DNA of 64,000 nt from Candidatus Latescibacterota bacterium (GTDB taxonomy: Bacteria; Latescibacterota; UBA2968): positions 5,408,001 to 5,472,000 of the forward strand of contig OZ240241.1 in assembly GCA_965198115.1 (NCBI GenBank), in the 5' to 3' direction. The notes below the pieces were generated by a model that did not search any database, had not been told where the DNA came from, and saw only the letters and a program-made list of their open reading frames with translations. The position numbers were made by a program, and so were the translations under genes. Below, in pieces: positions 1-64,000 of the stretch; within the stretch, counting starts at the first letter, position 1, and each line of letters opens with the position of its first letter.

Positions 1-158
1 TTGGCGAAACGGGCAGGACGTTCGTATTGCAGGCTGGGCGGAAACCCGAAATCATCGCCGAGAACACCCTCGAGGGTCGTTTCGTCGCCTCACCCGCCAT
101 CTCCCACGGGCGCATCTTCCTGCGCAGCGACACGACGCTCTTCGCGATAGGCGAATAG
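1..158 (+). CDS. 3' end of PQQ-binding-like beta-propeller (BamB-like) protein, partial
   Basis: Frame 3 reads ...GRTFVLQAGRKPEIIAENTLEGRFVASPAISHGRIFLRSDTTLFAIGE*, the typical C-terminus of this family; stop TAG at 156-158. Confidence 0.75.
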   Translation, partial: GETGRTFVLQAGRKPEIIAENTLEGRFVASPAISHGRIFLRSDTTLFAIGE

Positions 159-168
159 AGGTTAGCCT

Positions 169-681
169 TTGGCGACGGTCAGACGGATTCGAGAGGAGGA
201 GTGGGAACGGCTGCGCGAGGTGCGTCTTGAAGCCCTCGGTGACACCCCCTACGCCTTCCATTCCAAACTCGAGGAGGCAAGGACGCTCCCCGACAAAGAG
301 TGGCAGACGCGCGCACGAAACGGGGCCGAAGGAAGTTTGTCGCTCTGTGTCATCGCAACCGAGGGTGAAAAGACCGTTGGCATGGCCGCGGGGTTTCCCG
401 ACGAGTCGACCGACGAAATCGCTCACCTGGTCTCCATGTGGGTCCGCGACAGTCACCGCGGCACCGACGTGGCCATCCGACTCGTCGATTTCGTCGTGGA
501 GTGGGCGGCCGATCGTGGAGCCGAAGGCCTCCTGGCCGGTGTCACGACCGGAAACGATCGGGCGCTGCGGTTCTACGACAAGATCGGGTTCAAACTTTAC
601 GATGGCGATGTCGACATGGGTTGTGAAACCGTACTCTGCAAGAACCTTGTGAGGAAGCAAACGTGGATTTCCCGTCCCTAA
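169..681 (+). CDS. GNAT family N-acetyltransferase
   Basis: SMWVRDSHRGTDVA motif A and N..ALRFYDKIGF motif B. Confidence 0.9.
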   Translation: MATVRRIREEEWERLREVRLEALGDTPYAFHSKLEEARTLPDKEWQTRARNGAEGSLSLCVIATEGEKTVGMAAGFPDESTDEIAHLVSMWVRDSHRGTDVAIRLVDFVVEWAADRGAEGLLAGVTTGNDRALRFYDKIGFKLYDGDVDMGCETVLCKNLVRKQTWISRP

Positions 682-731
682 CAGCCGACAGAAGCCGACA
701 GTTCCACCTCATCCATATCCAGACCTGACTC

Positions 732-3700
732 TCAGCCACCGGCGCCTTTTCCACCCGGTTCTCCGATGTACTTCACAAACAGGGACCGGTTCCTCTTCAT
801 CCCACTCCCCAGCACCGCCAGAAGTGCAGCATGGTCTGCCTCGCCGACCGCGCGTGCGAGCTTGTTGAGCGCCACCTCGTCGTCAGGCAACCGGGTCCGC
901 CCCTGTTCATCCTGACATCGCAGCACCTTCTCCACCGTCCGCAAGAAGACGAAGTTCTCGTCGAGGTCGTGCGCTTCGCCCACCTCGATCAGCCCCGCCT
1001 GTCGCAGCTTCGAAAGCCCATCGCGCGTGTTCGCAGTACGAAGACCCGGTTGGTTCTTGGCGTGTCGAATCTGAAGCCCCTGCACGATGAACTCGACGTC
1101 CACGATCCCTCCCGCCCCGGTCTTGATGCTCAGGAGATCCGAGCCCCCTTTCCGCTCCATCCGGCGTCGAACGTCGACCATGGTGGCTCGGGCCCCTTCA
1201 TCTAGACCGTCTCCGAGCACGAAAGTCTCCAGACGCGAAACCATGCGCGCTCCAAGGTCCGCATCGCCAGCGACCACACGCGTTCTCGATAGCGCAAAAC
1301 GCTCCCACGTGGACGCACGCCGCTCCAGATACCGTTCATACGCATCGAACGAAAGCGCCATTAACGCGTTCGCCCCCTCGGGCCTCAGCCGGGCATCGAC
1401 CTCGTAGAGCGACCCGCTCGCCGTCACCTCCGACAGCGCCGTCGTGACGGCCTGTGCGATGGCCACGAAGAATTGGAGGTTCCCTTCCTGACGCGCCCCG
1501 TCCGTCGTCCCGTCTTCGCCGTAGACGAACACGATGTCCAGATCCGACCCGAAGTTCAGTTCGCGCCCACCCATCTTCCCGAGTCCCAGAATCACGAACG
1601 GTGACACGTCGCCGTCCGGTGTCCTGGGCACACCCGTCCTTTCGGCTCGCTGACGGTAGGTCAACTCGAGCACGCGACGCAGAATGGCCTCGGCCAGACA
1701 CGTCAGCGCTTCGAACGTCTCGAACGAATCCGTCAACCCCAGGAGATCTCGCGTCCCGATGCGCAGAAGCTCCTTGTTCTTCACACCGCACAGGGCAGCG
1801 ATGGCGCGAGACGGTTCCTCGACACCCTCGAGTACCCGATCGAGTTCGGTCTCCAGCTCCTCCGCGCTCACCTCCCGCAGAAGGACGGCGGGTAGCGTCA
1901 GCCAATCCAGCAAACCGGGATTTCGAATCAGGATCGAAATCAGATACTGGCTGCCGCCGCAGAGTTTGAGCAGCAGATCCCGTAGTCCGTGGTTGCTGTT
2001 CAGCGTCTGGAACAAGGTGTTCCCAGCGCCATACGCGCTGACGAGACGCTCCAGATGACTCAATGCCTGATCCGGATCCACCGTCTCCTGCAGCGACGCC
2101 ATTAGGGTGGGCGCGAGCTCCACGAAGCTCCGACGGGCCTGAGTCCCTCGGATGCGGGGCGCGTGGCCGAACGCCAGGTAGACGAGGTTTCGATGGGCCT
2201 CCCCCGGACGGGCGAAACCCAGCTCGCTCAACATCCCCCTCGCCTCTTCGTCGCCCAGTTCGATCTCGCACAGCGCACCGACCGACCGGTGGGCACCGGC
2301 TTCGTCCTGTTCGGAAAAAATCTCGGCGTAGATGGTCTGCACGTCGCTCAGGTGTCGCTCGAGTGTCGCTACGTAGGCTTCAGCGTTTTCCAACCCCAGG
2401 CTTCGCCCGAGCGCGTCCTGTGCGGGTTCGCTGTCCGGCAGGATGTAGTCGCTGCGGCCGTGCATCATCTGCAGCCGATGTTCCAATCGTCGGTAGAAGA
2501 CGTAGGCTTCACTCAAGGACACCGACTGAGTGCTCGACAGCGCGCCGACCGTAGTCAGCTGCTCGATCGCTTCCAGGGTGTGACCCGACCGGGTGTGTTC
2601 GTGAACCTGACCCACGATCAACTGGAGACATTGGACGATGAACTCGACGTCCCGAATCCCTCCCGACCGCAGCTTCAGATGCGTTTCGCCCTGCCCGCGA
2701 CTACCGATTTTCCCCTCGATCCGCTGCTTGATGCGGTGGATCTCGTCCACGGGCGAGCCGTCGATGTAACCGGGAAAGACGAACGGCCGGATCCGATCGA
2801 TGAAGCGCTGCCCGAGCACCCGATCGCCGGCACACACGCGGGCCTTGATCAGCATCTGGCGCTCCCACAGCTCGCCGCGACGCACGTAGTAACTTTCGTA
2901 TGCCAGCAACGGCATCGTCAGAGCGCCGGCCATACCGTCCGGTCGGAGACGCACGTCCACGCGAAAAAAGGCCCCCTCCGTGGTCGGTTCCGAAATGACC
3001 TGGACGATCTGCTCCGAAAGCCTCGTAAAGAACTCCTGGTTCGAAACGCTTCTCAGCTCGCTCCCTTTCCCATCCGTCTTTCCTTCCGCCGAGTAGAGAA
3101 ACATCAGGTCGATGTCGGAGCTGAAGTTCAACTCCTGGCCGCCCAGCTTGCCGAGACCGATCACGGCGTAAGACGCCTCTCTTCCCGACTCCTCGAACGG
3201 TGTCCCGAATCGTCCCACTAGGGCTCCGTAGGTCTCATCGATCACACGATCCAAACAGGCGTCCGCCAGGTCCGAAAGTTCGTCGGCCACGCGGTGAATC
3301 GGTCTGCCGCCTACGAGATCCGCGGAGCCGATACGCAAAAGCTCGCGACGCATCAGTCGCCGGAGGGCATCGAGCCGTCTTTCACTGTCGTCGAACGGAG
3401 CCAGCGCGCGATCCATTTCTGCGTCCACACAAGCTCTGTCGCAGACCTCGGAAAGGCGCTCGGGCGTCTCGGTCAGCCAGGAAAAATATTGAGGATCGCG
3501 AACGAGGATGTCCGAGAAGTATTGGCTGCTCCCCAGCAAGCGAACCAACAGGGCACACGTCTCCGGGCGGGCGTTCAGCTCTGCGTAGAAATCGCTTTTG
3601 CTGAACACGCTACGGGCGAGTCGATCGAAATTGCTGAGCGCGAGATCCGGGTCGGGCGCGCCGGGCAGCTCGTCGAGCAGACTGTCGGGCAATCGCACCT

Positions 3701-3854
3701 GCCCAATCGGCTGGACAAGATCGTCTAGATCCTTCAACACACGGCTCGGATCGCGGAACCCTAGATCGAGCAATGTGTCGTGGGCCGCCCCCTCGGCCTC
3801 GAGCAGAGCGAGCGTCCGTTCGTGTCCTGCTGCGTCGACGTCAGACATAGCCAC
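732..3854 (-). CDS. glnE: Bifunctional glutamine synthetase adenylyltransferase/adenylyl-removing enzyme
   Basis: Two nucleotidyltransferase halves (GKLGGQELNFSSDIDL, GKMGGRELNFGSDLD), each with VDxRLRPxG; next to P-II. Confidence 0.95.
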   Translation of the reverse strand: MAMSDVDAAGHERTLALLEAEGAAHDTLLDLGFRDPSRVLKDLDDLVQPIGQVRLPDSLLDELPGAPDPDLALSNFDRLARSVFSKSDFYAELNARPETCALLVRLLGSSQYFSDILVRDPQYFSWLTETPERLSEVCDRACVDAEMDRALAPFDDSERRLDALRRLMRRELLRIGSADLVGGRPIHRVADELSDLADACLDRVIDETYGALVGRFGTPFEESGREASYAVIGLGKLGGQELNFSSDIDLMFLYSAEGKTDGKGSELRSVSNQEFFTRLSEQIVQVISEPTTEGAFFRVDVRLRPDGMAGALTMPLLAYESYYVRRGELWERQMLIKARVCAGDRVLGQRFIDRIRPFVFPGYIDGSPVDEIHRIKQRIEGKIGSRGQGETHLKLRSGGIRDVEFIVQCLQLIVGQVHEHTRSGHTLEAIEQLTTVGALSSTQSVSLSEAYVFYRRLEHRLQMMHGRSDYILPDSEPAQDALGRSLGLENAEAYVATLERHLSDVQTIYAEIFSEQDEAGAHRSVGALCEIELGDEEARGMLSELGFARPGEAHRNLVYLAFGHAPRIRGTQARRSFVELAPTLMASLQETVDPDQALSHLERLVSAYGAGNTLFQTLNSNHGLRDLLLKLCGGSQYLISILIRNPGLLDWLTLPAVLLREVSAEELETELDRVLEGVEEPSRAIAALCGVKNKELLRIGTRDLLGLTDSFETFEALTCLAEAILRRVLELTYRQRAERTGVPRTPDGDVSPFVILGLGKMGGRELNFGSDLDIVFVYGEDGTTDGARQEGNLQFFVAIAQAVTTALSEVTASGSLYEVDARLRPEGANALMALSFDAYERYLERRASTWERFALSRTRVVAGDADLGARMVSRLETFVLGDGLDEGARATMVDVRRRMERKGGSDLLSIKTGAGGIVDVEFIVQGLQIRHAKNQPGLRTANTRDGLSKLRQAGLIEVGEAHDLDENFVFLRTVEKVLRCQDEQGRTRLPDDEVALNKLARAVGEADHAALLAVLGSGMKRNRSLFVKYIGEPGGKGAGG

Positions 3855-3912
3855 CCGTCATCGTGATGAATCTTGCGGTGCACACTACGGATGAAATCGT
3901 TCCCTTTGGCCA

Positions 3913-4113
3913 CCGGTCATCCTGAGTGATCTCTGCACGAGAAATATGGTCGCGAAGCAAGGTGATGTACCACTGCACAGATCGTATCGAAGGACGGCCG
4001 GTGGCCCCCACACGGACAGCATTGGGCGACCGATCGCCCTTCGATACGGCGGTCATTCAGACACCCCACCGTTTCGGAATGTGATTCGCGAGTCGCCGAC
4101 TCAGGATGATCGG
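3913..4113. repeat. Nested long palindrome (REP/MITE-like element or structured RNA)
   Basis: CCGGTCATCCTGAGT (3913-3927) pairs 14/15 with ACTCAGGATGATCGG (4099-4113); inner stem CGTATCGAAGGACG (3983) pairs with CGCCCTTCGATACG (ends 4048). Confidence 0.65.
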
Positions 4114-4165
4114 CCGGCGATCGCCTACCAGGTGATACGTCGCCATACCTACGAAAATATTGTGA

Positions 4166-4531
<366 letters not shown>

Positions 4532-4675
4532 TCACGAGCTGATGCTGCCCGTCCTGGGCGCATCGCTACAATCTTCACTATTCGAGTTTCAATATTCAAT
4601 CAAAATTGACACCCGCAGCCGTTTCCGCTATCGTTCCCGCTCGCCGAAAGCACTCAGACCGAAAGGAAATCCAGC

Positions 4676-5038
4676 ATGGCCAGTCCCGTCACCCGCGGCG
4701 GCGAACACGAAGCCGAAAACTTCCCCTGGGGGTCGATCACGTGGCTCCACGCCGGCAAGTACGATCCGGACACACAGCAGACGTTCGGCTTTGTCTTCAT
4801 AAACCCTGGCGAGCATAACCCTCCTCATTACCATCCCAACTGTGAAGAGATCCTCTTCGTCGTCTCCGGCACGTGCTCGCACAGCTACGGCGACGACGCC
4901 TACGACCTGGGCCCCGGCGACTCGATTCGCGTCCCCCAGGGCGTCATCCACAATGCCGTCAACAATGGCTGGGAGCCCGTCCGCTGCATCATCAGCTTCA
5001 GCTCCGGCGACCGCCAGACCGTCTTCCTGGAGGAATGA
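4676..5038 (+). CDS. Cupin domain protein
   Basis: PHYHPNCEEILFVVSG and GDSIRVPQGVIH cupin motifs. Confidence 0.9.
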   Translation: MASPVTRGGEHEAENFPWGSITWLHAGKYDPDTQQTFGFVFINPGEHNPPHYHPNCEEILFVVSGTCSHSYGDDAYDLGPGDSIRVPQGVIHNAVNNGWEPVRCIISFSSGDRQTVFLEE

Positions 5039-5075
5039 TCATTCCGGGCGACGTTAAACCTTCCTTCGAACGCCT

Positions 5076-5103
5076 CATTTTGCATTTTGCACTCTACATT
5101 TTG
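5076..5103. repeat. Degenerate heptamer tandem repeat (CATTTTG x4)
   Basis: cattttg-cattttg-cactcta-cattttg directly before ATG 5106. Confidence 0.7.
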
Positions 5104-5105
5104 CA

Positions 5106-6119
5106 ATGAACTCCCTGCCCCCCGGCAAGCTCCCCCTCGGTCTGCTGGACGATCTGCTCGGTCGCATCCGCACCGACGACCCTCGCCTCCTCGTCGGTCC
5201 GCGTCTCGGCGAAGACGCCGCCGTCATCGACTTCGGGGACACCTGCTTGGTCGCCAAAACCGACCCCATTACTTTCGCGACGGACGAGATCGGCTACTAC
5301 GCCATTCACGTAAGCGCGAACGACGTCGCCACGATGGGGGCTACACCCCGCTGGTTTCTGCCCACCCTCCTGCTTCCCGAAGGCGCTACCGACACCCAAA
5401 CCGTCCGCAGCATCTTCACATCGATTCAAAACGCGGCCGACGAGGCCGGCATCACCATCTGCGGCGGACACACCGAGATCACGGCCGGTCTGGATCGTCC
5501 GATCGTCGTCGGCCAAATGCTCGGTGAAGTCGCGCGAGATCGGATCATTCGCTCCGATGGGTTGCGCGAAGGCGATCGCATCCTCCTCACCAAAGGCCTC
5601 GGCATCGAGGGGACGGCCGTCATCGCCCGGGAGCTGGGCGACGAACTCGACGCACGCGGTCTCGACCCGGACCTGATCGAACGCGCAACGCACTATCTCC
5701 GCGACCCCGGCATCAGCGTGCTCGCCGAGGCCCGCGCCGTTTCCGACGCCCTCACCCCGCACGCCATGCACGACCCCACCGAGGGGGGTGTCGCGACGGC
5801 CCTACGCGAGCTTGCCTCCGCCTCGAACGTCGGACTGGCCGTCTATGCGGACGCCCTCTTTCTGCCGCCAGAGACCGAGACGATCTGCACAACCATGAAA
5901 ATCGATCCCCTCGGACTCATCTCATCCGGCGCCCTCCTGGTCGGCGTCGATCCGTCCGACGTCGACACCGCCACGCGAGCTCTCGACCGTGTCGGTGTGA
6001 GGTCCGATGTCATCGCTCGCGTCGAATCGGCCGGTTTCGGCCTCCGATACGGGAGCGGCACCGACTGGCGCGACCTGCCCACGTTCGAACGCGACGAGCT
6101 CGCACGACTCTTCAAGTAA
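5106..6119 (+). CDS. AIR synthase family (PurM/HypE-like) protein
   Basis: PGKLP, GEDAAVID, NDVATMGA, GGHTE, MHDPTEGG motifs. Confidence 0.9.
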   Translation: MNSLPPGKLPLGLLDDLLGRIRTDDPRLLVGPRLGEDAAVIDFGDTCLVAKTDPITFATDEIGYYAIHVSANDVATMGATPRWFLPTLLLPEGATDTQTVRSIFTSIQNAADEAGITICGGHTEITAGLDRPIVVGQMLGEVARDRIIRSDGLREGDRILLTKGLGIEGTAVIARELGDELDARGLDPDLIERATHYLRDPGISVLAEARAVSDALTPHAMHDPTEGGVATALRELASASNVGLAVYADALFLPPETETICTTMKIDPLGLISSGALLVGVDPSDVDTATRALDRVGVRSDVIARVESAGFGLRYGSGTDWRDLPTFERDELARLFK

Positions 6120-6146
6120 CTCCATTCGAAACGCAACCTTGCGGAC

Positions 6147-6707
6147 ATGATCAAAGCAGTCATCCTCGACATGGACGGCACCCTCACCCAACCCGTGATC
6201 GACTGGCAGCGCCTCCGGCAACGAATCGGCGCCCCACCAGAGTCGACGATCATGGATCACATCGCCAGTCTGCCCGAACCGGAGGCGGAACGCGCAGAAA
6301 CGATCCTCCTCGAAACCGAACGCGAAGGGACGGAAAGGGCGCCGCTCAACGACGGCGTGCACGAGCTGTTCGACACCCTCGACCGACGGCAGATCCGTCG
6401 AGCCATCGTCACCAACAACCACAGGGCGGCCATGGAATCGGTCATCGATCGCCACGCGTTACGGCTCGACGCCGCGTTCAGCCGCGACGACGGCCCGCTC
6501 AAACCGGCCCCCGATCTGGTGCTCATGGCCCTCGAAGCGCTCGACTGCGATGCCGACGACACCCTCGGTCTTGGAGACGGCCGCTACGACATCGCCGCCT
6601 ACGGCGGCGCCGGTGTGCGCTGCGTCTATCTGACGCACGGCAAACCCACCCTCGACCACAACCCCGCCATCGCCTCACTCACAGAGTTCCTGCCCTTCCT
6701 AAAATGA
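6147..6707 (+). CDS. HAD family hydrolase
   Basis: DMDGTL motif I, VTNN, KPAPD, GDGRYD. Confidence 0.9.
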   Translation: MIKAVILDMDGTLTQPVIDWQRLRQRIGAPPESTIMDHIASLPEPEAERAETILLETEREGTERAPLNDGVHELFDTLDRRQIRRAIVTNNHRAAMESVIDRHALRLDAAFSRDDGPLKPAPDLVLMALEALDCDADDTLGLGDGRYDIAAYGGAGVRCVYLTHGKPTLDHNPAIASLTEFLPFLK

Positions 6708-6784
6708 GGTTCCACCTTGGGGTGTTTATCCTGAACACCGAACACTGAACACGTCTTTTTAACGCGCAGCTTCCGCCTACTTCG

Positions 6785-6813
6785 TTGTGCCGGCTGATAC
6801 AAGTGCTTATAAT
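6785..6813 (+). promoter_or_regulatory. sigma70-type promoter abutting ISL3 copy 1
   Basis: TTGTGC-17 bp-TATAAT, ending 1 nt before the IRL. Confidence 0.5.
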
Positions 6814-6814
6814 T

Positions 6815-8234
6815 GGCTCTATTCGGGTTTCTCAACGGTGAAACTATAGAATGACAAGGTCATAGATCGTTCCCTACGCTTGGTTGTGTGTGTAGGACAA
6901 TCAAAGCGAAGGGGGTGCGACCTATGACCGGGAGCAGATTACTATCGAAACTGCTGAGATTCAAGGGGTTCCGTGTTGTCAGCTGGTGGTTTGAGGGGAG
7001 AAGCTGTTTCGTCATCGCCGTAAAGCCACATAAGAATGGTTGTTGTTGTCCGGAGTACGGCCGTCGAGGTAAAATCGTCCGCACAATGCCCCATCCGCGT
7101 CGGTGGCGTGACATTCCGGTGTGCGGGTGGAGGGTCTGGCTTCTCTACCATCCTCGGGAGATTCGGTGTCCTACCCACGGTCGTGTGGTCGAGGAGATTC
7201 CGTGGGCGGAGCGGTTCTCTCGGGTGACGTATCGCTTCGAGTATGCCATGCTGCGCTACTGCCAGACCATGACGCAGAAGGCGGCGTCCGAGTTACTGCG
7301 CATCTCTGCCTCGACGCTGTCGGATCTCCTTCACCGATCCATCACGCGGCTTCGTGAAGGTCATCGTATCCGAGGGCTCAAAACCATCGGGATCGACGAG
7401 ATCTCCTACGCCAAGCGTCACAGGTACGCCACGCTCGTTTACGATCTGGACCGCTCCTGCGTGGTGTGGGTTGGCCGCGGCAGGGCGCGTAAAACGATCG
7501 ATCGGTTCTTCACAGAGGCTCTCAGTCCCTACCGGAGATCCAAGATCGAGTGGGCCTGCTGCGACATGAGCGAAGCTTACATCGGAGCCATCCAGGAACA
7601 CTGTCCGAATGCCAAGCTGGTCCTCGATCGCTTTCACATCGTCAAGGCTCTCAATGCCGCCGTTGACGAGGTCCGTAAGGACCAGTGGCGTAAAGCTGCC
7701 CCGGATGAGCGCAAAGCCATGAAGGGCCTCCGATGGCTCCTCTACCGGCACTCAGCGACACGCTCCAGAGGGGATACTCGGACACTCAAAGCACTGGAGA
7801 AGGCGAACTACCGAATCTATAGAGCCTGGAGACTCAAGGACGAGTTCGAGCAGTTCTGGGAATACAAAGCGCCCTGGGCTGCCGAACGCTTCCTGAAATG
7901 CTGGACGACGTCCGCACTCAGAAGTCGACTTGAACCCCTGCGAAAGTTCGTCAGGACCCTGCGACAGCACTTCTTCGGCGTCCTCGCATTCGTGAACACG
8001 CGTCTTACCAACGCCATCGCCGAAGGCCTCAACCGAATCGTCCAAATCGTCAAGAACCGAGCCAGCGGATTCCGCACACTCGACGCATTCAACGATATGA
8101 TCTTCCTTACCGTCGGAGACATAAACATCCCTGAGCAGATTCCGAAGAGGTTCCGCACACTCTAACCGCGCCCCCATGCCAGGAACCACGGCACCTTCAC
8201 CCACTTCAGCTCGTTGAGAGATCCGGATATAGCC
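6815..8234 (+). mobile_element. ISL3-family insertion sequence, copy 1 (1420 bp, no target duplication)
   Basis: IRL GGCTCTATTCGGGTTTCTCAACG, IRR CGTTGAGAGATCCGGATATAGCC; flanks TTATAATT and AAATTATT differ. Confidence 0.95.
6888..8165 (+). CDS. ISL3 transposase (probable start ATG 6924; zinc finger CPEC changed to CPEY)
   Basis: IGIDE, CCDMSEAY, DRFH, TNAIAEGLN motifs. Confidence 0.93.
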   Translation: MCRTIKAKGVRPMTGSRLLSKLLRFKGFRVVSWWFEGRSCFVIAVKPHKNGCCCPEYGRRGKIVRTMPHPRRWRDIPVCGWRVWLLYHPREIRCPTHGRVVEEIPWAERFSRVTYRFEYAMLRYCQTMTQKAASELLRISASTLSDLLHRSITRLREGHRIRGLKTIGIDEISYAKRHRYATLVYDLDRSCVVWVGRGRARKTIDRFFTEALSPYRRSKIEWACCDMSEAYIGAIQEHCPNAKLVLDRFHIVKALNAAVDEVRKDQWRKAAPDERKAMKGLRWLLYRHSATRSRGDTRTLKALEKANYRIYRAWRLKDEFEQFWEYKAPWAAERFLKCWTTSALRSRLEPLRKFVRTLRQHFFGVLAFVNTRLTNAIAEGLNRIVQIVKNRASGFRTLDAFNDMIFLTVGDINIPEQIPKRFRTL

Positions 8235-8341
8235 AAATTATTAGGTGCTTTCAGGACTGGGGCGATACGTGGCCGTCATCCCCAACCGTCAGCGTCCTTT
8301 ACGAACGGTTGATCGCGAACTATCACGTTCCGGAGACACAC

Positions 8342-9643
8342 ATGAACTACCCTGAAATGTTCCGTCTGCGACAGATCTTCGACGCTCCGCGCTGCGACGA
8401 TGTATACGGGGCCGTCCGCTCGGAAATCGACAAGCTGAGCCCCGGCGACAAGATCAAGTCCGGCCAGACCGTCGCCGTGGCCGCAGGCAGCCGAGGTGTC
8501 GCCAACATCGACACCATCGTCAAGGCGACCGTCGATGCCGTCAAGAACCTGGGCGCCGAACCATATGTCGTTCCGGCCATGGGTAGCCACGGTGGCGGCA
8601 CGGCCGAAGGCCAGGCCGCGGTGCTCGATGGCTACGGCATCAACGAACAGACGATGGGCTGCCCGATTCGGTCCTCCATGGACGTCGTCCAGATCGGAAC
8701 CTCCGACTTCGGCATGCCCATCTACTTCGACCGGAACGCGTCCGAAGCCGATCACGTCGTCGTCGTCAATCGGGTGAAGCCACATACCGGATTCGCGGGC
8801 GAAATCGAGTCCGGATTGATGAAAATGATGCTCATCGGTCTCGGGAAGCACAAAGGAGCGGCGGTTTACCACCGGGCCATCATCCACCACTCTTTCGATA
8901 CCATCGTCAGACTGGTCGGACGCGTCGTTCGCGAAGAAATGCCGATAGCGTTCGGCGTCGCGACCCTCGAAAACGGCTACGACGAGACCGCCGAGATCCA
9001 CGCCATCGACGCACCCGACTTCGAAGAAGTGGAGAAGGTTCTGCAGGCCAAATCGAAGGCCTATTGTCCCACACTCCCGTTCGAAGACGTCGACCTCCTC
9101 ATCATCGACGAGATGGGCAAAGACATCAGTGGCGCGGGCATGGATACCAACGTCATCGGCCGGAAGCGCAACGACCGGAAGGCCATGGACGGGGACACGC
9201 CCCGGGTGCTACGCATTTTCGTCCGCGACCTCACGGAAACGACGCACGGAAACGCCACCGGCATCGGCATGGCCGAGTTCACGACGAACCGACTCGTCGA
9301 CAAGATCGATTTCCACGCAACCTACACGAACGCCATCACCGGCCAGCACGTGTCTGCCGCTGCGGTCCCCCTGCACTACGAGACCGACTGCGAAGTACTC
9401 GAAATCGCCCTTGAATCGATCGGTCTGATCGACATCCCCGACGCCCGCGTGCTCTGGATCAAGAACACGCTCGACCTCGGAGAGGTCGAAGCGTCCGTCG
9501 CCTACATGGCTCAGCTCGAGGGACGCGACGACCTCGAACTCACCGTCGGTCCCAGAACACTCGAACTCCAGGCCGGCGGAAACCTCCCGCCGTTCGAGAC
9601 GTTCGCACAGACCCCCGCCGCCGAAGGTGTCGCAGCGGACTGA
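8342..9643 (+). CDS. LarA-like / DUF2088 nickel-pincer-dependent isomerase-family protein
   Basis: AGSRGVANI, PAMGSHGGGTAEGQ, NRVKPHT, ESGLMKM, GKDISGAGMDTNVIGR. Confidence 0.85.
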   Translation: MNYPEMFRLRQIFDAPRCDDVYGAVRSEIDKLSPGDKIKSGQTVAVAAGSRGVANIDTIVKATVDAVKNLGAEPYVVPAMGSHGGGTAEGQAAVLDGYGINEQTMGCPIRSSMDVVQIGTSDFGMPIYFDRNASEADHVVVVNRVKPHTGFAGEIESGLMKMMLIGLGKHKGAAVYHRAIIHHSFDTIVRLVGRVVREEMPIAFGVATLENGYDETAEIHAIDAPDFEEVEKVLQAKSKAYCPTLPFEDVDLLIIDEMGKDISGAGMDTNVIGRKRNDRKAMDGDTPRVLRIFVRDLTETTHGNATGIGMAEFTTNRLVDKIDFHATYTNAITGQHVSAAAVPLHYETDCEVLEIALESIGLIDIPDARVLWIKNTLDLGEVEASVAYMAQLEGRDDLELTVGPRTLELQAGGNLPPFETFAQTPAAEGVAAD

Positions 9644-9654
9644 GCCCCAAAGAA

Positions 9655-9771
9655 GCGGATCGAGTCTGGAGACGGCCAGATCCGTCCCAGAAATTCGAGT
9701 TTCACAGAGACCTCGGGTGAGCCCGAGGGTGTCTTGTTGTCTGGGTCCTGGGGAAACCCGGGACCTTTTTT
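9655..9771 (+). ncRNA. Structured RNA element ending in an intrinsic terminator (candidate attenuator/riboswitch or sRNA)
   Basis: Stems GCGGATC/GATCCGT, CCCAGA/TCTGGG enclosing CTCGGG-TGAG-CCCGAG, then GGTCCTGGG-GAAA-CCCGGGACC-T6. Confidence 0.45.
9744..9771 (+). terminator. Rho-independent terminator
   Basis: 9-bp GC stem, GAAA tetraloop, TTTTTT. Confidence 0.85.
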
Positions 9772-9876
9772 GTGACAACGCGTGCGCTCGCCCCCGTGCT
9801 CTGCACGGGGGCATCTGGCGTACGGCCAGTGAAACAGGTCTCTGTCAACCATGACCGCACAAGGGCAATACCAGCC

Positions 9877-11583
9877 GTGATTCAGATCCGGAACCTCACA
9901 TTCTCCTACGGCGACGCGGTCGTACTCCGTGACGTTTCGGTCGATCTGGTCTTCGGCCAATCGGTCGCCATCCTCGGGCGGAACGGTTCTGGCAAATCGA
10001 CGTTCCTCCGCTGCCTCAACGGGTTGCTCCAACCCGACTCGGGTGACATCACCGTCGATGGCCAGACGACCGCCGATGTCGGAAACCTGCCCGAACTTCG
10101 CCGTCGAGTCGGTCTCCTCTTCCAGAATCCTGACGAACAGGTCGTTTCGGCGGTCGTCGATTCGGACATCGCCTTCGGTCTCGAGAACCTCGGGCATCGA
10201 CGCGAAGAGATCGTCGATCGTGTGGAAGAAGCGCTCGTTCGGTTCGACCTTCACGCCTATCGGAATCGTTCGACCCACGCGCTTTCCGGTGGCGAACGTC
10301 AGCGCCTCGCTCTCGCCGGCGTCTGGGCCGCCCGGCCACGCTATCTTCTGCTCGACGAACCGACTGCGCTCCTCGACCCTGCCGCCGCCCTGGCATCCCT
10401 CGACCTGATCTTCACGCTCACGGCCGAGGGCGTCACCCCCATCGTCGTCACCCACGACCCCGATGTGGCGGTTCGGGCCGATCGTCTGCTCGTCTTGCGT
10501 GACGGCCGTCTCGTCGAGGACGGATGCCCCAGGTCGATCCTTTCCGCCGCAGGCGCCCTGACCGACCACGGATTGGCGACGACATTACCCGCGCGAATCG
10601 CTCGCAGCCTCGGACACGACGAACCCCTGCCTGTCACACACGCCGACCTCGCACGGGCCGTCGTCGGGCGACCGGTCGCGGACCTTCCCCCTCCTGCCGC
10701 CCGACCGGCGTCTCTTTCCATCATCGAATCGAAGGGCGTCCGCCACGTTTACAACGAAGGCCTCCCCGACGAAACCGTCGCCCTCGACGGCGTCGACCTC
10801 GGGATCGACGAGGGGGAAATGGTCGCCGTCGTCGGCCGCGGTGGATCCGGCAAATCGACCTTCGCCCTGCACCTGAACGGCCTTCTCTTCCCCACGCAAG
10901 GATGTCTCTCCGTTTCGGGACACTCGATGAACCCGAAGCTTTCCCGCCAGAACGCCCTGCGAATTCGACGCGAAGTCGGTCTCATTTTCCAGTTTCCAGA
11001 AACGCAGCTCTTCGCGGAAACCGTCGCGGAGGACATCGCATTCGGGCCCAACAACCTGGGTCTTGACGAGGTCGACCGACGTGTCAACCAGGCCCTCGTC
11101 GATGTCGGTCTCGATCCGGCGCGCTACCGGGATCGCAACCCGTTCACCCTGAGCGGTGGCGAAAAGCGACGCGTCGCCATCGCCGGCGTGCTCGTCACGA
11201 ATCCACGCCTCGTCGTCCTCGACGAACCGACCGCCGCCCTGGACCCCTCGGGAGCCGGCGACTTCGACGTGCTCCTCGGACGTCTCAGGGCCGATGGCGT
11301 GACCGTCGTCATGATCACCCACGACCTCGACCGTGCTTCCCGCGCGTGCGACAGGATCATCGCCTTCGACGGCGGTCGCGTGGCCTTCGCGGAGCCACCT
11401 CAAAACGCGTTCGTGGAGCGCGAGCGATTGTCATCCCTCGGACTGGTCCCGCCCGACGTCGTACGGCTCGCCGACAGCCTGCGGGCCGCGGGGTGCCCCA
11501 TACCACTCCACGCTGTCAATGAGGATCAAATCGTCGACGCACTCGGCGGAACTCCGCCGGACGAAAGCAGTCATCAGGGTTGA
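9877..11583 (+). CDS. ECF transporter fused double ATPase (EcfA-EcfA'/CbiO-like)
   Basis: Two ABC domains: GRNGSGKST/FQNPDEQ/LSGGERQR and GRGGSGKST/FQFPETQLF/LSGGEKRR; start GTG 9877 preferred to 9772. Confidence 0.9.
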   Translation: MIQIRNLTFSYGDAVVLRDVSVDLVFGQSVAILGRNGSGKSTFLRCLNGLLQPDSGDITVDGQTTADVGNLPELRRRVGLLFQNPDEQVVSAVVDSDIAFGLENLGHRREEIVDRVEEALVRFDLHAYRNRSTHALSGGERQRLALAGVWAARPRYLLLDEPTALLDPAAALASLDLIFTLTAEGVTPIVVTHDPDVAVRADRLLVLRDGRLVEDGCPRSILSAAGALTDHGLATTLPARIARSLGHDEPLPVTHADLARAVVGRPVADLPPPAARPASLSIIESKGVRHVYNEGLPDETVALDGVDLGIDEGEMVAVVGRGGSGKSTFALHLNGLLFPTQGCLSVSGHSMNPKLSRQNALRIRREVGLIFQFPETQLFAETVAEDIAFGPNNLGLDEVDRRVNQALVDVGLDPARYRDRNPFTLSGGEKRRVAIAGVLVTNPRLVVLDEPTAALDPSGAGDFDVLLGRLRADGVTVVMITHDLDRASRACDRIIAFDGGRVAFAEPPQNAFVERERLSSLGLVPPDVVRLADSLRAAGCPIPLHAVNEDQIVDALGGTPPDESSHQG

Positions 11584-11673
11584 CACTGCAGGGGCCGGCC
11601 GGTAACTTCAGGCGGCTCGCGTCGAGCAGCTCCCGCTGGCACGCCTACCCATCGACATCCCGAAAGCAGGCTC

Positions 11674-12975
11674 GTGACCGACGCGTCCACGCTTCTTCTC
11701 CAGAACGGTCGGGTCATCGATCCGGCCAACCGCACGAACCGGCAAGCTGACGTATTGATTCAACACGGCCGCATCGCCGGTGTCGAGCCTTCCCTCACTC
11801 CTCCCCCCGACGCATACGTCATCAACGTAGATGGATTGTTCGTCGTTCCCGGTCTGATCGATGTCCACGTCCATCTTCGCGATCCCGGATTTCCCGACAA
11901 GGAAACGGTGCAGACAGGGTGTCAGGCTGCGGCCGCAGGCGGTTTCACCACCGTGATCTGCATGCCCAACACCGACCCCAGGATCGACACGCCGGGCGTC
12001 GTCGTGGACATCCAGCAAAAAGCCGAAGATGCGGACGCCCGCGTCTTTGTCGTCGCGTGCGCGACCGTCGGCATGGCTGGAGAAGAACTCACGGACACGC
12101 CGTCTCTCCTCGAAACCGGCGTCGTAGGGTTCTCCGACGACGGCCTCCCTATCGAATCCACCGACCTAATGCGAGAGCTCCTGCGCCGGTCCGAGGAATA
12201 CGGATTCATCGTCTGCCCGCACGTCGAGGATTTCAGCTACACGCGCGGCGGACACATGCACGATGGCGACGTATCGCGTCGTCTCGGAATCGCCGGCATG
12301 GGGTCCGAAGGCGAAGCCGCCATGGTCGAACGGGACATCGATCTGGTACGCGATGTCGGCGGCCGGCTCCACATCCTGCACATCAGCGTGCGACGGGCCA
12401 TCGAACTCGTACGCAAGGCCAAAGCCGAGGGTCTGCGCGTCACGAGCGAGGCCTGCCCCCATCATTTCACCCTGACCGACGAAGACGTCCCGACGTTCGG
12501 AACAGCGGGAAAGATGAGCCCGCCCCTCCGGTCGAGGGACGACCGCGAGGCCATCCTCGAAGGTCTGGCCGACGGCACCATCGACGTCATAGCCACCGAC
12601 CACGCGCCCCACACGACCGAAGAAAAGCTCCGCGCCTTTTGCGACGCACCGAACGGAATCCTAGGGCTCGAAACGGCCGTCGGCAGCACGCTGACGGCTC
12701 TGGTCTACGGTGGCGTGCTGCCCCTCGAGCGCGTCATTCAAAAAATGACGTCCGAGCCCGCTCGTCTGTATGGCCTCGACGTCGGCACACTGTCGGAGGG
12801 TGCTCCCGGCGACGTCACGCTCATCGATCTGGATGCCGAATGGCAAGTCGACGCGACGACCTTCCGTTCGAAATCACGAAACACACCCTTCCACGGATGG
12901 TGCTTCCGAGGCCGTCCGACGATGACAGTCCTCGATGGACGCATCACCCACCTGCTCGAAACCGACGCCGCGTGA
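11674..12975 (+). CDS. pyrC: Dihydroorotase (class I)
   Basis: [33 protein letters not shown]; next to carA. Confidence 0.93.
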
Positions 12976-13003
12976 GCTACGTTCAACTGGCTGGGACACA
13001 CGC

Positions 13004-14128
13004 ATGACCGCTTACCTCGCACTTGAAGACGGGACGATATTCGAGGGCCGATCCTTCGGCGCCGACGTCGAACGCGTCGGCGAAGTCGTCTTCAACACCA
13101 GCATCACCGGCTATCAGGAGATCCTTACCGACCCGTCCTACAACGGTCAGATCGTGACGATGACCTACCCCCTGATCGGAAACTACGGGATCAATCCCGA
13201 CGACTTCGAATCCGTCAGGCCGCAGGTCGAGGGTTTCGTCGTCAAGGAAGCCTGCAAGAATCCGAGCAACTACCGGTCCGTCCAAAGCCTGGGGTCCTTC
13301 TTGAAGGAACACGACATCCCCGGCATTGAAGGGATCGACACGCGATCGCTCACGAAACACATTCGGTCCAAGGGTGCCATGAAGGGCATCCTGTCCACGC
13401 TCGATTCCGACAGGGAAAGTCTCGTCCAAAAGGCGAACGACTATCCCGGCCTCGTCGGACGCGACCTCGTTTCCCGAGTCACGTGTGGTGAACCCTATCA
13501 ATGGGCCGAAGGGCTTTACGATTTGGAAAAGGGCGAACGGACACATTTGGAAGGGAAGGCTCGCTTCCGCGTCGCCGCCTACGACTTCGGAATCAAACAG
13601 AACATTCTGCGATACCTCGTCGACCGAGGGTGCGACGTGACTGTTTTCCCCGCCGACACGCCACCGGATCAGATTTTGGAAATCGACCCCGACGGCATCT
13701 TCCTGTCGAACGGCCCGGGTGACCCTGAACCCGTGACCTACGCCGTCGACAGCATCCGCCAGCTAATCGCAGAGAAGCGACCGACATTCGGGATTTGCCT
13801 GGGACATCAGCTCATCGGACTGGCGCTCGGTGGATCTACCTACAAGCTCAAGTTCGGTCACCGTGGCGCGAACCAGCCTGTCCAACAGACCGACACGGGA
13901 AAGGTCGAGATCACCTCGCAGAACCACGGCTTCGCCGTCGACATCGATTCGCTCGACCGGGACGACGTCGTCCTCACCCACATCAACCTCAACGACAACA
14001 CCCTCGAGGGCCTGAGACACAGGGACTTGCCCTTGTTCTGTGTCCAGTATCATCCGGAAGCGTCCGCGGGACCTCACGATGCCGATTATCTCTTCGACCA
14101 CTTCGTCGAACTGATGGAGAAAGCATAG
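13004..14128 (+). CDS. carA: Carbamoyl-phosphate synthase small subunit
   Basis: [35 protein letters not shown]. Confidence 0.96.
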
Positions 14129-14234
14129 AGGGCGCTCCCCTCCGGGTCGCGGCTTTCCACGGGAACTTTCGCACCGCGTATCCGTCCAACTGCTGTGTGC
14201 ACGGCTTGACGACGTGCGCCGAACAGGCTATTCT

Positions 14235-14250
14235 TTGGCACGAAGCCTGC
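14235..14250 (+). promoter_or_regulatory. sigma54 (-24/-12) promoter
   Basis: TTGGCACGAAGCCTGC with exact GG-N10-GC spacing, 27 nt upstream of ATG 14278. Confidence 0.7.
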
Positions 14251-14277
14251 CGAATCGGGAAGGTATGCGAGGTCTTC

Positions 14278-14715
14278 ATGAAGACGTATCTCATCATCGC
14301 CGCACTTTTACTGGGTTTCGGGACGGTCCAAGCCGGAACCGGGATCGACCTGGGGAACAGCCGCGTGCTGAACCCCCTCAAGCCAGAGGCCGCACTCCAG
14401 GGTCTGTTCGATCGATCCAAGTTCGACATGAACCAGACCGTCGGAATGAGCTTCGGAACAGGGGGTTCCGGGTTTTCGCAATACTACCTGAACTCGCTGA
14501 CCTACAAACCGTCCGACAAGCTCACCGTCAATGCCACGCTCGGATTGCACAACAGGGCCTACGGGAGTGGATTTTACGGATCGGCCACGAACGGTGCGCA
14601 GATCATCGTGCCGAACGTGGGAGTGACCTATCGGGTCAAACCGAACATGACGTTTCACATCGGCTTCAGCAGCATCCCCAACTACTACTACCGTCCGTCC
14701 TGGGGTCACTGGTAA
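14278..14715 (+). CDS. Secreted hypothetical protein, beta-rich (possible small outer-membrane barrel)
   Basis: RBS GAGG; signal peptide MKTYLIIAALLLGFGTVQA; amphipathic beta strands with aromatic C-terminus. Confidence 0.75.
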   Translation: MKTYLIIAALLLGFGTVQAGTGIDLGNSRVLNPLKPEAALQGLFDRSKFDMNQTVGMSFGTGGSGFSQYYLNSLTYKPSDKLTVNATLGLHNRAYGSGFYGSATNGAQIIVPNVGVTYRVKPNMTFHIGFSSIPNYYYRPSWGHW

Positions 14716-14740
14716 GTTCCCGTCCCTATCGTGATCCATC

Positions 14741-14773
14741 AAAACGCGCGAGGCATCTGTCTCGCGCGTTTTT
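14741..14773. terminator. Intrinsic terminator, possibly bidirectional
   Basis: AAAACGCGCGAGGCA-TC-TGTCTCGCGCGTTTTT. Confidence 0.85.
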
Positions 14774-14872
14774 CATTTTTCCTTTTAACTTTTGACTTTT
14801 CCCACCCAGTGTGCCTAAGGTGAAACGACCACGAAGACACTTGCGCCAAACCGACTTCAAGGCCACTTTTTG

Positions 14873-16294
14873 GGCTCTATCCGGGTTTCTCAACGGTGAA
14901 ACTATAGAATGACAAGGTCATAGATCGTTCCCTACGCTTGGTTGTGTGTGTAGGACAATCAAAGCGAAGGGGGTGCGACCTATGACCGGGAGCAGATTAC
15001 TATCGAAACTGCTGAGATTCAAGGGGTTCCGTGTTGTCAGCTGGTGGTTTGAGGGGAGAAGCTGTTTCGTCATCGCCGTAAAGCCACATAAGAATGGTTG
15101 TGTTGTTGTCCGGAGTGCGGCCGTCGAGGTAAAATCGTCCGCACAATGCCCCATCCGCGTCGGTGGCGTGACATTCCGGTGTGCGGGTGGAGGGTCTGGC
15201 TTCTCTACCATCCTCGGGAGATTCGGTGTCCTACCCACGGTCGTGTGGTCGAGGAGATTCCGTGGGCGGAGCGGTTCTCTCGGGTGACGTATCGCTTCGA
15301 GTATGCCATGCTGCGCTACTGCCAGACCATGACGCAGAAGGCGGCGTCCGAGTTGCTGCGCATCTCTGCCTCGACGCTGTCGGATCTCCTTCACCGATCC
15401 ATCACGCGGCTTCGTGAAGGTCATTGTATCCGAGGGCTCAAAACCATCGGGATCGACGAGATCTCCTACGCCAAGCGTCACAGGTACGCCACGCTCGTTT
15501 ACGATCTGGACCGCTCCTGCGTGGTGTGGGTTGGCCGCGGCAGGGCGCGTAAAACGATCGATCGGTTCTTCACAGAGGCTCTCAGTCCCTACCAGAGATC
15601 CAAGATCGAGTGGGCCTGCTGCGACATGAGCGAAGCTTACATCGGAGCCATCCAGGAACACTGTCCGAATGCCAAGCTGGTCCTCGATCGCTTTCACATC
15701 GTCAAGGCTCTCAATGCCGCCGTTGACGAGGTCCGTAAGGACCAGTGGCGTAAAGCTGCCCCGGATGAGCGCAAAGCCATGAAGGGCCTCCGATGGCTCC
15801 TCTACCGGCACTCAGCGACACGCTCCAGAGGGGATACTCGGACACTCAAAGCACTGGAGAAGGCGAACTACCGAATCTATAGAGCCTGGAGACTCAAGGA
15901 CGAGTTCGAGCAGTTCTGGGAATACAAAGCGCCCTGGGCTGCCGAACGCTTCCTGAAATGCTGGACGACGTCCGCACTCAGAAGTCGACTTGAACCCCTG
16001 CGAAAGTTCGTCAGGACCCTGCGACAGCACTTCTTCGGCGTCCTCGCATTCGTGAACACGCGTCTTACCAACGCCATCGCCGAAGGCCTCAACCGAATCG
16101 TCCAAATCGTCAAGAACCGAGCCAGCGGATTCCGCACACTCGACGCATTCAACGATATGATCTTCCTTACCGTCGGAGACATAAACATCCCTGAGCAGAT
16201 TCCGAAGAGGTTCCGCACACGCTAACCGCGCCCCCATGCCAGGAACCACGGCACCTTCACCCACTTCAGCTCGTTGAGAGATCCGGATATAGCC
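14873..16294 (+). mobile_element. ISL3 copy 2 (1422 bp), 8-bp TSD ACTTTTTG
   Basis: Same IRs as copy 1; ACTTTTTG at 14865-14872 and 16295-16302. Confidence 0.96.
14946..16225 (+). pseudogene. ISL3 transposase frameshifted by +2 bp (TG) in the TGT-TGT-TGT run near 15100
   Basis: aatggttgTGttgttgtcc versus aatggttgttgttgtcc in the other copies; element is 2 bp longer. Confidence 0.9.
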
Positions 16295-16299
16295 ACTTT

Positions 16300-16740
16300 T
16301 TGGTACGCTACGTCCTGCCGCCGCTCATCGCCGTCGTCTGTGCGTTCTTCTACTTCAATCGGCCGGAACCCACGGTGGAAGAACCTGAGCCCATCCGGCG
16401 GAGCTACAAGCACATCAAAGTCGAGGTTCTCAACGGGTGTGGCGTGAACGGCCTGGCAAGAACCGTGGGGGGGCGTCTTCGCGATCTTGGTTTCGACGTG
16501 ATGACCCTGGAAAACGCCGACAGCTTCGACTATCCCGAGTCGATCGTGATCGACCGTATCGGAAAAGTGTCCGAGGCTGACCGCGTCGCTCAGGCTCTCG
16601 GAATCCCGAACCGTATTCAGCAGATCATACCCGACCCCTTCCGAATCGAAGGCGTGACCGTCATCGTCGGAAGAGACTATCGCCGATTGGGACTGCCGCC
16701 GACTACGACGGCCGCGCACAACCCGGAAATCCCACCGTGA
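16300..16740 (+). CDS. LytR C-terminal domain membrane protein
   Basis: N-terminal TM helix, VEVLNGCGVNGLA, VTVIVGRDY; usual neighbour of rsfS. Confidence 0.88.
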   Translation: MVRYVLPPLIAVVCAFFYFNRPEPTVEEPEPIRRSYKHIKVEVLNGCGVNGLARTVGGRLRDLGFDVMTLENADSFDYPESIVIDRIGKVSEADRVAQALGIPNRIQQIIPDPFRIEGVTVIVGRDYRRLGLPPTTTAAHNPEIPP

Positions 16741-17120
16741 TCTCCACCACTGCCTACACCCCACTCCAGACGATCGACCACTGTTCGGAGTGGCTGCTCG
16801 ACAGGAAGGGCGAGGACCTCGTCGCCCTCGACCTCCGAACGATCGCCGAGTTCACGGACTACTTCCTGATCTGCACGGGAACGTCCGATGTTCAGGTGCG
16901 TGCCCTCGCAGACGCGGTCATCGAAGGCATGAAGGATGCCGGACAACGACCCTTGCACGTCGAGGGATACGACAGCCGCAGGTGGATCCTGATCGACTTC
17001 GTCGACGTCGTCATCCACATTCTCCAACCCGAAGAGCGCCAATTCTACGGTCTCGAACGCCTCTGGGGTGACGCACCCACCCGCAGCATCGTCGACGAAC
17101 ACCAACCTCAGCCAGCCTGA
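16737..17120 (+). CDS. rsfS: Ribosome silencing factor
   Basis: RKGEDLVALDLR, DYFLICTG, WILIDFVDVVIH, FYGLERLWGDA. Confidence 0.95.
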   Translation: MISTTAYTPLQTIDHCSEWLLDRKGEDLVALDLRTIAEFTDYFLICTGTSDVQVRALADAVIEGMKDAGQRPLHVEGYDSRRWILIDFVDVVIHILQPEERQFYGLERLWGDAPTRSIVDEHQPQPA

Positions 17121-17123
17121 TCC

Positions 17124-18155
17124 TTGCCGGTCGCGACCATCAACTGGGTCGATGACGGTCTCCGGCTCATCGACCAGACCCGCCTGCCCGAAGAGCTCAT
17201 CCACATCGACTGCCGCGATGTCGAAACGGTCGCCGAAGCCATCAGGATGCTGCGGGTCCGCGGGGCCCCCGCCATCGGCGTAGCCGCAGCCTACGGCGTC
17301 GTCATCGCCGCCCAGGAGGCCACGCGTGCCGCCGACCCCGTCGCGCACATCCGCGCGGCGATCGACACCCTCGGCGCCACACGGCCGACCGCGGTCAATC
17401 TGTTCTGGGCCCTCGATCGGATGACGCGCGTCCTCGACGCGGCAGCCAGCGAGTCCCTCGCCGCGATCCACGACCGGCTGTTCGCCGAGGCACAGACGAT
17501 CTTCGAAGAGGACAAAACCACGTGCCGGGCGATCGGCCGTCACGGAGCCGGATTGCTCGGCGCAAAGACGACGATTCTCACGCACTGCAATGCCGGTGGT
17601 CTCGCAACAGTCGACTACGGCACGGCCTTGGCGGTCGTCTACGCCGCCGTCGAGCAAGGGAAGCAGGTCGCCGTCTACGCCGACGAGACGCGACCTCTGC
17701 TACAGGGATCGCGTCTCACCGCCTGGGAGCTCCAGCAAAGCGGCGTCGACGTCACCGTCATCTGCGACAGCATGGCCGCCACCGTGCTCCGTGACAAACC
17801 GATCGATTGCGTCATCGTCGGTGCCGACAGGATCGCCGCCAACGGTGACGTGGCTAACAAGATCGGGACCTACGGCGTCGCCATCCTGGCCCGAGAGCAC
17901 GACATCCCGTTCTACGTAGCCGCACCGCTCTCCACGATCGACATGTCGCTCGCCGAGGGCAGTCTGATCCCGATCGAGGAGCGGTCCCCGGTCGAGATCA
18001 CACACGGCATGGGCAAGCAAACGGCCCCGGAAGCCGTCCACGTCTACAACCCCGCTTTCGACGTCACACCCCACCGACTCGTGAACGCCATCATCACCGA
18101 CCACGGCGTCGCGGAGGCCCCTTACGAATCTGTGTTCAGATCCTGGTTTTCATAG
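17124..18155 (+). CDS. mtnA: S-methyl-5-thioribose-1-phosphate isomerase
   Basis: RVRGAPAIG, TRPTAVNL, THCNAGGLAT, DETRPLLQGSRLTAWEL, NPAFDVTP. Confidence 0.96.
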   Translation: MPVATINWVDDGLRLIDQTRLPEELIHIDCRDVETVAEAIRMLRVRGAPAIGVAAAYGVVIAAQEATRAADPVAHIRAAIDTLGATRPTAVNLFWALDRMTRVLDAAASESLAAIHDRLFAEAQTIFEEDKTTCRAIGRHGAGLLGAKTTILTHCNAGGLATVDYGTALAVVYAAVEQGKQVAVYADETRPLLQGSRLTAWELQQSGVDVTVICDSMAATVLRDKPIDCVIVGADRIAANGDVANKIGTYGVAILAREHDIPFYVAAPLSTIDMSLAEGSLIPIEERSPVEITHGMGKQTAPEAVHVYNPAFDVTPHRLVNAIITDHGVAEAPYESVFRSWFS

Positions 18156-18182
18156 CTTACTGCCGATATCAAAAGGTTATAT

Positions 18183-18227
18183 AAAGGACGGGCCCGATCT
18201 GGATCGGGTGACGTCCTTTTCCTTTTT
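18183..18227 (+). terminator. Intrinsic terminator after mtnA
   Basis: AAAGGACG-GGCCCGAT-ctgg-ATCGGGT-GACGTCCTTTT followed by a T run. Confidence 0.7.
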
Positions 18228-18275
18228 CACCACCGCCGGCACGTGCTCGGATGGACGCGTAGGACGTCGTCGGGA

Positions 18276-18291
18276 GGGTTGATATCAACCC
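18276..18291. promoter_or_regulatory. Perfect 16-bp palindrome, candidate transcription-factor site
   Basis: GGGTTGATATCAACCC in intergenic DNA. Confidence 0.5.
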
Positions 18292-18333
18292 GGACATATG
18301 ACCTAAACCCTGAATTTTCAGCCACATATTTAT

Positions 18334-19753
18334 GGCTCTATCCGGGTTTCTCAACGGTGAAACTATAGAATGACAAGGTCATAGATCGTTCCCTACGCTT
18401 GGTTGTGTGTGTAGGACAATCAAAGCGAAGGGGGTGCGACCTATGACCGGGAGCAGATTACTATCGAAACTGCTGAGATTCAAGGGGTTCCGTGTTGTCA
18501 GCTGGTGGTTTGAGGGGAGAAGCTGCGTCGTCATCGCCGTAAAGCCACATAAGAATGGTTGTTGTTGTCCGGAGTGCGGCCGTCGAGGTAAAATCGTCCG
18601 CACAATGCCCCATCCGCGTCGGTGGCGTGACATTCCGGTGTGCGGGTGGAGGGTCTGGCTTCTCTACCATCCTCGGGAGATTCGGTGTCCTACCCACGGT
18701 CGTGTGGTCGAGGAGATTCCGTGGGCGGAGCGGTTCTCTCGGGTGACGTATCGCTTCGAGTATGCCATGCTGCGCTACTGCCAGACCATGACGCAGAAGG
18801 CGGCGTCCGAGTTACTGCGCATCTCTGCCTCGACGCTGTCGGATCTCCTTCACCGATCCATCACGCGGCTTCGTGAAGGTCATCGTATCCGAGGGCTCAA
18901 AACCATCGGGATCGACGAGATCTCCTACGCCAAGCGTCACAGGTACGCCACGCTCGTTTACGATCTGGACCGCTCCTGCGTGGTGTGGGTTGGCCGCGGC
19001 AGGGCGCGTAAAACGATCGATCGGTTCTTCACAGAGGCTCTCAGTCCCTACCAGAGATCCAAGATCGAGTGGGCCTGCTGCGACATGAGCGAAGCTTACA
19101 TCGGAGCCATCCAGGAACACTGTCCGAATGCCAAGCTGGTCCTCGATCGCTTTCACATCGTCAAGGCTCTCAATGCCGCCGTTGACGAGGTCCGTAAGGA
19201 CCAGTGGCGTAAAGCTGCCCCGGATGAGCGCAAAGCCATGAAGGGCCTCCGATGGCTCCTCTACCGGCACTCAGCGACACGCTCCAGAGGGGATACTCGG
19301 ACACTCAAAGCACTGGAGAAGGCGAACTACCGAATCTATAGAGCCTGGAGACTCAAGGACGAGTTCGAGCAGTTCTGGGAATACAAAGCGCCCTGGGCTG
19401 CCGAACGCTTCCTGAAATGCTGGACGACGTCCGCACTCAGAAGTCGACTTGAACCCCTGCGAAAGTTCGTCAGGACCCTGCGACAGCACTTCTTCGGCGT
19501 CCTCGCATTCGTGAACACGCGTCTTACCAACGCCATCGCCGAAGGCCTCAACCGAATCGTCCAAATCGTCAAGAACCGAGCCAGCGGATTCCGCACACTC
19601 GACGCATTCAACGATATGATCTTCCTTACCGTCGGAGACATAAACATCCCTGAGCAGATTCCGAAGAGGTTCCGCACACGCTAACCGCGCCCCCATGCCA
19701 GGAACCACGGCACCTTCACCCACTTCATCTCGTTGAGAGATCCGGATATAGCC
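18334..19753 (+). mobile_element. ISL3 copy 3 (1420 bp), 8-bp TSD ATATTTAT
   Basis: ATATTTAT at 18326-18333 and 19754-19761. Confidence 0.96.
18407..19684 (+). CDS. ISL3 transposase, intact
   Basis: 425-aa ORF with CPEC zinc finger and DDE motifs. Confidence 0.95.
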   Translation: MCRTIKAKGVRPMTGSRLLSKLLRFKGFRVVSWWFEGRSCVVIAVKPHKNGCCCPECGRRGKIVRTMPHPRRWRDIPVCGWRVWLLYHPREIRCPTHGRVVEEIPWAERFSRVTYRFEYAMLRYCQTMTQKAASELLRISASTLSDLLHRSITRLREGHRIRGLKTIGIDEISYAKRHRYATLVYDLDRSCVVWVGRGRARKTIDRFFTEALSPYQRSKIEWACCDMSEAYIGAIQEHCPNAKLVLDRFHIVKALNAAVDEVRKDQWRKAAPDERKAMKGLRWLLYRHSATRSRGDTRTLKALEKANYRIYRAWRLKDEFEQFWEYKAPWAAERFLKCWTTSALRSRLEPLRKFVRTLRQHFFGVLAFVNTRLTNAIAEGLNRIVQIVKNRASGFRTLDAFNDMIFLTVGDINIPEQIPKRFRTR

Positions 19754-19760
19754 ATATTTA

Positions 19761-19789
19761 TTGACATCGATAAGACTGAGCCTTAAACT
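19761..19789 (+). promoter_or_regulatory. sigma70 promoter of the SPOR-mltD-mreD-mrdA-rodA cluster
   Basis: TTGACA-17 bp-TAAACT; ATG only 9 nt after the -10 box. Confidence 0.75.
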
Positions 19790-19798
19790 TAAGCTCCG

Positions 19799-20557
19799 AT
19801 GAAGAACGTGCTCGTCCCGGTCTTCGGACTCTTTTTGTTCGGCCTGGCAGCGTGCGGGAGCGCACCCGCTCAACGGCGCCCCACGCCCGCCTACGCCGGA
19901 TCCTCCGTGATCCGAGAAGAGTTCGATCCGCAGACGCTCGACGACAATGATTTCTTGCTTCAGCCGACCGAGGGATTGCCGGTGCAAATCGTTCCTTCGG
20001 CGCCCTCACGGAGCGGGCGGAGGTCGGTGGCGAGAGAGGCGACACGTGGATACCGCATTCAGATCGCCGCCATCATCGACCGGGTTCGCGCCGAAAGCCT
20101 GAAGGGTCGCGCGGAGATTCAGCTCAAGGAGCGTGTCTACGTCGCCTACGACGAGCGCACCCGGTTGTACAAGCTTCACGTCGGGAATTGCAGGACGGCG
20201 GCAGAAGCGGAGACACTCCGGAAGCAGACGAAGGTGAAGGGGTATCCCGAAGCCTTTATCGTCCGATCGCGGATCGAAGTCGCACCTTCGCCCTACCGCC
20301 TCCCCGTCGAGTCGGGGTATCGTGTTCAGATCTTCTCCGCCACGAGCCGGGAGTCGGCGGAACGATCGCTCAAGGAAGCCAAGTCGCGACTCGAACGCGA
20401 AGATGTCTACATCGAATTCGAGCCGCCCTATTTCAAAGTACGTGTCGGGAACTTCAGGTCGAAGTCGGACGCCGACGACTTCCTCAAAACGGCGAGGAAG
20501 AACGGTTACGATACGCCGTTCCCCGTCAAGACCGAGATCCTATCGAACCCCCGATAG
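19799..20557 (+). CDS. SPOR-domain lipoprotein (two SPOR repeats)
   Basis: Lipobox LAAC; GYRIQI...YKLHVGN and GYRVQIF...YFKVRVGNF. Confidence 0.9.
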   Translation: MKNVLVPVFGLFLFGLAACGSAPAQRRPTPAYAGSSVIREEFDPQTLDDNDFLLQPTEGLPVQIVPSAPSRSGRRSVAREATRGYRIQIAAIIDRVRAESLKGRAEIQLKERVYVAYDERTRLYKLHVGNCRTAAEAETLRKQTKVKGYPEAFIVRSRIEVAPSPYRLPVESGYRVQIFSATSRESAERSLKEAKSRLEREDVYIEFEPPYFKVRVGNFRSKSDADDFLKTARKNGYDTPFPVKTEILSNPR

Positions 20558-20593
20558 ATACTCCCCCGACGTCATTCGGTTGAGGACCGGCGA

Positions 20594-22444
20594 TTGCCTT
20601 CTGAACTGAGCGCGGGACGGCGCCGACCCTACCTACTCCTACGTCTTGCGATCCTGGCGCTGACCCTGATCGCGTGTGCCACGTTCGGTGCCAAACAGGC
20701 CGACGAAGCCGAAGTGGCGCCGCCCGTAGCCGTCGAGGAAACGGAGGACGCACCCTATGGGCACGTTCGACGGCTCCTCCATCAGGCCTTCTTCGACCTG
20801 CAGAACGGCCTCAACGGTGCCGCAGCCGATTCACTCGGCCTGGCCGCCGACGCGTTGATTCTCCTGCTGAATCCCGCTGCTTCCTCCGATTCCACCGAAG
20901 TAACTGAACTCACCCACGAAGAACGAGCTGGATTGGCCGGTCTGGTCCGGGCCACCGTTGAACTCTACGACGACGCCCTGCCCCGGGAGGCGCGCCTCGC
21001 TCGAGATCATCCTGCCGCCCGGCTGATTCAATCCCTCTCACCCGCGATCGAGTCGGACCTGCTCCAGCACCCCCGATACAGGGACCTCTATCTCCGAAAA
21101 TTGGCCGGAACGTCCGACGTTCTCATCGACCTGAACGACCGTGTTCGGCAGCAAATACGCTTCTTTCAGACCGACGGTGCGAAGGTCATGCGGACCTGGC
21201 TCCATCGTTCGGGCTCGTACGACGACCTGATCCGAGACGTTCTTCGAGAGGAAAGCCTGCCCGAAGACCTGATCTACCTGAGCATGATCGAGAGCGGGTT
21301 CAACCCAAAGGCCTATTCCAGGGCGCGAGCCGTGGGGCTTTGGCAGTTCATCCGACACACGGGCCGTCTCTATGGGCTCAAAAGCACGACCTGGGTGGAC
21401 GAACGTCGCGATCCCGTCAAGGCCACACACGCCGCTGCCCGACACCTCAAGCATCTCTACAACCTTTTCGGGGACTGGCGACTCGTCATCGCCGCCTACA
21501 ACTGTGGACAGGGCCGCCTCGATCGCGCCGTGCAGCAGGCCGGAACCGAAGACTTTTGGAAACTCGACGCGCTCCCCCGAGAGACGAAGAATCACCTGCC
21601 CAAATTCATGGCCGCCCTCCTGATCTCCCGCGATCCAAGCTTTTTCGGTATCCACGACCTCACGTTCGACCAGCCTCTGCAGTTCGACGTCGTCAAGGTC
21701 TCCGAAGCGGTCGATCTCCGCGTGGGTGCCGAGTGTGCGGGCACCAGCTACGAGCGCCTGCGCACGCTGAACCCCGAGCTGAGACTCGGCTACTCGCCTC
21801 CGCTGCAGCCGCGTCAATTCTACGCCCTCCGGATTCCGCTCGGGACCTCCAACCGGTTCAGGACGCAATACGCACGCGTACCCGAGTCGCGCAAGGTTCA
21901 GGTCGTCGAATACAAGGTGAGGTCCGGTCAGACGGTTTCCCACATTGCACGGGAGCTCGGTGTCTCTTCCCGCGCGATTCTCGACGCGAACGGGATTCGC
22001 GACCCCAGACGTCTGCGTGCCGGTCAAAAGCTCAAGATCCCCGTTCATCCACGGGGCCTCAAGGGTGCGACGCTCCGGGCCAGCGCCGAAACGGACGCCG
22101 GGTCGGGCAGGAAAGTGACCTACCGCGTCCGAAAGGGCGACACTCTGTGGGGAATCGCCAAAAAAATGGGCGTCAAACCACGTCAGATACAGGCGTGGAA
22201 CGAAATCCGGGCGAGGGAGCACATCCATCCCGGAGACCGTCTCACCATTTACAGAACGTCGACTCTGGTAGACGCGATGACCACACACTACCGCGTCCAA
22301 CGGGGTGACACACTCTGGGAAATCGCACGCGCCTTCGGAACGAGTGTGGGTGAACTCAAGCGACTGAACGGCATACAGAACGCGACGAGCCTTCGCGCAG
22401 GCACACGACTCCGCCTGCGTCAGGGCGATGCTCACGTCGAATGA
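20594..22444 (+). CDS. mltD: Lytic transglycosylase with three LysM domains (MltD-like)
   Basis: IESGFNP, AVGLWQFI, AAYNCG SLT motifs; YKVRSGQT, YRVRKGDTLW, YRVQRGDTLW. Confidence 0.88.
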   Translation: MPSELSAGRRRPYLLLRLAILALTLIACATFGAKQADEAEVAPPVAVEETEDAPYGHVRRLLHQAFFDLQNGLNGAAADSLGLAADALILLLNPAASSDSTEVTELTHEERAGLAGLVRATVELYDDALPREARLARDHPAARLIQSLSPAIESDLLQHPRYRDLYLRKLAGTSDVLIDLNDRVRQQIRFFQTDGAKVMRTWLHRSGSYDDLIRDVLREESLPEDLIYLSMIESGFNPKAYSRARAVGLWQFIRHTGRLYGLKSTTWVDERRDPVKATHAAARHLKHLYNLFGDWRLVIAAYNCGQGRLDRAVQQAGTEDFWKLDALPRETKNHLPKFMAALLISRDPSFFGIHDLTFDQPLQFDVVKVSEAVDLRVGAECAGTSYERLRTLNPELRLGYSPPLQPRQFYALRIPLGTSNRFRTQYARVPESRKVQVVEYKVRSGQTVSHIARELGVSSRAILDANGIRDPRRLRAGQKLKIPVHPRGLKGATLRASAETDAGSGRKVTYRVRKGDTLWGIAKKMGVKPRQIQAWNEIRAREHIHPGDRLTIYRTSTLVDAMTTHYRVQRGDTLWEIARAFGTSVGELKRLNGIQNATSLRAGTRLRLRQGDAHVE

Positions 22445-22472
22445 CGCGCCGCCAAGAGGTTCATCTCTGTCG

Positions 22473-22979
22473 ATGACCGTTCTTCGCCACGTGTTGATGA
22501 TGATCCTGGCGCTGCTCGTGCAGACGTCGTGGGCGCACACGCTTCAGTTATTCGGGATACGCCCGGACTTCGTCCTCCTCGTCGTCGTCTATGTAGGAAT
22601 TGTGTCGGGGCAGGTGGAGGCGACGATACTGGGGTTCGTGTCCGGCTTTCTGCTCGACGTCTACAACCCGGCGTTCATGGGCGTGAACGCGCTCGCCAAC
22701 GCCGTCGTCGGGTTCACCGTAGGCTACAGTCGTGAGGACATCGCCGCCGAAGAACTCAGAGTCCAGGGACTGGTCGTGTTTTTTGCCGGCCTGATCCAGA
22801 GCCTGATCTTCTTCGTTTTTTCATCCTTTGCGAACCTGGGCGCCATCCTGCCTGCCTTCTTCCGTTACGGCATCGGATCGGCCCTGTATTCGGCGATCAT
22901 CGGCATCGCACTGCTGCTGGCCGCGTCGGTCAGGTTTCAAGGAGGCCTTCGACTCGATGTTCGAAGACTTCATGAATAA
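22473..22979 (+). CDS. mreD: Rod shape-determining protein MreD
   Basis: IRPDFVLLVV, GFVSGFLLD; hydrophobic; upstream of mrdA. Confidence 0.88.
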   Translation: MTVLRHVLMMILALLVQTSWAHTLQLFGIRPDFVLLVVVYVGIVSGQVEATILGFVSGFLLDVYNPAFMGVNALANAVVGFTVGYSREDIAAEELRVQGLVVFFAGLIQSLIFFVFSSFANLGAILPAFFRYGIGSALYSAIIGIALLLAASVRFQGGLRLDVRRLHE

Positions 22980-24756
22980 CGGAACACGCGAGCGACAGGC
23001 GAAATGCCTGCTCGGCTTCGTGTTCGTGCTGTTCGGCGTTCTGGGCGTCCGCCTCTATTCTCTGCAGATCGGGGATTGGGAGCGATACCGGATACAGTCC
23101 GAAAAGAACACCATGCAGCCTGTCCCCCTCGTGGCCAGCAGGGGGCTGATCCGGGATCGACACGGTCGCATCGTCGTCGAAAACCGACCCTCCTACAGCA
23201 TCTCTGTCGTTCCGCCGCGTTTCCTAAAAGGCCTGCAGCCCGAGGCCAGAGCCCAGGGTATCAACCGCCTGAGCCGTCTCGTCGACCTCCCCGAGACGCT
23301 CGTGGAGCGCAAGCTCTCCAAGCGAAAACGGCATTACTACGAGCCCGTCAAGCTCAAACGGGATGTACGATTCGGAACCGTTTCCGTCGTCGAGGAAGAG
23401 CGCTACGACCTGACTGGCGTGGAAATACAGGTCGAGGCCAGACGCGGCTACCCGGAACTCGGAATCGGCGGCACGATTGCGCCCCACCTGCTCGGTTACG
23501 TCGGACTGATCGACCCCGACGAATACCCCCGCATGGCGGCAAAGGGCTACAGCTACGACGACCAGATCGGGAAGCGCGGGATCGAACGTCTGTGCGAGCC
23601 GCAGCTGCGCGGGCGCGACGGGCTCAAGTACATCGAGGTGAACGCCCACGGCCGCGAGGTCGGCAATTTCCCCGACAAGACACAACCTCCGATTCCGGGT
23701 CAGGACATCATCCTCACGCTCGACACACGGCTCCAGCAGGAGGCCGAAGCCGTGTTCGGCGACTCGCTGTCGGGCAGCCTGATCGCCCTCGACCCGTGGA
23801 CCGGCGAAGTCCTGGCCATGGTGAGCAAACCGGACTTCCATCCGCGAGCCATTCGGGACGAGACGGCCTGGGACCGGCTGACGAAGGACGATCTCAAACC
23901 GCTCCTCAACCGGTCGATCCAGGGTCTCTACGCCCCTGCGTCCGTGTTCAAGATGGTCATCTCGGTCGCGGCACTCGAAATGGGCATCCTGCATCCGGAT
24001 CAAGTTCGCTTCCCGCCGTGCCAGGGAGCCCTCGAATTCGGAGATCGTGTGTTTCACTGTCACGTCAAAGGGGGATGCGGGGAACTCACACTCCGTGGCG
24101 CTCTCATACGGTCGTGCGACGTCTTCTTCTATCACCTCGGTCGCGACGTCGGCATCGCGAACTGGCACCGCTACGCCCGCCGATTCGGCTTTGGCACCCC
24201 GACTCACATCGACATCGCCCGAGGTGGCGACGGGGAATCGCGTGGTCTTCTGCCCGACAGGGTTTACTATGAGCAACACCGGGGCAAGTGGTTCGAAGGG
24301 AACATGCTGAATCTCGCGATCGGCCAGGGCGAGACGCTCGTCACACCCGTGCAGATCGCACGATACAACGCGGCGCTGGCCACGGGCGTGCTCACGACAC
24401 CCCACCTCTTGCGTCACACCGACCCCGCCGGCTTGTCCCTGACCGACGTAGAAGTCTCACCGCAGACGCTCGACTACATTCGCGCCATTCTGGCCGACGT
24501 CGTATCGCATCCCTTCGGGACGGGCCGACGCGCCCGCATCGAGGGTGTCGAGATCGCCGGGAAAACCGGCACGGCCGAAAACTCGCACGGCGAAGACCAC
24601 GCCTGGTTCGTGGCCTACGCCCCATCCAAGCAACCCGAGATCGCCGTCACGATCCTCGTCGAGAACGGGGGCCAGGGTGGGGCCGTAGCCGGTCCCATGG
24701 CCAAACGCCTGCTCGAAACCTATTTCGAGATCCGAAAAAGAGGCACAGGGCATTAA
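22957..24756 (+). CDS. mrdA: Penicillin-binding protein 2
   Basis: RGLIRDR, ASVFK, SCD, KTGTA; RBS AAGGAGG before ATG 22957. Confidence 0.94.
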   Translation: MFEDFMNNGTRERQAKCLLGFVFVLFGVLGVRLYSLQIGDWERYRIQSEKNTMQPVPLVASRGLIRDRHGRIVVENRPSYSISVVPPRFLKGLQPEARAQGINRLSRLVDLPETLVERKLSKRKRHYYEPVKLKRDVRFGTVSVVEEERYDLTGVEIQVEARRGYPELGIGGTIAPHLLGYVGLIDPDEYPRMAAKGYSYDDQIGKRGIERLCEPQLRGRDGLKYIEVNAHGREVGNFPDKTQPPIPGQDIILTLDTRLQQEAEAVFGDSLSGSLIALDPWTGEVLAMVSKPDFHPRAIRDETAWDRLTKDDLKPLLNRSIQGLYAPASVFKMVISVAALEMGILHPDQVRFPPCQGALEFGDRVFHCHVKGGCGELTLRGALIRSCDVFFYHLGRDVGIANWHRYARRFGFGTPTHIDIARGGDGESRGLLPDRVYYEQHRGKWFEGNMLNLAIGQGETLVTPVQIARYNAALATGVLTTPHLLRHTDPAGLSLTDVEVSPQTLDYIRAILADVVSHPFGTGRRARIEGVEIAGKTGTAENSHGEDHAWFVAYAPSKQPEIAVTILVENGGQGGAVAGPMAKRLLETYFEIRKRGTGH

Positions 24757-24843
24757 GGTAGCCGCGAGTCTGTCTCCGAACGGCACGCCGACATCGGCGC
24801 CCCACATCAGGGAAACTCGAATGACCGGAGCAACCCGATAGGC

Positions 24844-26064
24844 ATGAGCGTCACACGGTTCATACAGCGGGACCTCGACCTCGGTCTGGTCACGACCGTC
24901 CTCGCCGCCACACTGATCGGCATCACGATGATCTACAGCGCGACGTTCGACTGGGACCTCGGGACAGCAGGAACCACCTACCAGAAGCAGATCCTGTGGG
25001 CTTTCATCGCGCTAGCCGGAATGGCCCTGACCATCGTCATACCCCCCAAGCTCTACTACGCTTTCGCCTACATCATCTACGGGGTCGCCATCACAGTGCT
25101 CCTGCTCGTCCTGGAAGTCGGCGACAGGCGCTGGTTCAACTTTGGGCCGATCCACGTGCAGCCCTCGGAGCTGGCCAAAATCGCCACGGTCCTGGCCATC
25201 GCACGCTACCTGTCCTCCAGCAACCTGGACCTCGATCGCGTCAAGACCTTCATCGCACCCGCGCTCCTCGTGCTCCTCCCAGCCGTACTCGTCTACAAAC
25301 AACCCGACCTGGGAACCGCCCTCGTGTTCGGCGCGGTACTTTTCCCCATGCTCTACTGGGCGGGGCTGAGGCCGGTCAACATCTTCTTCATCGTCTCCCC
25401 CGGTCTGAGCCTGATCTGCGCGTTCCACCACTGGTCGCTGGGCCTTCTCTACCTCGCGATGATCGTCGTCGTGTTCCAGGTTCGCCCCCGACTGTCCACG
25501 ATGGCGATCCTGGGCGCCCTGAACCTCGCCGTGGCCATCGGTGCGCCCTACATCTGGGACAACAAGCTCCACGACTACCAGAAGGACCGAATCCTGACCT
25601 TCCTCAATCCCGATACCGATCGACTCGGCGGCGGTTATCAGGTCATTCAATCGAAGGTGGCCATTGGATCGGGCGGTCTGAAAGGGAAGGGCTATCTGCA
25701 GGGTACGCAGACCAAACTCGCCTTCCTGCCCGAGCAGCATACCGATTTCGTCTTCTCCGTCGTCGGAGAAGAATTCGGGTTCGTCGGTGCCGTCACCATC
25801 CTTCTCCTCTTCTTCTTCATCGTATGGCGGGCGCTTCAGATCGCCACGACCGTCAAAAGCCGGTTCTCGAGTCTCGTGGCCATCGGCCTGACCGCCATTC
25901 TCGTGTTCCACATCTTCGTCAACATCGGCATGACCATCGGCGTGATGCCCGTGACTGGACTGCCCCTGCCATTTCTCAGCTATGGAGGCTCGCCCCTCGT
26001 CATGAGCATGGCCCTCATCGGCTTTCTCCTCAACGTCCACGGACGACGGCACGAATACTACTGA
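24844..26064 (+). CDS. rodA: Rod shape-determining SEDS protein RodA
   Basis: QPSELAK, QPDLGTA, FLPEQHTDF, PLPFLSYGGS. Confidence 0.94.
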   Translation: MSVTRFIQRDLDLGLVTTVLAATLIGITMIYSATFDWDLGTAGTTYQKQILWAFIALAGMALTIVIPPKLYYAFAYIIYGVAITVLLLVLEVGDRRWFNFGPIHVQPSELAKIATVLAIARYLSSSNLDLDRVKTFIAPALLVLLPAVLVYKQPDLGTALVFGAVLFPMLYWAGLRPVNIFFIVSPGLSLICAFHHWSLGLLYLAMIVVVFQVRPRLSTMAILGALNLAVAIGAPYIWDNKLHDYQKDRILTFLNPDTDRLGGGYQVIQSKVAIGSGGLKGKGYLQGTQTKLAFLPEQHTDFVFSVVGEEFGFVGAVTILLLFFFIVWRALQIATTVKSRFSSLVAIGLTAILVFHIFVNIGMTIGVMPVTGLPLPFLSYGGSPLVMSMALIGFLLNVHGRRHEYY

Positions 26065-26085
26065 GTCACCGATCACGCCAATAGA

Positions 26086-26121
26086 GAAGCGGCCTGCGAG
26101 GAAAATCTCACAGGCCGCTTT
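26086..26121 (+). terminator. Terminator after rodA
   Basis: GAAGCGGCCTGCGAG-gaaaat-CTCACAGGCCGCTTT. Confidence 0.7.
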
Positions 26122-26170
26122 CATATGTGATCGGAACAGCACCACCCTACCATGGCGCTCGCCCATACAC

Positions 26171-26201
26171 CAAAACGTCCCCGTGCGGGAGCACGGGGAC
26201 G
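26171..26201 (-). terminator. Terminator for the dnaE transcript
   Basis: CGTCCCCGTGC-ggga-GCACGGGGACG with TTTT following on the minus strand. Confidence 0.65.
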
Positions 26202-26312
26202 AGCGTGACGCTTTGTTTCTTTGATTAAATCAAATGGCGAACCGCTCGCCCCTGGGCTCTGCCCGGGGGCGCTGTTCCAGAGGCCATTGACTGGCGGCCC
26301 GCTTGGGCCGGG

Positions 26313-29300
26313 CTACGGGGCTGCCGGAACCGGTGACCCGTTCGCCCTGGCAGACCGCCTCGCCCTGACGGTCTCCGACGAGACCCACGACCGCGCTCCA
26401 GTGTTCGCGTCGATTTCTGAAAAAAGCGCTTCGGAGGGCAATACCTTCAGGTCGCGCGATCGGATCACCGTCCGCTGGGCGTCATCGATTTCCACGTGGA
26501 GAAACACCGAGCACGATCCCTCGTGACGCGCAAAAATGTCCCGGAGCACCTCCAGCTTCTCGTCCGTCAGATTGGGCCCCGACAACAACACGTTCACCGC
26601 GTCTGCCAGTTCTTCACGAGCTTGCTCGAGCGGGGTCAACTCCTCGACCTGCACGGAAAAACGTCCGTTCCGGTCCGACACGCGACCGTGCAGCGCGACC
26701 GTGGCATCCACGACGAAATCCGCTTTGATCTTCTCGAACGCGTCGGGAAACACGACCAACTCGACGGCGCCCTCGAGATCCTCCATCGCGCCGAAAGCCA
26801 TGGGACGACCATTCCGATCCGTGTGGCGCTTGAACTCCGTGATGAGACCGCCCAGCTTGATGCTCGCCCCGTCCGGCAGCCCGGACAGCTGTGTCGACGT
26901 CTTCAGACCGATATTCTCCAGGTCGCCACGGAACTTCTCCAGCGGATGGCCCGAAAGGTAGAACCCCAGAACCTCCTTCTCCCTGGCCAGCCGCTCCCGA
27001 TCGCTCCACTCCGCCACGTCGGGTAGCTCCGTGTTCGTGACCAGAGCGGCCTGCGCTTCCAACCCTTCGCCCCCAAACAGCGAAAATTGCCCCTTTGCCC
27101 GGTCGGCCTGGGCGTTCTGCGCCATCTCCAGAGCCCGGTCGAGCGCTTCGAAGAGTTGCCCTCGATGCCCGGACAGACAGTCGAGCGCACCGGCACAGAC
27201 GAGACTCTCGATCGCCCGTCTGTTGACGGCCCGCAGATCGATTCGCTCACAAAGGTCAAACAGGCTCTCGAACGGACCGTCCTCCTCACGCGCGGCCACG
27301 ATCGCCTCGACCGCACCGCGTCCCACATTCCGGACCGCTGCCATCCCCATGCGGACACTCGAATCGATAGCTAAAAAATCGACCGTGCTCTCGTTCACGT
27401 CCGGCGGCAGGACCTCGAGACCCATCCGACGACACTCCTCGACCAAGACGACCAGTCGATCGATATCCCCGATCTCGCTGTTCAGGTTCGCCGCCATGAA
27501 GTCTGCCGGATAGTGTGCCTTGAGGTAGGCACACTGATAGGCGACCATCGAATAGCCCGAGCTGTGCGCCTTGTTGAAACCGTAACCGGAGAAAACTTCG
27601 ATGTCGGACCAGACCCGTTCGCTGATCTCTCGTGAAACACCGTTCTTCTCGCACCCGTCCAAAAAGTCCGCCCGGTATTCCTCCATCACCTCCGCGAGCT
27701 TCTTCCCCATCGCCTTCCGGATCCCGTCGGCCTTGCCCAGCGTGAACCCTGCCAGGTCGCGACAGAGCCGCTGCACCTGCTCCTGGTAGGTGATGATGCC
27801 GTGGGTCTCCTCTAGCGACGGCCGCATCCGGTCGTGATCGTAAGTGACGGCCTCGCGCCCGTTCTTTCGGTCGATGTAGTTGGGGATGTATTTCATCGGG
27901 CCGGGCCGATACAGCGCGTTCATAGCGATAATGTCGCCAATCTTGTCCGGCTTGAGTTGGGTCAGGTAATTCCTCATACCCGGTGATTCGAACTGGAACA
28001 CCCCCGTCGTCTCCCCCCGCCCGAAGAGGGCGTAGGTCTCCTCGTCGTTAAGCGGAAGATCGTCCACGTCCAGCTCCACACTGTGATTCTCCTTCAACAT
28101 CGCGACCGTATCGCTGATGACCGTCAGGTTGCGCAGCCCGAGGAAATCCATCTTGAGGAAGCCCAGATCCTCGACGTGGTGCCAGTTGTACTGCGTCATT
28201 ACCTCCCCACCCTTCGGTGCTTTGTAGAGAGGTAAGAGCTCCGTCAACGGCTTGGGCGCGATGACGACCGCCGCGGCGTGAATCGAGCAGTGCCGGGCCA
28301 TCCCCTCGAGCTTTCGAGCGATCTCCAGCAGCTTCTGGCCCTGATCCCCGTCGACCGACAGCGCCTTCAGTTCGGGAGACTGCTCGATCGCCTTGTCGAC
28401 CGTCATTTTCAGCTCGGCCGGCACCATCTTGGCCACTCGGTCCACCTCCCCGAACGGCATGTTCATCACTCGCCCGACGTCCCGAATCACGGCTTTCGCA
28501 CCCATCGTACCGAACGTGATGATCTGACACACGTTGTCGCGTCCGTATTTTTCCACGACGTATTCAATGACCCGCTCGCGGTCACGATCGGCGATGTCAT
28601 AGTCGATGTCGGGAGGCGAGATGCGGTCGGGGTTCAGGAAGCGTTCGAACACCAGTTCGTATTCGAGGGGATCGACGGTCGTGATCTCCAGAGCGTAGCT
28701 CACCAGACTGCTGACCGCCGACCCGCGTCCACCCGCCCGGATTTCATTTTCTCGACAGAAGTCGACCAGGTCTCCCAGAATTAAAAAGTAACCGGGATAA
28801 CCGGTCTGCTGAATCACGTCGAGCTCGAACGTCAGCCGCTCTTCGTATTCGGGTGTGATCCTCCCGATTCGATCCTCCAAGCCCTTGCGCGCCCGATGCT
28901 CCAGGTAGACCAGAGGATCGTCGAAACCCGCCGGCAGCGGAAAGTCGGGGGCGTGGGATTCCTCGAATGACATTTCAAAATGGCACTTGTCCGCAATCTC
29001 CACGGTCTGCTCGCACGCGTGGGGCAGGTCGTGGAACAGCGTGTACATCTCTTCGGCCGATTTGAAATAGACCCCCGACGGATAGCACATCCGATTTGGA
29101 TCGTCGAGCGTCTTGCCTGTCTGAATGGCCACGAGGGCGGCGTGGGCCTCGTGGTCCTCTTCTCGCAGAAAGTGAGAATCGTTCGTCGCGACGAGTGGAA
29201 TACCCATCTCTTTATGAAGCTTCAGCAACCCGTCGTTGATCTTCTCCTCTTTGTCGATCCCGTGACGCTGAATTTCCAGATAAAAGTCATCCCCGAAGAT

Positions 29301-29804
29301 GTCGACGTAGTCTTCGGCTGCCTTTTGGGCCTCCCCAACGCCCTCCCGCTCGATCAGATGCGGAATCTCACCGCTCACACAGGCCGACAGACAAACCAGC
29401 CCCTCCGAGTGCGCGCGCAGCAACTCCCTGTCGATCCGTGGGGCGTAGTAAAAGCCCTCCAGGTAACCCGATGACACGAGCTTGGTCAGATTCTTGTAGC
29501 CGACCTCATTCTTGACGAGCAACACGAGATGGTTGGACGCACTCTGAATGCCACGCGCCAGCTTTTTCGAAAATCGGCTCTCGATCGCGCAGTAGACTTC
29601 ACACCCGATGATCGGTTTGACATCGGCCTCCCGCATGCCCCGGTAAAAATCGATCGCGCCAAAGAGATTTCCGTGATCCGTCATCGCGACGGCGGGCATT
29701 CCCCACTCTGCTGCCCGCTCTGCGATGGACCCGATCTTGCTCGCACCGTCGAGCAGACTGTATTCGGTGTGGCTGTGCAGATGTACGAAGTCAGATGCGG
29801 CCAT
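26313..29804 (-). CDS. dnaE: DNA polymerase III alpha subunit
   Basis: FVHLHSHTEYSLLDGA PHP domain, PDIDYD, YGFNKAHS; start ATG 29804 preferred. Confidence 0.97.
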   Translation of the reverse strand: MAASDFVHLHSHTEYSLLDGASKIGSIAERAAEWGMPAVAMTDHGNLFGAIDFYRGMREADVKPIIGCEVYCAIESRFSKKLARGIQSASNHLVLLVKNEVGYKNLTKLVSSGYLEGFYYAPRIDRELLRAHSEGLVCLSACVSGEIPHLIEREGVGEAQKAAEDYVDIFGDDFYLEIQRHGIDKEEKINDGLLKLHKEMGIPLVATNDSHFLREEDHEAHAALVAIQTGKTLDDPNRMCYPSGVYFKSAEEMYTLFHDLPHACEQTVEIADKCHFEMSFEESHAPDFPLPAGFDDPLVYLEHRARKGLEDRIGRITPEYEERLTFELDVIQQTGYPGYFLILGDLVDFCRENEIRAGGRGSAVSSLVSYALEITTVDPLEYELVFERFLNPDRISPPDIDYDIADRDRERVIEYVVEKYGRDNVCQIITFGTMGAKAVIRDVGRVMNMPFGEVDRVAKMVPAELKMTVDKAIEQSPELKALSVDGDQGQKLLEIARKLEGMARHCSIHAAAVVIAPKPLTELLPLYKAPKGGEVMTQYNWHHVEDLGFLKMDFLGLRNLTVISDTVAMLKENHSVELDVDDLPLNDEETYALFGRGETTGVFQFESPGMRNYLTQLKPDKIGDIIAMNALYRPGPMKYIPNYIDRKNGREAVTYDHDRMRPSLEETHGIITYQEQVQRLCRDLAGFTLGKADGIRKAMGKKLAEVMEEYRADFLDGCEKNGVSREISERVWSDIEVFSGYGFNKAHSSGYSMVAYQCAYLKAHYPADFMAANLNSEIGDIDRLVVLVEECRRMGLEVLPPDVNESTVDFLAIDSSVRMGMAAVRNVGRGAVEAIVAAREEDGPFESLFDLCERIDLRAVNRRAIESLVCAGALDCLSGHRGQLFEALDRALEMAQNAQADRAKGQFSLFGGEGLEAQAALVTNTELPDVAEWSDRERLAREKEVLGFYLSGHPLEKFRGDLENIGLKTSTQLSGLPDGASIKLGGLITEFKRHTDRNGRPMAFGAMEDLEGAVELVVFPDAFEKIKADFVVDATVALHGRVSDRNGRFSVQVEELTPLEQAREELADAVNVLLSGPNLTDEKLEVLRDIFARHEGSCSVFLHVEIDDAQRTVIRSRDLKVLPSEALFSEIDANTGARSWVSSETVRARRSARANGSPVPAAP

Positions 29805-30107
29805 TGGATCTCCGCCTACGCTGAAGAGGTGTTGGAAAACTTGGGAGCAACCAGGGAGTCGTGTGATAAACGCCGCGAGAAAAATTTGGCCGGGGTCGGC
29901 CGTGCGGCGGCTGGCGGGCGAGAGGGAGGCCCGCTGAGGAGGAATGTAGTCCACGCCACCCGAATGTCAATCTTCATCGCTAAACCGGAAAAACCTGACG
30001 CATCGGGCGAAAGAACGGGCATAAATTTCTCGCACCGAGCTGCAAAAAGAGTGCAAAAAACCATCCCAAGGTGAACGATTTCAATCAGTTATACTCATTC
30101 TTCCAAA

Positions 30108-30218
30108 TTGGCACGCGTCTTGTTTAGGTTCTCTCTGACTCTGAGTGGTACCGATTGGTCAAGCCCCCTCCGGCGGCGGTAGGAACCCTTTGTGGTGACC
30201 GAAACCGGGGGGTTTTTT
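30108..30218 (+). ncRNA. Candidate sigma54-driven small RNA with terminator
   Basis: TTGGCACGCGTCTTGT (-24/-12-like), ~85 nt non-coding, GC hairpin AAGCCCCCTCCGG...CCGGGGGGTTTTTT. Confidence 0.4.
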
Positions 30219-30328
30219 ATGCCTTCCCAGCAACACACCGAGTATTCTGGCGCCACCAGCCCCACTTTGCCGTTTGCCTTCCGACTTTTGCCTTCTGACG
30301 CCCCCCCTTTTCGTATACTTTCTCCCTC

Positions 30329-31609
30329 GTGGATACGCTTGAAATCACCCCTCTCGATCGACCCGTCGACGCCAAGGTCACCATACCCGGCTCGAAGAGC
30401 TACACCAACAGGGCGCTCCTCATCGCGGCTCTGTCCGACGGCGTAACGACCCTGACCGGCGCCCTCCTGAGCGACGACACGAAATACATGGCCGAATCGC
30501 TCAGACGGCTCGGAATCGAGGTGGTCGCAGACAAAGACGCCCAGATCTTCGTCGTCCACGGCACAGGTGGCCGAATCCCTTCGTCCGGCGCAGACCTCTT
30601 CGTCGGGGGATCGGGGACCTGCGCCCGGTTCCTGACCGCATTCACTGCCCTCGGCAGCGGTCGCTTCGTGATCGACGGTGGCGAGCGCATGCGTGAACGT
30701 CCCATCCAGGATCTGCTCGTCGGCCTCGAGGGCCTCGGCGCCAGCGCGACCACCCGACACGGCACGGGGTGCCCACCCGTTGTCGTGAACGCCGACGGCC
30801 TGCGTGGCGGTCGAACGTTCATGCCTGGCGATCGCAGCAGCCAGTATTTCACCGCTCTGCTCCTCGTTTCGTCCTACGCGGCGGAAAACGTCGAGATTCG
30901 CGTCGAAGGCGATCTTGCCTCGAAACCCTACATCGACATGACCCTCGCTATCATGCGGCACTTCGGGGTCGACGTCGTGAACGACGACTACAACACGTTC
31001 CACGTGGCGGCAGGTCAACGCTACACGGCCACGACCTATGCGATCGAACCCGATGCCACGAACGCCACCTACTTCCTTGCAGCGGCGGCCGTCACCGGAG
31101 GGCGCGTCACCGTAGGCGGTCTCTCCGAGGAGTCCGCCCAGGGAGACGTGCGATTCGCTCGCGTGCTCGAGCAAATGGGGTGTGCTGTCGACATCGACGA
31201 CACCGGTATCACCGTACGTGGACCGCAACAACTCAGCGGAATCGACATCGACCTGAACGGTATGCCGGACACCGCGCAGACGCTGTGTGCAATCGCACCG
31301 TTCGCTTCCGAACCCGTCACGATCTGCAACGTGCCCGTTCTTCGAATCCACGAAACGGACCGGATCGCCGCCGTGGAGACCGAACTGACCAAGCTGGGCG
31401 TCCGCGTCGAAACGTGGCACGATGGGATGACCGTCCATCCAGCGTCGCAGATTCTGCCTGCCCGGCTCGAAACCTACGACGATCACCGCATGGCCATGAG
31501 CCTTTCCCTGATCGGGTTGCGCGAACCGGGTGTCGTGATCAACGACCCTGGATGCGTCAACAAGACATTTCCAGAATACTTTTCTGTCTTGGACACGCTT
31601 CGCACGTAG
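30329..31609 (+). CDS. aroA: 3-phosphoshikimate 1-carboxyvinyltransferase (EPSP synthase)
   Basis: PGSKSYTNRAL, SSQY, RIHETDRI, YDDHRMAM, KTFPEY. Confidence 0.96.
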   Translation: MDTLEITPLDRPVDAKVTIPGSKSYTNRALLIAALSDGVTTLTGALLSDDTKYMAESLRRLGIEVVADKDAQIFVVHGTGGRIPSSGADLFVGGSGTCARFLTAFTALGSGRFVIDGGERMRERPIQDLLVGLEGLGASATTRHGTGCPPVVVNADGLRGGRTFMPGDRSSQYFTALLLVSSYAAENVEIRVEGDLASKPYIDMTLAIMRHFGVDVVNDDYNTFHVAAGQRYTATTYAIEPDATNATYFLAAAAVTGGRVTVGGLSEESAQGDVRFARVLEQMGCAVDIDDTGITVRGPQQLSGIDIDLNGMPDTAQTLCAIAPFASEPVTICNVPVLRIHETDRIAAVETELTKLGVRVETWHDGMTVHPASQILPARLETYDDHRMAMSLSLIGLREPGVVINDPGCVNKTFPEYFSVLDTLRT

Positions 31610-31643
31610 CCGCAAACCCGTCCGGGACACGTCACCAACTCAC

Positions 31644-32846
31644 ATGAATCCAACCGTACTACTCGTCGACGATGAACGGGAAGTCCGTAGGGTCCTCACC
31701 GACACCATCGGTCAGGCGGGGTTCGACATACGCACCGCCATATCCGGTCTTCAAGGCATCGAAATGCTGGATGACTGGTCCCCCGATCTCTTCGTCGTTG
31801 ACCTCAAAATGCCCGGAATGAGCGGTTTGGATTTCGCCAAACAGGCGCGCAAGCGGCTACCCGACAGTGAGCTGATCATCCTCACTGGCTTTGGCGATAT
31901 GAAAAGTGCCGTGGAGGCGGTGCGGATCGGCGCCTACGACTATCTCAGCAAGCCTGTTGACCTCGACAGGCTGCTCCAAACGCTACGCAGGGCCTCCGAG
32001 CGGCGGCATCTGGTCCTGGAGAACCGCGACCTCCTCCGTCGAACCCAGGAAGCCAACCGAATCAAAGGCGAGTTCATCAACGGCATGTCGCACGAAGTGC
32101 GCACACCGCTGGGTCATATCACCGGCTTTACGCAATTGCTGCAGGACATGCTGGAGGGTCTGACCGACAAGCAGAGGGGTTACTTACAAAACATCCACGA
32201 TGCAGCCGAGCGGCTGCTGGACATGTTCGAAAATATCCTGCAGTACTCGATGCTCAAATCGGGCGACGTCAGCATCTCCATCGAAGAAACGACGATCGAT
32301 CAGTTGTTCGAGCTCGTGATCGATGATGCTCGCCCCCTGGCCGCCGAGCAGGGCGTCGAACTCAAGGTCGACCCGAACGACCGGGTCGTGGCGATCGACG
32401 CCAGCATCTGCCGGCGCGTCGTCAGCCTTCTCGTCGACAACGCGATCAAGTTCAGCAGTGATGGAAAGGTCGTGACCCTCACCGCCGAGACCCTCCCCCC
32501 GTCCCCCGTTCCCGACGACGTTAATGTGGCCGACCTCCCGCACCCCGTCGCTGGCTGGCTGGCCATCCACGTGGCCGATGAGGGGATCGGCATCGCCGAA
32601 GAAGACAGGGAGCGGATCTTTGGCACGTTCACGCAGGCCGACAGTTCGCTGGAGCGGCACTACGAAGGGTCGGGAATCGGTCTTGCTTTGGCCTTGAGTC
32701 TCGCCCGCCTCCACGGCGGCGCGATCTCGCTGTCGAGCGAGGTCGGCAAAGGCAGTACCTTCACCCTCTTCGTTCCCACCTGGGCCCACGAAGAATTCGC
32801 CAATCTGTGTCGCACACAGACCGCAGGAACATCCTCTTTCTTCTGA
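31644..32846 (+). CDS. Receiver-HisKA-HATPase hybrid histidine kinase
   Basis: VLLVDD, DLKMPG, KP; MSHEVRTPL; DNAIKF, DEGIG, GSGIGL. Confidence 0.92.
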   Translation: MNPTVLLVDDEREVRRVLTDTIGQAGFDIRTAISGLQGIEMLDDWSPDLFVVDLKMPGMSGLDFAKQARKRLPDSELIILTGFGDMKSAVEAVRIGAYDYLSKPVDLDRLLQTLRRASERRHLVLENRDLLRRTQEANRIKGEFINGMSHEVRTPLGHITGFTQLLQDMLEGLTDKQRGYLQNIHDAAERLLDMFENILQYSMLKSGDVSISIEETTIDQLFELVIDDARPLAAEQGVELKVDPNDRVVAIDASICRRVVSLLVDNAIKFSSDGKVVTLTAETLPPSPVPDDVNVADLPHPVAGWLAIHVADEGIGIAEEDRERIFGTFTQADSSLERHYEGSGIGLALALSLARLHGGAISLSSEVGKGSTFTLFVPTWAHEEFANLCRTQTAGTSSFF

Positions 32847-34159
32847 CTGACAATCAACGGGCCGACCTGCTCGGGTGCGCCGGTCACCCCCTCATTCAGA
32901 CGCCTCACATCGATAGGCTGGCTGCGAACGGGATCCGGTTCGGCAGCGCGTTCGCCACTACACCCATATGTTCGGCCAGTCGTGCCAGCTACCTCACCGG
33001 GGTCTACGAGCGCCGGCATCGGTTCACTTTTCACGCCCCGCCGCTTGCCAGGGTGTTCACCGATGCCAGCTACCCCGCGCTGCTCAGATCAGCCGGATAT
33101 CGGACCGGTCTTATCGGCAAGTTCGGCGTTTGTGCCAGTGGGATCGAGCCCTCACTCGAAGACGCGAACGCGCTCTGCAGCATGTTCGATGTGTTCGACA
33201 ACTACGAGCACTGGACGCCCGAAGGTTATGAAATCAGACAGCCCGACGGTACGATCCGGCACCTGACGGATAGGACGGGCGATAGAGCCATCGAATTCTT
33301 GCGCAATTGCTCCTGTGATCGACCCGACCAACCGTTCTGTCTCTCCGTCAGTTTCAACGCCCCGCACGCCCAGGATGGAACCCCTCAGCCCTACATCTGG
33401 CCCAAATCCGAGGACCACCTTTACGAGGATGATATCATCCCCGAGCCGGTCAACGCAGACCCCGCCTTCTTCGCCTCGCTCCCTGCCTTCATTCGAGAAT
33501 CGGAGAGCCGGGGGCGATGGGTCGAACGCTTCTCGACGGTCGAAAACTACCAACGTAATGTGAAGGGACTTTACCGAATGGTCAGCGGCGTGGACCGAAA
33601 CATCGGCAGGATCGTCGCCGAACTCGATCGCCTGTCGTTGAGCGACAGCACGAGCGTGATCTTCGCCTCGGATCACGGAATGTACTATGGGGAACGTGGT
33701 TTGAGCGACTGCTGGCAGTTAAACGAAGAATCGCTCCGCATACCGTTGATTGTCTTCGACCCGAAGACCGGGAACGTCCAGCGCGGAAGGGTTCGAGACG
33801 AAATGGCGCTCAACATCGACGTTGCGCCGACGATCCTCGAGCTTGCGGGACTCTCACCTCACCCTATGATGCAAGGTCAGAGTCTTCTACCATTTTTTGC
33901 GGGTATGGACATCGACTGGCGGACAGAGTTCTTCTGCGAACACCTGTTCGACAGACCCGGTATTCCGAAGAGCGAAGGAGTGCGCACGGAGGACTGGAAA
34001 TACATCCGGTACTTTGAACAGCAACCGGTCTTCGAGGAACTCTACGACTTGAACACCGACCCTCACGAATCCGTCAATCGAGCCAGCAATGCGTCGTATT
34101 CAATTCAGCTGCGTGAAATGAGGGATCGATGTGAGAAAATGCGTCAGGAAGCGGAATAG
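32807..34159 (+). CDS. Sulfatase (formylglycine type)
   Basis: NILFLLTDNQR, CSASRASYLTG, GYRTGLIGK, SDHG, ELYDL..DPHE. Confidence 0.92.
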   Translation: MSHTDRRNILFLLTDNQRADLLGCAGHPLIQTPHIDRLAANGIRFGSAFATTPICSASRASYLTGVYERRHRFTFHAPPLARVFTDASYPALLRSAGYRTGLIGKFGVCASGIEPSLEDANALCSMFDVFDNYEHWTPEGYEIRQPDGTIRHLTDRTGDRAIEFLRNCSCDRPDQPFCLSVSFNAPHAQDGTPQPYIWPKSEDHLYEDDIIPEPVNADPAFFASLPAFIRESESRGRWVERFSTVENYQRNVKGLYRMVSGVDRNIGRIVAELDRLSLSDSTSVIFASDHGMYYGERGLSDCWQLNEESLRIPLIVFDPKTGNVQRGRVRDEMALNIDVAPTILELAGLSPHPMMQGQSLLPFFAGMDIDWRTEFFCEHLFDRPGIPKSEGVRTEDWKYIRYFEQQPVFEELYDLNTDPHESVNRASNASYSIQLREMRDRCEKMRQEAE

Positions 34160-34204
34160 GCCAGGCAAACTGCAATGCCATGGGCTCCATCATTGGGCGA
34201 ACCG

Positions 34205-34244
34205 CCGTTCGCCCCGGAGTTTATCCCGAGCGAAGTCGAGGGGC
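34205..34244. repeat. REP-like element (CCCGAGCGAAGTCGAGGG family)
   Basis: CCGTTCGCCCCGGAGTTTATCCCGAGCGAAGTCGAGGGGC between convergent genes. Confidence 0.6.
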
Positions 34245-34389
34245 CCACGGCGATGGATTCTACCGCCGACGGCCCACCGCCGACAAGGTTTCCGCTCCCA
34301 CCGGCGAGAACTCAGCTTCTGTCATCTGCCACAGAGGCAAAGCCGTCGTTTCCGTCCACCACCGACCGTCTACCGTCCACTCGCCTCAA

Positions 34390-35469
34390 CTACCACTTCT
34401 CAACCGCATACCCTTTCCCCGCCGTCATCTTCCCCGCCATCTCCGCGACCTTCCGATTCGGATCGTAAAGCGCCAGCTCGAACAGGCCTCGATGCTTCTC
34501 TGGATCGAGCTCACCCAGATGTCGAGCCGTCTGTAATCGGACGTGGGGCTCAGGATCTGACAGCCCTGTGCGGAACCAGTCCACGCGATCCTCACCGTGC
34601 CGTGTCATGAAGGCCACGGCCGCACCCCGAATTCGCTTCTCACCATCATCCAGCAGCGGCGCGATCAATTCGGTCTCCGCATCGTCACACTGCCGAGCCG
34701 TTTCCAGAACAGCGACTCGCACATCGATGGACTCGTCCTCGAACAACATCATACACCATTCGAAAAGATCCGGGTCATCAGACGCGGCAAGCATTCCAAG
34801 ACCCCGGACACGCCGAGACGCACGATCCGACATCAACGCCTCGAGTATCTTCTCCTCGTCCGGAGAGACATCCTGGGGGCCTTCATCCTTATCAGGCCAG
34901 AAGGACTCATCGGGCTTCGCCGGAATCCTGACCGCGTGAAGCGTGTTCGGGTCGATCTTGTACTTGCTGAGGTGCTCCGGGACCCACTGGCGTGCGAGGG
35001 ACAACAATTGAGCGGGCTCGAACGTGGCTTTCGGATTCTCCTTGAGCCGGCTCTGGATCCACTGTTCCAGCCTCAAGATCCCGGGATCTCGCCTACTTAC
35101 GCCCTTGTAGGGTTTTACCCCCGTGATGTGGTTGATCCAACTCGCCAGGTATTCGGCGGTAAAGATGTAGGGCAGATGCTTCTCGCCCGACTGATCCAAA
35201 ATAACCGAAGGCGGGACCTTCCCACGAATCACCACCACGTTGTTTTGTCTGTGCACGCCGCGGCTGCCATAGTGGGTCCGAAACAAGCCCAGATTCAGGT
35301 CGCACTTCAGCGTAACCGGCTGGTCCTTGTTCCTCTTCGCCTGCGTTTTTGCCCGCCGATTCGCATAGGCTCTATTCGTCGTGAACCAGATGCGCGCCTT
35401 TCTCGGCAGGAACCCGACAACCCGAATCTTCGCCGCTCTTTTCCGAGTAGTGCCGTGATATACGATCAT
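34390..35469 (-). CDS. HEAT-repeat protein with N-terminal ART/Tpt1-like HGT domain
   Basis: VYHGT...I...GFLP...IWFT...VPPSVI, then D....VR..A HEAT repeats. Confidence 0.75.
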   Translation of the reverse strand: MIVYHGTTRKRAAKIRVVGFLPRKARIWFTTNRAYANRRAKTQAKRNKDQPVTLKCDLNLGLFRTHYGSRGVHRQNNVVVIRGKVPPSVILDQSGEKHLPYIFTAEYLASWINHITGVKPYKGVSRRDPGILRLEQWIQSRLKENPKATFEPAQLLSLARQWVPEHLSKYKIDPNTLHAVRIPAKPDESFWPDKDEGPQDVSPDEEKILEALMSDRASRRVRGLGMLAASDDPDLFEWCMMLFEDESIDVRVAVLETARQCDDAETELIAPLLDDGEKRIRGAAVAFMTRHGEDRVDWFRTGLSDPEPHVRLQTARHLGELDPEKHRGLFELALYDPNRKVAEMAGKMTAGKGYAVEKW

Positions 35470-35617
35470 AGATTCGCCTCCGTGATGTCCCTAATAAGAT
35501 AGGACATCGTCGAAGCGCTTCAGGTTCCACACCCCGGATGATCGGACCACAGCCCTCCGCACATACTTGGAGCCTTCGCGTCTTCGTGTTCTGAATTCCC
35601 CGGTGTCTGGTGACTCC

Positions 35618-36649
35618 CTAAGGTACCGGGGTCTCTCCACCCAACAGGGACTCCGCCTTCAACTCCGCCCAGAAATCGCTTGGAATAGCGTGCTCGAAGT
35701 AGCCGGCGTTCGTCTTAATCTCCTCGACCGATCGAGCGCCAGGGATAATGGTGGCAATCGCAGGGTGACCGAACGGGAACTGGAGCGCCGCCGACTGTAG
35801 TGGAACGTCGTGGCGACCGCAAACCGCCTCGATACCTCTCACCCTCTCCAGAATCTCCTCCGGGGCTTCCCCATAGTTATAATGAGCTCCCTCGATCGCG
35901 CCGGTCGCCAGAATTCCTGAGTTGTAGGGACCACCCACGATGATGCGAATCCCCTTCTCGGCGCACAGAGGCAGGAAGCTGTCCAGCGGTTCCTGCTCCA
36001 GCAGCGTGTATCGGCCGGCAAGAAGGAAACAATCGAAGTCCCCTGCTTTCGCGAATTCGGCAAGCATCTGCCACTGATTCATGCCCAGTCCAATCGCCTT
36101 GATCACCTTCTGCGATCTCAACTCGTCCAGCGTGGGATAGGTATGCTCCATCACATCGGCAAAGTGACTGACCGCGAACGGATCTGCACCCGGGGACCAG
36201 AGCGTCGCGCCTTCGTCCGGATCGTGGATGAGTAGAATGTCGACGTGGTCTGTTTGTAGTCGGTCCAGGCTCTCGTCGATCGAGCGCAATACCGCGTCTC
36301 GGGAGTAGTCGTGAATCGCATCGAGCGGGGGGGCGTCGACGAACGGTGCCTTGTGAGGTTCGTCCGACGTGCGTTCGACAAGGCTGTAGCCCACCTTCGT
36401 CGAGATCACGAAGTTGTCCCGGCCCACGGCGGTCAACGCTTTGCCCAGGCGGGACTCGCTCAGCCCAAACCCGTAAAGCGGAGCTGTGTCCACATATGCC
36501 GTCCCAGCCTCGTGCGCGGCGCTCAGCGTGTCCACTGCCTCCTGATCGTACATCGCCTGATACATGTTTCCAAAGCCCGTCCCCCCCAGACCCATCTGTG
36601 TGACTTCGAGACCGTGCTTTCCAACGGGCTGTTTCTGGCTTGCTTTCAT
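35618..36649 (-). CDS. Aldo/keto reductase (D-threo-aldose 1-dehydrogenase-like)
   Basis: DTAPLYGFGLSE, ISTKVG, IHDPD, LLAGRYTLL, IPGARS. Confidence 0.92.
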   Translation of the reverse strand: MKASQKQPVGKHGLEVTQMGLGGTGFGNMYQAMYDQEAVDTLSAAHEAGTAYVDTAPLYGFGLSESRLGKALTAVGRDNFVISTKVGYSLVERTSDEPHKAPFVDAPPLDAIHDYSRDAVLRSIDESLDRLQTDHVDILLIHDPDEGATLWSPGADPFAVSHFADVMEHTYPTLDELRSQKVIKAIGLGMNQWQMLAEFAKAGDFDCFLLAGRYTLLEQEPLDSFLPLCAEKGIRIIVGGPYNSGILATGAIEGAHYNYGEAPEEILERVRGIEAVCGRHDVPLQSAALQFPFGHPAIATIIPGARSVEEIKTNAGYFEHAIPSDFWAELKAESLLGGETPVP

Positions 36650-36793
36650 CGGCTTCTCCTCTACGCCATGGTGTTCAAAATCGGTTTCAGCCCACCGGCT
36701 GATCAGCGGAGCCGAACGGCAGCGAGGTCATCGCCGCCAGAGGCGGCTCCTGCCCTCCGCTCACAGCCCACCACCCACTGACATCTCTTTCGT

Positions 36794-37852
36794 CTACCGC
36801 AACATCCGCCCCCAGCTTTCCATCACACCCTCTTCCAGCGGAAGTTCCACACGCCGTCCCTCCATCATCGAAAGTGCGACGGCCTCGCAGAACTCCATAT
36901 ATCGCACACCGTCCTCAAAGTTCGGCGACACATCTCCCTCTTCGAGAATCGCTCTCACCCACTCGCCGTCCGTCGTCTGATCGCGCACTTCCTTTTCAGG
37001 GATCTCGATCGGCTTCAAAGTCTCGCCCACGAGACCGCCACTCAGCTCGCCCGCGAACATTTGATACACCAGCGCCCCCTTCGACCCGTAAATCTCGATT
37101 GCGTGACCTGGACCGCAGGCGGCAGCTGTCGAGAAATGATAGGTGGCTGTCGCTCCGCACACCAGATCTGCGGCAATGGCCAGCGAATCGGGAACCGCAG
37201 CCTCGACCCAATCCCCATCCACCGTCTTTCGTCTCTGGGTTTGCGTCTTGCCCCGCGCCGTCACCACGCTCGCTGGACCCACCCAGCGATTCAGCACCTC
37301 CACCCACAGTCCCAGAGTCATCGAGTTCACGCCGACGACGTCGGGGTCGGCCTGCCACGCATAGTCATCAGGTGGCTCAGCCAGCGCCAACCCGCTGACA
37401 CGTACGTCGCGAATCTCTCCAACGAAATCCTCCTGAAGAAGCCGACGTATAACGCGGTCGCCCTTCAGACCTGGGAAGGGCGGATACAGTCCCGCTACCA
37501 GGCCGCTCGCCTTGGCTGCCACCGTCATCGCCAGCGCTTCCTTCAAGTTGCGCGCCATACGTCCCTGGCAGAGCACGTGCTTCCCGGCCTCCAGAGCTGC
37601 GAGGGTCTGGGTAGAATGAAGAATCGGTGGCGTGGACACGATGACCGCGTCCACTTGGGGAGAGTGGACGATTTCCTCCCAGCTGTCCACGACCTCGGGG
37701 ATGCCGAACTGGCCAGCCAGCTTCTCCGCATTCGCGCGTTGGCGAGACCAGATCAGACTCACGTCCGCTTCTTCGACCGCTTGTAACCGCGGGAGATGAC
37801 GTTCTTGAGTGACCCAGCCTGCGCCCATTACACCGATTCTGACCCTGTCCAC
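36794..37852 (-). CDS. Gfo/Idh/MocA family oxidoreductase
   Basis: RIGVMGAGW, VSTPPILH, AGKHVLCQ. Confidence 0.9.
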   Translation of the reverse strand: MDRVRIGVMGAGWVTQERHLPRLQAVEEADVSLIWSRQRANAEKLAGQFGIPEVVDSWEEIVHSPQVDAVIVSTPPILHSTQTLAALEAGKHVLCQGRMARNLKEALAMTVAAKASGLVAGLYPPFPGLKGDRVIRRLLQEDFVGEIRDVRVSGLALAEPPDDYAWQADPDVVGVNSMTLGLWVEVLNRWVGPASVVTARGKTQTQRRKTVDGDWVEAAVPDSLAIAADLVCGATATYHFSTAAACGPGHAIEIYGSKGALVYQMFAGELSGGLVGETLKPIEIPEKEVRDQTTDGEWVRAILEEGDVSPNFEDGVRYMEFCEAVALSMMEGRRVELPLEEGVMESWGRMLR

Positions 37853-37862
37853 ATCGTACTCC

Positions 37863-38462
37863 TCAGAGAAGATTCTGCTTATTTCGCACGCTCTCGCTTC
37901 GTCGACATGAGTTCCACCATCTGAAATGATCCGTCAAGTATCCGACATAGAATCGACATAGATCCTCGAAGGAGTTACTGAAGACCTTACCCGTCACGTA
38001 AGTCTCGAGGTCGTCGATCGAGCAGTGCCACCCACCGGCCACGCCCGACCATGGAGTCCCTGGGCCGCCTGGTTGGTGGATGTCTACCGCATTAGCCTGT
38101 TCTGGAAGCTGGGTCTCCTTTGGAGCGGCACTGTCCGCCCAATTGCAGAGGAATGAGAACACCGTCCCTTCGCCCTCTGTCTTCAATTCAAATCACATGC
38201 CCCCACTCTTGAAGGGGTCACCCCCGAAGTCGATATACTCGCGCTCTCCGAGGTCCGTAATCGTATTCTTCCAATGGTGAGCAAAGACGCCGCCCGGACG
38301 CAGATCGATCTCGACAGGACAGATCCACCATTCATCGAGTCCCTCCTTGGTGCTCACAGCCTCTCAGACGCGTGCGACCGGAACGTCGAGTTTACGAAAC
38401 CAGACCATCGCGTGGGGATCGATGAACCTGCCGGCATTTTCGAGCGTGTCGCTATCGGCCAC
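37863..38462 (-). pseudogene. SRPBCC/AHSA1-family protein with two in-frame TGA stops
   Basis: AGGAGG RBS + GTG 38462; ...VPVARV*EAVSTKEGLDEWW...IDLRPGG...GGM*FEL...AGGWH; TGA at 38364-38366 and 38193-38195. Confidence 0.8.
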
Positions 38463-38777
38463 ACTTTCCTCCTACATTCATGATGTCGTTCTCCGACATT
38501 GCAGAAACCGGCAGGACCGCGATAGCACGCATTTGCGTGTGAAGCTTTCGTTGGACAAGATCTGACGTAGCGCCAATTATGTCTACGATGCAAGGGTGTG
38601 CCTGCAGAATCGAAGCTCATTCAGCGATCCGCGTTCAGAGTGCGAATGTGGCGATTTCGGAGAACTGAGGGTGGCGTCTTCCCAGACCTGTGATGAGTTC
38701 ACGTTGTTCGAGGATGGCGTACCACGTCGCACCGCGAGGTCCTTTCCGGACGAGTAGTCTGCACAGACCCAGCCCAA

Positions 38778-39572
38778 ATGGACACTTTACGATATCTGAC
38801 GTCGATTCGACTCGAGCGCGATCGGGTTTCCTCTTTCGAAAAGTTTCCCTTCTGCCTCCCGGCCATACGTGGCCTCGACGAACTCGAATTGCATCCGAAC
38901 GTCACCTTCCTGATTGGCGAGAACGGCAGTGGGAAGTCGACGCTGCTCGAGGCTCTGGCGGTCAAGTGGGGGTTTAATCCGGAGGGCGGAAGCCGCAGCT
39001 TCGGCTTCTCCACACGCGACTCACACTCCGAACTACATCGATGCCTCCGTCTCGTTCGGGGAATCCGACAGCCCAAAGACGGTTACTTCTTCCGGGCGGA
39101 GAGCTTCTTCAATGTGGCGACGGAAATCGAGCGCATCGACGAAGAAACAAGGACATCGGGGAGTCCCAAGATCATCGAGTCATACGGCGGGCGATCTCTT
39201 CACGAGCAGTCTCACGGAGAGTCCTTCATCACGCTCGTCACGGAGCGCTTCTATGGCGAAGGCTTCTACGTTCTGGACGAACCCGAGGCGGCACTTTCCC
39301 CGACGCGTCAGCTCGCATTGCTCGTGCGGATGCACGAATTGATCACGAGCCACTCTCAATTCGTCATTGCCACGCACTCGCCGATTCTGCTCGCCTATCC
39401 CGACGCCAGGATTCTGTCGCTCGAGGAGGATGGAATCAGGGAAGTGAACTACGAGGAGACCGATCACTATGCCGTCACGCGTCGATTTCTACAGGACCAT
39501 CGCGGGATGACTCGAGAGCTGCTGGGCGAGAACTCAACAGAAACCCATTCCACTTCTCACCACCCAACGTGA
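38778..39572 (+). CDS. AAA/ABC-type ATPase (COG3910-like)
   Basis: GENGSGKST, FFRAESF, SHGESF, LDEPEAALSP, IATHSP. Confidence 0.9.
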   Translation: MDTLRYLTSIRLERDRVSSFEKFPFCLPAIRGLDELELHPNVTFLIGENGSGKSTLLEALAVKWGFNPEGGSRSFGFSTRDSHSELHRCLRLVRGIRQPKDGYFFRAESFFNVATEIERIDEETRTSGSPKIIESYGGRSLHEQSHGESFITLVTERFYGEGFYVLDEPEAALSPTRQLALLVRMHELITSHSQFVIATHSPILLAYPDARILSLEEDGIREVNYEETDHYAVTRRFLQDHRGMTRELLGENSTETHSTSHHPT

Positions 39573-39631
39573 TTCACGTGGTCACTTCCTAATCACGGAA
39601 AGACAATGCGATGCCGGAAAGGGTCCAGAAA

Positions 39632-39988
39632 ATGGTTGAGAACACGATCCCTGTCCTGAGTGTTCGTGATCTGCCGAAGAGCATCCGCTACTACACGGAG
39701 ACGCTCGAGTTTGAGCTGGACTGGGCCGGTGACTCCATCGGTTCTGTCTCGAAGGATGGGCATCCTATCATGCTTCGTGAGGCAGAGAGGGTTTCGGCCT
39801 CGTGGATATGGATCGGTCTGGAGAACGACTCCCTCTTCGATGCATACCGGAGCAAAGGTGTGAAGGTTGCTCAGGAGCCCCGGAACCACGACTGGGCGTA
39901 CGAGATGAAGTTTCAAGACCTGGATGGCAATGTCCTCTGGCTGGGAACGGAACCGAAGAAAGACCTTCCTCTTGCAGAGGGTGGTTGA
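39632..39988 (+). CDS. VOC/glyoxalase/bleomycin-resistance family protein
   Basis: IPVLSVRDLPKSIRYY...LEF, WAYEMKFQDLDGNVL. Confidence 0.88.
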   Translation: MVENTIPVLSVRDLPKSIRYYTETLEFELDWAGDSIGSVSKDGHPIMLREAERVSASWIWIGLENDSLFDAYRSKGVKVAQEPRNHDWAYEMKFQDLDGNVLWLGTEPKKDLPLAEGG

Positions 39989-40091
39989 TGCGGCGAACGT
40001 GAGGCCTGCCTCGAGTCGACGCATTGCACTCAGAGGCAATGACACAAAAGTCAGATAACCGAAATCCACTCTACCCGGAAGAGAGATAAAC

Positions 40092-41072
40092 ATGGTCATT
40101 GGAACACAATTCATACCTGCGAATGCACAGCCAGAGTATTTCCATCACCTGAAGCAGTTGGGCGTCGACCACATCTGCAGCAACCCCCTAGGTCTGGCAT
40201 CATCCTGGACCGCGGACATCCTGAGCCGTCATCGAGAGCTGATGGAATCCTATGACCTGGCCCTCGATCTCATCCCTTTGGCTCACATCGGGCTCGCCCC
40301 GCGAGACGAGTTTCCGAACGTCATGCTTGGAACACCCGAACGAGACGCGGAGATCGACCGTGTGTGCGAGATCATCGAGGCGACGGCGGAAGCGGGGATC
40401 CCGGCCCTGAAATACTATCTCAGCTATCTCGGTGTTGTCAGCACGGGCCGGGTCGAAGGTCGGGGTGGGTCGTCCAACCGGACGTTCGTCTATGACGATG
40501 CCGAGCAGACGCCGCTGACGGAAGCGGGTCGCGTGAATGCGGATACTATGTGGGAACGGATCACGTATTTCCTGGAGCGCGTAATCCCGGTCGCTGAGCA
40601 GTATAAGGTTCGCATGGCCTGTCATCCCCACGACCCGCCCGTCCCCAGTCCACGAGGCCTGCGGGGGGTCGATCGGGTCATGGGGAACGTCGAGGGACTC
40701 AAACGATTCATCGACATCGCGCCCAGTCCCTACCACGGTCTTAACTTCTGCCAGGGTACGGTCTGCGAAATGCTCGAAAAACCCGGCGAAGAGATCTTTG
40801 ACATCATCCGGTACTTCGGTGAGCGTGACAAGATTTTCAACGTCCACTTCCGGAACATTCGGGGCGGATTCTGCAACTTCGTGGAAACGTTTCCGGATGA
40901 AGGCGACGTCGACATGCTCGAAGCCCTGAAGGTCTACCATGAGGTTGAATATCCGTACATGGTGATGCCCGATCACGTGCCTCAGATTTCTGGCCCCGAG
41001 CCTCGTCTAGTTGCTTTCGGATACGCCATCGGCTACCAGCGTGCCCTTCTACAGGCGATCGGGGCCGGTTGA
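40092..41072 (+). CDS. uxuA: Mannonate dehydratase-like protein
   Basis: [32 protein letters not shown]. Confidence 0.85.
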
Positions 41073-41153
41073 TAGAGTCCGAGAAAGGATACCATTCGAG
41101 CACCATCGTGGGGTCACGGAAGCCGTGATCCTACCCTAGAAAAGTCCCTGACT

Positions 41154-42022
41154 ATGACCTCGGATATCCTCATCAACACCTTCCCCGACTTTTTGACGTT
41201 CTGGGAAAACGCGAAGGATCAACCGATCGAAATCCAGATCGATACGTGGGAATCCGACTACATGTCCAAGTGGCCGCGCTGCTCGAGAAGCAGAAGAACG
41301 ACTACGGGCAGGGTGGCTACGACTGGCGCGAAATCGCCCGAGAGCGGGTTTTCCCCTATCTGCAGGATCGTATGCCTCTGATGACAGAGGCGGCGCAAGG
41401 TGTCGACTGCATCGATCCGATTCGCAGCAAGGTCCACCGGTTGGTCACGCACGATCTTGATGTGCTCTTCGTGGTTTATGTCGGCATCGGCTGCGGGGCA
41501 GGCTGGGGAACGACGCTCGAAGATCGACCGGCTTGTCTGTTCGGGCTAGAGAACATCGCCGAGTTGGGCTACTCGGATGAGAGATCGTTCTCAGGCCTCG
41601 TCGCCCACGAGTTGGGCCACGTCGTGCATACGCAACTGCAAGACCGACACGGACTCGAAGGAAAACCGGACTTTGTATGGCGGATGTGGCAGGAAGGCAT
41701 CGCCATGCGGCACGAGCATATCGTCATGGAAGAGGACAGCTGGCACGGCCAAGCGGCTGAGTGGGTCGTCTGGTGCAACGAGAACAAGGGGTGGCTCGCC
41801 TCGGAGTTCCTCAGGAGACAGAACGACGACGACGCGCGACGAGATTTTTTTGGATCCTGGTTCTCGGTCCAGGGGAGGAGCGGAACGGCTTACTTCCTGG
41901 GTCACGAAGTCGTTTGTGAGGTTGAACGTGAGCTATCCTTCGGGGACATCCTCCTCTTGCCTTGGGAGCAGGCGCGACAAAGGACCACAATGATCTTGGA
42001 ACGAATGGCTGGCTCACGATGA
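41154..42022 (+). pseudogene. Zn-dependent peptidase-like protein (HELGH), frameshift near 41275
   Basis: 41154 ORF ...YMSKWP joins 41246-frame ALLEKQKNDY...; HELGH and EGIA. Confidence 0.7.
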
Positions 42023-42871
42023 ACATCGAACGATTAGCCGGCAATTTAGGCATCGAGGTCAAAGACATCGACCCAGCCACGATCTCCGACGAGGACTTGA
42101 AGCACCTTCTGCTGAACCTCTACGAACACCGGTTCGCCGTGCTTCGCACGCGGGGCCTGGCTGAGGATGATTACATTGCATTTGCGAAGCGCATCGGCGA
42201 TCCGCTCCCACTGACTACAAGCCGGACGGATCATCCGGAAATCGCGATGATCACCAACGTCGACAAGGATACCGAAGGAAAAACGAGGCGCCGCGCACTG
42301 GCACTCCGACCAGTCCTTCAAGAAAGAGGTGGCATCGATCACTATGTTGTATTCCGTCCAGGCTCCTCAAAGCGGTGGTCAGACGATGTTCTGCGACATG
42401 GTGGCGGCCTACGACGCACTTCCCGAAACAAGGAAAGAGCAGATCGAGCGTTTGATCGTCGAACACCGTCACGGCGTCTCGGTCGTGGCCCGCCCTGGCG
42501 ACCACATCCCCGTTCCGCCGAAGGATTGGGATCAGAGCACCACCGTCCATCACCCACTCGTGAGGCGGCACCCGGTGACCGGGACGAAGACCCTCTATGC
42601 GATTTCCGGAACGGTTCAGGGCATCGAGGGCTTCGCCCAGACCGAGGCTGAATCGCTGCTCGAAAACCTGTGCGATCACGCATTTCAAGACCGGTTCCTC
42701 GCTCAGCACAAACATTCTGTCAACGACCTGGTCATGTGGGACAACCCGACCACCATGCACAGCACCACCCCCATCCCCGCAGCCACCGGCCCTCACGACA
42801 CGCGAGTCATCCACCGCATCAGCCTCCGCGGCACCCCCTCTGTCTTCGGCACCACCCCATTGCCCAGCTAA
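42019..42871 (+). pseudogene. TauD/TfdA dioxygenase, frameshift near 42285
   Basis: MNIERLAGNLGIEV... then other frame GAAHWHSDQSF...HPLVRRHPVTG...VMWDN.TTMH. Confidence 0.85.
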
Positions 42872-43010
42872 GCGAGATAGCATAACAACGTCCGCGATGA
42901 CCTGTTACCACGAGTCGCTCTCTCCGGACCCGAGCGAAAGCCACGACCATCGACATCGCGCAGCTGAGCCCCAGAACCCCGATCAGGGCCTCCACACGAT
43001 CTGCCGCCAC

Positions 43011-43041
43011 CATTCGTGTGCATTTGTGTTCATTAGTGGTT
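43011..43041. repeat. 10-mer tandem repeat CATTHGTGKK x3
   Basis: cattcgtgtg-catttgtgtt-cattagtggt. Confidence 0.6.
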
Positions 43042-43117
43042 ACCCGGTTTTCCTGAAACATCCACCCGATCGCACGACGTCAAACCCGGCAGCCACCGAT
43101 CACGCCGGGAGGGGTGC

Positions 43118-45541
43118 ATGCTCAGCCATTACTTCGCCATCGCGCTCCGCAGTCTGAACGGAAACAGGGTCTACTCGCTCATCAACGTTTTCGGTCTTAC
43201 CCTCGGCCTCGGATGCGCGCTCGTGATCTATCTGTTCGTCGCGGATGAATTGTCCTACGACCGCTATCACGATAACGCGAACCGAATCTACCGAGTCATC
43301 CTACGAGGACGGCTGCAAGGGAAGACCATCAACGGGGCGGTTTCACCCGCACCCATGGCACAGGCCATCGTGGACGAGATTCCCGACGTCGAGACAGCGG
43401 CCCGTCTCTGGCGAAGGGACGAGGTACTGGTGGGCACAGGAGATCGTAAGTTCATCGAGCGTGTCTACTATGCCGACGGAGTCTATTTCAAGATCTTCAC
43501 GCATCCCCTGATCGAAGGCGACCCGAGAACTGCGCTCGTCGAACCCAACTCCATCGTCCTGACCCAAACCGGAGCGAAGAAATATTTCGGGACTCGATCC
43601 GCGCTGGGTGAAGCCCTCAAGCTCAACGACGACGATTATGTCGTCACGGGCATCGCAGAGGACATACCTCACAACTCGCACGTGCACTTCGACTACCTCG
43701 CCTCCCTCGTGACCCGTGAGGACAGTCGAAACCAGATGTGGGTCAGCAACAACTACTTCACGTATCTCCTCCTCGCCGAAGACGCCTCCGTTCCCGCCAT
43801 CGTCGCGAAGATCAACAGCATGGTCCGCAAATACGCCGGTCCGCAGACCAAGGCGATCCTGAACACCACCTTCGAGGAATTCGAGCGCAGCGGCGGCCGA
43901 TACGAATTCGAACTACAGGCGCTGTCGGACGTCCACCTTCGATCGAACTTCGACATCGAACTCGAAACGAACGGAGACATAGACTACGTCTACACGTTCA
44001 GCTTCGTCGCGATCCTGGTCCTTCTCGTGGCCTGCGGCAACTACACCAACCTCACGACCGCACGAGCGACCAAACGGGGCACCGAAATCGGGATGCGGAA
44101 AACCCTCGGGGCCAACCGACAACAATTGGTTCGCCAGCTACTTGGGGAATCCATCCTGCTCACGGCGGCCTCCTGTATCCTTGCCATCGGACTCACCAGC
44201 GCCGCATTGCCTGCGATTTCAGCACAGCTCCAGAAACCGTTGTCTCTATCGACGATTGCCCCGATCGAAATCCTCGCTGCGTTCGTGCTCGTGCTCCTTG
44301 TTGGCCTCGTGGCCGGCGCGTATCCCGCTCTTCTGCTGTCCAGATTCAGACCGCAGGAAGTCCTGACCGGATCGAAAGGTCTGGCCGGGAGTCGAGGATT
44401 GTTGCGCAGCGTCCTCGTCGTCTTTCAGTTCGTCGTATCCGTCGTACTCGTCGTCGGCACCCTCGTCGTACACGGCCAGATTCGCTACGTTCAGGCCAAA
44501 CACCTGGGGTTCGACCAGGAGCACGTCCTCGTCGTCAAACGCGCGTGGCCGATTCGTAAAAAGATGGATGCGTTCAGACAGGAGCTGCTGCGAGATGCGG
44601 GGATCGTAGCTGTCGCGGGGTGTGACAACGTACCCGGCGAGTGGTTCAACAACTCGGCATTTCTACCGGAAGGCTCGACGGGAGATCAGTCCTACTTGCT
44701 GTGGCGGCTCACGGCTGACGAAAACTTCATCGGGACGATGGGCATGACCGTCTCCGAAGGCCGCGACTTCTCCCGTGACTTCGCCTCGGACTCGTCAGCC
44801 GTGTTGCTCAATCAAACCGCCGCCCAGCTCATGGGGTGGGCAGATGACCCGATCGGGAAGCGGATCCTTCAACCCGGATTCGAATCCGATGAATCCATCA
44901 CGCACTCGGTCATCGGTGTGGTCGACGACTTCCACTTCGAAAGCCTGCGCGAAGAAATCAGACCTCTGATCATCCAGAACACCCGCCACAAAGAGACCAA
45001 CGGTGTGCAGAGTGTCGTGATCCGGATCAGGACCGACGACGTTGCGGGCACCCTTCAGAAGATCGAGGAGTCCTGGAAGACGATGGCGCCCGGCCATCCC
45101 CTTATGTGCACCTTCCTTCGAGATGATCTCGATGCCCTCTACCGGGCCGATCAGAAAACCGTGGAAATCGCAACCGGATTCTCTCTGCTGGCCATCCTGA
45201 TCGGGTGTCTTGGCCTGTTCGGTCTGACATCTTTCATGGCAGAGCAGAGGACGAAAGAGATCGGTGTTCGAAAAGTGCTGGGCGCATCGGGTGCGATGAT
45301 CGTCCAGATGCTGTCCACGGACATCGTCAGACCGGTCATCATCGGCAACCTCATCGCCTGGCCGATCGCCTACACCCTGCTGGACTCCTGGCTGCAGGCC
45401 TTCGCCTACCGAGCGGAGCTGGGGATTGGCCACTTTCTGCTCGGCGGTGGACTCGCCCTCGCAGTCGCCCTCGTGACCGTGGGATATCAGACCGCGAAAG
45501 CGGCTGGCGCCGATCCGGTGGACGCGCTCAGATACGAGTGA
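43118..45541 (+). CDS. MacB/FtsX-like ABC transporter permease (duplicated type)
   Basis: ELSYDRYH, EIGMRKTLGA, RTKEIGVRKVLGAS, ADPVDALRYE. Confidence 0.93.
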   Translation: MLSHYFAIALRSLNGNRVYSLINVFGLTLGLGCALVIYLFVADELSYDRYHDNANRIYRVILRGRLQGKTINGAVSPAPMAQAIVDEIPDVETAARLWRRDEVLVGTGDRKFIERVYYADGVYFKIFTHPLIEGDPRTALVEPNSIVLTQTGAKKYFGTRSALGEALKLNDDDYVVTGIAEDIPHNSHVHFDYLASLVTREDSRNQMWVSNNYFTYLLLAEDASVPAIVAKINSMVRKYAGPQTKAILNTTFEEFERSGGRYEFELQALSDVHLRSNFDIELETNGDIDYVYTFSFVAILVLLVACGNYTNLTTARATKRGTEIGMRKTLGANRQQLVRQLLGESILLTAASCILAIGLTSAALPAISAQLQKPLSLSTIAPIEILAAFVLVLLVGLVAGAYPALLLSRFRPQEVLTGSKGLAGSRGLLRSVLVVFQFVVSVVLVVGTLVVHGQIRYVQAKHLGFDQEHVLVVKRAWPIRKKMDAFRQELLRDAGIVAVAGCDNVPGEWFNNSAFLPEGSTGDQSYLLWRLTADENFIGTMGMTVSEGRDFSRDFASDSSAVLLNQTAAQLMGWADDPIGKRILQPGFESDESITHSVIGVVDDFHFESLREEIRPLIIQNTRHKETNGVQSVVIRIRTDDVAGTLQKIEESWKTMAPGHPLMCTFLRDDLDALYRADQKTVEIATGFSLLAILIGCLGLFGLTSFMAEQRTKEIGVRKVLGASGAMIVQMLSTDIVRPVIIGNLIAWPIAYTLLDSWLQAFAYRAELGIGHFLLGGGLALAVALVTVGYQTAKAAGADPVDALRYE

Positions 45542-45688
45542 CGATTGCCCCCGAGCAGATTGCCCTGGCTCTGAGTCCCAAATCGAGGCGCATTGAGGAA
45601 GCACCAGCATTCAGCCGATAAGGAGGTTTGCCGGACTATTGAACGTATCTTTCAGAAGTGAACGATCAGCCTACAGGGAGGTCTGTCA

Positions 45689-46065
45689 GTGGCTCGGCGT
45701 GACTGGTACTGCGAAGATGTTCTTTCTGGTAAGCTTGATGTGAACCGTGTATACGAGGATGACCTGGTGCTGGCATTCCATCACCCAAGACCCGTTGCCC
45801 AAGTCCACGTGGCTGTGGTGCCGAAGGCTCACGTAGCCGGACTGATGGACGAGACCGCCTTGGATGGGGACCTTCTCTCGTCTATGGTGCGGGCAGTCCA
45901 GAGGGTTGCAACTTCCCTTGGCCTTCTGGATGGTAAGGGGTTCTACGTAAGGGCCAACGCAGCGTCTCCCGGTGAACTCCCCACATGCATTGGCACGTTT
46001 TAGGTCCCGGAGCTGGTGCCGACTGGCCGAATTCTCGATCACATTCCGGCGACAAGAAAGAATAG
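45689..46065 (+). pseudogene. HIT family protein, frameshift near 45975
   Basis: VYEDDLVLAFHHPRP...HVAVVPKAH; HIT motif PHMHWH lies in another frame. Confidence 0.8.
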
Positions 46066-46184
46066 AGGGCTTTACTAGGCTGCCTTTCTCTTCCTTTTCA
46101 AGGAGAACACAAGCAACACAGCGTGAAACACGCAGGTTGCCCCGCGAGACCTCACTGCCTCCATCCGAAATCTGATCCCAAATC

Positions 46185-46898
46185 ATGATATTCAATCAAG
46201 CCAACTTTGATGTGCGTTGCGAATGGGGCGAAAATGGGGTTCGTGAACTCTCAGGATGTAGCGATGCAGTCATAATCGTGGACGTGATGTCGTTCTCTAC
46301 TTGCGTCACGATAGCTACAAACCTGGGTGCCACTGTTTTCCCCTACCGATTTAGGGATGATTCAGGAGCAGACTTCGCAAAATCTGTCAACGCCGTGCTG
46401 GCAGGCCCGAGGGGAAAGAGTACGTACTCCCTTTCTCCCGCATCTCTCACGAGCATCCCGAAACGTGTTCGGCTGGTCTTGCCCTCTCCGAACGGATCGA
46501 CCTTGACCCTCAGCACGGGGGAGACACCGACGTTCGCCGGATGTCTGAGGAACTGTCGAGCCGTAACGAAAGCCACCATGCACCGTGGGATGAAAATCGC
46601 CGTCATCCCAGCCGGTGAGCGTTGAAGGGAGGACGGCAGTCTACGCCCGGCAGTGGAAGACTTGATTGGCGCCGGGGCCGTCATAGATCACCTCAAAGGA
46701 ACCTTGTCGCCAGAGGCCGAGTTGGCGGTTGCTGCATACAGAAATTCTGCTACTAATCTACTCGAGATCCTGAATCAGTGCGGTTCGGGAAGGGAATTAA
46801 CGGACAGGGGATTCGCGCACGATATACCGATTATCGCCGAGATTGGTGTAGATGATTGCGCCCCAATCCTTCGTGATGGAGTGTATATCAAAGAGTAG
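46185..46898 (+). pseudogene. 2-phosphosulfolactate phosphatase (ComB-like) with in-frame TGA
   Basis: IVDVMSFST, LPSPNGS, AGER*REDGSLRPAVED; TGA 46623-46625 at the usual Trp. Confidence 0.85.
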
Positions 46899-47055
46899 TT
46901 TGCTCTGAGAGGGGCACCAGCGGCTGACAGCGCACGCTTGCCCCCAAACCGTGGCCAATCGCCTGAGTGCCACACACCGTGTTGTTCGAAGACCTCCTCG
47001 CCGGATCGCTGCAAACAGAGTCGCCTCTGATCGCGACGCAACAAAGGCCAGCGTC

Positions 47056-48701
47056 ATGACTGCGTGGGACTGGGCCATCGTCTTCATCCTCAACGGCAGC
47101 ATCGTTCTCTACGGCTTCTACCTGAGCCGGGGTATGCGCTCGAGCGCCGACTGGTTCCTGGCCGGCCGTCAGCTGCCGTGGTGGCTCGTGGGCATCTCCA
47201 TGTACGCCACCGCGATCGACGCCAGCGATCTCGTCGCAGATTCGGGAGGCACCTACACCCTCGGCATGAGTGTGTTCATCGCCAACTGGGTCGGTGTGGT
47301 GGCCGGTTGGGCTATCGCCGGCTTTTTCATCTTCCTGCCGATGTATCGCATCGGCATGTACACGAACGCCGAGTACCTCGAGGCCAGATTCGGCGTTGCC
47401 GTTCGTGTTATCTGCGCCTTCGTCCAGGTGCAGTACCGCACCCTCGTCCTCGCCATCATCGCCACGACCGCATTCCTCGTGCTCACCATCGTCAGTGGCT
47501 GGGACGATACCACGGCCTGGGCCGTCGTCTGGGGTATCGCCCTTCTCGCGACCATCTACACCGCACTGGGCGGCCTGCGCACGGTCGCGGTGACCGATGC
47601 GCTTCAGTTCGGGGTCATGATGGCCGCGGGTCTCGTCATCTGGTTCGTGGTCTGGGGGAAGGTCGGCGGCTGGAGTGGTGTCGAGGAGCGTCTGGCCGCC
47701 GTCGATGCCGATCTGCCCTCGCAGCTACTCCACATCGGCGCCGATAGGGACGGCACGCCGGGGTGGGTCGTCGCCCTCGCCTTCGTCATCATCGGTGTGG
47801 CCTACTCAGTCGTCAACCACACCCAGGCCATGCGCATGTTCGCCTCACGCAACGAGTGGCACCTGAAGATGTCCGTGTTCGCCGCCTCCGTGCCGCTCAT
47901 CGTCATGACGTTCTGCAACCTATCGATCGGCGTTATGGGCCGGGCACTCGTTCCAGAGCAGGGAGATCTGCCCGGTGCACGGCAGGACGCCATCTACCCC
48001 TTCCTCGTCAGCCAGATCGACACGATCGGCGTAAGGGGTCTCGTCGTTGCCGGAATTCTCGCGGCGGCGCTGTCGACTTACGACTCGATCGGTTCCTCAC
48101 TGTCGGCTCTCCTCACCCGCGATGTCTACGCCCGACTCATCGTCCGCAACCGCGACGACCATCACTATTTGCGTGTCGGTCAGTGGCTGACACCCGTCAT
48201 CATCTTCGGATCGTTCGCCTACGTGCCCTTCATGAAAGGCGGCATGCTTCTTTTCTACGTGGACATCACAAGCACCTTCGTCGTACCTCTGCTGACGCTC
48301 TTTCTGATGGGCGCCCTCACGCCCGTCCACCGGCGAGCCGGCCTCATCGGCCTATTGGCGGGAACACTCTACGGCCTGCTGCGTCTCTTCACGCCCGTGA
48401 TCTACGAGCACTTCGGCGTCACCCTTATGTCCGGTTTCCTGGCCAATTCCTGGGCCGCCTATTCGGCATGGGCGTCACGGCCGCGACCATGCTTCTGGTG
48501 TCTTTCGCGATGGGATGGGAGAGCAAAGCGACACAAATGGGAGAAGCCCACGCCGAAGACAGCCCCTGGCTCGGCTCCAGTCTCGTCGAGATCCAGAGCC
48601 TGAAGTCGGAGCCCGAGAGCGCCTCGAACACGACGCCTGTCGTGCTGGCGGTTTTCGCGGTTGCGGTGGGATGTTACTTGAGTTTCGTCGTCTTCTGGTA
48701 A
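47056..48701 (+). pseudogene. Sodium:solute symporter, frameshift near 48463 close to the C-terminus
   Basis: WFLAGRQLPWW, EYLEARF, GGLRTVAVTDALQ; last TM helices in another frame. Confidence 0.85.
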
Positions 48702-48862
48702 CCACACCCAACCCTGTGCGTGAAGAGCTACCGACAATGCCACATAACCAGCTGATCAGATGAGCTCACTATCGAACCACGGCATCGTCCTGCGGGACTC
48801 TGAAGTCGTGCTGCGGCCCATGACAGAAGATGACTGGGATTCGCTCCTCAGATGGAACGCAG

Positions 48863-50250
48863 GGTGTTGTGCCTATCGTAGTTGAAACTTAGAGGGCTCC
48901 AAACTTACGTTGGGTAGACGTGTAGGAGCGTATACCCGTAAGAAAGGAGCCCAGATGGAGAAGCTATTTGTAGGCGATGGTGAAGTCAAGGTTGAGGGCG
49001 ATGTCATCGATTTGGAGACGCGTTTGTCGGTGATCCAGGCGTTGATCCCGTTGGGTCTGGAGGCAGTGGCAGACCTCCTCCAGCAGGAGGTCGAGCAGCT
49101 CGCAGGCGTTCGGTATGCGCGCAAAGGTTCGGAGCAGGCGCATCGTCGGTGGGGAAGCCAGAAGGGATCCGTGTATCTGATGGACCAGAAGCTCCCGTTA
49201 GACGTTCCCCGGGTGCGCGACGTCGAGGCCGACGCAGAGGTTTCCCTGGCTGCATACCGGGCTCTACAGACGCCCAAGAAGACGGACGAGGGGCTGTTGC
49301 TTCGTGTTCTCAAGGGGATCTCGTGCCGCAACTACAAGGCCTGTGCCGAATCGGTTCCAGAAGCGTTTGGTATCTCAGCGTCCTCCGTCTCGCGGCGGTT
49401 CATCAAAGCCACCGCGAAGAAGCTGAAGCAGTTCCAGGAGCGTCCCCTCGACGACTACGGCTTCGTGACCCTGTTCATTGACGGAAAGAGCTTTGCCGAC
49501 GAAGAGATCGTGATCGCTCTGGGGGTCACGATGGACGGCCAGAAGATCCCCCTGGGCTTCGTCGAATCGGCGACGGAGAACGAACGGATCTGCCGCCAGC
49601 TGATCCAGGACCTCATCCGGAGAGGCCTGTGCTACGACCAGGGCCTTCTCGTTGTGCTTGACGGCTCAAAGGGACTCCGCAGTGCTGTCACCAAAGCCCT
49701 CAAAGGGTATGTGCGCGTGCATCGCTGTCAGTGGCACAAGCGCGAGAATGTCGTCAGCTATCTCCCGGAGAGGGAACGTCCAAGAGTTCGACGGAAGCTC
49801 CAGAAAGCCTATGACTGCGACACCTACGAGGAGGCAAAGGCCGCACTCGAATCACTTAAACCCGAACTGAAGCTGATGAATCAGTCTGCCGTAACGAGCC
49901 TCGAGGAAGGCCTGGAGGAAACCCTGACCCTCCACCGGCTGGGTATGCTCCCATTCCTGAAACGAAGCTTCCGAACCACCAACTGCATCGAAGCCCTCAA
50001 CAGCAGGACCGGCGAGCTCACTCGGAAGGTCAGACGCTGGAACAACTCTCCCCAGAGACACAGATGGGTGGCTGCCGCACTCCTCGACATCGAACCTCGC
50101 CTGCGACGCGTGAGCGGATACAAACATCTTCCCCTACTCAGGCAAGCACTGAACAAAGATCTGAATCTCGACAACGAACAGAATGCTCAAAAGAGAGCCT
50201 GACCAAACTACGGGGCCCGATGAGTTTTCAACTGACTATGGGACTTGACC
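48863..50250 (+). mobile_element. IS256-family element (1388 bp), 8-bp TSD GAACGCAG
   Basis: TSD at 48855-48862 and 50251-50258; imperfect IRs GGTGTTGTGCCTATCGTAGTTGAAA / GGTCAAGTCCCATAGTCAGTTGAAA. Confidence 0.93.
48955..50202 (+). CDS. IS256 (mutator-type) transposase
   Basis: LDVPRVRD, LFIDGK, VLDGSKGL, RCQWHK, RTTNCIEALN. Confidence 0.93.
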   Translation: MEKLFVGDGEVKVEGDVIDLETRLSVIQALIPLGLEAVADLLQQEVEQLAGVRYARKGSEQAHRRWGSQKGSVYLMDQKLPLDVPRVRDVEADAEVSLAAYRALQTPKKTDEGLLLRVLKGISCRNYKACAESVPEAFGISASSVSRRFIKATAKKLKQFQERPLDDYGFVTLFIDGKSFADEEIVIALGVTMDGQKIPLGFVESATENERICRQLIQDLIRRGLCYDQGLLVVLDGSKGLRSAVTKALKGYVRVHRCQWHKRENVVSYLPERERPRVRRKLQKAYDCDTYEEAKAALESLKPELKLMNQSAVTSLEEGLEETLTLHRLGMLPFLKRSFRTTNCIEALNSRTGELTRKVRRWNNSPQRHRWVAAALLDIEPRLRRVSGYKHLPLLRQALNKDLNLDNEQNAQKRA

Positions 50251-50793
50251 GAACGCAGATCCAGAGGTACTCTTTTACACTGAAGGCGACGATGTCACTT
50301 ATCGGGATCTGGAACAGACCAAGCGAATCTACCGGCACGTGGCACAGTCGGCCTTCCGCTTCATCATCGAGTTTGAGGATCGGCCGGTTGGCGAATGCTG
50401 GCTACAAGAAATGAACCTGGCGCGGATCATCGATTCTCATCCCGATGCAGATTGCCGGCGTATCGATCTCATGATCGGCGAGAAGGATCTCTGGGGCCAC
50501 GGCATCGGTTCAAGAGTCATCGATCTGCTCAGCACGTTCGGCTTCAACCATCAGAACGCCGACTTGATTTTCGCGTGCGATGTTGCCGACTACAATCCCA
50601 GGAGCTACCGAGCCTTTGAAAAGAGTGGATTCGAACTCCATTCATCGAATCCACAGGAGCCCGGTGGCAAAGCCAAAGAGACCTATGACTTGATGTTGAA
50701 GCGTCCAGGTGATGAAGCTATCGACCCGGTCTGAGGACGAACTACCGATAATGTCGGTTTGCGTGACCACACTCCGACACTAAGCCCCGCCGC

Positions 50794-51816
50794 TCAACTC
50801 TTACCCTGCCACTCCTCGTAGATATCCGCAATCACATCGTCGATCGGGGCACGATGCGTCTCCACGTCGTTGACGCTGGTCTGTCTTGCGGCCTGATCCA
50901 GGAGCGCAGGGATCGACGTCTTCGCCGCATCAAACGTATACGCGTGTCGGTTACCTTCTGTTCGGACCCACTCCGCACCCTCCAACACCAGAGGGTCCTC
51001 CTTCGACGTCTCGAGCATCAGGTGTCTCCGGTCGCCGAACGATGATCGTAGCTGATCAAAATCACCGTCGAAGGCAATACGACCACCATCGATCATCACG
51101 ATACGCCCGGCAAGTTGCTCCAGGTCGTCCATGTCGTGGCTCGTCACCATCACCGTCACTCCCTTCTCCTGATTCAGCGTCTTGATGAAGTCCAGAATGT
51201 CTCGTTTGCCCAGCACGTCCACGCCGATCGTCGGTTCGTCCAGAAACAGAACTTCCGGCTCGTGAATCAGCATCATTCCCAGATCGGCCCGCATCTTCTG
51301 ACCGAGGCTGAGTTGGCGAGCAAGGGTATCGAAGAACGAGCCCAACCCCAGCACCTCCTTTAGGAAACCGAGATTGGCCTCATACCGATCGCGCGGAACA
51401 TCCCAGACAACGCGTGCCCACTCAAAGCTCGCTGACACCGGTTGGTCCCACCACAGCTCCGTCCGTTGCCCGAAGACCACACCGATTCGTTTGACATAAT
51501 TCACCCTGTCTTTCAACGGATCCATCCCAAGCGCGCGCACCGTTCCCGATGTTGGCGCCAACGCACTCGACAGCAGCTTTATCGTTGTGGACTTGCCGGC
51601 TCCATTCGGTCCGGCGTAGGCAACGACTTCCCCTTTCCTGATCGTCAGATCCACATCCTCTAGTGCCCGAATCTCACGAACCACAGGACGAAACAGATTT
51701 CTTAGAATATTTCGAGAATCCCCCGACCGCTGCCGCTGATAGAACGTCTTGCTCACCCGGGACAGACTAATTGCGATGCCCGCCTCCGGAGTATCGTTGA
51801 GATCCTGTGTGTTCAT
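50794..51816 (-). CDS. ABC transporter ATPase (NatA/DrrA-like)
   Basis: GPNGAGKSTT, VFGQRTELWWD, LSLGQKMR, LDEPTIGVD; start ATG 51816. Confidence 0.92.
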   Translation of the reverse strand: MNTQDLNDTPEAGIAISLSRVSKTFYQRQRSGDSRNILRNLFRPVVREIRALEDVDLTIRKGEVVAYAGPNGAGKSTTIKLLSSALAPTSGTVRALGMDPLKDRVNYVKRIGVVFGQRTELWWDQPVSASFEWARVVWDVPRDRYEANLGFLKEVLGLGSFFDTLARQLSLGQKMRADLGMMLIHEPEVLFLDEPTIGVDVLGKRDILDFIKTLNQEKGVTVMVTSHDMDDLEQLAGRIVMIDGGRIAFDGDFDQLRSSFGDRRHLMLETSKEDPLVLEGAEWVRTEGNRHAYTFDAAKTSIPALLDQAARQTSVNDVETHRAPIDDVIADIYEEWQGKS

Positions 51817-52630
51817 AGTGTCTGAGTCCTTTTTGGAATGCCAACCACGCAACCAGGCTAGCAACAGTGGCAATGAGAGGGAGTATCCATAACGAGGTCG
51901 AGCGCATACCCAACAGAACCTGACTCGGAGACCAGGCGACAAAGCCCACGGGAATCACTGTGAGCAGCGTGTTCATCAACAGAGGACTGAGCCCGTCCAG
52001 AGGAAAGGACTTGAGCTGAAACACGAGTCTCGTCGCCGAACTGCTGATCTCTTCGGCCCCCACAGGTGACCAGAAGGCCAGGCTGCCCCAGAGATAGGAA
52101 AGAGCCAGGACAACTGCGCACGAGGAGAACAAGAGACATCCGAACCCCAGCCACCATCCGAACGTCAGAGGCAAGTTCAGCTGAAGGACCGCCCAGGCCG
52201 TGATGCCAACTCCCGTGAAGAGTGAAAGGCTGCCGGAAAAGGGCATGAAGCCCTCCGTGAGCAGCACCATCCAGATTGGTTGGGGTTGGATCAGTGTGTG
52301 GTCGAATTGGCCTCGTCCGATCCGTCGACTGATTTCGAGCGTGTTGTTGGAGAAACCCACGGACAGGAAACCGCGCACGAGGGCCGCGTAGCCAAGCATG
52401 AAAACGATCTGCTCCCGGCTCCAAACCCCGATGCCATCGAATCGTTCCGCCAGGAGGAACACAGCCGCAACGCCGGAAAGATTCAGCAGGACGTCCGTAA
52501 CGACATTGATCAGGCAGAACGTGATGTCCCTTGTCATCCACATCAGATCCATATAGGCCTGGACCCGCCAACGACGGACCAACTTCAGAATGGTACGCCC
52601 TGAGTGAATACCGCCTGTCTCATCCGCCAT
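51767..52630 (-). CDS. ABC-2 family (DUF990-type) permease
   Basis: IGVWSREQIVF, GQFDHTLIQP, YSGGG C-terminus. Confidence 0.88.
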   Translation of the reverse strand: MADETGGIHSGRTILKLVRRWRVQAYMDLMWMTRDITFCLINVVTDVLLNLSGVAAVFLLAERFDGIGVWSREQIVFMLGYAALVRGFLSVGFSNNTLEISRRIGRGQFDHTLIQPQPIWMVLLTEGFMPFSGSLSLFTGVGITAWAVLQLNLPLTFGWWLGFGCLLFSSCAVVLALSYLWGSLAFWSPVGAEEISSSATRLVFQLKSFPLDGLSPLLMNTLLTVIPVGFVAWSPSQVLLGMRSTSLWILPLIATVASLVAWLAFQKGLRHYEHTGSQRYSGGGHRN

Positions 52631-53420
52631 GGGACGCCAACCTTTCTCGATTGTGTCGCCAGAGGATGTGTGCAGCTGGCCAGAGTACGACGGTCCACCA
52701 GACCTGCAGACCGATCAGAAACCCCGGATCGCCCGTACCCGTATAAATCCGCAAGGGCGCCGACGCCAGAGAAGCAAAAGGCAATAGCCCCAGGACCTCA
52801 CCGAGACTCCACGGCCACATTACGAGTGGAATAACCGCCCCGGATGCGAGCAGGCTCACCGCATCTCTGATCATCATCAACGGGTGTATACTCTGTTCGA
52901 GATAGACCATCAGGGCCGCATAGAGCACATCGAGGGCAGCGCCGACCGAAACGCCAAGCATCATGCTCGCGATGAACCAGACCGAAGCTGCGGACGAAGC
53001 CGGGGTGACTCTGACCCCGAGAAACGGAGCCATCAGCAGCAGCGGAAGAGAATGAAGAACGAGCCCGGGAACCCAGTCTCCGATCATCTCGGCAATGAAC
53101 TGACCATAAATGCCGATCGGCCGCAGCAGCCTGTTCACGATGATCCCCTCCCAAAGCGTGTCGCTGAGGGCCGTACGGATCGTCATCTGATTCGCGAAGA
53201 CTTCCGCGATCAGGGTATAGGTCATCACGGCGTCCAACGACATCCCAGAAATCACCGTTCTGTTTGCGAAGACGGAACGCCAAAGAGAAAGAAGAATGAC
53301 GACCCGTAGAACTCTGAGCATGAACCTTGCGGCCAAACCCCACCGATTATCGTGGAATGATCCGGACGAGACGATCCCGGCAGTCTTCCAGTACTTGTGG
53401 ATTGTGTTTCCCTGTAGCAT
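52620..53420 (-). CDS. ABC-2 family (DUF990-type) permease
   Basis: GIIVNRLLRP, ASGAVIPL, LLPFA, SHGG; start ATG 53420 with RBS AAGGA. Confidence 0.88.
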   Translation of the reverse strand: MLQGNTIHKYWKTAGIVSSGSFHDNRWGLAARFMLRVLRVVILLSLWRSVFANRTVISGMSLDAVMTYTLIAEVFANQMTIRTALSDTLWEGIIVNRLLRPIGIYGQFIAEMIGDWVPGLVLHSLPLLLMAPFLGVRVTPASSAASVWFIASMMLGVSVGAALDVLYAALMVYLEQSIHPLMMIRDAVSLLASGAVIPLVMWPWSLGEVLGLLPFASLASAPLRIYTGTGDPGFLIGLQVWWTVVLWPAAHILWRHNRERLASHGG

Positions 53421-53457
53421 CTGAATTGCATCCTTACGTGTCGAATGAAGTGGACAC

Positions 53458-53783
53458 AAAAAAACCACAGACCAATGGCCTGTGGGCAGCGGGGATACAG
53501 ACGCCGGAGGGTGATCCGGCCGAATGTCATAAAAGACTGTAATTACGACCTTTAGATCTTCCCCCTAAAAACGGAATGGACATACGTATCCCCTTGGAAG
53601 TCCAATGCATCTGCTTTTACCAGGATCCCGCGGTGTGCGAAACAGGATGACGCAAAAGACCCCACGATCCTTTCTTCGAATCGTTGGTCCTTCTCGAGTG
53701 TGTCTGTTGGGTAGCGTTCAACCATGCATCATCCTCTGGGCAGAAGCTTTCTAACCATATGATGTGACATCTCTACAGTCAAG
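53458..53783 (-). promoter_or_regulatory. Promoter plus attenuator-like leader with uORFs and terminators
   Basis: TTGACT-17-TATGGT (53783-53755); uORFs 53725-53552 and 53583-53527; terminator CCACAGGCC-att-GGTCTGTGG-T7 (53485-53458). Confidence 0.65.
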
Positions 53784-53857
53784 TTTGTGACAACCGATGC
53801 GGAGCTCCCATTGGCGGACTCTCCGGATCAGCCGGCCATCTTTGTTCACCTGCTCTG

Positions 53858-54305
53858 CTACTCGCACCGCAGCGCCTCAACTGGATTCGAGCTCGCTGCC
53901 CGGATCGCGTGGAAGCTGACTACCAGCAGGGCTAGCACGAACGCCCCAACGATGCCGACAAGATAGGGGACAGGGCCTTGGTTTGTCCTGTAGGCGAAGC
54001 CCTGGAGCCACTTCTCCATAAACCAGTAGGCAACGGGCAGCGCAACGACACTGGCGATCAGGACCCCACGCATCAGCTGACTCGAGATAAGCCGACAGAT
54101 ACTCGCCTCGGACGCACCGAGGGCTTTGCGGATTCCGATCTCTTTCGTTTTGCTCCTGACCAGGTAAGCGGCAAGACCGAGCAGACCCAGGCCTGCAATG
54201 AAGATTGCCAGGGCGGAAAACACGAAGAGACTTCTGGCAAACCTCCTCTCCTGCTGATAGAGTTCTGCCAGATTCTCGTCCACAAAGGAATAGCTTGCGG
54301 ATTAG
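53858..54305 (-). pseudogene. Orphan 3' fragment of a MacB/FtsX-type permease
   Basis: SYSFVDENLAELY...KTKEIGIRKALGAS...ASSNPVEALRCE; no 5' part present. Confidence 0.85.
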
Positions 54306-54577
54306 ATTCCCCACGGGCGGGAGCCCTCGACAGAAAAGAGAAAGCCACCGTCTGATCTCAGACGGCGGCTCCTGGATAACTCCGCTGGCTACAATTACAA
54401 ATGGGTTCAGCAAGATTTCTCACTGTGGCAATCTTGAGAAAAATCGCTTACAGACACCTGCAGGATTGCCCGGAACTTTACTCGTTGTATTTGCTAAAGA
54501 TATGAAGAAAGGGGGCCAGGAAATCCGGCCCCCTCTTTCAAGAAGGTACGAAGGCCGCCCCAGAAACGCCAACAGAA

Positions 54578-55214
54578 GTCATGACCTCCGGCAAAGCCGG
54601 AGGCTTGAAAACTTGTGAACCGCTCAAAGCGGTTGGAAACCAAGCGCCACCTAAAGGTGGCGATTACCTGAAAATGTTGAGCTGGTCGAGACGCCGGTCC
54701 TCCCGCTCCTGGTTCTGGATATACTCCCGAACCGTCTGTTCATCCTTGCCAACGGTGGAGACCCAGTAGCCTCTTGCCCAGAAATGCTGCCCGGTGAAGT
54801 TCGACCTGCGTCCCAGATAGTTCCGAGCAATGTGAATCGCACTCTTTCCTTTGATGAACCCTACCGTCTGAGCTACTGAGTGCTTCGGCGGGATCGAAAT
54901 CAGCGTGTGCACATGGTCGGATCGCAGGTGACCCTCTTCCACACGGCATTCCTTCTGTGCGGCCAGATCCCGAATCACCTCGCCCAGATAGCGACGAATT
55001 TCACCATACAACACTTTTCTACGATACTTCCGAACCCAAACAACGTCATACTTGCACTCCCAAACCGTGTGACGTAGACTCCTTACGTTGTTCATTAGAG
55101 AGCCTTCCTTCCGTGTGCTTTGAGCGGTCCACGGCAAGGGAGGCTCTTACATATTTCTGGAACTGTCAAACTCTGGGAGTCTCCCCGGCAGAGCCGGGGG
55201 CTTACCAAGGTTTA
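54578..55214 (-). mobile_element. IS200/IS605-family element (tnpA only), copy A, 637 bp
   Basis: LE hairpin CCCCCGG-ctctg-CCGGGG, RE hairpin CCTCCGGC-ttt-GCCGGAGG, RE ends in TGAC. Confidence 0.92.
54664..55095 (-). CDS. tnpA: IS200/IS605 Y1 transposase
   Basis: KYRRKVL, HUH motif DHVH, KGKS, FWARGY, catalytic Tyr in REYIQNQ. Confidence 0.93.
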   Translation of the reverse strand: MNNVRSLRHTVWECKYDVVWVRKYRRKVLYGEIRRYLGEVIRDLAAQKECRVEEGHLRSDHVHTLISIPPKHSVAQTVGFIKGKSAIHIARNYLGRRSNFTGQHFWARGYWVSTVGKDEQTVREYIQNQEREDRRLDQLNIFR

Positions 55215-55852
55215 GTCATGACCTCCGGCAAAGCCGGAGGCTTGAAAACTTGTGAACCGCTCAAAGCGGTTGGAAACCAAGCGCCACCTAAAGGTGGCGA
55301 TTACCTGAAAATGTTGAGCTGGTCGAGACGCCGGTCCTCCCGCTCCTGGTTCTGGATATACTCCCGAACCGTCTGTTCATCCTTGCCAACGGTGGAGACC
55401 CAGTAGCCTCTTGCCCAGAAATGCTGCCCGGTGAAGTTCGACCTGCGTCCCAGATAGTTCCGAGCAATGTGAATCGCACTCTTTCCTTTGATGAACCCTA
55501 CCGTCTGAGCTACTGAGTGCTTCGGCGGGATCGAAATCAGCATGTGCACATGGTCGGATCGCAGGTGACCCTCTTCCACACGGCATTCCTTCTGTGCGGC
55601 CAGATCCCGAATCACCTCGCCCAGATAGCGACGAATTTCACCATACAACACTTTTCTACGATACTTCCGAACCCAAACAACGTCATACTTGCTCCTCCCA
55701 TACCGTGTGACGTAGACTCCTTACGTTGTTCATTAGAGAGCCTTCCTTCCGTGTGCTTTGAGCGGTCCACGGCAAGGGAGGCTCTTACATATTTCTGGAA
55801 CTGTCAAACTCTGGGAGTCTCCCCGGCAGAGCCGGGGGCTTACCAAGGTTTA
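55215..55852 (-). mobile_element. IS200/IS605 copy B, 638 bp, head-to-tail with copy A
   Basis: Near-identical direct repeat; inserted 3' of TAAC on the minus strand. Confidence 0.92.
55301..55733 (-). pseudogene. tnpA: tnpA with +1 frameshift near 55693
   Basis: gctcctcccatacc versus gcactcccaaacc in copy A. Confidence 0.85.
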
Positions 55853-57690
55853 GTTACACAGAGGAAGACGGTATCTGGCCTGGCATGGTGGAACACCTCT
55901 GGCTGGAACGGGACGGACGCTTGGGCTACACGACGAGGGCGGGCCTGACAGGCAGTTTGACAACGGACCAGGACGCCCCCGAGACCAGCTTCCAAGTCGC
56001 TCCGACTGACGTTGGTTCCTCTGGTAACATCCAGTTGACGTGGTCCGGTCGCGACCTGTGGGACGTCACCCCGCAAGAGAAGGTCCGTTACCAGCACCGT
56101 CTGGACGATGGCGACTGGTCACCCTGGACGACCCAGGATGGTGCCACCCTCACATCTCTATCGCCGGGAAAACACCGCATTGAATTACGGGCTGCCGATC
56201 ACGAACTCAACGTGGACCCGACACCAGCCGTCCACGCCTTCGTGGTCGAATCCCCTTGGTGGCGCAATCCCATCGTGGCGGGTCCTGGCCTGCTGCTCGT
56301 CGTCGCTGTGCTCTTCCAGTCCGTCCGTGTTGTGCAGGCCAAGCGGAGGCTACAGGACTCGGTGGAGGCCCTATCAGCGGCGAACCACGATCTGTTCGAA
56401 GTAAACCAGGCTCTCCAGCGTGACAGAGCAGTCGAGCGGATTCGCGCAGAAGTTCAGTCGATGGATGAGGCCGAGGATTTCGAGAAAGTCCTCGCGTTAC
56501 TGACGACGGACCTCAAGGAAGTCGGCCTGGCCTTCCAGGCGTGTGAAATCGACGTTCTGGAGGAGCCTGTCGAACATCCCACAATGCGATTTTTTGAGGA
56601 AAGAGGGTTCCGTTATACAACCTACACATTAAACCCAGACGGCCACGTGGCTTCTGAAACGTTCGCTGTAGCTGCACCATTTCCCGCAGTGAATCGGCAG
56701 ACGCTCGAACGGTTCATCGCAGGAGAACCGTGGCAGGGCACGAGTGAAGGCCAGGCGATCGTGGAAGTGCCCGCAGGTGGCTATGGCCGCCTGCGTCTTA
56801 CAGCCGCCAATCGCGACAATTTTTCGGAGGACGAAGTAGCCACGCTTCGCGAATTTGCGGGCGCCGTTTCCCTGGGCTATGCACGCTATCTGGACATCCG
56901 TGAAATCCAGGTTCAAACAGAGCGGAAATCGGCGATGCTTGCCAGCATGTCTCACGAGCTCCGCACACCGATGAATGCAATAAAGGGCTTCACGAATCTG
57001 GTGCTTGGTCGACGCTCCGAGAACCTCAACGATCGGCAACGTGAGAACCTCAGCAAAGTGTCCCAAGCCTCTGACCATCTCCTCGCGATGATCAACGATC
57101 TTCTCGACCTGTCGAAGATCGAGGCGGGCAGGATGGACGTGAACCCCGAACGGTTCGACGTAACGGAACTGGTCACGTCGGCGTGCGACACGGTCAGCCC
57201 CCTGATACAGGAAGGCGTGGAGCTGCGGCAGGACGTGCCCGACGACATCGGCGAGGCAAACACCGACAAGGCGCGGCTCCAGCAGATGGTCATCAACCTC
57301 CTGAGCAACGCCATCAAGTTCACTGACAGCGGAACCATTACCGTCACGGCAAGCAGGGGGCAGGGAGCAGGGAGCACGGGGGACCAATCGGGCGCATCGC
57401 GCGTCTCTCCGACTCACGTCTCACGACTCACGTCTCACGACCTTGTGATCTCTGTCTCTGATACGGGCAAAGGCATTCCCGCGGAGGAGCTCCCAACCAT
57501 CTTCGACGAATACCGTCAGGCCGAAGGGTCGGAGAGCAGCGTCCAAAAGGGCACGGGGCTGAGGCTGTCCATAACCAAGAAGTTCGCTGAGTTGCTGGGC
57601 GGGACGATCAGCGTGGAGAGTGAGGTGGGGAAGGGCAGTACGTTCACGGTGCGGGTGCCGGTAGAGCATGAAGCGAAGGAAGCTGAGTAG
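55853..57690 (+). pseudogene. 5'-truncated beta-propeller/Y_Y_Y sensor histidine kinase
   Basis: Begins mid-blade at the IS boundary (YTEEDGIWPGMVEHLWLERDG); Y_Y_Y, TM, GAF-like, SHELRTPM, HATPase with G2 box GTGLRL. Confidence 0.85.
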
Positions 57691-57763
57691 AAGTCTTGCC
57701 CCAGGTAGGAGCCGTGGAACAGGTTGATGGATTGGGTCGGACAAACCACATCAGGAGGAGAGC

Positions 57764-58183
57764 ATGAGTGCCTTTGAGAACGCCAAGAGATTTTTCGATG
57801 CCTGTGAAGCCCCTGAAGGATGGGAAGGATGCAAGCCCTACGTTGTCGCGGGTGCGACTTTCACCGCGCAAAGCGAGCCCCTGGCTGACGTCGATACGGT
57901 TGAAGCTTATTGCGAGTGGATGGCTGGATTTGGCAAGGTAACAGCACCCGGAGCAACCTACGACCTGCATGCGTCAGCTTACGACGACGCGAGAAAAACA
58001 GCTGTCTTCTTCGCAACCTACCACGCCAAGCATACCGGCGAAGGCGGTCCCGTCCCTCCGACCAACAAGGAAACGAACTCGCACTATGTCTACATATTGA
58101 AGATGAACGAAGAGGACAAAGTCCAGCAGATGACCAAAATCTGGAATGCTCCGTGGGCGATGAAGGAACTCGGGTGGATGTGA
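57764..58183 (+). CDS. SnoaL/NTF2-like (polyketide cyclase-like) protein
   Basis: RBS AGGAGGAG; HTGEGGPVPPT, KIWNA...LGW. Confidence 0.8.
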   Translation: MSAFENAKRFFDACEAPEGWEGCKPYVVAGATFTAQSEPLADVDTVEAYCEWMAGFGKVTAPGATYDLHASAYDDARKTAVFFATYHAKHTGEGGPVPPTNKETNSHYVYILKMNEEDKVQQMTKIWNAPWAMKELGWM

Positions 58184-58220
58184 TTGGTCGTCAGGCATCC
58201 GGGGACCCAGTGACGTTTGG

Positions 58221-58311
58221 TTGTTGGGCGGGACGATAGGCGTGGAGAGCGAGGTAGGCAGGCAGCACGTTTACGGTGGGGGTGCCGGTCGAGTACCATA
58301 CGGAAATCTGA
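58221..58311 (+). pseudogene. Histidine-kinase 3'-end remnant 1
   Basis: LLGGTIGVESEVG/GSTFTVGVPVEYHTEI*, with a 2-nt deletion. Confidence 0.85.
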
Positions 58312-58336
58312 CGGAACGCAGCAGGAGATATGACCC

Positions 58337-59556
58337 ATGGCACAGTACGATGTGATTACAGTGGGTGGCGGTCTTGCTGGGTCTGCGTTGGCCACGGCTC
58401 TCGCAAGAGATGGCATGAGGGTGCTGGTGCTTGAACGGACGGAGGTCTTCCAGGATCGGGTACGGGGCGAGCAGGTGCATCCTTGGGGGGTCGTTGAGCT
58501 CAAGGAGCTGGGTCTTTACGACCTCCTTCTCGGATCGTGTGGACACGAGCTTCCGTGGCTCGATATGTTCCTCTGGCCCGAACAGATAGCCCACCGGGAC
58601 CTGAGGATTACGACTCCTCAGCAGGCACCCGAGTTTTCGTTCTACCATCCTGCCACTCGCGCAGGCCGCCGAGGAGGCAGGGGCCGAGGTACGACGTGGT
58701 GTGCGTGTTACAGGCGTCGAACCGGGTTCGAACCCGCGCGTCCTGCTGGAAGCAAACGGGAACGGGTCCGAATCCATCGAAGCCCGAATCGTTGTCGGGT
58801 GCGATGGGCGACGCTCCACCGTGCGCACATGGGCCGGTTTCGAGATGCATCAAGATCCTCTGACTCAGTGTATTGCGGGCCTACTTTTCCAGGGTACGGG
58901 TGCTCCCGCAGAGGACACCTCCCACATTGTTATCAATCCACGGCTGGGTCGAGTGACCGCGCTTTTTCCGCAGAGAGATGGTCAGCTGCGTGCCTATCTC
59001 ATCTGGCAGAATGCCGAGGAAATGCGACTTCAGGGTGAAACGGACATCCCTCGCTTTATTGACGAATCTGTGAAAACCGGAGCTCCCGCCGAATGCTATG
59101 AAGGGGCATCTCCGGCCGGGCCCCTGGCCACCTTCGACGCTGTTGATACGTGGGTACCCCCATCCCTATCGTGATGGTGTTGCACTCATCGGTGATGCAG
59201 CCGCTGCCAACGATCCTTCATACGGTGAAGGCCTTTCGCTAACCGTCCGTGACGTCCGGGTCCTCAGAGACAGTCTATTGCGGGAAAACGACTGGGAGAA
59301 AGCAGGCCACGACTACGCATCCGAACACGACCGTCATTACCGCGTCATCCACGAGGTAACACAGCTGCTGACTCAGCTCTTTTTGCAGCGAGGTCCTGCT
59401 GCAGACGAGCGGCGTGCCCGGGCTTTCCCTCTTATCGCACAAGACGAGACTCGCGTTCCCGATCACATCGTGGTCCCGACCTGCCTTTTGACGATTCCGT
59501 GCGTAGCCGATTCTTTGGCGAAGACTGATAATCAAGAAGAAGGATGTTTCGTCTGA
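58337..59556 (+). pseudogene. FAD-dependent monooxygenase with several frameshifts
   Basis: VGGGLAG, VGCDGRRS, LIGDAA...P..GEG spread over three frames. Confidence 0.88.
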
Positions 59557-59566
59557 TCTTTTTCGC

Positions 59567-59595
59567 GACGATCAGCGTGGAGAGCGAGGTGGGCA
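59567..59595 (+). pseudogene. Histidine-kinase 3'-end remnant 2
   Basis: GACGATCAGCGTGGAGAGCGAGGTGGG, near-identical to 57603-57629. Confidence 0.8.
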
Positions 59596-59962
59596 ATGGC
59601 CCGAATTCTAGTTATCGATGACGAAACGACGGTCCGTGAGATGCTGACCGACGTCCTCGAAGAGGAGGGGCACGAGGTGACGTGCGCCGAAGACGGGCGT
59701 CGAAGGAATCGCCCAATACAGGAAGGCGCTGCACGATCTCGTCATTACGGACGTTTTTATGCCGGAAAAGTCGGGACTGGAGACAATTCTCGACCTGAAA
59801 GATGAATTTCCTCAGATCAAGATCATAGCGATGTCCGGATGGGACGCGAAGGATGCTGTCGACGTGTTGGCGATGTCGGAAGAGTGGGGTGCGGACGGTG
59901 TGCTGTCAAAGCCGTTCAAGGCCGAGGAAGTGACGAGCAAGATAAGGGCTCTGTTGGGATGA
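59596..59962 (+). pseudogene. Single-domain response regulator, +1 frameshift near 59697
   Basis: ILVIDDE; DLVITDVFMPEKSG...IIAMSG...SKPF in the second frame. Confidence 0.85.
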
Positions 59963-59965
59963 CCA

Positions 59966-60094
59966 GGGCTCTGGGATTGAAAAAGAAGAGAATCGCGGAA
60001 CTGATGGTCGGGACCATCGAAAAGCGAGGGGGGAAAGGGCAGCACGTTTACGGTGCGGGTGCCGGTGGCGTATCGAGAGCGGAAGCGGACCTGA
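59966..60094 (+). pseudogene. Histidine-kinase 3'-end remnant 3
   Basis: Degenerate IAELMVGTIE../GKGSTFTVRVPVAYRERKRT*. Confidence 0.8.
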
Positions 60095-60126
60095 GCGCTT
60101 AAGACACGGTCGCGTGACAAACAGTA

Positions 60127-60161
60127 GCCCCTCTCTCACTCGAGGAAGGGGCCTCTTTTTT
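60127..60161 (+). terminator. Intrinsic terminator hit by ISL3 copy 4
   Basis: GCCCCT...AGGGGC followed by a T6 tract abutting the IRL. Confidence 0.65.
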
Positions 60162-61581
60162 GGCTCTATCCGGGTTTCTCAACGGTGAAACTATAGAATG
60201 ACAAGGTCATAGATCGTTCCCTACGCTTGGTTGTGTGTGTAGGACAATCAAAGCGAAGGGGGTGCGACCTATGACCGGGAGCAGATTACTATCGAAACTG
60301 CTGAGATTCAAGGGGTTCCGTGTTGTCAGCTGGTGGTTTGAGGGGAGAAGCTGCTTCGTCATCGCCGTAAAGCCACATAAGAATGGTTGTTGTTGTCCGG
60401 AGTGCGGCCGTCGAGGTAAAATCGTCCGCACAATGCCCCATCCGCGTCGGTGGCGTGACATTCCGGTGTGCGGGTGGAGGGTCTGGCTTCTCTACCATCC
60501 TCGGGAGATTCGGTGTCCTACCCACGGTCGTGTGGTCGAGGAGATTCCGTGGGCGGAGCGGTTCTCTCGGGTGACGTATCGCTTCGAGTATGCCATGCTG
60601 CGCTACTGCCAGACCATGACGCAGAAGGCGGCGTCCGAGTTACTGCGCATCTCTGCCTCGACGCTGTCGGATCTCCTTCACCGATCCATCACGCGGCTTC
60701 GTGAAGGTCATCGTATCCGAGGGCTCAAAACCATCGGGATCGACGAGATCTCCTACGCCAAGCGTCACAGGTACGCCACGCTCGTTTACGATCTGGACCG
60801 CTCCTGCGTGGTGTGGGTTGGCCGCGGCAGGGCGCGTAAAACGATCGATCGGTTCTTCACAGAGGCTCTCAGTCCCTACCGGAGATCCAAGATCGAGTGG
60901 GCCTGCTGCGACATGAGCGAAGCTTACATCGGAGCCATCCAGGAACACTGTCCGAATGCCAAGCTGGTCCTCGATCGCTTTCACATCGTCAAGGCTCTCA
61001 ATGCCGCCGTTGACGAGGTCCGTAAGGACCAGTGGCGTAAAGCTGCCCCGGATGAGCGCAAAGCCATGAAGGGCCTCCGATGGCTCCTCTACCGGCACTC
61101 AGCGACACGCTCCAGAGGGGATACTCGGACACTCAAAGCACTGGAGAAGGCGAACTACCGAATCTATAGAGCCTGGAGACTCAAGGACGAGTTCGAGCAG
61201 TTCTGGGAATACAAAGCGCCCTGGGCTGCCGAACGCTTCCTGAAATGCTGGACGACGTCCGCACTCAGAAGTCGACTTGAACCCCTGCGAAAGTTCGTCA
61301 GGACCCTGCGACAGCACTTCTTCGGCGTCCTCGCATTCGTGAACACGCGACTTACAAACGCCATCGCCGAAGGCCTCAACCGAATCGTCCAAATCGTCAA
61401 GAACCGAGCCAGCGGATTCCGCACACTCGACGCATTCAACGATATGATCTTCCTTACCGTCGGAGACCTAAACATCCCTGAGCAGATTCCGAAGAGGTTC
61501 CGCACACGCTAACCGCGCCCCCATGCCAGGAACCACGGCACCTTCACCCACTTCATCTCGTTGAGAGATCCGGATATAGCC
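60162..61581 (+). mobile_element. ISL3 copy 4 (1420 bp), no target duplication
   Basis: Same IRs; flanks TCTTTTTT and ATTAAGTG differ. Confidence 0.95.
60235..61512 (+). CDS. ISL3 transposase, intact
   Basis: 425-aa ORF, near-identical to the other copies. Confidence 0.95.
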   Translation: MCRTIKAKGVRPMTGSRLLSKLLRFKGFRVVSWWFEGRSCFVIAVKPHKNGCCCPECGRRGKIVRTMPHPRRWRDIPVCGWRVWLLYHPREIRCPTHGRVVEEIPWAERFSRVTYRFEYAMLRYCQTMTQKAASELLRISASTLSDLLHRSITRLREGHRIRGLKTIGIDEISYAKRHRYATLVYDLDRSCVVWVGRGRARKTIDRFFTEALSPYRRSKIEWACCDMSEAYIGAIQEHCPNAKLVLDRFHIVKALNAAVDEVRKDQWRKAAPDERKAMKGLRWLLYRHSATRSRGDTRTLKALEKANYRIYRAWRLKDEFEQFWEYKAPWAAERFLKCWTTSALRSRLEPLRKFVRTLRQHFFGVLAFVNTRLTNAIAEGLNRIVQIVKNRASGFRTLDAFNDMIFLTVGDLNIPEQIPKRFRTR

Positions 61582-61582
61582 A

Positions 61583-61744
61583 TTAAGTGACGAAAGCGTC
61601 CGTGTTCGCCACAACGCCGCCTTGACACTCATCAAGATCGGCACCCCGGCCGTCGCAGCCCGAAACGAGCTCACACAGGCGCTCGAAGACGAAAACCGCT
61701 ACGTCCGTGCCCTCTCCCGCCTTGCTCTCGGCCGAACGAAGTAG
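61583..61744 (+). pseudogene. 3' fragment of a HEAT-repeat gene cut at the IS boundary
   Basis: LSDESVRVRHNAALTLIKIG...ALEDENRYVRALSRLAL*. Confidence 0.8.
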
Positions 61745-61772
61745 TGCCCAACCCAATCCTCAACTCTCGATC

Positions 61773-62642
61773 TTAAATGACCTGGTCAAGCGCCTTCATA
61801 TACCCGATCGTCCAGCTCAACCCGGCCGCCCGGTCTCCGGCAATGGAAGGAAAGTGTTCCGGATAGAGCTGACCCTTGAAATCGATCTCCTTCAACGCCC
61901 GAAACGTCTCCACCATATCCACTTCCCCCGTCCCGAACGCCACTTCCAGGTAGCCCAACCCTTCCAACCGTTCGCGTACCTCCGCGTCGATCGGATCGCT
62001 CACGCGCGTCACGATATCTCGAATGTGGACCATGAACGTCCGGTCGCCGAATGCCCGCACGGCGGCGCCCAGATCGTCCCCCGCTAACTCCGACTTGCCC
62101 TGGCAGAAAATCACCCCATTCGCCGGGCTGTCGACCTCCTCGAACAGGCGCTCCATCGTCTCCAGGTTCCAAAGGATTCGGTCCGGCCGGTGAAAGTGAT
62201 GGGTTGACACCTTGACGCCCTGTTCCTCCGCCACATCCGTCAACTCTCGATAGTATTCGACGAGCCCCGCCCACAGACATTCCCGCTCCGGCTGACCCTC
62301 GGGCACGACTTCGTTGCTCGAATACAGGTGCAAATAGGGAATCCCTGCTTTGCCCATCGCTCTCACGATGCCCGTCATCACCGCCATCTCCTGACTACGT
62401 GCATCTGTATCCCGAAGCGCAGCCAAACTCGTCCGCGGTGGTCGCAAGGAAGAAAGCGTCACACCTCCTGAGCGATACTTCTCCGCCACACCTACCAAGT
62501 CATCAGCATCCGGTACCTCACCCCCATCCTCCGCCAACTCCGACGCCGAGTGAATGATGTAGTGGACATCCGAATCCGTGCAGAAAGCGATATTCTTCTC
62601 GTAATCCGTCCCGAATGGTGCAAACACGCCGATGTCGAGCAT
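61773..62642 (-). CDS. Sugar phosphate isomerase/UxuA-like TIM-barrel protein
   Basis: NGVIFCQG, VHIRD, FGTGEVD, LYPEH. Confidence 0.82.
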   Translation of the reverse strand: MLDIGVFAPFGTDYEKNIAFCTDSDVHYIIHSASELAEDGGEVPDADDLVGVAEKYRSGGVTLSSLRPPRTSLAALRDTDARSQEMAVMTGIVRAMGKAGIPYLHLYSSNEVVPEGQPERECLWAGLVEYYRELTDVAEEQGVKVSTHHFHRPDRILWNLETMERLFEEVDSPANGVIFCQGKSELAGDDLGAAVRAFGDRTFMVHIRDIVTRVSDPIDAEVRERLEGLGYLEVAFGTGEVDMVETFRALKEIDFKGQLYPEHFPSIAGDRAAGLSWTIGYMKALDQVI

Positions 62643-62677
62643 AACAGCCCTCCAATTCTCGATTCTCGATCCTCAGT

Positions 62678-63580
62678 TTAGGCAAGTCGCGCCACTGCCT
62701 CGATGTGGGCCGGCGACAAGCCGCAACACCCCCCGATCCCGTTGATCCCCTCCTCGATCCACTGTTTTCCGTAGTCCGCCAGACTCTCAGGTGTCAACGA
62801 ATCGTCGAATTGCCAGTTCGGCATCTTGAACGTCCCCGAGTCCGGGTACGCGGAAGTTGGGCCGTCAAATGACTTCCGGATGGTCTCGATTGCGTCCGAG
62901 ACGATCGGACTACCCGTGTGCATCACACCGACCGCGGCGACACCTGGGCGATTCGCCACCTGAAGGATCTCCTCGAACGGAATGTCCTGTCCCTGCGCGA
63001 ACGAAAGGAGCGATCCTCCCTCACTCTGTCGCGCGGACAGGCCCGCCCAAACCGGGAGGCCTGTCTCCAGAGCGGCCGTCACGGCCAGCTCGATCCGCTG
63101 GGGCAGATACATCATTTCCAGCAGAATCAGATCGACGCCTTCCTGCGACATAATCGATGCCATCTCACCGAACGTATCGGTCAACTCCTGGACCGAAGCT
63201 GATGGCATGCTTCCGTAGCCTTCCGTCCAATGCGACAGCGACCCCGCCACGGCTACACCCTCCACCCCTGCCCGGTCCCGCGCCCGCTGAACGGTCTCGA
63301 TCGCAGCCCTGTTCACATCGTAGACTCGATCCCAGTATCCCGCCGCCTCCAGCATCGGTCGAGACGACGAAAACGTGTTCGCCGTAACGATGCGGGCCCC
63401 TGCCGCGATATAATCGACGTGAATCTGCTCCAGCACATCCGACTGTTCGAGATTCGCCGTCGCGCTCCAGGACTGCTTGTCCATCGTCACGCCCCGACGC
63501 TCCAGCTCGGTGCCGATGCCGGCGTCGATCACGACCAACTCGTTAGATGCGATGCGTTTTTCTATGGCTTCGTAGGACAT
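62678..63580 (-). CDS. Homocysteine S-methyltransferase family protein
   Basis: IDAGIGTELERRG, HVDYIAAGA, YPDSG, GGCCG. Confidence 0.9.
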   Translation of the reverse strand: MSYEAIEKRIASNELVVIDAGIGTELERRGVTMDKQSWSATANLEQSDVLEQIHVDYIAAGARIVTANTFSSSRPMLEAAGYWDRVYDVNRAAIETVQRARDRAGVEGVAVAGSLSHWTEGYGSMPSASVQELTDTFGEMASIMSQEGVDLILLEMMYLPQRIELAVTAALETGLPVWAGLSARQSEGGSLLSFAQGQDIPFEEILQVANRPGVAAVGVMHTGSPIVSDAIETIRKSFDGPTSAYPDSGTFKMPNWQFDDSLTPESLADYGKQWIEEGINGIGGCCGLSPAHIEAVARLA

Positions 63581-63588
63581 GGCTTATC

Positions 63589-63642
63589 CGGTGTTCGGTG
63601 TTCGGTGTTCGGTGTTCGGTGTTCGGTGTTCGGTGTTCGGTG
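63589..63642. repeat. Perfect heptamer VNTR (CGGTGTT)7.7
   Basis: Seven exact copies plus CGGTG, 8 nt from the start codon at 63580. Confidence 0.95.
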
Positions 63643-63708
63643 AAAAGAGGAAAGCGAAAGAGCAAGCGCGGGAGCAAATGTTCTATGCTCTATCTTCAAT
63701 ACTCAATG

Positions 63709-64000
63709 TCAAATTTCTTCAAACGGATACATAGGCCGACGCCGGTAGACGTAATCGAACGTCCGCATATCCGCGGCCGTCGCTCCCGACGTGTTCACTC
63801 GAATCAGCTTCGTGCACACGGGCTCATAGGCCGCCACCGGTGCGTGAACGCCCTTCGCCACGAGGATCTGAAAATCGGCGGGATCCAGCCCGATGCTCGT
63901 CACCACACCGAGGCTCACCGGCACGGTACGTCGTAATGTCAGACTGATCGTCAACCCCGTATCTGTCACCACAACGGCTGTAGGCCCCATATCGAAATGC
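63709..64000 (-). CDS. MlrC/M81 metallopeptidase, 3' end, partial
   Basis: MGPTAVV, GLDP, ILVAKGVHAP, RRRPMYPFE. Confidence 0.85.
   Translation of the reverse strand, partial: HFDMGPTAVVVTDTGLTISLTLRRTVPVSLGVVTSIGLDPADFQILVAKGVHAPVAAYEPVCTKLIRVNTSGATAADMRTFDYVYRRRPMYPFEEI

What the first reader, a model, noticed from the sequence alone, without database searches (positions are those of the whole stretch)
57550..60161. Cargo-gene array punctuated by repeated histidine-kinase 3' ends
Seen: the kinase ends in LLGGTISVESEVGKGSTFTVRVPV (57592-57663). The same DNA recurs three more times on the same strand as decayed non-coding remnants (58221-58311, 59567-59595, 59966-60094). The order is HK tail - SnoaL gene - tail - FAD monooxygenase - tail - receiver protein - tail - terminator. 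Remnant 2 supplies the GAGG RBS of the receiver gene. The remnants differ from each other, so they look like tails of different paralogues rather than one tandem duplication. Inference: the conserved 3' end of an expanded kinase family may act as a recombination landing pad. Genes lying downstream of paralogous kinases would be captured and stacked, like orphan Rhs/CDI C-terminal cassettes or an integrase-free integron. I do not know of such an array being described for kinase tails.
Basis: partly seen in the sequence, partly recalled or inferred. Interest (0 to 1): 0.8.

Follow-up and report, generated by a model that had tools for sequence, protein, structure and literature searches.

The report
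Stacked kinase gene ends mark insertions
Three broken-off copies of a sensor-kinase gene's end sit between unrelated genes here, part of about 50 such leftover kinase ends and starts in this genome, and they are likely scars left when ordinary recombination used this multi-copy kinase family as a docking point for new DNA, a known kind of process not found described for kinases.

Summary
Observation confirmed and wider than reported. The kinase end recurs three times (74-89% identical), and short-read contigs of one run match most of the array without a difference. Genome-wide, one expanded propeller-sensor kinase family has 33 orphan 3' ends and 17 orphan 5' starts. Tails lie mostly downstream of lead kinases, starts upstream. 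They rarely occur together, which argues against simple decay of whole tandem kinases. One lead kinase switches to a foreign-type end where the orphan tail behind it begins. Two junctions with both parents in hand sit on 10- and 8-base microhomologies. Orphan tails recur in six related genomes and five metagenome contigs. Best reading: one homologous crossover in the kinase plus one microhomology join (C-terminal displacement, as proposed for rhs and Vibrio T6SS arrays), then deletion. The window's array is decaying: the kinase is split and two of three cargo genes are frameshifted. No integrase lies nearby and no reverse transcriptase was found. I found no paper on kinase arrays (4 searches), but this scan has reported the same scar type at other genes in other genomes, including the mirror class of starts. 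New variant of a known kind.

The parts
54664..55651 (-). Two tandem IS200-type transposase copies that cut off the kinase's 5' half
   Evidence: Y1_Tnp for the first copy; 637-bp spaced direct repeats; the missing 5' half matches G000 4807375-4808760 next to another copy
55885..57690 (+). Lead sensor histidine kinase, 3' half only; G2-box GLGL reads GLRL
   Evidence: HisKA E 1.4e-19, HATPase_c E 2.5e-27; paralogue alignment; other contigs read G at 57562
57550..57690 (+). Conserved kinase 3' end (the anchor sequence that recurs)
57764..58183 (+). Cargo 1: intact 139-aa SnoaL-like ORF
   Evidence: Pfam SnoaL_2 E 0.0012, below cut-off; 40-47% identical relatives in 5 of 131 other genomes, none with a kinase tail in the 1.7-3.4 kb held
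58220..58311 (+). Remnant R1, 37 nt after the cargo-1 stop, with a 2-base deletion at 58260 and its own C-terminal codons and stop
58337..59528 (+). Cargo 2: FAD-dependent monooxygenase pseudogene (at least three frames)
   Evidence: FAD_binding_3 in two separate frames; sequence confirmed by a short-read contig; not found in 131 other genomes of the class with one fragment as query
59564..59596 (+). Remnant R2, cut at both ends, running straight into the receiver ATG with GAGG 6 nt upstream
   Evidence: receiver alleles in 3 other runs diverge from the window at 59596
59596..59962 (+). Cargo 3: single-domain response regulator pseudogene (1-base insertion near 59695)
   Evidence: Response_reg in two frames; other alleles lack the base; the G001 orthologue has no kinase within 15 kb
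59963..60094 (+). Remnant R3, joined 2-4 nt after the receiver stop
   Evidence: receiver alleles in 4 of 4 runs laid leave the window sequence at 59965-59970
60126..60161 (+). Terminator-like hairpin with T-run closing the array
   Evidence: fold -19.2 kcal/mol, z -2.95; not called on + by the consensus scan
60162..61582 (+). ISL3 element after the array (bystander)
   Evidence: DDE_Tnp_ISL3; inverted ends 60161-60184 and 61559-61582

Best explanation
The three repeats are cut-off 3' ends of paralogous sensor-kinase genes, likely left behind when incoming DNA recombined into a resident kinase by homology, brought a new gene end plus neighbouring genes, and rejoined the old gene through a few matching bases. 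Shown: 33 orphan tails and 17 orphan starts of one kinase family; their opposite placement around lead kinases; one mosaic lead kinase; microhomology at two junctions; recurrence in relatives. Inferred: each event is one homologous crossover plus one illegitimate join (homology-facilitated illegitimate recombination). A join inside the kinase's last part pushes the old tail and older cargo downstream, so the newest cargo is first; the mirror event leaves an old start upstream. Also inferred: long duplicated pieces are lost by pop-out or trimmed by deletion, which leaves short stubs tight against retained genes. The stubs are scars. They can serve again as homology for swapping blocks and can incidentally supply a ribosome-binding site. 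In the window the array is now mostly dead.
For: Polarity in the catalytic core: 27 orphan fragments reach the 3' end with starts from profile position 357 to 652. No isolated 5'-core fragment was found apart from one IS-split gene, and two loci have internal pieces (whole-genome scan). Placement within 50 kb of a same-strand lead kinase: tails 19 downstream / 6 upstream, starts 3 / 10, Fisher p 0.0045; 38 of 39 lie on the strand of the nearest lead kinase; only 2 of 17 starts have a tail within 600 bp. Mosaic: kinase G000 2418136 scores as the RVP-ending subtype up to position 615 (LLR +28.9) and as the other subtype after it (-20.9), best breakpoint 622; the RVP-type orphan about 125 bp behind it starts at 613-617; the five other RVP kinases tested show no switch. 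Junctions: L113 is 98.7% identical to G000 over 923 bp, then enters a tail in mid-gene across a 10-base shared word; the G030 start-cargo junction shares 8 bases. The gene behind orphan 2418010 follows a near-complete kinase core in L106. The same cargo start follows two different start subtypes at G000 2409423 and 4994400. Controls: of 3661 genes, 19 have 6 or more orphan 3'-end matches; 7 are this family and 12 appear by eye to end in IS or repeat sequence; 1 of 80 distant kinase loci shows a similar orphan (L146). Model in print for other genes: PMC5361080 and PMC2935791 (passages).
Against: No before/after pair of the same locus was found, so insertion is inferred. Microhomology also marks plain deletions. 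Deletion of kinase bodies is evident: start, middle and tail within about 430 bp at G000 2468756-2468323; start-cargo-tail in G030; internally deleted cores in G005 and G012. Full tandem kinases exist (G000 5.276-5.288 Mb; G070). One 70-kb cluster gives 11 of the tails and 9 of the starts, so the Fisher test overstates. 16 of 33 tails begin within 60 bp of a same-strand gene end (13% expected), which needs extra trimming or selection. The L107/L112 junction has no exact microhomology. Some stubs abut IS ends. ComEC is split over two frames in this assembly. The mosaic test rests on one gene.
Confidence: 0.6

Rival explanations
1. In-situ decay: each position held a whole tandem kinase with its own neighbour genes, and deletions removed the kinase bodies, leaving stubs.
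For: Tandem full kinases occur. Most lead kinases in G000 are split into two or more ORFs. One locus keeps start, middle and tail. Remnant lengths form a continuum up to near-complete cores. Microhomology fits deletion.
Against: Starts and tails almost never share a position (2 of 17) and sort to opposite sides of lead kinases. If ends were kept independently, about 31 tail-only, 15 start-only and 2 both would imply some 200 or more vanished kinases (my arithmetic). No sensor-domain remains were found inside the arrays. Short stubs can be near-pristine (L107: 97.6% over 83 bp to an intact end). It does not predict the mosaic breakpoint.
Confidence: 0.17
2. Circle shuffling: crossover between two tails pops out a tail-cargo circle, which re-enters any paralogous kinase by a single crossover (the model of Jackson et al. 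2009 for rhs). The stubs would then be working handles and the cargo a mobile pool.
For: Tails are 74-95% alike. The same cargo recurs near different stubs: a mechanosensitive-channel-helix gene in three G000 copies and in L107 and L112; a small basic ORF in L105 and G000 2981929; a cargo gene 98% identical between G000 and G030.
Against: It cannot create new junctions, and where the same cargo recurs its junction usually differs. Cargo duplicates within G000 are mostly 80-95% identical, not fresh copies. Most stubs are under 120 bp. No circular joint could be told from paralogue joins in the contigs laid.
Confidence: 0.13
3. An enzyme-driven system (site-specific recombinase, transposase acting on palindromes, or reverse transcriptase) inserts cassettes at the kinase ends.
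For: Cassettes are compact and end near stop codons. Two G069 inserts end at the same palindrome. G030 holds a start-cargo-tail unit in two copies between tRNA-Glu end repeats. Many IS200 copies are present.
Against: Stub 5' ends vary over about 300 bp, so there is no fixed crossover site. The nearest tyrosine-recombinase matches are about 206 and 391 kb from the array. No RVT_1 match in the genome. No Rfam match in window 50000-64000. The tail pattern is absent from viral contigs. Serine recombinases were not searched.
Confidence: 0.07
4. Assembly artefact or chance similarity.
For: Single-contig assembly with 5.1% contamination and many frameshifts.
Against: Short-read contigs reproduce the array, including R1, R2 and most of R3. 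The stubs differ from each other. Reversed-genome controls give nothing comparable. The pattern recurs in other genomes.
Confidence: 0.01

Closest known systems
C-terminal displacement at rhs loci (Jackson et al. 2009, PMC2935791; passages read) and orphan CDI/Rhs modules (Poole et al. 2011, PMC3150448; search listing only)
   Same: A lead gene followed by same-strand fragments of its conserved part, of variable length, each with following genes; homologous recombination proposed as the driver.
   Different: No toxin or immunity genes. The stub is the conserved enzyme end, not a variable tip. The cargo is unrelated metabolic and regulatory genes. About 16 dispersed paralogous loci take part, and a mirror class of displaced starts exists.
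Sequential displacement in Vibrio cholerae T6SS effector-immunity arrays by homology-facilitated illegitimate recombination (Kirchberger et al. 2017, PMC5361080; passages read)
   Same: An anchor crossover plus an illegitimate join adds new genes in front and shifts old 3' ends and genes back; no integrase known.
   Different: There retained immunity genes give a clear selective reason; here none is evident, and two of three cargo genes in the window are dead.
Integrons (defining features recalled; comparison also drawn in PMC5361080)
   Same: Compact, mostly same-strand cargo of one to three genes separated by related short sequences.
   Different: No integrase nearby, no fixed crossover point, and the spacers are pieces of a protein-coding gene rather than attC sites.
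PeSL cassettes of T4-type phages (Arbiol et al. 2010, PMC2839356; abstract and outline read)
   Same: Short dispersed homologous sequences between accessory genes that allow shuffling by recombination.
   Different: PeSLs are functional promoter-terminator units with demonstrated mini-circles; these stubs are gene fragments and no circles were shown.

Membership tests
C-terminal displacement arrays (rhs/CDI/T6SS type) | Lead gene followed by same-strand, variable-length fragments of its own family | tested here: met
C-terminal displacement arrays (rhs/CDI/T6SS type) | Lead gene carries an incoming end; the displaced end is the former one | tested here: inconclusive
   Met for one locus (G000 2418136); the five other RVP-type kinases tested, including the window's, show no subtype switch
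C-terminal displacement arrays (rhs/CDI/T6SS type) | Variable toxin tip with cognate immunity gene | tested here: not met
   Pfam of cargo: SnoaL/DUF4440, STAS, PhyH, mandelate racemase, hydrolases, methyltransferases, receiver. It works like such an array but is not a member
Homology-facilitated illegitimate recombination products | Short microhomology at the non-homologous join | tested here: met
   10 and 8 bases at two junctions, about 6 (one mismatch) and 3-5 at two more, none exact at a fifth
Homology-facilitated illegitimate recombination products | Gain of foreign DNA shown by a before/after pair, dependent on RecA and DNA uptake | not testable with these tools
   No syntenic strain pair found; DprA present, ComEC split over two frames
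Integron | Integron integrase beside the array | tested here: not met
   Nearest Phage_integrase matches about 206 and 391 kb away
Integron | Fixed recombination site between cassettes | tested here: not met
   Stub starts range over profile positions 357-652; no Rfam match in 50000-64000
tRNA-targeted integrative island | att duplication from a tRNA end flanking the cargo | tested here: not met
   No tRNA or att-like match near the window array; a tRNA-Glu-end repeat does flank the G030 unit, and the same island-end sequence follows some other G000 arrays
PeSL-like shuffling cassettes | Free mini-circles formed between repeats | not testable with these tools
   Only assembled contigs were available

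The most novel reading that the evidence does not exclude
An expanded sensor-kinase family works as a lineage-wide, integrase-free cassette network. Its conserved start and end are kept as short handles at a dozen or more loci and across families of the class, so that stub-flanked one-to-three-gene cassettes are captured, expressed from kinase-derived signals and swapped between loci and species by RecA alone, with free circles as intermediates.
Probability: 0.2. Interest if true: 0.8.

Novelty: new variant of a known kind. Interest (0 to 1): 0.5.

Why it matters
It extends C-terminal displacement from toxin loci to a signalling-gene family and shows it running in both directions. It suggests that a multi-copy gene family can seed accessory-gene islands without an integrase. 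The set of about 50 stubs, with parental alleles for several junctions, is a testable natural record of homology-facilitated illegitimate recombination, which is mostly known from laboratory transformation (as summarised in PMC5361080). It is also an annotation warning: the stubs yield short false 'histidine kinase' ORFs. The interest is limited because the mechanism class is in print, this scan has noted the same scar at many other genes, and nothing shows the stubs are maintained for a purpose.

Tried and rejected
Tandem duplication of one unit: the cargo is unrelated and the stubs are 78-88% alike. A non-coding RNA or known element: no Rfam match. Retro-copying, suggested by the fixed 3' and ragged 5' ends: no RVT_1 match in G000, and the mirror class of starts contradicts it. 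Phage carriage: 0 matches of the tail pattern in viral contigs (exact pattern only). Syntenic relatives of the window array: none among 30 relatives by DNA or 131 class genomes by SnoaL, FAD fragment and receiver queries; many of these genomes are incomplete. Circles or pop-out variants: the joints listed have short sides (39 letters or fewer) or foreign letters between and are best read as other paralogues; not used as evidence. No RNA holder was listed, so expression is unknown. The first control was swamped by IS ends and was redone with repeats masked. The profile held misaligned rows and was rebuilt (one family member lacking the motif left out). Metagenome hits L110 and L111 (full kinases of other families) and L112 (cut by the contig end) were dropped from the orphan count. 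The protein-atlas search gave only generic propeller sensors and no taxon. Papers: searches found nothing on kinase-end arrays; one search used a phylum name that was my guess and gave nothing relevant. The two original 2002 papers on homology-facilitated illegitimate recombination could not be read and are cited only through PMC5361080.
Full report
Observation. The window is G000:C1:5408001-5472000 of an 8.43-Mb single-contig genome. The kinase ORF at 55885-57690 has HisKA and HATPase_c domains. Its last 140 bases recur at 58220-58311, 59564-59600 and 59963-60094 on the same strand, at 82%, 89% and 74% local identity, with profile E-values of 1e-5 to 1e-13 against 1.7 for the best hit in the reversed genome. 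Between them lie a SnoaL-like ORF, an FAD monooxygenase gene and a receiver gene; a hairpin and an ISL3 follow. Short-read contigs of run X1, probably the source sample and so not an independent strain, match 55906-57370, 57516-58081 and 58144-60064 without a difference. The array and its frameshifts are therefore real. The FAD gene is in several frames. The receiver has one base too many relative to alleles in 3 of 4 other runs. The kinase begins right after two IS200-type copies; by comparison with a paralogue its 5' half lies at G000 4807375-4808760 on the other strand beside another copy.

The family. G000 holds about 16 genes of one kinase subfamily, with Reg_prop propeller sensor, Y_Y_Y, HisKA and HATPase_c domains (including an unbroken 1354-aa copy from G070). 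Most G000 copies are split into two or more ORFs; outside the window I could not check whether that is real or assembly error. A 699-base profile of the catalytic core, run over the whole genome, gave 27 orphan fragments that reach the 3' end, starting anywhere from position 357 to 652. One of them is only as strong as the best control hit (E 0.18 against 0.19) and rests on direct reading. No isolated 5'-core fragment was found except a gene split by an IS. Two loci have internal pieces, and two hits from other kinase families were set aside. Six weaker stubs from the tail profile and blastn bring the working set to 33. The largest stack has nine tails over 16 kb behind the kinase at 2418136; its cargo includes STAS, PhyH, mandelate racemases, a PQQ propeller, a lactamase-rhodanese, DUF4440, a dehydrogenase and a methyltransferase.

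A mirror class. The conserved 5' leader and start of the same family also occurs as orphan stubs, 17 in my set, with a fixed 5' side and a ragged 3' side, usually followed by an unrelated same-strand gene; two of them end at IS ends. Within 50 kb of a same-strand lead kinase, tails are 19 downstream and 6 upstream (8 with none), starts 3 downstream and 10 upstream (4 with none); Fisher p 0.0045, or 0.027 at 25 kb. One cluster supplies 11 tails and 9 starts, so these p-values overstate. 38 of 39 stubs near a lead kinase share its strand. Only 2 of 17 starts have a tail within 600 bp. 16 of 33 tails begin within 60 bp and 24 of 33 within 160 bp of a same-strand gene end, against 13% and 26% for random intergenic points (genes from my own simple finder, one distance corrected by hand).

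Controls. With repeats masked, 19 of 3661 genes of 750 bp or more have six or more orphan 3'-end matches. Seven are this family; the other twelve appear from their ends to run into IS or repeat sequence, which I judged by eye. Among 80 distant kinase loci from other taxa (flanks up to 6 kb, some shorter), three had a match of their own end outside another kinase core. On reading, one (L146) looks like a true orphan tail and two do not.

Relatives. The tail query matched 60 of 168 genomes of the phylum, mostly as ordinary kinases. Orphan tails away from contig ends were seen in G001, G005, G012, G030, G069 and G070, three families of the class. These loci were picked by the tail, so they cannot test polarity. 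Of 9 metagenome contigs with the exact tail pattern, five carry orphan tails (L105, L107 with two, L108, L109, L113), one a headless near-complete core (L106), one is cut by its end and two are full kinases of other families. Orphan starts occur in G001 and G030. No syntenic copy of the window's array was found.

Mechanistic evidence. (a) The lead kinase at 2418136 belongs to the RVP-ending subtype up to profile position about 616 and to the other subtype from about 624. The RVP-type orphan about 125 bp behind it begins at 613-617. This is what an insertion of a foreign end at that point predicts. It is one case; five other RVP kinases, including the window's, show no switch. (b) L113 is 98.7% identical to G000 1439589-1440511 and then enters a tail in mid-gene across a 10-base word shared by both parents. 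The G030 start-cargo junction shares 8 bases. Weaker overlaps lie at G000 2397290 and at R3, and none exact at L107/L112. (c) The gene behind orphan 2418010 follows a near-complete core in L106. (d) Receiver alleles in other runs leave the window sequence at 59596 and at 59965-59970, the R2 and R3 boundaries, and the G001 orthologue has no kinase within 15 kb. The cargo thus exists without the stubs. (e) Only 2 of 19 array stubs, plus one tie, match their own lead kinase best. (f) The same cargo start follows two different start subtypes.

Against. No before/after strain pair was found. Microhomology fits deletions equally. Kinase bodies clearly are deleted at some loci, whole tandem kinases exist, and some stubs abut IS ends. 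Decay therefore contributes. It does not easily give starts and tails on opposite sides, their near-exclusion, near-pristine short stubs or the mosaic breakpoint. No tyrosine recombinase lies within about 200 kb, no reverse transcriptase was found, DprA is present and ComEC is split over two frames. Whether the process still runs in this genome is open.

Comparison. The architecture works like C-terminal displacement at rhs loci (PMC2935791, passages) and the Vibrio T6SS arrays explained by homology-facilitated illegitimate recombination (PMC5361080, passages). It has no toxin-immunity pairs and is not a member of those systems, nor an integron. PeSL cassettes (PMC2839356, abstract) are the nearest model for the shuffling rival. 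Four searches of the open literature found no kinase-end arrays; subscription journals and supplements were not covered. Earlier notes of this scan describe the same scar type at other genes in other genomes, one with both classes genome-wide; I did not check them, and my reading was on record before the first look-up.

Verdict. A real feature, best read as recombination scars of gene gain anchored on an expanded kinase family, later trimmed by deletion. New variant of a known kind; interest 0.5.

Noticed in passing
L065:8876-10697 and L066:9155-10976 (G030): A 1.8-kb unit (kinase start stub, BNR-repeat gene, kinase tail, terminator) in two 99.8% identical copies between tRNA-Glu end repeats, with no integrase inside: a possible non-autonomous mini-island. 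Its gene is 98% identical to two G000 copies although the genomes are in different families.
   Followed up: partly
window:54577-55856 and G000:C1:4806935-4808760: The window's kinase appears to be split by an IS200-linked rearrangement; its 5' half lies about 656 kb away on the other strand.
   Followed up: partly
L017:9344-14421 (G000 481343-486423): A sensor of the same family whose output is a SpoIIE phosphatase domain, followed directly by a kinase tail stub: a possible output-domain swap by the same process.
   Followed up: no
G000:C1:2870558-2872531: An array of 20 tRNA genes in 2 kb on one strand.
   Followed up: no
G000 whole genome: Very heavy IS load: 13% of the genome is masked by 25-mers present 15 or more times, with some 250 matches to one IS end; many genes are frameshifted, including comEC.
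   Followed up: partly
L111:75-1853: A kinase of another family (DctB-like by my recall) ends in frame with this family's tail near the contig end; either an assembly chimera at the shared G2 box or a real end swap.
   Followed up: partly
L146:7500-7900: In a Clostridia MAG, a permease-like start is fused to a kinase tail downstream of a full kinase: a similar orphan in an unrelated lineage.
   Followed up: no
window:57355-57445: Low-complexity short-repeat insertion inside the kinase ATPase domain; paralogues carry different insertions at the same spot.
   Followed up: no
L101:2230-2400 and L103:6198-6350 (G069): Two kinases share an end plus a palindrome-rich spacer of about 100 bp that stops at the same palindrome and is joined to tail stubs at different points; there is no cargo gene between.
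   Followed up: partly
window:63589-63642: Tandem 7-base repeat between two genes.
   Followed up: no
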